The translations under genes were made by a program, and so were the position numbers. From the NCBI GenBank assembly GCA_963705375.1, contig OY970071.1, forward strand, positions 870,001 to 902,000: 32,000 bases of DNA, given 5' to 3'. Shown one piece after another: positions 1 through 32,000 of this stretch; within the stretch, counting starts at the first letter, position 1, and every line of letters begins with the position of its first letter. The stretch comes from Candidatus Saccharimonadota bacterium. GTDB taxonomy: Archaea; Micrarchaeota; Micrarchaeia; Micrarchaeales; Micrarchaeaceae. The notes beneath the pieces are model-generated. The model was not told the DNA's origin. It saw nothing but the letters and a program-made list of their open reading frames with translations, and searched no databases.

Positions 1-1061
1 TCGAAGTCGAAGCTCCCATTTTAGAAGGATCTGCCGTTGTAGGCATACGTGGAAAGGACAAGGAAAAGCGCCACAAGGACATCCGGTCCAAGATCGTGAT
101 GGATGCGCTTGGGATCGCCACTACTCTAAGGAGGAAGCTGCCCGACAATCCTTATGTTGACCGGGAAGTCGATATAAGCGACATCGAAGCGACAGGCAGG
201 TATATTTATGAGTTCGATCCGGACCATGAGGACCTGAACTACTTCGACCAGAAGAACGCGCTCGTACACCTTAACCAGGTCATCGCTCCCGGCGGCTACG
301 GCTGGGTGTTTCCACAAGGCACGAACAAGATAAACGTAGGAATAGGGGTGCAGAAGCAGAGCCTTGATTCGCGCAACGCAAAGCTAGGCAAGAAGGACAC
401 GCTTCATATGCTTATGGATGCTTATGTGAAGAGCAATCCTGTGATAAAGAACATTCGCCTTGCTAACAAAGACAACAACGGCGTCGGCTACTGGTCCGTT
501 GGAGTGCGTAGACAGATGCCAAGCTTGGTGTTTAATGGATATATGGGTGCCGGCGACAGCATGATGATGCCGAATCCGCTCAGCGCTGGAGGGATAGGTC
601 CTTCGCTTGTTGCGGGAGTGCTTGCTGGCGAAAACGCTGTGCGTGCAATAGGAAACAATGACACAAGTATCTCGGGGCTATGGAAGTACAACGTTGATTT
701 CGTAAATGCGTACGGCAACAAGACTGCGGGCCTTGAAGTGTTCCGAGTGTACTTGCAATCGCTTAACAACGAACAGATCGATTACGGGATGAAAATGTTC
801 CTGACGGCGAACGAAGCCATTGACTTGAGCTACGGTCGTCCAACAAAATTGAGCCTGTCTTCGAAATTCAAACTCATACTGAAAGGGGCATCCAATGTAA
901 AGGCGTTCTCTGACCTGCTTTATGTGGTCGGAAAGATGAAGCTCCTCAACGGCCTCTACCAGAAGTACCCGACATCTCCGGAAGGCTTTGAAAGGTGGCG
1001 CGAGGAGGTCGACAAAGAGGTAGAGGAAGCAAAGGTGCGTTTTAAGCCCAATCCTGTTTAA
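1..1061 (+). CDS. geranylgeranyl reductase family flavoprotein (digeranylgeranylglycerophospholipid reductase-like), 5' end outside window
   Basis: The frame of ORF 96..1061 stays open back to nt 3 (EVEAPILEGSAVVGIRGKDKEKRHKDIRSKIV-MDAL), so the gene is cut by the window edge. It contains GGYGWVFPQG and GAGDSMMMPNPLSAGGIGP blocks typical of archaeal GGR-family enzymes. Confidence 0.8.
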   Translation, partial: EVEAPILEGSAVVGIRGKDKEKRHKDIRSKIVMDALGIATTLRRKLPDNPYVDREVDISDIEATGRYIYEFDPDHEDLNYFDQKNALVHLNQVIAPGGYGWVFPQGTNKINVGIGVQKQSLDSRNAKLGKKDTLHMLMDAYVKSNPVIKNIRLANKDNNGVGYWSVGVRRQMPSLVFNGYMGAGDSMMMPNPLSAGGIGPSLVAGVLAGENAVRAIGNNDTSISGLWKYNVDFVNAYGNKTAGLEVFRVYLQSLNNEQIDYGMKMFLTANEAIDLSYGRPTKLSLSSKFKLILKGASNVKAFSDLLYVVGKMKLLNGLYQKYPTSPEGFERWREEVDKEVEEAKVRFKPNPV

Positions 1062-1070
1062 GTGAGCCAG

Positions 1071-1241
1071 ATGGAAGATTTCACAAAATTCGAGAAAGCT
1101 AGAATCATAGGAGCAAGGGCTCTGCAGATAGCATACGGTGCACCGCCACTTGTAAAAGTTCCGGAGGGCATCGTGAATCCGCTTGACCTTGCAGCTCTCG
1201 AGTTCGACAAGGGCGTAATACCTATAACGATACTCAAATGA
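1071..1241 (+). CDS. rpoK: DNA-directed RNA polymerase subunit K (Rpo6)
   Basis: 56-codon ORF (ATG 1071, TGA 1239..1241) that falls below the 60-aa cut-off of the supplied track. Its translation is MEDFTKFEKARIIGARALQIAYGAPPLVKVPEGIVNPLDLAALEFDKGVIPITILK. The TKFEKARIIGxRAxQIxxGAP core is the conserved Rpo6/Rpb6 signature. It starts 9 nt after the upstream gene. Confidence 0.85.
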   Translation: MEDFTKFEKARIIGARALQIAYGAPPLVKVPEGIVNPLDLAALEFDKGVIPITILK

Positions 1242-1965
1242 CTGCGCCATTCGCCATCGAGCCGTCCAGGGTGTAGAACTGCGCTCTTTTATAGTCGAAG
1301 AGATTGCCCCTGAACAGCGGATTCCTGCTTTGAAACTCAGGGCCAATAGGCCTGCCTGTTATCATATGGTTGAATGCAGGCGCGATGATGAGCTTTAAGC
1401 GCTTATTGAAGCGCGCATAATTCGACTTTGCAACAGCTGCCTTCACACGGGCCATGACCCACACCTTTTCATCATATACTGCCCCTTTTTCGTCGACAAT
1501 CCTTATTGCCGGGTGGCTGTGAGCCGTTATCAGGTAATCGCACATCATCGCCTCTTCACTTGGCTTTTTGTCTCCGTGCAGGAACGCAAACCTTCCGATT
1601 ACGAGCTCCCTGCTTATTTTGTTGCTTATCAGCTCGTTCAGGTGCGCATCGTGGTTGCCCGCTATCACTTCTATGTCCAGGCCGCTGAGCTTATCAAAAA
1701 AAGACCTTATCATGCGCGCCTCTGCTGCATCAGGATAGAGGATGCTCTCCTTTATGTCCCCCAGCATTATGACCTTGTCTGCTGCGAACTCCTTCACAAG
1801 CCGGTGTATCCTTTCGGAAAGCTGCTCCGTCGCATTTATGTGCACTCCGCGCTCGCGCAGCTTCAGCTCCATCCCTATATGCAGGTCCCCTATGACCAGA
1901 TACTTCTTTGGGCCTTGCAGTGCAATCATCGCAGGCTCGTCGTACACAAACCTCAAGTAACGCAT
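1234..1965 (-). CDS. calcineurin-like metallophosphoesterase (archaeal SbcD-related/MJ0037-like family), paralog 1
   Basis: Carries the phosphoesterase motifs GDLHIG, MLGDIKE, AGNHD, LHGDKKP and AHSHPA in canonical order. It is homologous along its length to ORF 14934..15674. Confidence 0.75.
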   Translation of the reverse strand: MRYLRFVYDEPAMIALQGPKKYLVIGDLHIGMELKLRERGVHINATEQLSERIHRLVKEFAADKVIMLGDIKESILYPDAAEARMIRSFFDKLSGLDIEVIAGNHDAHLNELISNKISRELVIGRFAFLHGDKKPSEEAMMCDYLITAHSHPAIRIVDEKGAVYDEKVWVMARVKAAVAKSNYARFNKRLKLIIAPAFNHMITGRPIGPEFQSRNPLFRGNLFDYKRAQFYTLDGSMANGAVI

Positions 1966-2010
1966 ACAGCTACCAGCACATTATTAATGCTTAGACATGA
2001 ATAAAAACCA

Positions 2011-3102
2011 ATGGCAGACTACTCTCCGCGGATAGGGCGGATATTCGGCATAGGTATCGAGCTGCATTGGTCTTTCATACTGCTTCTTATCGCTCTCATG
2101 TTTCTGAGCCTGTATTATTTCATGGTATGGATCTTGCTGTTCGTGTTCGTGCTTCTACATGAGCTTGTGCACTCTGTGACTTCTAGACGGAACGGAGTCA
2201 AGGTCAAGAAAATAGTCCTGTACCCTTTCGGTGGAGGTTCAGTGATAGACTTCGACCACGTCATGCCTGACGTCGAATTCCGCATATCTGTGGTCGGTCC
2301 GCTGTCCAGCCTTCTTATGGCGGCGCTGCTTGGCATAGTGACGATATTCTCCCCTGCAGGGCTTGTCCGGGTCACCATGCAGGAACTGTTTGTGCTGAAC
2401 ATCTTTCTCGCCGTGTTCAACCTTTTGCCTTGGCTGCCCTTGGACGGTGGCCGAGCACTGCGCAGCTACCTTCAGAAGAAGCGCAGCTTCCTAGATGCAA
2501 CCCGGATAGCCGTGAAGGTTGGGAACGCCGTGACATTTGCTTTCATAGCAGGGACTGTCCTGTATGCGGCAACGCTGAACGTGTCCTTCGCATACAAGGA
2601 ATTTGTTGTGCTCTGGGACGTTGTGATAGCGATGTTCATATACGGCGGGGCCCAATCAGAGCTCCAGTCTGCAATAATAAAGACTGAAATTGCCGAACTG
2701 CGGGTAAAGGACGTCGTGAACCACGACTATGTGATGATAACTGGTGCCGTTACGGCAAAGAAGCTCTACGGCGCAGTGATAAAATCCCATCAGCACATCG
2801 TCCTTTTCAAAAGGGGCGGCAAGATACTGGAGCTATCGAGGATACCCGTCGAGCGTTCGGTAGGCAAAGCGGCATCCGAAGTCGCCGGCAACTGGTCAAA
2901 GGAACTGCCGTCTGTCGATTATGACATGCCGCTATACAGTGCGGTTGAGAGGATGCGCTCTGAAGATGTCGGTGTTCTTGCAGTCACAAAGTCTGGGAAG
3001 CTTTTTGGAATAATCACCGCGCCGCACGTGGAATCTGTCATAGCGCTGTACATATCGGCCAAGAGGCACAGTAAGGGAACGGGCACAATCCAAAGCAAAT
3101 AG
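2011..3102 (+). CDS. M50 site-2 protease family intramembrane metalloprotease with C-terminal CBS pair
   Basis: HELVHS (HExxH) lies in a TM helix and is followed by NLLPWLPLDGG (the NxxPxxxLDG motif). There are multiple TM segments. The C-terminal approx. 120 aa show a CBS-pair pattern (VKDVVNHDYVMI..., VGVLAVTKSGKLFGIIT). Confidence 0.8.
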   Translation: MADYSPRIGRIFGIGIELHWSFILLLIALMFLSLYYFMVWILLFVFVLLHELVHSVTSRRNGVKVKKIVLYPFGGGSVIDFDHVMPDVEFRISVVGPLSSLLMAALLGIVTIFSPAGLVRVTMQELFVLNIFLAVFNLLPWLPLDGGRALRSYLQKKRSFLDATRIAVKVGNAVTFAFIAGTVLYAATLNVSFAYKEFVVLWDVVIAMFIYGGAQSELQSAIIKTEIAELRVKDVVNHDYVMITGAVTAKKLYGAVIKSHQHIVLFKRGGKILELSRIPVERSVGKAASEVAGNWSKELPSVDYDMPLYSAVERMRSEDVGVLAVTKSGKLFGIITAPHVESVIALYISAKRHSKGTGTIQSK

Positions 3103-3179
3103 GACTTGCATTTGTCCTGAGTGTTGCACAAACAAATAAAAAGAAATGCGTCGATAGCTATACCGCGACCGGTGTAGCG

Positions 3180-6100
3180 ATGCTCTATCTAGACAGTCTA
3201 GTGCTTCACAACTTCAAATCATTCAGGCATGCGAGCATAAAGTTCAAGCAGAGCTTCAATTGCATAGTGGGGCCCAACGGCTCCGGCAAATCCAACATAT
3301 GCGACTCGCTGCTTTTCGTGCTCGGCGAGAGCTCCCTCAAGCGCCTGCGCGTCACAAGCCTGCAGCAGCTCATAAACAACAAGGCTAAGCCCAAGGATGA
3401 AGACGGCACAAAGCGCGCGTACGTCAAGCTCAACTTCATGGGGGACGAGCAACTGGAAATAGCACGCATCATAAAATCAAACAACAAGGTAGGTTACCGG
3501 CTGAACGGCAAGCACGTGACAAGGCAGGAGATGTTGGAAGTCATGCGCGCACACAAGAGTGAGATCAGCGAGGTGAACACCATAACCCAAGGTGAGATCA
3601 TGACCATGGTCTCGCTGAACCCGAAGGAACGAAGAGAACTGATAGAAGTCGCAGCTGGAATACAGGAGTTCAACGAGAAGAAGCAAGCATCGCTGGCCGA
3701 GCTTGATAAAGTGGAGGCAAAGACGAACGAGGCTAACATTCTTCTGAACGAGCGTCTCGGATTCATCCGCGAGCTGGAAAAGGAGAAAGAGGATGCAGAG
3801 CGCTATATCTCTCTGGCCAACACAATAAAGCGGATAAACTATACGCTTCTGAAGACCAAAGAAGACGTCGCATCAAAGGAGCTGTACAAGTCCATATCTG
3901 TGTTGCGAGAGGTGGAAGGCAAGCAGTCTGCACTATCTGAGCGTATAACTCATGCGAACCTTGAGACAGAAGCGATACTTGCTAAGAAAGCTGAGCTGTC
4001 CAAGAAGCTGAACGAGCGCTCGATGGAAGTGAGTGCGACAAACAGGCAGCTGGAAGAAATAGGAAAGGAGCTCGCGGTCGCAGAGACGCAGCTTTCATCA
4101 TCAAAGGCAAGATCCGATGAGCTTGGCACACAGCTCGCGCAGCTTCAGTCCACAAAGAAGAGAATCACCGAACAAATATCTGGAAACGAATCCACACTTA
4201 AGGCGCTGCAGGAAGAGCTTTCTGCGCTTGCCAAGCAGCTGGAAGGGAAGGATGTGCACATTGTGGAGGACGAGTTCGAACTGATCAACAAGCATACTAG
4301 CAACCAGCACAGCATCGACGCGCTTTTGGAAAAGCAGAATGTGCTGAACAGCCGGCTGGTCCAGAACAAGTTAGGCATAGAATCGATAGACCATGGCACA
4401 AAGCAGGAAAGATCCGCTGTAGAAGAAAAGCGCAAGCGCCTGGAATCGGCAGAAAAGGAGCTCGCTTCAAAAAAGTCTGGTCTGGAAGCGCTTCATGGAA
4501 AGGCCTCTGATGTTAAAGTCAAACTGGGTGCGAAGGTCGCAGAGTGCGACACGATAAAACAGTCTCTAGATGCTCTCTATGTTGAAAGCGTCGAAGTGCG
4601 CGAGCGGCAAGCGGTGCTCGGCGCACGCACAGACAAAAGTGCCGAGGCGTTGAAGAAATCAATAAAAGGCTTTTACGGCCGCGCCTACGAACTCTGCAGC
4701 TATGAAGACAAGTATGCGAATGCGGTCAATGCCGCAGCGGCCGGCAGGTTCGGCTATTTCGTTGTCGATTCTATCGACGTTGCAAAGGAAGCGATCGCAA
4801 TAATCAAGGCAAAAGGGTTGGGCAGGGCGTCATTCATACCATTGAAAGAGATTGTTGCAATACAGCAGCAATCCACACGCGGCCTTGCGCCTGTCATAGG
4901 GCACGTGAGCTTCGACAAGAAGTATGAACGAGCATTCTCGTACATATTCGCAAACACGTATCTTGTCGAGAGCATAGACGAGGCGAAGCGCAAGGGCATA
5001 GGCAGCACCAGATTCGTCACAATAGATGGGGAGATTGTAGAGCCATCCGGCGTGGTGAGCGGCGGCTCTTCCGAGTCTTTGCAGTCGCCAGGAGTGCTGA
5101 TGGCAAGGCTGAAGGGAATAGATGAGAAGAGAAGCGCTCTGAATTCAAAGCTTGAAGAGATTATGGCTTCCGTAGAGCAGATGCGCAAAGCGGCAGCGGG
5201 CCACGAATCAGAGGCGCTGAGCCTTGGCATGGACATAAAGTATGCCGAAGAAGGCCTAGGCAAGCTCCGGAATGAGATACAGGAACTGGGCGATGCCCTG
5301 TCCAGGCAAGAAAAGGAGCGCGAAAGGCTGGACAAAGAAGTAAAGGCTTCAGGCGCAGAATACGATGCGCTTGCGCGCAGCATAGATGCATTGAAGAAAG
5401 AGAACGAGCGCATATACTCATTGGCGAACAGTCAAGACCGGCGCGGAGTCAAGGTAAGCAAGAGCGAGCTATCTGCAATAAAGGCCATGCAAGCCCACTC
5501 CGAAGAGCTTAAGGTGAAGATGGCAACTACTGGCAAAGAGAGCGAACTTCTCAAGAGTAGGATTGATGAGATAGACGTAGAGCTCAAGAAGGGCACGGAT
5601 GAGCGCAAGTCCCTTACCGTCTCACTCTCTTCACTGAGTGTATCCGTCGCTGAAAACAGGAAGAAGCAGGAAGAGCTGCAGCAGAAGATAAAGAGCCACG
5701 ACGCAAAGTCGGCAAGCATCTTCAAAGAGGTCGAGGAGGCCGATTCAGTGATGTCGAAGCTTGCGCAGGAGCGCGGCAGGCTGTCCAGCGATGCCGAGAA
5801 GCTGTCCAGGGAGTCAATCGAGCTTCAATCCAGAGGGTCGCAGCTCCAGACAAGAATAGCTGACATAAAGGCAGAGCTCATGTCCTATCAGGACATAGAC
5901 ATGCTCGATGAGCGCAATTCCGAAAAGCTCGAATCACAGCTCGCAGTGTCGAAGAGCGAGCTGGAGAAGCTTGGCGCAGTCAACCTCAAGGCCACAGAGC
6001 TTTACCTTCAGAAGAGCCGCGATGCTGAAGAGGCAAAGCAGAAGCTCGGCATACTGCAGACAGACAAGAGCTCCATACTGGCCATGATCAACGAGATAGA

Positions 6101-6575
6101 GACCAAGAAGCTGAACATCTTCATGGAGACGTTCAACATTGTCAATGAGAACTTCAAGAAGCTCTACAACTACATATTCGATGACGAGGCGCACCTGTAC
6201 CTGGAGAGTCCTAAAGACCCTTTCAGTACAGGCCTTATGCTACACCTTTCCAACAAGATGAAGGCTAACAACTCCGACTTGATGTCTGGAGGCGAGAAGG
6301 CGCTGCTCATGCTGATGCTGATATTCGCGATACACATGAGGAGCCCGAGGAGCTTCTACATCTTCGACGAGGTCGATACGATGCTTGACAAGGAGAATTC
6401 CAAGAAGCTATCGAAGCTTCTGGGCGAATTAAGCAAGAAGTCGCAGATGGTCGTGGTGAGCCACAATGACTCTTTGATAACAGCGGCGGACACTGCGATC
6501 GGAGTGGTGCGCCGTGATGGCGAATCGCAGGTTGTCGGTCTCCAGCTTACGGAAGCCTACAAGAGGGGCAGCTAG
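3180..6575 (+). CDS. smc: chromosome segregation protein SMC
   Basis: 1131 aa. Contains Walker A (GPNGSGKSN), long heptad-rich coiled coils, a hinge (GRFGYFVVDSIDVAKEAIAIIKAKGLGRASFIPL), the signature motif (LMSGGEKAL) and Walker B (FYIFDEVDTMLD). Confidence 0.95.
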   Translation: MLYLDSLVLHNFKSFRHASIKFKQSFNCIVGPNGSGKSNICDSLLFVLGESSLKRLRVTSLQQLINNKAKPKDEDGTKRAYVKLNFMGDEQLEIARIIKSNNKVGYRLNGKHVTRQEMLEVMRAHKSEISEVNTITQGEIMTMVSLNPKERRELIEVAAGIQEFNEKKQASLAELDKVEAKTNEANILLNERLGFIRELEKEKEDAERYISLANTIKRINYTLLKTKEDVASKELYKSISVLREVEGKQSALSERITHANLETEAILAKKAELSKKLNERSMEVSATNRQLEEIGKELAVAETQLSSSKARSDELGTQLAQLQSTKKRITEQISGNESTLKALQEELSALAKQLEGKDVHIVEDEFELINKHTSNQHSIDALLEKQNVLNSRLVQNKLGIESIDHGTKQERSAVEEKRKRLESAEKELASKKSGLEALHGKASDVKVKLGAKVAECDTIKQSLDALYVESVEVRERQAVLGARTDKSAEALKKSIKGFYGRAYELCSYEDKYANAVNAAAAGRFGYFVVDSIDVAKEAIAIIKAKGLGRASFIPLKEIVAIQQQSTRGLAPVIGHVSFDKKYERAFSYIFANTYLVESIDEAKRKGIGSTRFVTIDGEIVEPSGVVSGGSSESLQSPGVLMARLKGIDEKRSALNSKLEEIMASVEQMRKAAAGHESEALSLGMDIKYAEEGLGKLRNEIQELGDALSRQEKERERLDKEVKASGAEYDALARSIDALKKENERIYSLANSQDRRGVKVSKSELSAIKAMQAHSEELKVKMATTGKESELLKSRIDEIDVELKKGTDERKSLTVSLSSLSVSVAENRKKQEELQQKIKSHDAKSASIFKEVEEADSVMSKLAQERGRLSSDAEKLSRESIELQSRGSQLQTRIADIKAELMSYQDIDMLDERNSEKLESQLAVSKSELEKLGAVNLKATELYLQKSRDAEEAKQKLGILQTDKSSILAMINEIETKKLNIFMETFNIVNENFKKLYNYIFDDEAHLYLESPKDPFSTGLMLHLSNKMKANNSDLMSGGEKALLMLMLIFAIHMRSPRSFYIFDEVDTMLDKENSKKLSKLLGELSKKSQMVVVSHNDSLITAADTAIGVVRRDGESQVVGLQLTEAYKRGS

Positions 6576-6590
6576 CGCTAGTTGACGTTT

Positions 6591-7589
6591 ATGTCTAAGG
6601 ATAGCAGGCATGTGGCAAACAAGAAGGGCAAGCAGATCTCAACACTCCCTCTGTATGCGCTTCTGGTGGTGTTGTTCATACTCTACATGTTCTTCCAGGC
6701 TGTTGCGCTTCTCGCCATTATTCTCGGTCTGATGCTGCTCATCGTCTTCGTGCTGCTTGTCATATTTGAACTTGTGGGCAGCATAGCCGACGAGGGATTT
6801 GCCAGAAGTGTGATGGAACTGGTGATCGCGATAGCCGCTGTGTTTGTGCTGTGGTATGCCGCAAGAATCTTCCTGCACACTGCGTATCCACTTGATGTTG
6901 TTCCCAGCTGCAGCATGCAGCCGAACCTTAACAGAGGTGATGTGATACTCCTACAAGGCGTGACGAACATAACCGATCTGCACGCGCCGGTGATAAGCGT
7001 CAGCAAGGCTTCGTATGCCCAGATGAATTCCAGCATAGACGAAGAGTTCCTTGCGTGCGTGGCGTACAACATCAGCGATGGCAGGGTGCTGACATCGCAG
7101 GTGATGAAACCGGGCTATTCGCTAGGTCTTTACAATGAGCTCACAGGCAAGATCGCGCAGCAGGGCGCGCAGGGCGGAAACCTCGTGCAGTACACGTGCG
7201 GCGAAAGCGAGGTGAGGTTCAGCAACGGAACCTCTGCCACAGAGGCTTACACATCCGCGATAACCATCGCAGGTTCGACAATAATAGGAGACAGGAACAA
7301 CTCGGTGGTGGTGTATCAAACCACTCCATCGGATCTGTTCTACAAGTTTGGCGACAGCTACATCGTGCACAGGCTTTATGCAATAATGAATGTAAGCGGC
7401 AGTTATTACTTGCTAACAAAAGGCGACAACAATCCTGGCCTTGACATGGAGTTCGGCAACTATCCTGCGGGCCTAGACCAGTTGCAAGGAAAGGCGATAG
7501 CCTCTGTGCCGTACCTTGGCTATGTGAAGCTTATCTTCACTCAAAGCTACACCGAACCCGCAGGCTGCAACACAACAATGTCTGACTAG
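6591..7589 (+). CDS. archaeal-type signal peptidase I (Sec11/S26B-like) with extra N-terminal TM helices and a large insertion
   Basis: The PSCSMQPNLNRGDVILL box (catalytic Ser), IVHRL (His) and LLTKGDNNPGLD are the conserved archaeal/eukaryal SPase I boxes. ATG 6591 is preferred over the TTG 6582 used by the track. Confidence 0.7.
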   Translation: MSKDSRHVANKKGKQISTLPLYALLVVLFILYMFFQAVALLAIILGLMLLIVFVLLVIFELVGSIADEGFARSVMELVIAIAAVFVLWYAARIFLHTAYPLDVVPSCSMQPNLNRGDVILLQGVTNITDLHAPVISVSKASYAQMNSSIDEEFLACVAYNISDGRVLTSQVMKPGYSLGLYNELTGKIAQQGAQGGNLVQYTCGESEVRFSNGTSATEAYTSAITIAGSTIIGDRNNSVVVYQTTPSDLFYKFGDSYIVHRLYAIMNVSGSYYLLTKGDNNPGLDMEFGNYPAGLDQLQGKAIASVPYLGYVKLIFTQSYTEPAGCNTTMSD

Positions 7590-8710
7590 CATCGTGACTC
7601 CAAACATCGACTTAATGAAGAAGAAAAGAAATTCGGAAAAAGAAAGAACCGCTGGCCTATTTTTAGCCACTTGCCCATGCCTTGCTGTCTCTGTGCATCT
7701 TGTCTCTCTCCCAATCTGTCTGCAAACTTGTCTATGCGCTCGTGTGAGAAGCCGTGCTCTTCACACATGAACTCGACGAGCTCCGACCTGCTGCCTTTCT
7801 TATCCAAAAGTTTTTCTACATCGTCTTTCTCGAACTCCTTTACTTCTGGATTTGTGAACATCGCCTCTACTTCTTTTATGTCCAGCTCAAATTCCGCCTT
7901 GAACTTTTCCTTTATCTGTGCCTTTATATCGTCCATACTGGCCGCGGCCTTTGCCATCTTGAGCGCAGTCTTTGGCCCGACCCCCCTTATTCCGTCGTTG
8001 TAGTCTGTGCCTAGAAGTATCCCGAGCCAGATGAGCTGCTTGTGGCTTATGCCAAGATTCTGTAGCGTTTCGTCGAAGTCCATCATCTCAGGCTCAACGT
8101 TTATGTAGACATTCTTCTTCGGGAGCTTCCTCCTGCCAGAGAATGTAAGGTTCCTTACCACGCGCGGAGCGCCAAAGAGCATCGTATCATAGTCCTGGCT
8201 TGCGGCTGCGTACACAAGCTCTTGCCTGCACATGATGCTTGCCTGCGCTTCGCCTTCGCTAGGAGCATTTATGTATGCGACGCCCATCCTATCGAGAAGC
8301 GCTTTGGAGCTCTCTACAATCCATTTGTCAACACGGGTGCTTGCCTGCGCATGCGTCCTTGCCGCTTGGATGTCTCCTTTGCGCACAGCTTCCTGCCATG
8401 CCTCGTAAGCTGCATTGCGCCTCTGCATGCGCGCCTCGATCGTCTTCTGTTTCAGCATTGACGGCAGCCCGTCAAAAACATAGATCGGTTTTATGCCGTA
8501 CCCTATCAGCTCTATGGTCCTGTAGAATATGCCAGAGAGGTGGCTGGTCACGTTGCCTTTGGAATCGGTCAACGGTGTGCCGTCCGGCTGCCTTATTATG
8601 GAAAGGAATTGGTAGAGCACGTTGTACGCGTCTATCGCTACGACTCTGTTGTTGAGTTCATCGAACGCGATTTTGCGCTTTGAAACCAGAGAGCCGAGAT
8701 CAACAGCCAT
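7586..8710 (-). CDS. fen: flap endonuclease 1
   Basis: The XPG-N region (VVAIDAYNVLYQFLS...IKPIYVFDG), XPG-I, the H3TH motif (LGTDYNDGIRGVGPKTALK) and a PIP-like QQGMGKWL motif are all present. An atypical 25-aa Phe/Ser-rich tail follows the PIP-like motif. Confidence 0.9.
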   Translation of the reverse strand: MAVDLGSLVSKRKIAFDELNNRVVAIDAYNVLYQFLSIIRQPDGTPLTDSKGNVTSHLSGIFYRTIELIGYGIKPIYVFDGLPSMLKQKTIEARMQRRNAAYEAWQEAVRKGDIQAARTHAQASTRVDKWIVESSKALLDRMGVAYINAPSEGEAQASIMCRQELVYAAASQDYDTMLFGAPRVVRNLTFSGRRKLPKKNVYINVEPEMMDFDETLQNLGISHKQLIWLGILLGTDYNDGIRGVGPKTALKMAKAAASMDDIKAQIKEKFKAEFELDIKEVEAMFTNPEVKEFEKDDVEKLLDKKGSRSELVEFMCEEHGFSHERIDKFADRLGERQDAQRQQGMGKWLKIGQRFFLFPNFFSSSLSRCLESRC

Positions 8711-8714
8711 CTAA

Positions 8715-9158
8715 CTATCTCTCTACGAACTCCCCGAGTGTTGCCTCTTCTGTCCTGCCTTTCCTGTGCAGTGTCAGGTCTGTCAGATCCTGCCCTTCAT
8801 AGAGCTTCACGTTTAACGCCTTCTCAAGCTTCTTCGCAAGCTTCGTGTCCGGCCTCATCTTTTGCTGCTCTACCCGCAGAACGAATGTCTCTTTCTCGTT
8901 GATCATCTCCGCGAGCACCTTTATCGGAAGCTTCATGCTCTCTCTTGCCTCCCTTATTATCGTTCCATAGTTCTCCTTGAGAGGAATTTCCTCTTTCATC
9001 GTGCTGCGCCGCACAGGCGTTGTCCTCGCCGCGATTCCGCTGCTTCCTATCACCGTCTTGCCCTTTGCGCATTTCGCGCACACACGGAGCACGGTACCAT
9101 CAAGGTTTATGGTGTACGTCTCGTTGATTTTGTTTCCGCATAGTTCGCACTCTTCCAC
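8715..9158 (-). CDS. mbf1: archaeal multiprotein bridging factor 1 (Zn-ribbon + HTH)
   Basis: Has an N-terminal CELCG...CAKC zinc ribbon, a central Cro/C1-type HTH (LKENYGTIIREARESMKLPIKVLAEMINEKETFVLRVE) and a C-terminal TLGEFV motif. It ends 4 nt upstream of fen on the same strand. Confidence 0.8.
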   Translation of the reverse strand: MEECELCGNKINETYTINLDGTVLRVCAKCAKGKTVIGSSGIAARTTPVRRSTMKEEIPLKENYGTIIREARESMKLPIKVLAEMINEKETFVLRVEQQKMRPDTKLAKKLEKALNVKLYEGQDLTDLTLHRKGRTEEATLGEFVER

Positions 9159-9242
9159 GCACTCACCCGTTTGCCGCTCATGCCACGCATAGATATTTCA
9201 TATAACAATATAAAGCAGTACACCCAAACTGTCAGGAATCAG

Positions 9243-10688
9243 ATGGCAAAAAAATATCATACGGCTGCAATGGCAATAGTGTTGCTTTCGCTTGTTGCGA
9301 TTGGCGTACTAATCACCACTCACGCAATCGGATTCATCATGCGCCTGGCGCTCGCAATCATAGTTATGGTGCTGGCCGGTGTAGGCATACAGCGCACGCT
9401 ATCTCTCAACGGCAGTTCGGGCCTTTACTTGCTCGCTGGGAAAAAAGGAATCAAGTTCATAGACCGCATGTCTAAACACAACAGAACTTTCTGGAACTCC
9501 ATGGCGCTGTGGGGTTTTGTGCTGGGCTTCGGCCTGCTGAGCTATCCCCTCATGCGCGGAAAGCTCAGCAAGAAGCTGTTTGCGTTTGGCATGGTCTCGC
9601 TTGCCGTAATGTATGTATTTGTGGCGCCGTATCTAGGGTATGCTCTGCAATTCATAAACGTATCGGTCATACAAAACAGCGTATCGGCTACAACGTCCAC
9701 ACACGTTGGCGCGCTCACGTATGTCCTCGTTGCAGTTACACTGCTTTTCGGCTTTTCAGGTTTCGCAATCATATCCATAGTCTACAACGCAGCGGTCATA
9801 CTTGGCGGCATAGGGTCCTATCTTATGGGCCTCATCTCGGGCTCCGCAAGCACATCGGCACTGAAAGCTCAAGTTCCAGGCGTGGTGCCCATAATACCAG
9901 GTCTGGACATACCGCTAGTAGCAGGTATAATCTCTTTGGTTGTTCTTCTCACAGTGCACGAGGTTTCACATGGGGTTCTGTCGCGCATGTTCGGCGTGAA
10001 GCTCAAGTCCATAGGCCTGCTCATGTTTGGCATATTGCCTATAGGCGCGTTTGTCGAACCGGATGACAAAGGTATCAAGAAGCTGAATTCTTCTAAGCGG
10101 ATAGGCATATTCTCTGCAGGCATCGCTGCAAATTTCATCACGATGCTTTTATTCTTCTTATTGATGCTTGCGATACTGCTATACATAGCGCCAAAGGCGT
10201 ACTCTTACGGCGTTGTAGTGTCTGGCACTACGAAAGGCTATCCTGCATACAATGTGTTGAGTGTCGGATCACAGGTGCTTGAGTGGAACGGACATAACGT
10301 TAGCAGCATAGGTGTGCTGGCGAGTGCAGCTTCTGAAGACAAACCCAACGAACCGGTCACGATAGTGACAGATGCAGGCTCCTACACATTCAATGCACTT
10401 CCGGATCCTGCCAACACATCAAGAGGCATAATAGGCGTGAACTTGAGCTATAAGCCCATAATAAAAGGCGCAACAGCTTCGGCCGTGTACTTCTTCTACA
10501 CGCTTTTTGCACTATCCATGCTGCTCAACTTCCTTGTCGCTGTGTTCAACCTGCTCCCTCTACCTGGCCTTGACGGCTGGGCCATATACAACGCAAGCAT
10601 CAAAAACAAGCGTATCATCAAATGCCTAGCTGCTGTGGTGGTCGCAGTGATAGTGATAAACGCACTGCCGTGGATCTTCTATGTATGA
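9243..10688 (+). CDS. M50 site-2 protease family intramembrane metalloprotease with PDZ-like insertion
   Basis: HEVSHG (HExxH) and NLLPLPGLDG motifs, many TM helices, and a soluble PDZ-like insert (GVVVSGTTKGYPAYNVLSVGSQVLEWNGHNV...). ATG 9243 is preferred over the track's TTG 9171 because an A/T-rich TATA-like element (atataaag, about 9207-9214) lies approx. 30 nt upstream. Confidence 0.75.
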   Translation: MAKKYHTAAMAIVLLSLVAIGVLITTHAIGFIMRLALAIIVMVLAGVGIQRTLSLNGSSGLYLLAGKKGIKFIDRMSKHNRTFWNSMALWGFVLGFGLLSYPLMRGKLSKKLFAFGMVSLAVMYVFVAPYLGYALQFINVSVIQNSVSATTSTHVGALTYVLVAVTLLFGFSGFAIISIVYNAAVILGGIGSYLMGLISGSASTSALKAQVPGVVPIIPGLDIPLVAGIISLVVLLTVHEVSHGVLSRMFGVKLKSIGLLMFGILPIGAFVEPDDKGIKKLNSSKRIGIFSAGIAANFITMLLFFLLMLAILLYIAPKAYSYGVVVSGTTKGYPAYNVLSVGSQVLEWNGHNVSSIGVLASAASEDKPNEPVTIVTDAGSYTFNALPDPANTSRGIIGVNLSYKPIIKGATASAVYFFYTLFALSMLLNFLVAVFNLLPLPGLDGWAIYNASIKNKRIIKCLAAVVVAVIVINALPWIFYV

Positions 10689-10723
10689 CCTGTTTGTCGT
10701 GCTTCGCTTGCTGTCAAACGCTA

Positions 10724-10739
10724 TTGTTATTTAATCTTT
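10724..10739 (+). promoter_or_regulatory. conserved A/T-rich promoter-like motif TTGTTATTTAATCTTT upstream of pilin gene 1
   Basis: The motif ends exactly 23 nt before ATG 10763. A 15/16-identical copy sits at the same distance from ATG 12685. Confidence 0.5.
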
Positions 10740-10762
10740 AATTCGGACAATCCTGTGATCAC

Positions 10763-12457
10763 ATGAAGGGACCCATTCACCGAGCCGTTCTTAAAAAGCC
10801 AAGGGAAGAACAAGCCCAGTCTGCAATCGAGTATATCACAACATATGGGTGGGCGATATTGGTGATAGCTACTGTGGTTGTTGTGTTATTGTATCTTGGT
10901 TTGTTCTCAAACAACCTGTCAAATAATTTGTGCGTCGGCACGGCAGGATATGTGTGCAGCAGTCCGTTATTGTTAAACAACGGTCTTCTATCTGTTGCGA
11001 TAGAACCGATAAGTAGCAGCGCTCTGTCGGTCACAGGACTTGGTTGCTCAAATTCTTCTGCGGCTCCATCCACATTCGTGCCACAAAACATACCGTTTGA
11101 GCCTCTTCAGCCAACGAGCCTTTCGTTCCATTGCAATTTGCCCTCCAATTCTCTAGGGGCCACTTTCTCTGGCACGCTTTGGGTTGAGTACCGCAGCGGC
11201 ACTGCTACTGGCGTATCGCAGGTGAGTACAATAGACACGAAAGTGGAGACGGGCGCGTCGACGTCAGGGTATTCCTTATCCGTAACACCAGGAGAATCCG
11301 GCACTGGCACAGTATCTTGCAGCCTCTCGTGCTCAGGAAGCTATTCCGCTGGTACGCAGATAACCCTGACAGCAACTCCAAGTGTAGGATACGCTTTTTC
11401 GGGCTGGACAGGTACATATTCGAACAGCATAAATCCATGGACCTTCAACATGCCATCAAATACTGTCGACGAGCACGCGAACTTCATACCGACTCCAGAA
11501 ACTATCTTGTTGGCCCAAACGACAGGAATTCCAAGGAGCCTAGCAGTTGACGGCAACGGCAACGTCCAATGGGTCGACGAAAGCATTACCGGCGGCAGCA
11601 TAACCGAGATGCCCAACGGCATTACTGGTATTTCAAATGCCATAACGATATATCCTGGAGGAAGCGGTTGTTCAGAGGGCATAGCAATTGGCACCAACGG
11701 AAACATATACTGGACAGATGTCTGTTCAGGCAATGTAATGGAGATGCCCAGTGGTAAGGCTGGCATCGACAATGCCATAACCCTTTACTCTGGCGGCACT
11801 ACTCTTGAGTTCATAGCGGTCCATAACGGTAATGTTTATTGGACTACATATGGCTATTCTGAAACACCTGGCACTGTGATGGAGATGCCTCAAGGCCGGA
11901 CAGGCAACGACAATACCATAACGCTTTACTCTGGCGCATCCGGTGTTTATCGCATAGCCGTCGACACCATCGGCAACGTCTATTGGACAAACAACCTTAA
12001 CGGCACTGTGACCGAAATGCCTCATGGCAAGACCGGTTCTGCAAACGCAATAACTCTTTATTCCGAAGGAAGCAATCCTTACGGCATAGCCGTCGACACC
12101 ATCGGCAACGTCTACTGGACCGATGCGACTGCAAACCTTGGCAGCGTTATGGAGATGCCTCACGGCATGGCCGGCAACAACAATGCAATCACACTCAGTT
12201 CTGACGAGCCTATTACAAATGGTGCCCCATCAAGCAATCCTGCAGGCATAGCCGTCGACACCATCGGCAACGTCTATTGGACCGATTACGGCACAGGCAA
12301 CCTGATGGAGATGCCTCACGGTCTGGTCGGAGATTCTAATGTCATAACTCTTTATTCTGGTGTAGGTTCTGAAAATCCTGACGGGATAGCGGTACACGGC
12401 AGCAACGTCTATTGGGCAGGTATCACCGGCGCAGCTATAAGGGAATATGCTCCGTGA
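10763..12457 (+). CDS. type IV pilin-like protein (class III signal peptide) fused to one B-repeat-like domain and a YWTD/NHL-like beta-propeller
   Basis: The N-terminus is MKGPIHRAVLKKPREEQA|QSAIEYITTYGWAILVIATVVVVLLYLGLF, a basic leader plus hydrophobic helix. It is followed by the 4-Cys module shared with the next two genes. A GYAFSGWTG...NPWTFNMPSNTVDEHANF domain comes next. Then come 6-7 repeats of approx. 44 aa of the form GIAVDxxGNVYWTD...G(S/T)VMEMPxGxxGxxNAITLYSG. Confidence 0.75.
   Translation: MKGPIHRAVLKKPREEQAQSAIEYITTYGWAILVIATVVVVLLYLGLFSNNLSNNLCVGTAGYVCSSPLLLNNGLLSVAIEPISSSALSVTGLGCSNSSAAPSTFVPQNIPFEPLQPTSLSFHCNLPSNSLGATFSGTLWVEYRSGTATGVSQVSTIDTKVETGASTSGYSLSVTPGESGTGTVSCSLSCSGSYSAGTQITLTATPSVGYAFSGWTGTYSNSINPWTFNMPSNTVDEHANFIPTPETILLAQTTGIPRSLAVDGNGNVQWVDESITGGSITEMPNGITGISNAITIYPGGSGCSEGIAIGTNGNIYWTDVCSGNVMEMPSGKAGIDNAITLYSGGTTLEFIAVHNGNVYWTTYGYSETPGTVMEMPQGRTGNDNTITLYSGASGVYRIAVDTIGNVYWTNNLNGTVTEMPHGKTGSANAITLYSEGSNPYGIAVDTIGNVYWTDATANLGSVMEMPHGMAGNNNAITLSSDEPITNGAPSSNPAGIAVDTIGNVYWTDYGTGNLMEMPHGLVGDSNVITLYSGVGSENPDGIAVHGSNVYWAGITGAAIREYAP
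11952..12282 (+). repeat. intragenic near-identical 37-nt repeats within beta-propeller blades
   Basis: gcatagccgtcgacaccatcggcaacgtctattggac occurs at 11952..11988 and identically at 12246..12282. A copy with one T>C change occurs at 12084..12120. All copies are in frame and encode IAVDTIGNVYWT. Confidence 0.9.
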
Positions 12458-12645
12458 TGTGTCTGTATTCAGATTGTGCCAGCTTAACATCATTCACGCT
12501 TGTGACTTCTAGTTGCATTGCACTTTCTTTTGACCGTTCAATATGCTCCAACACTCTATGTTGAATATATACGCGCACTTCAGTTGCTCCAATTTAGGAT
12601 AATTCTAGACAGGAAAACGGCATTTCAAGACGTTGCCGTGTCACC

Positions 12646-12661
12646 TTGTTATTTATTCTTT
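12646..12661 (+). promoter_or_regulatory. conserved A/T-rich promoter-like motif TTGTTATTTATTCTTT upstream of pilin gene 2
   Basis: The motif ends exactly 23 nt before ATG 12685 and is 15/16 identical to 10724..10739. Confidence 0.5.
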
Positions 12662-12684
12662 CCTTTCAATACTCTTCCGATCGT

Positions 12685-13200
12685 ATGAAGGGTCTTGGCC
12701 GCTTAAGAGATCTTTCTAAGAATCCGGGCTATCTGACGGCCCAGTCAGCGATGGAATACCTTGTGACATACGGATGGGTCATTGTGGTCCTCTCTATAGT
12801 CGTTATGGTGCTGTGGCTTTTAGGTGTGTTTAAAGTAGGTGGAAGCTCATCGGCTTCGTTCTGCACTCCTATTGCGCCTTACACCTGCAGCAACCCCGTG
12901 CTGTTCTCAAACGGCCTTCTTTCAGTTCGTGTCGAAGAACTCGGAAGTGCTATGACTGTGAGCGGCTTGGGCTGCTCAAGCAGCAGTGTTGCTCCTTCTG
13001 CCTTTTCACAGACAAACATACAACTTTTACCTGGCATCTCGTATAATCTAAACTTCTCTTGCAACATCTCATCAAATGCGATTGGCACAACGTTCTCTGG
13101 TTCTCTGTGGGTCCAGTATGGCGGCGGCTCACAAACTGGCTTATCGCAAATAAGCACTGTAAATGCAAAAGTGGTGGCATCGGCGACAGAATCTCCGTAA
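12685..13200 (+). CDS. minimal type IV pilin-like protein (class III signal peptide + 4-Cys module only)
   Basis: MKGLGRLRDLSKNPGYLTA|QSAMEYLVTYGWVIVVLSIVVMVLWLLGVF is followed by the conserved module CTPIAPYTCSNPVLFSNGLL...GLGCSS...FSCNISSNAIGTTFSGSLWVQY. ATG 12685 is preferred over TTG 12646, which lies inside a promoter-like motif. The MKG start parallels gene 10763. Confidence 0.7.
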   Translation: MKGLGRLRDLSKNPGYLTAQSAMEYLVTYGWVIVVLSIVVMVLWLLGVFKVGGSSSASFCTPIAPYTCSNPVLFSNGLLSVRVEELGSAMTVSGLGCSSSSVAPSAFSQTNIQLLPGISYNLNFSCNISSNAIGTTFSGSLWVQYGGGSQTGLSQISTVNAKVVASATESP

Positions 13201-13286
13201 GCGCAACCTTAAATTCTCCTTTTTATCCCTTTCTTTCAATATATTTGTGCTTTTATGAACATTTCTATGGTGCGTGCACAGTCGCA

Positions 13287-14885
13287 ATGGAATACTTGAT
13301 GACGTATGGATGGGCCATCCTCATCATCGCAGTCGTGCTCGCTTCTCTGTTTGCGTTGGGTGTGTTTAACAGCGGTGCGAGTGTCGCAAGTTCTGCATGC
13401 TCGACGCGCGTAGGCTATTTATGCAGCAATCCCATCCTGCGTTCCAACGGTCTGTTGTTAACAACAATGGGCTCTTCACAGCAGATAACAGTTACAGGTC
13501 TTGGCTGTACTAGCGGCTCTTCCGCGCCTTCAAGTTCAAGTTTCAACTCTGTGCATTTTGATCTCTCCGCTGGCGAGCAGAAGACTGTAAACTTCCCATG
13601 CCTGCTATCTTCAAATGCGATCGGTACTCCTTTCTCTGGAAACCTATGGCTGCGGTACACACAGGGCGGCCAATCAGACCTTGTTGTTCAGATGGCGTCT
13701 GTAAATTCAAAGGTCACCGCACTTGGCTTCGGAAGCAGTGGTGGCGGAAGCACTACTACAATCAGCGGAAGCACCACAACAACTGGCAGCACAACCACAA
13801 CTATTGGAGGTGGATCCCCAACTTGCTATCATCTTGCGCTTTCTTACGATTCTGGAGGGTTTTCGGCTGTTGCGAATCCAACCCAGTCATCTGGGTGCTC
13901 TACTGGCAACTATGTTTCCGGAGCATCAATCACGCTTACAGCCGACCCTATCACAGGGAATGCTCTGGCATACTGGAACGGCAACTTCCTTTCTTATACG
14001 GGCCTTTCAAGTATTTACAATCCATGGACGTTCAACATGCCCGCACACGACATACATGAAGAAGCCGAATTCGGCGACGCATCCACTTGCTATTATCTAG
14101 GGTCTATGTATGGCAATGCTGCAGGGTTAGTGATGTACCCTCCTAGTTCAGAAGGCTGTGGTACTTATGAATATCTGCCCGGAGATTCAGTAACGCTCAC
14201 AGCAATTCCGAATTCAGGGTATTCTTTTACGAGTTGGTCTAGTCCAGTTTCTGGAACTTCAAGCTCTTTGACATTCACCATGCCTGCATACACATTTGAA
14301 GAGGATCCTACATTCACCTATACTGACTGCCATCAGCTTACGCTTACAACAAACGGCCCACCATCATGCTATACGTTAGGCTCCTGCGAGATAGATGACA
14401 ACTCTGATAGTAGTATATTATGCCCTTCACCTACTCACGCACCCGGCGATACCATATATCTTTCAGCATTTCACAATCCTGGATCTGGAGATTATTTCGT
14501 AGGCTGGACTGGCCCATATCCCGGCAATGATACCTACTTACAATTCAGTATGCCTGACAACGCTGTCAACGAGGAAGCGCACTTTACCGACAATGCATGT
14601 CTCCCTCTGACACTCGGTGTCTATTTTAGTCAAGGACCTTACGATGGACTTACCGAGAACGGACCTGATTTTATATCTTTTTCACCTACTTCAAGTTCGG
14701 TCGGGTGTCCTGCCGGTTTCTTTTTGGCGGATACTTCAGTTACCGTCACTGCAAACGTCCCTACAGGATATTACTTATACACTTGGTCGAGCGTCCCTTC
14801 AAGTATTTCCATCGATTCTGGATATATGTTCACCATGCCCGAATCTCCAGTTATTGCCACTGCGTATGAATTTTATACAGGCTAA
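13287..14885 (+). CDS. type IV pilin-like protein with Thr/Ser-rich linker and four tandem B-repeat-like domains; N-terminal leader out of frame (possible pseudogene or assembly indel)
   Basis: From ATG 13287 it reads MEYLMTYGWAILIIAVVLASLF..., then the shared 4-Cys module, a GGGSTTTISGSTTTTGSTTTTIGGGS linker, and four approx. 85-95 aa domains ending in xMPxxxxxExAxF. The expected leader MNISMVRAQS is encoded from ATG 13255 in another frame. The track's 13059 start overlaps the previous gene and is rejected. Confidence 0.65.
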   Translation: MEYLMTYGWAILIIAVVLASLFALGVFNSGASVASSACSTRVGYLCSNPILRSNGLLLTTMGSSQQITVTGLGCTSGSSAPSSSSFNSVHFDLSAGEQKTVNFPCLLSSNAIGTPFSGNLWLRYTQGGQSDLVVQMASVNSKVTALGFGSSGGGSTTTISGSTTTTGSTTTTIGGGSPTCYHLALSYDSGGFSAVANPTQSSGCSTGNYVSGASITLTADPITGNALAYWNGNFLSYTGLSSIYNPWTFNMPAHDIHEEAEFGDASTCYYLGSMYGNAAGLVMYPPSSEGCGTYEYLPGDSVTLTAIPNSGYSFTSWSSPVSGTSSSLTFTMPAYTFEEDPTFTYTDCHQLTLTTNGPPSCYTLGSCEIDDNSDSSILCPSPTHAPGDTIYLSAFHNPGSGDYFVGWTGPYPGNDTYLQFSMPDNAVNEEAHFTDNACLPLTLGVYFSQGPYDGLTENGPDFISFSPTSSSVGCPAGFFLADTSVTVTANVPTGYYLYTWSSVPSSISIDSGYMFTMPESPVIATAYEFYTG

Positions 14886-14933
14886 ATTAAGTACTGTCTG
14901 CAAATGCGTTCGACAACGTACGCGGTACAGACT

Positions 14934-15674
14934 TCAAACAGTTCTCAACTTCCCAACGTTGCCAAAGTCGAGGGTCGATCCATAACCTATTGCTATCGCG
15001 TGCATGTCGTCTATTCTCGTGTGCTTGAATATTGGAGACAATAGCTCGCTTTCAGGAATCGAATTGACCTCTGTTCCAGAAGAGAAATAACCCATCGCAG
15101 GCACCACAAGCAAAGGCATCCTTTTGAATTTGCCGTAAAGGAAGCATCTAAGGCGCTCTCTCTTTCCAGAACTGCCTGTTATGCCTATCGCAGGATGTTC
15201 GTGTCCCATTATCAGCATGCGTGTGTCTGCACCGATTACCGGCTCTTTGTCGCCATGGAAGAATACGTATTTTTCAATCTCTATCTGGTCTTTGTAAACT
15301 TTCAATCCCATGCGTTCGCTGTACCTTTCAACAAAGTTGTCATGTTTGGTCTTGACCAGCGCTATCTCGACTTCATGATTCTTGCAGAAATCGGCCAGGT
15401 CATAGAGTTCGTTGAGTTCATCCGTTATCACGTCAGAGAACGTGTTCTTTATGTCTCCGGTTATCATCAGACTTTTGATTCTATTTTTCTTGTCTAGTGC
15501 ATTTTTCAGAGTATCAAGTATGTGCTTAAGGTTGACTTTAGGTATGAATGCTCCTTTATTTGCCATCGCGCCTTCATAACCCAGATGAAGGTCTGAAATG
15601 GCCAGCATGTTCAGGCTTCGTATGTAAACTATCGGCAAGCCTTCAATGAGCTCTACATCACTCGTGAGTTTCAT
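14934..15674 (-). CDS. calcineurin-like metallophosphoesterase, paralog 2, operonic with Lhr helicase
   Basis: Carries the motifs ISDLHLGYE, ITGDIKN, FHGDKEP and GHEHPA. The third motif reads KTKHD where paralog 1 has GNHD. Its start ATG (15674..15672) overlaps the Lhr stop TGA (15673..15671). Confidence 0.7.
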   Translation of the reverse strand: MKLTSDVELIEGLPIVYIRSLNMLAISDLHLGYEGAMANKGAFIPKVNLKHILDTLKNALDKKNRIKSLMITGDIKNTFSDVITDELNELYDLADFCKNHEVEIALVKTKHDNFVERYSERMGLKVYKDQIEIEKYVFFHGDKEPVIGADTRMLIMGHEHPAIGITGSSGKRERLRCFLYGKFKRMPLLVVPAMGYFSSGTEVNSIPESELLSPIFKHTRIDDMHAIAIGYGSTLDFGNVGKLRTV

Positions 15675-18343
15675 ACCGAACCGGACCTTATCTTCTTTAT
15701 GACCATCTTGTGAAGCTTCTGTAGGTATCTGTGCCTCTCCTTCATCATTATCACGTCGGCATGGCCGAATGTTATCATGTTGTGCGAGAACGGCGATGGT
15801 ATCTCTGTGGTTATGTGCTTGTGCTTTATCTCCTTGTCGCGAAGAGCGTCCATGATTTTCTGAGCATTGGGCAGGTCCATGACCTCGTTGAGTATCTCTC
15901 TGTACGTCTCTTTTATTACCGGGAAGTTCGGGTCTATCTCTTCCGCTGCTTTTAGCAGAAGTTGAGAGTTCACCTGCTGCCTTCTGACAGTTATCTTGTA
16001 GCCTTTGTAGTTGCGCAGTATCATGAAGCTTCTTGCCGCGACTTGCCTGAACCTCCTCTTCATTATCTCCGTCCTTCTTATGTTGCGCCGCAGCATCTGC
16101 GCTATCCCTACAGAGTCTATCTCGGCTATGATCGCATCAAGCGTCTTTTCATCCACATTAAGCTTCTCATCTTTCGTTGAGAACACGAAGCCATTGTCAC
16201 TGACCATCATGCCTATGTCCATGGAGAACATCTCCGACATGACTATCGCGAAAGCCCTTGCCAGCGCATCATTGACGCGCCTTCCGTATAGCGAATGGAA
16301 TATCAGATAGTTCGTATCCGACTCAACATCCTTCGTGGCTTCGACGAGCATCAGCTTGTTGTTCGGCACTGCACCGCAGAACAGAAGCTGTTCTGCAAAA
16401 TAGCCGAATATCGCCTGTTTTGCGTTGTCGTCCATCGGAAACGTGCTAAGGTACTCGCCAATATCCTTGGGCATCTTCGGTGTGCGCTTGACCCAGAACC
16501 CCTTTTTCTTTATGTGCGTGCCGAGCCTGCCCGCAAGCTCCTTTCTGAACTCCCCTATGCTGTTCGCAAGCTCGAAGCTCAACGGCAGCTGCTCTGAGAA
16601 CCATGGCGGTATTGTCGGCGAGTTGGTGTTGGCTTCCTTCACATAGCATCGCATGCCATTAGCATGATCAAAACTGTACAGCTTGCCCCCAAGCGTGAAA
16701 ACGTCGTCTGGCTTAAGCTTCATGAGGAACTCTTCTTCTATGTTGCCCAACCATTTGGTGCCGGAATACACATCTATCGCAACGTCGTCAGGTATTGTGC
16801 CGAGGTTCAGCATGTATATGACGCGCACCAGCTTGCCACGCCTGCCGAACACGCCCTCTTTCTCATCGTACCATATCTTGCCATAGACTCTTCTACTTTC
16901 CAAGCCGACGTAGTTGCCTGCAAGGTAGTTGAGAAGTGAAGCGAAATCCTCTTTCGGGAGTTCATGGTATGCATACGTGTTCCTCACAAGCGCATACGCA
17001 TCTTCAACGTTCCATTTCTTTGTCAGCGACATGCCGACTATGTGCTGCGCAAGCACATCAAGGGCGTTCTTTGGCGTGGCGAATGCATCGAGGTGGTGCT
17101 TTAGTGCGGCATCGAGCATGACCACACATTCAACAAGGTCATCGCGATTGAGGACTATCATCTCGCCCTTGGCCACAGATTCGAAGGAATGGCCTGCTCT
17201 TCCTATCCTTTGTATTGCTCTCGTGACGCTCTTCGGAGAGCCGAGCTGCAGCACATTGTCGATCGCACCTATGTCTATTCCCAGCTCCAGGCTTGTCGAG
17301 GACACAACACATCTGAGCGCGCCTTTCTTCAGCAGCTCCTCAACTTCGAGCCTAGATTCCCTGGAGAGCGAACCGTGATGTGCTGCTATGCTTTCTCCAT
17401 AGCCGAAGCGTTTCTTCAGGTTGAAGACCACGCGCTCCGTCCCGCTCCTGGTGTTCGTGAAGATCAAGGTCGTCTTGCCCTTTTTTATTATGGCATCCAT
17501 CTCCTTGTAGAGTGCGTTCTCTATCTCACCCTCTTTGGCGTAGATCATGTCCTTCACAGGGCTCATCGCCTTTATGTCGAACTTCTTGCTCCACGACGCG
17601 TCCACGATCGTGCAGTCCTCCAACTCGTTGCCGTTGTAACCAACAAGGTACTTTGCAGCTTCTTCTAGAGGGTAGAGCGTAGCGCCCATCCCTATCATCA
17701 CAATCCTGTGACCTATTATTTCCTTAAGGCGCTCCACACTGAGCGCAAGATGCACCCCTCTCTTGTTGTTTGCAAGCTCGTGTATCTCGTCTATTATCAC
17801 AAATTCGACGCCCTTCAGGTTCTCGACGAACTTCTCGGAGTTTATCATTATCGCTAGGCTTTCTGGCGTGGTCACAAGTATGTTGGGCGGCTTCACTAAC
17901 TGCCTGTGCCTTTCCTTCTGCGGAGTGTCTCCTGTCCTTATCCCGATCGTGACCTGCCTTGTGTTGCTCTTCAGAATGTCTACGCCCTTCTCCTTCATGA
18001 TGAGCGAGTACACCTCTTCCAACGGCCGTATGAGGTTCTTGTAGATGTCGTTGTTCAACGCGCGCAGAGGCGAAACGTATATGCAGTACACTCTGTCTTC
18101 GAGCTTGCCCTGTATGCTGTAATCAAAGAGCCTGCTTATTATCGAAAGGAACGCAGACAGCGTCTTTCCGCTGCCTGTCGGTGCCGTTACAAGCATGCTC
18201 TTGTTCTCGCTGATGAGCTTGAACGCGTACTTCTGTGGAGGTGTCAGCTTCCCAAAATTCTTGGTGAACCATTCCCTCACGTAAGGGTTGAGCACGCCAA
18301 GGCTCTCGCTGTCCTCAAAAGGTTTCTCTGCGTTAGTGAGCAT
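15671..18343 (-). CDS. lhr: Lhr-type superfamily 2 ATP-dependent helicase
   Basis: 890 aa. Contains motif I (APTGSGKTLSAF), motif II (VIIDEIHELA), HHGSLSRESR, motif VI (QRIGRAGH) and a long C-terminal DEAD-associated/winged-helix region, as in Lhr-Core proteins. Confidence 0.85.
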   Translation of the reverse strand: MLTNAEKPFEDSESLGVLNPYVREWFTKNFGKLTPPQKYAFKLISENKSMLVTAPTGSGKTLSAFLSIISRLFDYSIQGKLEDRVYCIYVSPLRALNNDIYKNLIRPLEEVYSLIMKEKGVDILKSNTRQVTIGIRTGDTPQKERHRQLVKPPNILVTTPESLAIMINSEKFVENLKGVEFVIIDEIHELANNKRGVHLALSVERLKEIIGHRIVMIGMGATLYPLEEAAKYLVGYNGNELEDCTIVDASWSKKFDIKAMSPVKDMIYAKEGEIENALYKEMDAIIKKGKTTLIFTNTRSGTERVVFNLKKRFGYGESIAAHHGSLSRESRLEVEELLKKGALRCVVSSTSLELGIDIGAIDNVLQLGSPKSVTRAIQRIGRAGHSFESVAKGEMIVLNRDDLVECVVMLDAALKHHLDAFATPKNALDVLAQHIVGMSLTKKWNVEDAYALVRNTYAYHELPKEDFASLLNYLAGNYVGLESRRVYGKIWYDEKEGVFGRRGKLVRVIYMLNLGTIPDDVAIDVYSGTKWLGNIEEEFLMKLKPDDVFTLGGKLYSFDHANGMRCYVKEANTNSPTIPPWFSEQLPLSFELANSIGEFRKELAGRLGTHIKKKGFWVKRTPKMPKDIGEYLSTFPMDDNAKQAIFGYFAEQLLFCGAVPNNKLMLVEATKDVESDTNYLIFHSLYGRRVNDALARAFAIVMSEMFSMDIGMMVSDNGFVFSTKDEKLNVDEKTLDAIIAEIDSVGIAQMLRRNIRRTEIMKRRFRQVAARSFMILRNYKGYKITVRRQQVNSQLLLKAAEEIDPNFPVIKETYREILNEVMDLPNAQKIMDALRDKEIKHKHITTEIPSPFSHNMITFGHADVIMMKERHRYLQKLHKMVIKKIRSGSV

Positions 18344-18525
18344 AAAAACACAAGAAATTAGCGCTATACATTGTCGTCGAAACTATAAATAGTTGATGTC
18401 TGCGTCGTGAGAATCCGATTCTACGGAGCTCCACCAGAGCGTACCCTGCCGTGGATATTCTGTGTGCAACCTTGCAAATGAATACGTATAAGTATCTGGA
18501 CAATTCCGAATGATTTCGTGATTAG

Positions 18526-19029
18526 GTGCAAGTAGCCAAAGAAAAGGCAAACAACCAAGCCCGATTTAATGAGATTGCCTGTGTAGTCTTCGAAGAGCAT
18601 ACGCTGAAAATGTTTATGTCAGAAACAAGCGCGAACTATCAACGATCTGTAGATTTGCTAACTAAGAATGGCCTCGTAGCTCTTACATATCAAAAGGCAC
18701 TTGTCCTGATGGACCAGAATCCAGATTTTAAAGAGCAATTGAAAGGGAAATGGTTCTGGATTGCCGGAGATTCCCTCCACATATCAGGATATTATACATT
18801 TGATGATAGTGGCGAACTCATCAAAACTGAAGAAATTAATCCAGAAAAAGCTGTTAATGTTCATGGCGGATCATATCCTTCCTATTTCGTGGTGGGTGCG
18901 CTCAATCGTATCCTGCGTGGTGGCGCTCGATTCGGCACCGGTGCTAACATCCCCTCTCAGACCATTGCGCCTGTGGTGGTCGGCTATAGTCTTTCCAGCG
19001 AAGCGACCTTATCTGAACTTGATGTGTAA
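18526..19029 (+). CDS. hypothetical protein (no recognisable motifs)
   Basis: 167-codon ORF with a GTG start (an internal ATG at 18610 is an alternative). A TATA-like tataagtat lies approx. 30 nt upstream. It is the only long ORF in this interval. No family was recognised by eye. Confidence 0.4.
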   Translation: MQVAKEKANNQARFNEIACVVFEEHTLKMFMSETSANYQRSVDLLTKNGLVALTYQKALVLMDQNPDFKEQLKGKWFWIAGDSLHISGYYTFDDSGELIKTEEINPEKAVNVHGGSYPSYFVVGALNRILRGGARFGTGANIPSQTIAPVVVGYSLSSEATLSELDV

Positions 19030-19092
19030 AGACCATCGACTCAAGGCACCTTATGATTACGACTGCCTTCACAAAATACAAAAGGAATAGAT

Positions 19093-19740
19093 CTATCTTT
19101 TTAATCCGCACCTTATCTGCATTATCTTGTTTTCCCTCTTTTTCATCTTTCTGTCATAAATGTCTAGGATCTCAAGTATCGATGAGATTTGCTGGTGTGT
19201 TGCAAGCGCGACCTCGTAATGGAACTTCGAATCTGGAATAACGCTGACCTTACCGTACGAATAACCCTTCTTGTCAAATATCCTTGCCATGTTGTCGACT
19301 TGCATCTTCCTGAAATATTGCACAAAGGTGTCAGTGAAGTACTCCATTATCTGCCGTTTCTTCAACCCAAACCAGTAATGCAATACCAACCACATGACCT
19401 TGTTTGCACGTATATGGTCGCAGTATACGTATATTTTGTCTGCAGAATCAAAATCCAGATAGCGTCTTGCATACTCTATGTTTTCTGGGGTGCTCAGCGA
19501 TTTTTCTTCTTTATGGATGACGACTCCAGGAAGGCGTGGCTCAACGTACGCCGCTATGCTTGCAGCCTCTGATATGTGTATTTTTGAGTTTGAATATCCG
19601 CTGCAGGCTATGACTTCCTTGATTCTGTTCTCCTTAGCAAACCTTACAAAACGGTCGAGATAATCTTGATACTGCTGTTTGGTCTTTCTATCCGCGCCAA
19701 GTATGCCATATGCTAGCAGAACTGCCCAGTTATTTGCCAT
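19093..19740 (-). CDS. DUF218/YdcF-like domain protein
   Basis: The pattern AVLLAYGILGA...ACSGYSNSKIHISEAASIAAYVEPRLPGVVIHKEEKSLSTPENIEYA follows the DUF218 signature (LG..., SGG...SEA..., E..S.nT.EN). ATG 19740 is preferred over the track's TTG 19752. Confidence 0.6.
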   Translation of the reverse strand: MANNWAVLLAYGILGADRKTKQQYQDYLDRFVRFAKENRIKEVIACSGYSNSKIHISEAASIAAYVEPRLPGVVIHKEEKSLSTPENIEYARRYLDFDSADKIYVYCDHIRANKVMWLVLHYWFGLKKRQIMEYFTDTFVQYFRKMQVDNMARIFDKKGYSYGKVSVIPDSKFHYEVALATHQQISSILEILDIYDRKMKKRENKIMQIRCGLKR

Positions 19741-19809
19741 GCTCTTCCGCAAAAGCTAATATCGCGATTTAATTAAAGCTTTCTATGATATATTGTCATT
19801 TGAATAAGA

Positions 19810-20676
19810 ATGTCTGCTATTAAATTTTCAGCGCAAACAACGGTAGAGTATGTCATGATATATGCAGCTACCGGCCTTATCATAGGTGTCGTACTGGTTG
19901 TCTTGGCTTGGATGGGTGTATTTAATTTGTCAACCCAGGTGCCGACCACGCAGATGGGCTCCTGCAGGTTGGCCCGGCAGATTGTACTGGGCAATGGTGT
20001 TCAAGTGAGCCAGCTGGGTAATTGCAGAGGCAGGCCTTTGGAATTCTTTACTCAGTTCAATGGCCAGAACAGCAAAATATCGATTCCGTTGACTCCCTTA
20101 TCTGGTAGAGGTTCTTTCTCGATATTTACGTGGATAAAAACCAACACCACAGGCATAAGGCAAGGAATCATAACAATAGGAAGTCAGTACTGTACAGGAA
20201 AGGGTGTTATGCTTTCTATTGACAGCACCGGTTATTTGGAGGAGGGCCTGACCTGCTCTTCTCCCGGGCTGAATTCTGCACCTGTGATTGTTAATGACGG
20301 AAAGTTTCATTTTGTAGGTGTTGTGGATAATGCAGGCATGGTTCAACTCTATGTCGATGGTGCGGCTGCTGGCAACGCTGTTTCGCAATCGCCTAATCTT
20401 GGTAAAGGGTTCAATTACATAGGTGTTGATGCGTCATCATACTTTTTCAATGGAATAATCACCAATGTCCAGGTCTACAACACATCCCTTTCCACGGACG
20501 AAATACAAAGCCTGTATGGTGAGTGGATCAGCGGTGCGCCGCTGCCACTACCGACCCTTATCGGGTGGTGGCAACTTAACGGCGACACTAGCGACTACAG
20601 CGGAAACAACAATAACAACGGAGTGCCCTTCAATGTACTGGTGACTACAGTATTGACCACATTCAAGAGCAAATAA
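19810..20676 (+). CDS. type IV pilin-like protein (class III signal peptide) with LamG/concanavalin A-like lectin domain
   Basis: Starts MSAIKFSA|QTTVEYVMIYAATGLIIGVVLVVLAWMGVF. The following domain has LamG_3-like hallmarks: FNGQNSKISIP, FSIFTWIKT, NDGKFHFVGVVDNAGMVQLYVDG and FNGIITNVQVYNTSLSTDEIQSLY. Confidence 0.7.
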   Translation: MSAIKFSAQTTVEYVMIYAATGLIIGVVLVVLAWMGVFNLSTQVPTTQMGSCRLARQIVLGNGVQVSQLGNCRGRPLEFFTQFNGQNSKISIPLTPLSGRGSFSIFTWIKTNTTGIRQGIITIGSQYCTGKGVMLSIDSTGYLEEGLTCSSPGLNSAPVIVNDGKFHFVGVVDNAGMVQLYVDGAAAGNAVSQSPNLGKGFNYIGVDASSYFFNGIITNVQVYNTSLSTDEIQSLYGEWISGAPLPLPTLIGWWQLNGDTSDYSGNNNNNGVPFNVLVTTVLTTFKSK

Positions 20677-20766
20677 CATGCGTCCGGGCTTTTCTCTAAA
20701 GTGGGCCAAGGTGATGAAGTCCGTTTGCTCCGGCCTGGCATTGTGCCGTTTCAGAAGTAGATGCAG

Positions 20767-21126
20767 TTATTTGTAGACAGAATGGTACTTGTTTCCGGTA
20801 TCGTCAGTTATGTGTATGCATTCCCCTTCGCATTCTATGAGGCACGCTTGGCACAATATGCATGATGGGCCATTGACGGCGACAGATATGCCGCCGCTGT
20901 TTCCATCATTTTCTGCAGCAAAATGCTTGTGTCCGTCATTTATTGCGGACCACTTCTTTTTGACGTTTTCGTTGACAGTGCCCTTCCATTTGGCTTCCTC
21001 TGGTGCAGTGTCTGCGTTAACCTTGCTTGCGTCTGCCCTTGACCTCATCTCGTACACGCCAACGGGGCAAACGTCCTTGCAATGCTGGCATCCTGTGCAC
21101 AGCGGCTTGTCAACGTAAACGTCCAT
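20767..21126 (-). CDS. 2x[4Fe-4S] ferredoxin-like protein with approx. 70-aa insert between clusters
   Basis: Contains CTGCQHCKDVCP and CILCQACLIECEGEC cysteine clusters. It lies 33 nt downstream of the P1 gene on the same strand. Confidence 0.75.
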   Translation of the reverse strand: MDVYVDKPLCTGCQHCKDVCPVGVYEMRSRADASKVNADTAPEEAKWKGTVNENVKKKWSAINDGHKHFAAENDGNSGGISVAVNGPSCILCQACLIECEGECIHITDDTGNKYHSVYK

Positions 21127-21159
21127 TCAGACCAATCCTCAAATGCTGTGTCTGTGGGA

Positions 21160-21468
21160 TTAGCCGCCGAATAGGCTTGCCAATCCGCCAGCAGCTTCTT
21201 CTTCACGCTTTGCCTGGTCCTCTTTGTTTTCCTTCTTCTCCTCTTTTGCAGGAGCTGCGGCGGCCGGTGCGGCTGCTGCCTGGACAGGTGCGGCTTGAGC
21301 GCTCTTCAGGACTGCCTTTATGTCAATGCCCTTGAGCGAAGCTATCAAGGCCTTTGCCTGCGCTTCGTCAGGCTCTACGCCTGCGGCTTTGACTACGTCC
21401 ATTATCGCCTTTTCGTCTATCTTCTTACCTGCTTCTTCAAGCAGTAATGCTGCATATACATACTCCAT
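21160..21468 (-). CDS. rpl12: 50S ribosomal stalk protein P1 (L12e)
   Basis: Starts [22 protein letters not shown]..., followed by an Ala/Pro hinge, an acidic/Lys-rich region and the conserved C-terminus GGLASLFGG. Confidence 0.95.
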
Positions 21469-21492
21469 ATTTTCACCTTTAATCGCGATTCA

Positions 21493-22329
21493 TTATTTCT
21501 TGTTAGTTAAATTATTTAATGCTGACGCACTCGCTGCCGCTTTCGACAAGAGCTTCTCAGTTATGCCTTTGTCGTAGACGCCTGCCTCTACGCCGACTGC
21601 CATAGCATTGTTGAATGCCCTTGTTATCAGGCCTTTGATCGTGTAGTTGTTCGTTATTCCGCATTCAAAGCAAATCGCGACTGCGGAGTTGAAGCTGCGC
21701 GCAATGTTCTGCGCTGTCTTGTCCGGATCAATGTCTAGAAGCGCCTTTCTGAACAGCATGCCCTCTGAGAGTATTCCTATGGGTTCTATAACCGCAGTGA
21801 ACGGCGTTATGCCCAGAGTGTGCAACGCCTTCGCAAGCGCAGGAGATATTATCTCATCTTTCTTAACAACCACTTTGTCCTTGCCTATGACGACCTTGCC
21901 CTTCTGTATCTGCACGTCGATGCCGGCCGTTTTGACTTCGGTTACTGCCTGTCCTGGCTGCAGGCTGGTTTCTCCTGCATGCACTGACACATCTGCGGTT
22001 GCCATCTGCTTGGGCTTTGCCTCAAGCTTTATCTTGTTGATCTTGAAGCTGTTGAAAAGGTCGAAAGGATCCTCATTGCTAAGAACTATCGCGCACGTTC
22101 CTGAAAGTTCCGCCGCGAGCTTCTTTGCGTCTGCGCTGCTCTCCAGTATCCTTTCGAGCATCTTCTTCCTTCCAAGTATGAACTCTGCCTTGCCCTTCAG
22201 CTTGCTCTTTGTCGCCTGTAGCAGCCTGTCCGGAATGCCACTAAGCTGTATTATGCCTATTGTCTTGTACTTCTTAAGCGCTGCCTGCTTCGTCTGTACG
22301 AATTCCTTCTTCTGAGATTTTGTCAGCAT
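21493..22329 (-). CDS. rplP0: 50S ribosomal stalk protein P0 (uL10)
   Basis: The position between L1 and P1 is conserved. The N-terminal region KQAALKKYKTIGIIQLSGIPDRLLQATKSKLKG...ILGRKKMLERIL is typical of archaeal P0. The start overlaps the L1 stop by 1 nt (TAATG). Confidence 0.9.
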   Translation of the reverse strand: MLTKSQKKEFVQTKQAALKKYKTIGIIQLSGIPDRLLQATKSKLKGKAEFILGRKKMLERILESSADAKKLAAELSGTCAIVLSNEDPFDLFNSFKINKIKLEAKPKQMATADVSVHAGETSLQPGQAVTEVKTAGIDVQIQKGKVVIGKDKVVVKKDEIISPALAKALHTLGITPFTAVIEPIGILSEGMLFRKALLDIDPDKTAQNIARSFNSAVAICFECGITNNYTIKGLITRAFNNAMAVGVEAGVYDKGITEKLLSKAAASASALNNLTNKK

Positions 22330-22961
22330 TACATCAGCCTCAACGGTGCACTCATGGTCATCTTTACAAAGACTGACCGGATGTGCGGCCTTCCAACCTT
22401 CCTTACTAGTGTACTAACGACCTCATCGACATTGGCGGCGAGTTCTGCAGTGCTCATGCTTTCGGCGCCAACAACGCAATGAACCGTAGGCAGGTACTTG
22501 CCCTTGCTCTTTATTGCTATGGACCTGCTGCTATCTCTTATGACCTTCGCCACGTCTGCGTCTATGAGCGGCCTTGGCATCTTGTTCCTTGGTCCAAGGA
22601 ACGGTCCTAGAACTTTTGCTATCTGCGGCATCATGGACGGCTCTGCAAACAGCTCATAATTCAAAAGATCTGCCATCTGCTTCTTGTCCGTGGTTACTCC
22701 TGTGAGCTCGCTTGTGCCTATGAGTTTGGCACCAACCTGCGTTGCAGCGTCGACCACGCGGCTGTTGTTTGCAAAGACTATGACTCCTCGGACTCTGCCT
22801 GTGCTGTTCGGGAGTGTTATCTCCATGTTCAGCCTGTTTTCCTGCTTGCTGAAATCGAGGCCTGTGAAGTTCACTGCAAGCTCTATGCTCTGCGTAAACT
22901 TGCGTTTGCCCTTGTTTTCGTCAATGAAAGCGCCAAACTTGTCCAGTTGTTCCTTTTCCAT
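22329..22961 (-). CDS. rpl1: 50S ribosomal protein L1 (uL1)
   Basis: From ATG 22961 the product is 210 aa (MEKEQLDKFGAFIDENKGKRKFTQSIELAVNF...). AGGAGG (22973..22968) lies 6 nt upstream. A TATA-like element lies further upstream, so the track's longer 23054 start is rejected. Confidence 0.9.
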   Translation of the reverse strand: MEKEQLDKFGAFIDENKGKRKFTQSIELAVNFTGLDFSKQENRLNMEITLPNSTGRVRGVIVFANNSRVVDAATQVGAKLIGTSELTGVTTDKKQMADLLNYELFAEPSMMPQIAKVLGPFLGPRNKMPRPLIDADVAKVIRDSSRSIAIKSKGKYLPTVHCVVGAESMSTAELAANVDEVVSTLVRKVGRPHIRSVFVKMTMSAPLRLM

Positions 22962-23023
22962 GAAAGCCCTCCTGCACATTGCAGTGATACCGGGAGAACC
23001 AGTACTAAGTTTCTGTAGCAATT

Positions 23024-23046
23024 GGTTTATATACTTTGCTTTTTTG
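23024..23046 (-). promoter_or_regulatory. putative BRE/TATA promoter of the L1-P0-P1(-ferredoxin) operon
   Basis: The minus strand reads aaaaaagcaAAGTATATAAACC approx. 65-85 nt upstream of ATG 22961. This leaves a leader of approx. 40 nt that contains the AGGAGG Shine-Dalgarno sequence. Confidence 0.5.
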
Positions 23047-23139
23047 AGGTGCATCTCCAGGTAAATGCCCGATTATGCGCAGTCTGCCGGCCACTAACAA
23101 TCCATCGCGCGGATGATCCAACCATGCAGAATATCTCTT

Positions 23140-23739
23140 CTATATGACTTTGTGCACTATGTCTTCGAGCTTCCTCCTGGGCTTGGGTTCTGGGATTTCT
23201 GCAGGATATCCTATGGGGATTACTGCAATAGGCAACAAGTCTCCTGAAGCGTCCAACAATTTAAGCAGCTTATCCGCATCAAAAGTCGCAACCCACACAG
23301 ACCCTAGGCCTTGTGCTGTCGCTGCAAGCTGTGCATATGCTGCTGCTATCGTAGCATCCTCTACGGGCGTTCTGACAGGCTTATTCTTGTTCTTCGTGTC
23401 TGGTGCTGTTTTCATATGCGAGCAAAAGACGAGCACAACTGGTGCCTTTGATACAAAATCCTGTGCGACCACCTCTTCCAAATCTGCTATTTTGTACCTT
23501 TCATCGAGGAGGAATATCTCGTATCTTTGCAGATTCTGCGCCGACGGAGCAGAATTGGCAACCTCGAGAATTTTTCTGACCTTCTCCTTCTCTACCGGCT
23601 TATCTAAGAAGTCCCTTACGGAATGCCTGTTTCTTACGGTATCAAAAAACTCCATGCTTCCAATATGCACCCTTAACCTTAAGAAACTTTTCCCGGACCC
23701 AAGAGACGTGCATTTCAAGAAGCCATGCCTTTGACTCAT
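23140..23739 (-). CDS. nitroreductase family protein
   Basis: RHSVRDFLDKPVEKEKVRKILEVANSAPSAQNLQRYEIFLL, APVVLVFC, EDATIAAAYAQLAATAQGLGSVWV and IPIGYPAE fit the FMN nitroreductase fold. Start 23739 overlaps the upstream stop (ATGA). An internal ATG at 23655 (MEFFDTV...) is an equally plausible start. Confidence 0.8.
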   Translation of the reverse strand: MSQRHGFLKCTSLGSGKSFLRLRVHIGSMEFFDTVRNRHSVRDFLDKPVEKEKVRKILEVANSAPSAQNLQRYEIFLLDERYKIADLEEVVAQDFVSKAPVVLVFCSHMKTAPDTKNKNKPVRTPVEDATIAAAYAQLAATAQGLGSVWVATFDADKLLKLLDASGDLLPIAVIPIGYPAEIPEPKPRRKLEDIVHKVI

Positions 23740-24344
23740 GCTTTATCGGCTTGGCCTTGTGTGTATATCTGACTGCTTCCTGGTATGCGCTCGTTGCGCA
23801 ATAGATTTACGACAGATAACTCGGATACGTCCGAAATATGTGCTGCCCTGCAGCGCGCAGGATGTCCTATCAGAATCAGCGCCATCGGAATCAACTCATC
23901 ACACACATCATTCATGACGTCCAGCACTTCAGGAAGCGTTTGCTTATCGAAATTAAAATAGGGTATCCTTATGATTCCTAATCCTTCTCGTTGTGCCGCC
24001 TTCAGCGCAGCAATCTGTGCCTCTTTAGGCAATCCAAGCTCGCACTCTATCTCAGACCGTATTGAGAATGTCGCAGCCGGGTTGATTAGGCCCCGGTGTT
24101 TTTCATCCGCCTTTTTCTTGAGGTCTTCTAGATGCTCTTTCCCTATACGTGCACAAAAAACGAGCGCGGCGAGAGCGCCGGATAAAGGAAGATCTGTTCG
24201 CATTGTGGCTTCCAGCGCCTCCATCCTGCTCTTACCTTTTATAAGGAACAGCTCATACTTCTGCCTGGTTTCGGCTTTGGCAGCCTCAAACACTCTTTGG
24301 ACCGCTTCCTCTTTTACTACCTTTCCGTCTAGTACCGCATCCAC
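23736..24344 (-). CDS. divergent nitroreductase-fold protein (degenerate N-terminal motif)
   Basis: The C-terminal half (EAQIAALKAAQREGLGIIRIPYF...LIPMALILIGHPA) resembles the nitroreductase core. The N-terminal RxSxR/APS..N.Q cofactor motif is absent. It uses a GTG start and is translationally coupled to the downstream nitroreductase. Confidence 0.5.
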   Translation of the reverse strand: MDAVLDGKVVKEEAVQRVFEAAKAETRQKYELFLIKGKSRMEALEATMRTDLPLSGALAALVFCARIGKEHLEDLKKKADEKHRGLINPAATFSIRSEIECELGLPKEAQIAALKAAQREGLGIIRIPYFNFDKQTLPEVLDVMNDVCDELIPMALILIGHPARCRAAHISDVSELSVVNLLRNERIPGSSQIYTQGQADKA

Positions 24345-24453
24345 GAAGCCCCCACAATTTATTCAATTCCGAAACTCAACACTAATAACTCTTTTCTACA
24401 AGCAATCTCCACGCCCGGCACTAATGCACTTCACGCAAGCGGATTTTAATGTC

Positions 24454-24574
24454 CGGATCTGGCGGGATTTTCATAAGCTTTCGGTTTTGATTAAACATTT
24501 GCCAAAAGTTTACTTTGAACCCGCAACCACCCGGTCCGAAGCCGGGCGCGCTATCCAAGTTGCGCCACAGATCC
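24454..24574 (-). tRNA. tRNA-Arg(UCG) interrupted by a 46-nt intron in the T-loop (between positions 59 and 60)
   Basis: The minus strand folds by hand as follows. Acceptor GGATCTG pairs perfectly with CAGATCC, and the discriminator is G. D-arm: GCGC-AACTTGGATA-GCGC. Anticodon arm: CCCGG-CTTCGGA-CCGGG, with anticodon TCG. Variable loop: TGGTT. T-stem GCGGG pairs with CCCGC. The T-loop TTCAAA|T is split by the intron. The mature length is 75 nt and no CCA is encoded. Confidence 0.8.
24468..24513 (-). other. tRNA intron with hBHBh' splicing motif
   Basis: The pre-tRNA folds as GCGGG-TTCA-[AAG]-TAAACTTTTGG-loop(17 nt)-CCGAAAGCTTA-TGAA-[AAT]-CCCGC. This is a 5-bp outer helix, a 3-nt bulge, a 4-bp central helix (TTCA:TGAA), a 3-nt bulge and an 11-bp inner helix with one A-C mismatch and one G-U pair. 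Cleavage after the second nucleotide of each bulge yields the T-loop TTCAAAT. Confidence 0.7.
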
Positions 24575-24612
24575 TGCTAACCATTGTATGGCAAAGAATA
24601 AGATTATGGGCT

Positions 24613-25329
24613 CTACTGCGATTGCTGTGCAGCTTCCCATGTCGGGAGTTTTGTCTGCTTTATCCTATCCATGGTTGCCCAGTATTCCCTCAAATAACCG
24701 TTCAGAACGCCTGTCTTCAGGTTGGCCCTTATCGCGTTCACAGTGTACTGGTCTGAGGGGTAACCTGAGCCGATGTGCATCTTCAAAGTGCGTTCGACCT
24801 TCTTCATCTCCCTGTCGCGTACGACCTTGGCTATTATGCTTGCGGCCGAAACAACAGGATATCTGGCGTCTGCCTTGTGCTCCGCGATTATCCTTATTTG
24901 CTTGGTATCAGTCTTGTGCTCGCTCTTTATGCCGGCAACCTTGGTCGGCTTAGCGCTTGACATGCTGAACCTTATGCCGAACTTTTCAGCAATGACGTCT
25001 GGAGAATCGAGATAGACTGCGCTGATGTCTCCCTTCATGCTATCAAAGAGCCTTGCGAAGTGCACAGCTTCAAGCTCGTTGAGCGATATCTTGTTGTGCA
25101 TCGCCTCGTTGATCTCGGCAGGCATTATCCTGTCGACTTTTATCTCGTGGGCGATCTCCTCTATCAAGCCGAACAGCGCATTTCGCCTCTTCTCCGAAAG
25201 CAGCTTGGAATCCCTGACGCCTATCTCCGAAAGCATGTGGATGCTGCTCTTCTTGACAGAGACTATGCTTATCACTAGGGGCCCGACCACTGCGCCCCGT
25301 CCTGCCTCATCTCCACCACAAAGAATCAC
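24613..25329 (-). CDS. rnhB: ribonuclease HII
   Basis: Contains GGDEAGRGAVVGPLV, VRDSKLLS and GSGYPSD, plus a C-terminal PIP-like QTKLPTWE motif. The start is GTG, with GAGGTG 5 nt upstream. Confidence 0.9.
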   Translation of the reverse strand: MILCGGDEAGRGAVVGPLVISIVSVKKSSIHMLSEIGVRDSKLLSEKRRNALFGLIEEIAHEIKVDRIMPAEINEAMHNKISLNELEAVHFARLFDSMKGDISAVYLDSPDVIAEKFGIRFSMSSAKPTKVAGIKSEHKTDTKQIRIIAEHKADARYPVVSAASIIAKVVRDREMKKVERTLKMHIGSGYPSDQYTVNAIRANLKTGVLNGYLREYWATMDRIKQTKLPTWEAAQQSQ

Positions 25330-25496
25330 AATAGCACCTCAAAGGCAAGCATATATGCTGTAGAGAAATTCTGTGCACGATAATATATACTTTTCTCTCT
25401 ACGGTGCCTTCGGTCAGGCTAGGCTCATATGCGTGTCATTTTAAGCGGATGCAGCGATGCCGCTGCCCGCGGTTATTTCGTGCCTGTATTAAAGAA

Positions 25497-25748
25497 TCAG
25501 AGGAACTTCCTGTCGACGACCATGAAGTCGTTCACGGCTGTTAGTGCGTTGTACGGCACCTTTATCTGATTGTCTTCCTGCTTTACCTTGCTAGCGAGCG
25601 TGCTGTCAGGGTTTGGCTCGACAATTATGTTCGTTATCTTGCCTGTTACCTCGCTCAATTCTGCATCGACAAACCTTCCGAGGTCGAAACCGTCGCTTGT
25701 CACTACACGCTTGCCTACCAGTTGTTTTGCTATGATGTATTTTACCAT
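25497..25748 (-). CDS. PRC-barrel domain protein
   Basis: MVKYIIAKQLVGKRVVTSDGFDLGRFVDAELSEVTGKITNIIVEP... fits the PRC-barrel pattern (G..V....G..lG.v.D...d...G.i). ATG 25748 has GAGGT 8 nt upstream and a TATA-like tgtatatacta further upstream, so it is preferred over the track start 25790. Confidence 0.65.
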   Translation of the reverse strand: MVKYIIAKQLVGKRVVTSDGFDLGRFVDAELSEVTGKITNIIVEPNPDSTLASKVKQEDNQIKVPYNALTAVNDFMVVDRKFL

Positions 25749-26004
25749 ATAAGCTACCTCAAACCAGCAACGAGATAGTATATACAGCAACTTATTAATA
25801 GGTTTAGGTGTCGTCGTTTTGACTTCGCTCTACCGGTTAACGAGGGCAATACGCCCCATCATCCGATCCGCAGCCATCCCATATTCTTATTATATCTTGG
25901 TTTAAGAACGGACCGAGTACCGTATTGCCTGCTGTTGGGCACACCACACTTCTGAACGGCACCCTCTACAAGGACTTTATACCTTGTCATGGTAATAGTA
26001 TTTC

Positions 26005-26322
26005 ATGATGGACAAGATTCTGTTCAAGGACAAGCAGCTGAAGATGCTGTTGGCCCTGAAGGACACCTCTCAGAACTGGTACCTTTCTAATCTTGCGCAG
26101 CGCGCGAGTTCAACGTATGTGCACGCTTGCAATTTCGTCAACGCTTGCGAGAGCCTGGGCATCGCCACAAGCGAGAAGCACGGAAAGATAAAGACCGTCA
26201 AGCTAACAGACAAAGGCTACAAGCTTGCAGAACTTTTGGAGAGCGCCACATCAATACTTGGAAGCAATGTGGCAAACGGAGTTAAGGTTGCGAAGCCGGA
26301 GCAGCCTGAACAGCCGAAATGA
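26005..26322 (+). CDS. small winged-helix DNA-binding protein (putative transcription regulator)
   Basis: 105 aa. Shows a helix-turn-helix pattern (WYLSNLAQRASSTYVHACNFVNACESLGI) followed by a beta-wing (SEKHGKIKTVKLTDKG). A TATA-like ctttatacc lies approx. 25 nt upstream of the ATG, which suggests a leaderless transcript. Confidence 0.55.
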   Translation: MMDKILFKDKQLKMLLALKDTSQNWYLSNLAQRASSTYVHACNFVNACESLGIATSEKHGKIKTVKLTDKGYKLAELLESATSILGSNVANGVKVAKPEQPEQPK

Positions 26323-26323
26323 T

Positions 26324-26752
26324 TCACACCACATTCAGTGTGGCCCTTTTCTTCACAGCATTAAGCACATGGGCGTAATCCCTGTAGTGTGCGATCGCAG
26401 TTAGCGTCATGGTGTAGTCTCCTGGGTCTGCATTGAGGCTGTTGAATATGTCCATGCGCACCTCCTTCTCCTCATCAGGTGCGAGCTCGCCAACATGCAC
26501 TTCTCTCTGCCTTGAAACTCCTACCTCATCAAATCCTAGTTGTTGGGGCAGTTCTGCAACTAAAGAAGTGAGCAGCACCTCCTTTGTCACGTTCTTCACT
26601 TTCACGAACAAGCTCGCTCCACCCTTTTTGTTCGAGTACAATCTGTATGGCACAAGCTCGGTCGAAATCCTAAACGGCGAGCTCTTTGCTATGTCTGCGC
26701 TAACATCGCGTTTTCCGAATATGTTGAATATGCCCATCAAATCATTCCTCAT
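26324..26752 (-). CDS. hypothetical protein, possibly Ig-like/CARDB-like beta-sandwich
   Basis: 142-codon ORF. It has a beta-rich alternating pattern (GASLFVKVKNVTKEVLLTSLVAELP..., PGDYTMTLTAIAHY) reminiscent of CARDB/NEW3-type domains. No firm family assignment can be made. Confidence 0.45.
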   Translation of the reverse strand: MRNDLMGIFNIFGKRDVSADIAKSSPFRISTELVPYRLYSNKKGGASLFVKVKNVTKEVLLTSLVAELPQQLGFDEVGVSRQREVHVGELAPDEEKEVRMDIFNSLNADPGDYTMTLTAIAHYRDYAHVLNAVKKRATLNVV

Positions 26753-26852
26753 TATTGCTTACAATTATTCCTCCTTATTGCTTAGTATGCTTATATATTT
26801 TGTTATTCATTACTGATACGCGCTACATGGTGGGTGTGTAGGTGCCGTCATA

Positions 26853-27293
26853 ATGCCAATAAAGTACACGCTTACTAAAAATGACATGCTTGCAGACAAA
26901 ATACACGACTGTGTTATGCGGTCATCTTCTAATTCTGGAAAAGAACCCACTCAAGAGGATGTGCTTCTTCGCACGCAAGCGACAATAATCGCTTCGTTGG
27001 CTTCATCATGGTCCTGGCAGACATCAAAGGCATTAAAAGAATCAAACCTGCCGCTGCTCATGGCCCCTGAAGTAAAGAACGAATATTCTCTGGCAGCAAA
27101 GGAACGCTGGAAGCAGATCAGGAGTGCTGATATACAGGAAGTAGCAAGCATGAATATAGGCACGAACTTTTTCTCAATGTGGCTTTTGTCGAATGTCGGC
27201 AAGGGCGATCACGAACTCTACAAGAAGGCGTGGGACGTTCTCAGGCAAGAGTTCGCGCAGGTTTGCGACGACATAAGCGGCGGAAATCGGTAG
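26853..27293 (+). CDS. hypothetical protein
   Basis: 146-codon ORF with an ATG start and GGTG 8 nt upstream. It is predicted helical by eye and no motif was recognised. Confidence 0.45.
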   Translation: MPIKYTLTKNDMLADKIHDCVMRSSSNSGKEPTQEDVLLRTQATIIASLASSWSWQTSKALKESNLPLLMAPEVKNEYSLAAKERWKQIRSADIQEVASMNIGTNFFSMWLLSNVGKGDHELYKKAWDVLRQEFAQVCDDISGGNR

Positions 27294-27403
27294 CCGAGTA
27301 AACTTTGCGTAAATTTTTTTTCCGCTGATTCGGAAGAGGTTATTTATATCTTGCATGAGCAGCGCTGCTGCTTGGCTTCTAATCTGCTAAAATTTGATAT
27401 TTA

Positions 27404-29767
27404 TTGAAAGGGGGTTATAAGGTGGACGGAACGCTCACGGAAACAGAGGACCTAAACGCACAGAAAATAGCGGAAGATATACCGAAGAAAACTCTGGAAT
27501 ACTTCGGTGAAGATGAAATACGTGCCAGGGTGTTCTATGAGAAGTATGTGCTGAAGGACCAGAACGGCAAAGCGCTCGAATTCGTCCCTGAAGACATGTG
27601 GAAAAGGCTTGCGTCTGTTGTTTCCAGTGTTGAAGTCACCGATGAGAAGAGAAAAGAGTGGAATGAGAAGTTTCAATGGCTGATGCAAGACTTCAGGTTT
27701 GTTCCGGGTGGCCGTATAATGTTCGGTGCAGGTCGCAATCAAAGGGTCACACTTCTCAACTGTTATGTGATTCCAATAAGAGAAGATTCCATCGAGGCGA
27801 TATTCGACTGGTGCAAAGAGGCCGCAAGGACATACAGCTTTGGAGGTGGTGCTGGCACCGACATAGGTATTCTGCGTCCCAAAGGGTCTAACGTGAACAA
27901 TGCCGCTGTCCATTCAACCGGCAGCGTGTCTTTCATGGAGGTCATGAGCGAGACAACTCACACGATAGGCCAGTCTGGAAGGCGCGGGGCGCTCATGATA
28001 ACGCTCAGTGTGGAACATCCTGATATTTTCGATTTCATAAGGGTCAAAAGAGACCTGAAGTCCGTGCGCTATGCTAACATAAGCGTCAGGGTGACTGACG
28101 CTTTCATGCGTGCTGTGGAAGAAGATAAGGACTTCACGCTGCACTTCGAGAATAAGGTAGTACAAAGGATGGAGAGGACGATACGGGCAAGGGATCTCTG
28201 GAACGAGATCATCAAGTCGGCAAGGGACTGGGCGGAACCTGGAATAATGTTCTGGGACACGATCAAGCGCGGCTCTCCTAGCGAGTACAACGGCATGGAG
28301 GTGCTGACCACAAACCCGTGCTCAGAGCAGCCGCTGGAGCCCTATGGCGCATGCGATCTCGGCAACATAAATCTCTCAACATTCGTAACGATGCCTTTCA
28401 CTGACAAAGCTGCTTTGGACTGGACAATGCTCGAAAGGACCGTGCGCTATGCCGTGCGTTTCCTTGACGACGTCCTCGATTTCAATTCAGCACGTCATCC
28501 TCTAAAGGCTCAGGCAGAGGCTGGTGCCAGAAGCCGGCGCATAGGTGTCGGAGTAACGGGCATGGCCGACATGCTAGTGAAGCTCAAGATAAAGTACGAT
28601 ACTGACAAGGCGCTTGCGTTCATAGATCAGCTGTTCAGCGAGATAAAGAACATAGCGTATGACGAGAGCTGCGAGATCGCTAAGGAGAAGGGCACTTTCA
28701 AGGCATTCGAGAAGGACAAGCACCTATCGATGCCGTTTGTGCAGGGGCTTAACAGCAGCATAAAGGAGAAGATAGCGCAGTCAGGCCTCAGGAATGTCGC
28801 ACTGCTGACAGTGCCTCCTGTGGGCAGCGGCTCTGTGCTTGCCGGCACTTCAAGCGGCATCGAACCGATATTCGCGTTCGGCTATACAAGACATTCGGAA
28901 TCGCTGAGCAAGGCGACATTCAAGGTGTACCATCCGCTCGTCAAGGAATACATGAACCTTGCTGGCATTAGCGAAGATAAAGACCTTCCTGACTTCTTCA
29001 TACCTGCACACAAGATACAACCCGAATTCAGGGTGCAGATGCAGGGCATAATACAGAAGCATGTTGACAGTGCAATCTCCTCGACAGTGAACCTTCCTTC
29101 CGAGACAACGGTAGAGCAAGTAGAGCAGATATACATGCAGGCATGGAAAGCGGGCTGCAAAGGGATCTGTGTCTATAGGGAAGGCTCAAGGGAAGGCGTG
29201 CTCGTAACCGAAGAGGCTGAGAAACGCATCAAGAAATCTTCAGAAGAGAATTGGGAAAGGCCGCAGCTGATGGCAGGAAAGACGATAAAGCTCAGAGTCA
29301 CGCAAGGCACGCTGTACCTTACTGCTGACTTTGAGAACAATAGAATTCGAGAGGTATTCATAAACCTCGGCAAGGCGGGCAGCGACGATAAGAGCTATGC
29401 CGAGGCATTGGGTAGGCTTATAAGCAAGTACCTGCAGCTTGGAGGCGACATAAAGGAAGTCATCGAGAGCCTGAAGGGCATACGATCAACTACCGTGATG
29501 TGGGAGCATGGACTTAGGATATACAGCGTGCCTGATGCCATTGCAAAAGCATTGGAGATAGCGATAGGTGAGTCTCCGGGGCAGACCAAGCCGCTGATGC
29601 CGGAAGTTGCGGCATCAAGCGTGGATGGCGTCCAGCAGCACATCTCTGTGGAAGACGGTCCTGAGTCTCGCAAGCTTAGTGTGTGTCCAGAATGCGAAGA
29701 AAGGACCCTTGCAAACGAGAATGGCTGTTTTATTTGCAAGAACTGCGGCTACACCAAGTGTGAGTGA
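27404..29767 (+). CDS. nrdJ: class II (adenosylcobalamin-dependent) ribonucleotide reductase
   Basis: Contains the active-site block TNPCSEQPLEPYGACDLGNINL, a GGGAGTDIGILRPKGS block and the C-terminal zinc ribbon CPECEERTLANENGCFICKNCGYTKCE typical of archaeal NrdJ. The start is uncertain: TTG 27404 (track) or GTG 27422, which is preceded by GGGGGT. Confidence 0.9.
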   Translation: MKGGYKVDGTLTETEDLNAQKIAEDIPKKTLEYFGEDEIRARVFYEKYVLKDQNGKALEFVPEDMWKRLASVVSSVEVTDEKRKEWNEKFQWLMQDFRFVPGGRIMFGAGRNQRVTLLNCYVIPIREDSIEAIFDWCKEAARTYSFGGGAGTDIGILRPKGSNVNNAAVHSTGSVSFMEVMSETTHTIGQSGRRGALMITLSVEHPDIFDFIRVKRDLKSVRYANISVRVTDAFMRAVEEDKDFTLHFENKVVQRMERTIRARDLWNEIIKSARDWAEPGIMFWDTIKRGSPSEYNGMEVLTTNPCSEQPLEPYGACDLGNINLSTFVTMPFTDKAALDWTMLERTVRYAVRFLDDVLDFNSARHPLKAQAEAGARSRRIGVGVTGMADMLVKLKIKYDTDKALAFIDQLFSEIKNIAYDESCEIAKEKGTFKAFEKDKHLSMPFVQGLNSSIKEKIAQSGLRNVALLTVPPVGSGSVLAGTSSGIEPIFAFGYTRHSESLSKATFKVYHPLVKEYMNLAGISEDKDLPDFFIPAHKIQPEFRVQMQGIIQKHVDSAISSTVNLPSETTVEQVEQIYMQAWKAGCKGICVYREGSREGVLVTEEAEKRIKKSSEENWERPQLMAGKTIKLRVTQGTLYLTADFENNRIREVFINLGKAGSDDKSYAEALGRLISKYLQLGGDIKEVIESLKGIRSTTVMWEHGLRIYSVPDAIAKALEIAIGESPGQTKPLMPEVAASSVDGVQQHISVEDGPESRKLSVCPECEERTLANENGCFICKNCGYTKCE

Positions 29768-29796
29768 ACTTTCAAAAGCTGACGAATATATTTGTT

Positions 29797-30468
29797 ATGT
29801 CCGAAAATGACAAGAAGGCAGAGTCAAAACGTATTTTCATAATACGCACCAGCAAATCAGCCAAATTAATGGTGGCATATGAAAAGGCGATGCGCGACCT
29901 GAACGCGTTTTTTGAGATGAAGTGGGTCCGCAACAGGCCAAAGATCTTTCTAGCAGACAAAAACACATTGAAAGATGCATGTCATGCCGGATGGCCCACA
30001 TGGGCTACGGGCTGGGCCGAATTTCCTAACGTGCTAATGCTGTCAAAAGGTGGATTTACTCCTGAACAAAAGATGCTGATGGTGCACGAGGTGGCGCATC
30101 TTTTCTTTCTTATGTGTGCCAAGATATCGTTAGACAACACCCAGGTATTTCCTATCTGGCTATGGGAAGGTGTGTCCATGTTCGTTTCAGGCCAAATACT
30201 GAGGCGTTCAATGACACGCCCGATCAAATTTGGCGACTTTCTAAATTATTACGACAGGCACACTGTGCCTGGAAGAGTGCAGCCTACTGTTTACTGGGAG
30301 TCTGGCTTCGTTGTTGAGTTTCTTGTGAAGAAGTATGGAAAGCAGAAGCTGCTCGAACTTATCAAGTCTATTAAGCAAGCGAACACAGAAGAGCTGTTCG
30401 CCAAAAGGTTCAAGGGGCTATACGGGTTCGAGCTAAGCTACGACGAATTCAACAAGCGCATCGAATGA
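29797..30468 (+). CDS. peptidase MA-like zinc metalloprotease (HExxH)
   Basis: MLMVHEVAHLFF (HExxH) is followed approx. 30 aa later by PIWLWEGVSMFVSGQ, matching the Peptidase_MA_2-type pattern (HExxH ... WxxEG.A). ATG 29797 is preferred over GTG 29764, which overlaps the nrdJ stop. Confidence 0.6.
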   Translation: MSENDKKAESKRIFIIRTSKSAKLMVAYEKAMRDLNAFFEMKWVRNRPKIFLADKNTLKDACHAGWPTWATGWAEFPNVLMLSKGGFTPEQKMLMVHEVAHLFFLMCAKISLDNTQVFPIWLWEGVSMFVSGQILRRSMTRPIKFGDFLNYYDRHTVPGRVQPTVYWESGFVVEFLVKKYGKQKLLELIKSIKQANTEELFAKRFKGLYGFELSYDEFNKRIE

Positions 30469-30476
30469 TGCGCTAC

Positions 30477-31418
30477 TCATTTCTCCGGCATAGCTATTAT
30501 CTCGCAGCTGTCCTTCTTGACCCTCATCTGCGCTTCTGTCTGGCTTACCAGTCCGTTTGTGATTTCCACAAGCACAGGGTACGGTTCAACGATTCCTGCC
30601 GTCACCAGCGCATGCATCCCTGCATAGAGCCTGAATTTGGAATCGACTAGGCCAGAGAGCCATCGCAAAGCGAATGGATTTTTGCCATAGTTCTGCATTA
30701 TCTCCCCTAGCAGTATCCTTGCGTCTTGGGACCTTGGCATCTGCATCCTTGCAAGCTCGTATATCTCGCACACGCTGCTGTCCGTGACGAAGCCTTTTCC
30801 TGTCGTTGCGAACGGTTCTATCGATATGACCATGTCCTCTTCGAGCGTGGAGTCATCACCGTTGTCGTAGTTGGGTATGAAGAGCCCTGTGTGCAGGCCG
30901 TTCTTGCCCACTCCGTGGCCTCCAAGATTAGTTATCGGCTTGAACTTGTGCTTCTCTATCGTCATGCTTATCTCCTTTCCTATGTCTCTCACACGCGCAC
31001 CAGCTTTCACCATGCTCATCGCATTCTCAAGCGCTTCCCTTGACGCATCGACCAGTTTCTGGTTGTTGTGGCTCAGGTCGACAGTCAGCGCGATATCGCC
31101 GAGCATGCCCTCTTTTTCTGCGCCGAGATCAAGCTTCACAACGTCGTGCTCAGTGAAAACTCCCACATCATCGAAGGATGGTGTGTAGTGTGCCGCCTTT
31201 TCATTTATCGATATGTTTATCGGGAATGCCAGGCCGTATCCTTTCTCTTTTATGAAAGATTCAACTGTCTCGGCAACATCGAGAATCCGTGCGCCCACTT
31301 TCACTACTTCTCTTGCCTTTTGCAACGCCTCGACTGAAACCTTTCCTACTTCTTTCATCATCGCGCTGTCGTCTTTGTTCTCTTCAGATTCTACCTTCAT
31401 CGTTTCACCTATAATCAT
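30477..31418 (-). CDS. map: methionine aminopeptidase, type 2 (archaeal)
   Basis: Contains FPINISINEKAAHYTP, VVKLDLGA, NLGGHGVG and ISIEPFAT (M24 pita-bread metal ligands). ATG 31418 overlaps the polB stop (ATGA). Internal ATGs (MKVES, MMKEV) are alternative starts. Confidence 0.85.
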   Translation of the reverse strand: MIIGETMKVESEENKDDSAMMKEVGKVSVEALQKAREVVKVGARILDVAETVESFIKEKGYGLAFPINISINEKAAHYTPSFDDVGVFTEHDVVKLDLGAEKEGMLGDIALTVDLSHNNQKLVDASREALENAMSMVKAGARVRDIGKEISMTIEKHKFKPITNLGGHGVGKNGLHTGLFIPNYDNGDDSTLEEDMVISIEPFATTGKGFVTDSSVCEIYELARMQMPRSQDARILLGEIMQNYGKNPFALRWLSGLVDSKFRLYAGMHALVTAGIVEPYPVLVEITNGLVSQTEAQMRVKKDSCEIIAMPEK

Positions 31419-32000
31419 AATTTCCTTTGAGTGCCGCCTCCTGCAAACTCCTCTTCTTTGAAGTTGAGTTCCTTGAGTATGCGCATCGTGGCAGGCAGCA
31501 CTTGCTTGTTTATGTAGTATTCCGGGTCGTAGTCTTTCGCAAGCTCTTCAAGTTTTGCCTTTTCCGATGTGCTGTTTCCGTGTTTGGTTATTATGTAGCT
31601 GATAACGCTCCCTTCAAAGTCTTCCTTCTTCTTCACGCCGGCTTTTATGGCGCTTCTTGCTGCCGCAACTTCTGGAGACGTTACATCATAGCTGTCTATG
31701 CTCTTCCTTATCTGTGTGTTTATTGTAAGTTCACTGAGAGGCACGATGCCGCTTCTCAGTTTGGTTATCACGTCCCTTACTATCGCTGCGGCTTTCTCTG
31801 CGCTGCCTTCTTTTAATATCACTTCAAGCACTTGTCTCTGCGTGTCTCTTGCTATCCTGGACCAGTCCCTACGTACAAGCTCGAAGCCGCGTATCTTTAT
31901 TCTGCCGCTCTCTGATATCAGTGCATACTTTTTCTTTGCACCTCCTGCGCCTTTCTCCGATTTCTTGCCTACGAAAACTCCACGGGAATAGAAATCCTCT
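31415..32000 (-). CDS. polB: family B DNA polymerase, C-terminal part (5' end outside window)
   Basis: The frame is open to the window edge and reads EDFYSRGVFVGKKSEKGAGGAKKKYALISESGRIKIRGFELVRRDWSRIARDTQRQVLEVILKEG. This is the KKKYA / RGxExVRRDW thumb region, followed by YYINKQVLPATMRIL. The 'M' at 31831 in the track is an internal GTG (Val). Confidence 0.9.
   Translation of the reverse strand, partial: EDFYSRGVFVGKKSEKGAGGAKKKYALISESGRIKIRGFELVRRDWSRIARDTQRQVLEVILKEGSAEKAAAIVRDVITKLRSGIVPLSELTINTQIRKSIDSYDVTSPEVAAARSAIKAGVKKKEDFEGSVISYIITKHGNSTSEKAKLEELAKDYDPEYYINKQVLPATMRILKELNFKEEEFAGGGTQRKL

Follow-up and report, generated by a model that had tools for sequence, protein, structure and literature searches.

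Type IV pilins that carry additional functional modules are known from bacteria: in Streptococcus sanguinis PilB bears a vWA domain and PilC a ConA-like lectin, and the wider set numbers more than 1200 proteins with 264 architectures, for which a role as tip-exposed adhesins has been proposed (PMC8179133). For archaea, both predicted adhesins and proteins that combine a class III signal with binding domains have been described from type IV filament systems (PMC4858521; bioRxiv 10.64898/2026.04.22.720090). In Methanococcus maripaludis the Epd pilus, a 'System 1' filament, is built from DUF361/PF04021 pilins processed by EppA; Gln at +1 and Glu at +5 are the signature of these pilins (PMC3875500). 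System 1 is present in DPANN archaea and in the micrarchaeon Mia14 (PMC5498576; bioRxiv 10.64898/2026.04.22.720090). In Mia14 two type IV pili systems, of which one is of the Methanococci type, occur with a single FlaK-like peptidase; these are 'shared by many Micrarchaea', and Mia14 is also reported to have LamG proteins associated with loci for type IV pili (PMC5498576).

Results

Three paralogs with a common N-terminal module

The window – the whole stretch of 32,000 nucleotides analysed here – is part of the chromosome of a micrarchaeon (a DPANN archaeon, tiny and symbiotic), and carries the archaeal markers FEN-1, ribosomal proteins L10P/P0, L1 and P1, Lhr helicase and SMC. It encodes three plus-strand paralogs, laid out as follows.

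10724..10762, +, promoter-like 5′ region of gene 1, with a TATA-like TTATTTAA at 10727-10734, ~30 nt 5′ of the ATG
10763..12457, +, gene 1 (564 aa), modular pilin-like protein (from ORF, BLASTP, domain profiles and repeats)
10763-10816, +, gene 1 leader (aa 1-18), immediately before 10817
10817-10906, +, gene 1 Q+1..E+5 and hydrophobic helix (aa 19-48)
to 11257, +, gene 1 4-Cys beta domain (to about aa 165)
11270-11485, +, gene 1 B-repeat, Flg_new_2 (divergent InlB B-repeat; aa 170-241; E 1.3e-14)
11525-12454, +, gene 1 seven-repeat YWTD/NHL-like propeller (aa ~255-564)
12646..12684, +, promoter-like 5′ region of gene 2 (TTATTTAT box), inferred from repeat D7
12685..13200, +, gene 2 (171 aa from ATG), pilin module alone (from ORF and AlphaFold model): leader aa 1-19, Q+1 at 12742, helix aa 22-45, eight-strand beta domain aa 59-164, Cys at 60, 68, 97 and 126
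13255..13284, +, gene 3 original start and leader (MNISMVRAQS), out of frame with the body, one base short at about 13284
13284..14885, +, gene 3 body, within the frame of ORF 13059-14885
to about 13727, +, gene 3 AMEYLMTYGW helix and 4-Cys beta domain
about 13728-13823, +, gene 3 T/S-rich linker
about 13824-14882, +, gene 3 four divergent InlB B-repeat domains, with a Cys at the start of each

The initial annotation described these ORFs as a family sharing a four-cysteine N-module, and so they are: the leaders and hydrophobic stretches it quotes agree exactly with the sequence, and BLASTP aligns the module of ~165 aa at E-values from 5e-41 (gene 2 with gene 1, 164 aa, 49% identity) through 6e-33 (gene 2 with gene 3, 149 aa, 48% identity) to 7e-32 (gene 1 with gene 3). 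Judged by these alignments the similarity is far above chance. The module comprises a basic leader, an invariant Q+1/E+5/Y+6/TYGW, a hydrophobic helix and a 4-Cys beta domain marked by the motifs C-x7-C-S-(S/N)-P, NGLL, GLGC(S/T) and SN(A/S)(I/L)G..FSG.LW; its four cysteines are kept in at least 90% of 108 family members. The regions 5′ of genes 1 and 2 are 72% identical across 47 nt (repeat D7) and probably serve as promoters.

Domain profiles agree with the view of genes 1 and 3 as pilin scaffolds bearing adhesin-type modules, and the C-terminal contents are as first reported: a B-repeat and a propeller in gene 1, nothing in gene 2, and in gene 3 four Flg_new_2 stretches (E 1.2e-27) after the T/S-rich linker. 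The gene 1 propeller contains seven GN(V/I)YW(T/V/A) repeats (aa 266-560) and is matched weakly by the NHL, SBBP and Vgb_lyase profiles. That the proteins 'diverge completely' beyond the module is slightly overstated, because genes 1 and 3 have a homologous B-repeat directly after the module, a similarity also seen as a 22/23-nt DNA repeat (D6).

The leader of gene 3 had been quoted as VRAQS/, correctly as to sequence, and the slash proves to be a real frameshift of 1 nt within the leader: TCG at 13282-13284 and the GCA of the main frame have a G in common. The sole in-frame ATG near the module lies at 13287, and a TATA-like box precedes the ATG at 13255, not this one. Among 121 homologous ORFs gene 3 alone has no in-frame Q+1; its orthologs P0009 and P0010 retain an intact leader (..RAQSAMEYL). 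Gene 3 as sequenced lacks an in-frame leader, whether through an error in sequencing or because the copy was recently disabled.

A fourth gene with a leader of the same type lies further downstream.

19810..20676, +, fourth class III-like gene (288 aa), leader MSAIKFSA|QTTVEY followed by a hydrophobic helix

It shares Q+1/E+5/Y+6 with the trio, but has a different body, without the 4-Cys module and with a Laminin_G_3 (ConA-like lectin) domain at aa 84-233.

A large and modular family

Searches with the N-module recovered 7129 cluster representatives at E<=1e-3 and 363 at E<=1e-30; at E<=1e-5 there are at least 5434 proteins, every named one a 'hypothetical protein', and 74 of the 80 best related loci carry a Micrarchaeota label. 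On this sequence evidence genes 1–3 are paralogs in a very large unnamed family, almost entirely from Micrarchaeota. A profile search for an already characterised family gave no Pfam or NCBIfam match to the module, a sequence search gave no PDB match, N-terminal fragments did not match PF04021, PF07790 or TIGR02537 even at E<=10, and the motif strings are absent from the searchable literature. The suggestion that the architecture had not been described is thus borne out for the family, which is unannotated, but not for the principle of modular pilins, which is published (PMC8179133, PMC4858521): what is new is the specific unnamed family, what was already known is the design.

More than half of the intact genomic copies (65/116) exceed 210 aa; roughly 44% of copies consist of the pilin part alone, and these frequently form tandem arrays at a conserved locus. 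C-terminal domains across the family include propellers, DUF2341, Flg_new_2, lectins (Laminin_G_3) and HINT, and P0009 joins a scaffold, linker and B-repeat like those of gene 3 to a propeller like that of gene 1. Synteny with the window is seen at the nearest related locus (L002), where identity is 73-87% for the flanking genes but only 54-60% for the pilin modules, and the C-terminal modules are unrelated. Judging from this comparison, C-terminal modules swap quickly between strains and the scaffold stays.

Evidence for a pilin-like module

Across 193 members the leader has a median of 11 aa and a net charge of +3, with K/R at −2 in 89% and A/S/G at −1 in 77%; Q+1, E+5, Y+6 and T-Y-G-W at +9 to +12 are almost invariant and precede ~14 hydrophobic residues. 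Because these leader and cleavage-site statistics fit, we read the N-terminus as a probable class III signal peptide. Exceptions exist: in 22% of the family position −1 is taken by L/V/M/I, which substrates of prepilin peptidases do not usually have there, and residue −2 is Q in gene 1 and T in gene 2.

The AlphaFold model of full-length gene 2 shows a helix (aa 22-45) and a beta-sandwich head; the head modelled alone reaches pLDDT 90.4 and pTM 0.81. A Foldseek search of the PDB placed archaeal type IV pilins at the top for the full model (8tib, E 3.7e-4, then 6nav and 8q30), and the head alone returned archaeal pilins as its top three (6w8x, 8tib, 6nav; E ~0.02, probability 0.99). The likeness is weak, with TM 0.31-0.44 and the head alone barely above generic beta-sandwiches. 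The proposal that the module is pilin-like is thus upheld by leader, predicted fold and ranking of matches with and without the helix, at weak scores.

Gene 2 and the assembly machinery

Gene 2, the unadorned member, had been proposed as a filament subunit. The evidence does not support this: it nests among modular paralogs (the eight closest relatives are without exception long and modular), in the syntenic genome L002 its positional orthologs bear ~350-aa extensions, and it has T at −2. Another set of short pilin-only genes adjoins Dph2-like/rpL10e genes, conserved in about 20 Micrarchaeota genomes, and the short pilins at this locus are a better major-pilin candidate than gene 2.

As first reported, no sizeable ORF of the window encodes a T2SSE ATPase, T2SSF platform or A24 peptidase; nor does any of these three lie in the 10 kb around each of the 80 related loci. 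For archaeal pilin genes an absence of this kind is normal (PMC12448462, PMC4858521, PMC3875500); as a rule they are distant from the machinery (PMC12448462, PMC4858521).

Discussion

The Epd pilins resemble the trio in their short basic leader, Gln+1, Glu+5 and hydrophobic helix (PMC3875500); there too, many stand-alone pilin genes are scattered on the chromosome and some large pilin-like proteins have binding domains. Unlike Epd pilins, the trio family has no PF04021 match, has Tyr+6 and TYGW, and carries mostly Ala/Ser at −1 (Gly in 8/193) where Epd has Gly; the major Epd pilin, a helix of ~60 aa, has no head, but the trio family has a 4-Cys beta head of ~110 aa. The Sulfolobales adhesive pilins (PilA/AapB; PDB 6NAV, 8TIB, 6W8X, 8Q30), the first Foldseek matches of both models, share the N-terminal helix, beta-sandwich head and similar size. 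Yet identity is 12-23% at TM 0.31-0.44, with no detectable sequence homology, and in Sulfolobus pilins Glu+5 is missing (PMC3875500); they are neither disulfide-rich nor extended by fused modules. Flp/Tad pilins also have Glu+5 and Tyr+6 after the cleavage site, but at 50-80 aa have no globular head, whereas the trio family has a head and often large extensions.

[quoted passage not shown] They differ in having an archaeal class III signal of another sequence type, without the IPR012902/N-methylation motif. Here, moreover, modular forms are the majority of one lineage-specific family, and modules differ between near-syntenic genomes.

We propose, with a probability of about 0.65, that genes 1–3 encode modular adhesins of type IV pilin-like build whose genes stand alone, with processing and assembly left to machinery from other loci. 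The proteins would be made with the short basic leader as class III signal peptide and inserted into the membrane via the hydrophobic helix. A FlaK/EppA-type prepilin peptidase would then cut just before the invariant Gln, so that the mature protein begins with Q-S-A-(M/I)-E-Y and has Glu at +5. The ATPase and platform of a type IV filament system, whose genes would lie at other sites of the genome, would pull the protein from the membrane, and its helix would pack into the core of either a pilus or a short stalk resembling a pseudopilus. The outward-facing head would be a disulfide-stabilised beta-sandwich, lengthened in genes 1 and 3 – in gene 3 via the flexible T/S linker – by B-repeats and, in gene 1, also the seven-repeat propeller: putative adhesins, probably directed toward a host cell or matrix. 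Against this reading stand the missing profile and PDB sequence matches, the weak structural likeness, the atypical −1 and −2 residues and the lack of machinery nearby; in addition, subunits with extensions of 350-400 aa cannot pack as major subunits of a tight filament.

The same bulk, present on most family members and hard to fit along a filament, counts toward a rival reading, that of cell-surface display instead of pilus fibres. The proteins would then be exported, perhaps cleaved like pilins, and form an adhesin coat, with the N-terminal helix as anchor or with the proteins gathered in a base like a short pseudopilus or a bindosome. Precedents, which work at the surface and are not fibre subunits, come from the bindosome of Sulfolobus (PMC3047682) and from SPIII binding proteins, which are widespread (bioRxiv 10.64898/2026.04.22.720090); in these an extracellular functional domain follows a class III signal peptide and conserved hydrophobic N-terminus, and their genes are unlinked to assembly machinery. 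Here, too, none of the 80 loci has such machinery linked to it. But the trio has no substrate-binding-protein fold and no ABC transporter neighbour, and a pilin head stands between helix and functional modules. The first ~25 mature residues are, besides, extremely conserved over thousands of proteins, as is typical of helices that pack together and dock on a platform, and pilin-only copies, often in tandem, are frequent; we consider display without fibres unlikely. It is very improbable that these are ordinary Sec-dependent secreted or type II membrane proteins, whose N-terminus is a signal-anchor or signal peptide outside type IV filament biology. The module does lack a pilin profile match, a signal peptidase I gene lies in the window (6582-7589), and in the window, L002 and L009 alike a family member is immediately preceded by a gene for an M50 site-2-type peptidase, which might act on the N-terminus. 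However, this adjacency is confined to 3/81 loci and tracks local synteny, and the top structural matches are pilins. The layout, too, is that of class III and not of Sec: an invariant Glu sits five residues inside the hydrophobic segment, and the K/R-(A/S/G)-Q junction precedes the hydrophobic core instead of following it.

A further explanation, possible though on balance doubtful, is that the locus is partly decayed – gene 3 a pseudogene, gene 2 a truncated modular remnant – and holds no functioning major/minor set. It draws on the unique frameshift of gene 3 and its TATA-like box ahead of the ATG at 13255 and not of that at 13287, the long relatives and extended L002 counterparts of gene 2, and the atypical −2 residues of genes 1 and 2. 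Yet the 1.6-kb body of gene 3 is uninterrupted, with all cysteines and repeat features kept; therefore any inactivation must have happened very recently, unless the base was lost in assembly. Gene 2, for its part, ends cleanly ~8 aa past the module, has its own promoter-like region, and encodes a protein 100% identical to one (P0001) from an independent sequencing run.

A shared module in three tandem genes

Three consecutive genes of the window carry the same N-terminal module of ~165 aa, comprising a basic leader, a hydrophobic helix and a beta domain with four cysteines (the head):

10763-12457 (+), gene 1, 564 aa
12685-13200 (+), gene 2, 171 aa
13059-14885 (+), ORF in whose frame gene 3 lies

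The ORFs, all on one strand, together span 10763-14885. Chance resemblance is not in question, with pairwise E-values of 5e-41 to 7e-32: genes 1 and 2 align over 164 aa (49% identical, E 5e-41), genes 3 and 2 over 149 aa (48% identical, E 6e-33), and genes 3 and 1 match at E 7e-32. The N-terminal strings quoted in the initial annotation correspond exactly to the ORFs; moreover, the four cysteines and the motifs that it listed align across the trio and are kept in at least 90% of 108 distant relatives. We rejected a recent gene conversion between the modules, whose DNA identity is only 60-72%.

The C-terminal parts of genes 1 and 3 are also as originally described. Gene 1 has a single divergent InlB B-repeat (Flg_new_2, E 1.3e-14) together with seven GN(V/I)YW(T/V/A) repeats of ~45 aa each, and its matches to propellers (NHL/SBBP/Vgb-lyase) are weak; gene 3 has a T/S-rich linker followed by four Flg_new_2 units (E 1.2e-27). 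The further claim that the proteins diverge completely after the module goes too far for these two genes: the B-repeat is common to both, and includes a stretch identical at 22 of 23 nt that encodes NPWTFNMP.

Leader and cleavage junction

The leaders of genes 1 and 2 are 18-19 aa long with a net charge of +3, and those of the family at large are likewise short and basic (median 11 aa, mean charge +3). Numbering from the predicted junction, with Gln as +1, 89% of the 193 leader-bearing members have K/R at -2, while the -1 residue is A/S/G in 77% and L/V/M/I in 22% (Ala 109, Ser 31, Leu 30, Gly 8). Beyond the junction comes a near-invariant Q-S-A-M-E-Y-L-M-T-Y-G-W and then ~14 hydrophobic residues; Glu+5 never varies, and the stretch from +13 to +25 is hydrophobic. 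With a charged residue, a small residue, the junction and then the hydrophobic helix in this order, the family shows the class III layout. Archaeal class III substrates have a short positive leader directly before the hydrophobic segment and, at the mature N-terminus, a hydrophobic alpha-helix of ~20 residues, with Glu+5 in many lineages; genes 1 and 2 have such a leader, and the predicted helix of gene 2 fits. The pairing of Gln+1 with Glu+5 is a signature of the Methanococcus pilins processed by EppA, substrates whose leader ends in Gly (PMC3875500). Within the trio, gene 1 (Q-A/Q) and gene 2 (T-A/Q) fit the class III pattern at -1 only, the Q and T at -2 being atypical; the repaired junction of gene 3 (R-A/Q) fits at both -2 and -1.

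Of 233 family entries in the databases, two groups, one of 25 (P0028, P0051, P0052, P0054 and others) and one of 6 (P0042, P0043 and others), start at MEYLMTYGW or MTYGW. Gene callers probably picked an internal Met in these entries and so lost the leader, a loss that would hide the signal peptide from automated predictors.

The repair of gene 3 requires explanation. An ATG at 13255, ~30 nt downstream of a TATA-like box just as in genes 1 and 2, opens a reading that starts MNISMVRAQS. One base is missing: TCG (13282-13284) overlaps by a single G with the GCA read in the main frame. Because of this the short ORF from 13255 stops after 14 codons, and the body of the gene can be read only from 13284 or from the ATG at 13287. 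The leader is intact (...RAQSAMEYL) in the closest relatives of gene 3, the database proteins P0009 and P0010, and gene 3 is the sole ORF without an in-frame Gln+1 among 121 homologous ORFs from 80 related loci and the window. Its body of 1.6 kb is otherwise intact. Either the assembly is wrong at this point or the gene was inactivated very recently. A separate public sequencing run (ERR11594402) yields a Logan contig, L001, in which gene 2 is 100% identical; gene 2 also has an identical counterpart among the database proteins, on an NCBI contig of 1,209,602 bp.

Predicted fold and family assignment

In the AlphaFold model of gene 2 an all-beta domain comes after a helix at aa 22-45; a model of the head alone, built from a 78-sequence alignment, has eight strands (pLDDT 90.4, pTM 0.81). 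When the full model is compared to the PDB with Foldseek, archaeal type IV pilins rank first (8tib at E 3.7e-4, then 6nav and 8q30), and for the head alone the top three matches are again archaeal pilins (6w8x, 8tib and 6nav; E ~0.02, probability 0.99, TM 0.40-0.44). The pilin scores are weak overall (TM 0.31-0.44) with generic beta-sandwiches close behind; these predicted-structure matches support a pilin-like reading, short of proof.

Profile searches place the genes outside the known families. Whole proteins do not match PF04021 (Class_IIIsignal, DUF361, the EppA substrates), nor do N-terminal fragments at E<=10; Pfam and NCBIfam scans give no match to PF07790 or TIGR02537, the archaeal PilA/archaellin N-terminal domain; and PDB sequence searches with 7-sequence and 70-sequence profiles return nothing relevant. 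Since no pilin or class III profile and no PDB sequence matches, we file the genes as type IV pilin-like, working like class III-signal pilins, and not as members of any named pilin family. The initial interpretation is largely upheld, and the observation beneath it is real. The analysis demonstrates the homology, the leader statistics, the domains, the fold prediction and the synteny.

A large family centred on Micrarchaeota

An exhaustive profile search recovered 7129 cluster representatives at E<=1e-3, 2521 at 1e-10 and 363 at 1e-30, the top matches being mostly 350-1000 aa long; in a second search at least 5434 proteins reached E<=1e-5, and those that have a name are all 'hypothetical protein'. 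Precomputed Pfam annotation places no domain over the module in any listed homolog, and the motif strings of the module are absent from the searchable literature. With no names, no Pfam domain and no paper containing its motifs, the module constitutes an unannotated, lineage-specific family. The published S-layer protein of Micrarchaeota is a different protein.

A scan of GTDB with the module profile, each species being represented by one genome, identified 549 relatives, of which we analysed the best 80 loci; the window's own genome was not in the scanned set. Among these best 80 of the 549, 74 are labelled Micrarchaeota; the rest look like mis-binned or unclassified contigs. Family members occur on contigs of an Acidiferrales 'bacterium' MAG (L014, L052), of Marsarchaeota (L041, L081) and of Baltobacteraceae/Aquilonibacter (P0163, P0166), and such bacterial- or Marsarchaeota-binned members are most likely mis-binned Micrarchaeota contigs.

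Many family members carry more than the module. Of 116 intact genomic copies, 65 are longer, against 51 that consist of the module alone (140-210 aa mature), and tandem arrays of 2-5 copies are common in the related loci. The C-terminal additions include beta-propellers of many kinds (Lactonase/YncE, Kelch, NHL, WD40-like), DUF2341, Flg_new_2, Laminin_G_3, glycine-rich regions and C-terminal HINT. Five database members (P0017, P0085, P0164, P0177 and P0162) end in a domain of pretoxin-HINT / intein-splicing type with no toxin domain beyond it, which suggests self-processing pilin-like proteins.

Candidates for the major pilin

Gene 2, which adds nothing to the module, had been proposed as the filament subunit, with genes 1 and 3 as adhesin-bearing companions. 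The evidence speaks against this role for gene 2: its nearest relatives are modular, it has T at -2, and better candidates exist elsewhere. In a distance analysis of the 116 modules, each window gene has only long modular proteins among its eight nearest relatives, and those nearest to gene 2 are copies of 511 and 484 aa in L002, the syntenic locus closest to the window. Approximately 20 Micrarchaeota genomes have, at a conserved position, between one and four tandem short (150-190 aa) module-only genes:

L009, 16414-16935, short module-only gene(s)
L033, 9509-11137, the same
L044, 9364-10486, the same
L072, 8710-11152, the same
~16 other loci, the same

They are convergent with putative Dph2-like and ribosomal L10e genes (neighbours read from the sequence start only), and they cluster, the nearest neighbour also being such a gene in 23 of 27 cases. 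On sequence grounds these are better candidates for the major pilin than is gene 2. Gene 2 itself is more probably a short-form derivative that belongs to the modular clade, and filaments could still take it up.

Turnover of modules at a conserved locus

In content the window is housekeeping DNA of an archaeon, with genes for SMC, signal peptidase I, FEN-1, two M50 peptidases and Lhr helicase, along with ribosomal L10P/P0, P1 and L1, RNase HII, ribonucleotide reductase and a fragment of family B DNA polymerase. The best locus of the genome scan, L002 (54% identical), has the order SMC, SPase I, FEN-1, HTH, M50, three tandem family genes, metallophosphoesterase, Lhr, DUF218, L10P and L1. Between window and L002 the flanking proteins (M50, phosphoesterase, Lhr) share 73-87% identity, but the pilin modules only 54-60%. 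The C-terminal modules show no relationship; those of L002 are DUF2341-like and glycine-rich, while the window has a propeller, no addition or B-repeats. In P0009 a scaffold, linker and first B-repeat of gene 3 type (64% identity) are joined to a propeller of gene 1 type. Judged from these sequences, the pattern is that of fast-evolving, recombining surface proteins.

Proposed assembly and surface display

For the processing, assembly and binding function of the trio we infer the following. A class III protein would first insert into the membrane, where an A24 peptidase would cut before Gln+1; a remote ATPase and platform would then extract the protein and polymerise it via the conserved helix. 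The disulfide-braced head would point outward, and the C-terminal modules would work as pilus-borne adhesins, for which the tip or a flexible linker is the most plausible position.

The 32-kb window contains no secretion ATPase, platform protein or A24 peptidase, and in the 80 related loci (1.13 Mb) no T2SSE-type ATPase, T2SSF-type platform or A24 peptidase is linked to the family; motif searches of that 1.13 Mb for secretion ATPases and A24 peptidases returned only SRP54, Rad50, SufC-like proteins and two unrelated proteins. This is not counter-evidence, because in archaea the pilin genes commonly lie far from the genes for the machinery. Those of Cuniculiplasma lie 500 kb from it (PMC12448462), stand-alone pilin genes occur in many archaea (PMC4858521), and M. 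maripaludis has pilin genes at four loci (PMC3875500). The micrarchaeon Mia14 possesses one FlaK-like peptidase and a pair of type IV pili systems, of which one is of Methanococci type; this complement is said to be common to many Micrarchaea (PMC5498576). 'System 1' filaments with many pilins are reported from methanogens and DPANN (bioRxiv 10.64898/2026.04.22.720090).

The main rival to a filament is surface display without long filaments, in the manner of a bindosome. Archaeal class III-signal proteins with functional domains do resemble the trio (PMC3047682; bioRxiv 10.64898/2026.04.22.720090); the bindosome proteins themselves are substrate-binding proteins, and no SBP domain is found in genes 1-4, nor any ABC transporter in the window. 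That the trio are instead Sec-type proteins is unlikely, because Glu+5 is present and the junction lies ahead of the hydrophobic core rather than behind it. Nor do the genes correspond to Flp/Tad pilins: E+5 and Y+6 are held in common, but Flp/Tad pilins are helix-only proteins of 50-80 aa with a G/XXXXEY junction, whereas mature proteins of the family have at least 150 aa and a beta head.

[quoted passage not shown] 2021; PMC8179133). If the N-module is taken as pilin-like, that description fits gene 1 (Flg_new_2 and propeller), gene 3 (four Flg_new_2) and a fourth gene with a class III-like leader, gene 4 (Laminin_G_3), although the bacterial IPR012902 motif on which that study relied is inapplicable here. 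The bacterial set includes PF13385 lectin-type modules like that of gene 4 (PMC8179133). Details of gene 4 are as follows:

19810-20676 (+), gene 4: MSAIKFSA/QTTVEY plus a hydrophobic helix, then a Laminin_G_3/ConA-like lectin domain, without the 4-Cys module

It agrees with the LamG expansion tied to type IV pili loci in Mia14.

The design equals a principle already established for bacteria. The novelty lies in the scaffold family, in its size and confinement to Micrarchaeota, and in the way modular forms dominate it and turn over. A broader and tentative proposal, to which we would give roughly three chances in ten, is that a single disulfide-braced pilin scaffold, specific to the lineage, serves Micrarchaeota as an all-purpose display platform on which dozens of binding or self-processing modules (propellers, B-repeats, DUF2341, lectins, C-terminal HINT) are mounted and swapped between close strains, and that this filament-borne repertoire is what chiefly determines how hosts are recognised and attached to. 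It would then be the archaeal equivalent, greatly enlarged, of the bacterial modular pilins.

Micrarchaeota are obligate symbionts, and co-cultures exist. For the way in which DPANN archaea locate a host and stay attached to it, this large, lineage-specific, fast-evolving and unannotated family supplies concrete candidate attachment proteins. The conserved N-terminal tag QSAMEYLMTYGW lets these proteins be found in any Micrarchaeota genome or proteome; thousands of 'hypothetical proteins' would become a named family, and the 'modular pilin' principle would reach archaea from bacteria.

Neighbouring genes

An M50 (site-2-type) peptidase with a weak, sub-threshold PDZ match precedes family genes at three loci:

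9171-10688 (+) of the window, M50 peptidase
4422-5918 of L002, M50 peptidase
14755-16251 of L009, M50 peptidase

A general functional link between the family and the protease was rejected: an M50 gene lies directly upstream of a family member in just 3 of 81 loci, and the adjacency seems to track local synteny. The L002 gene (4474-5918) aligns to the window protein in two frames (4474-5061 and 5037-5918), which points to a frameshift or assembly error there.

Two further features of the window deserve mention:

24516-24574 (-), borderline Rfam tRNA match of 59 nt (29.2 bits against a cut-off of 29)
6582-7589 (+), archaeal-type signal peptidase I (TIGR02228, E 1.1e-13)

The former, which ARAGORN does not call, may be a tRNA fragment or an atypical archaeal tRNA. 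The latter has 335 aa against 158 model positions and matches in two stretches; it appears to carry a large insertion.
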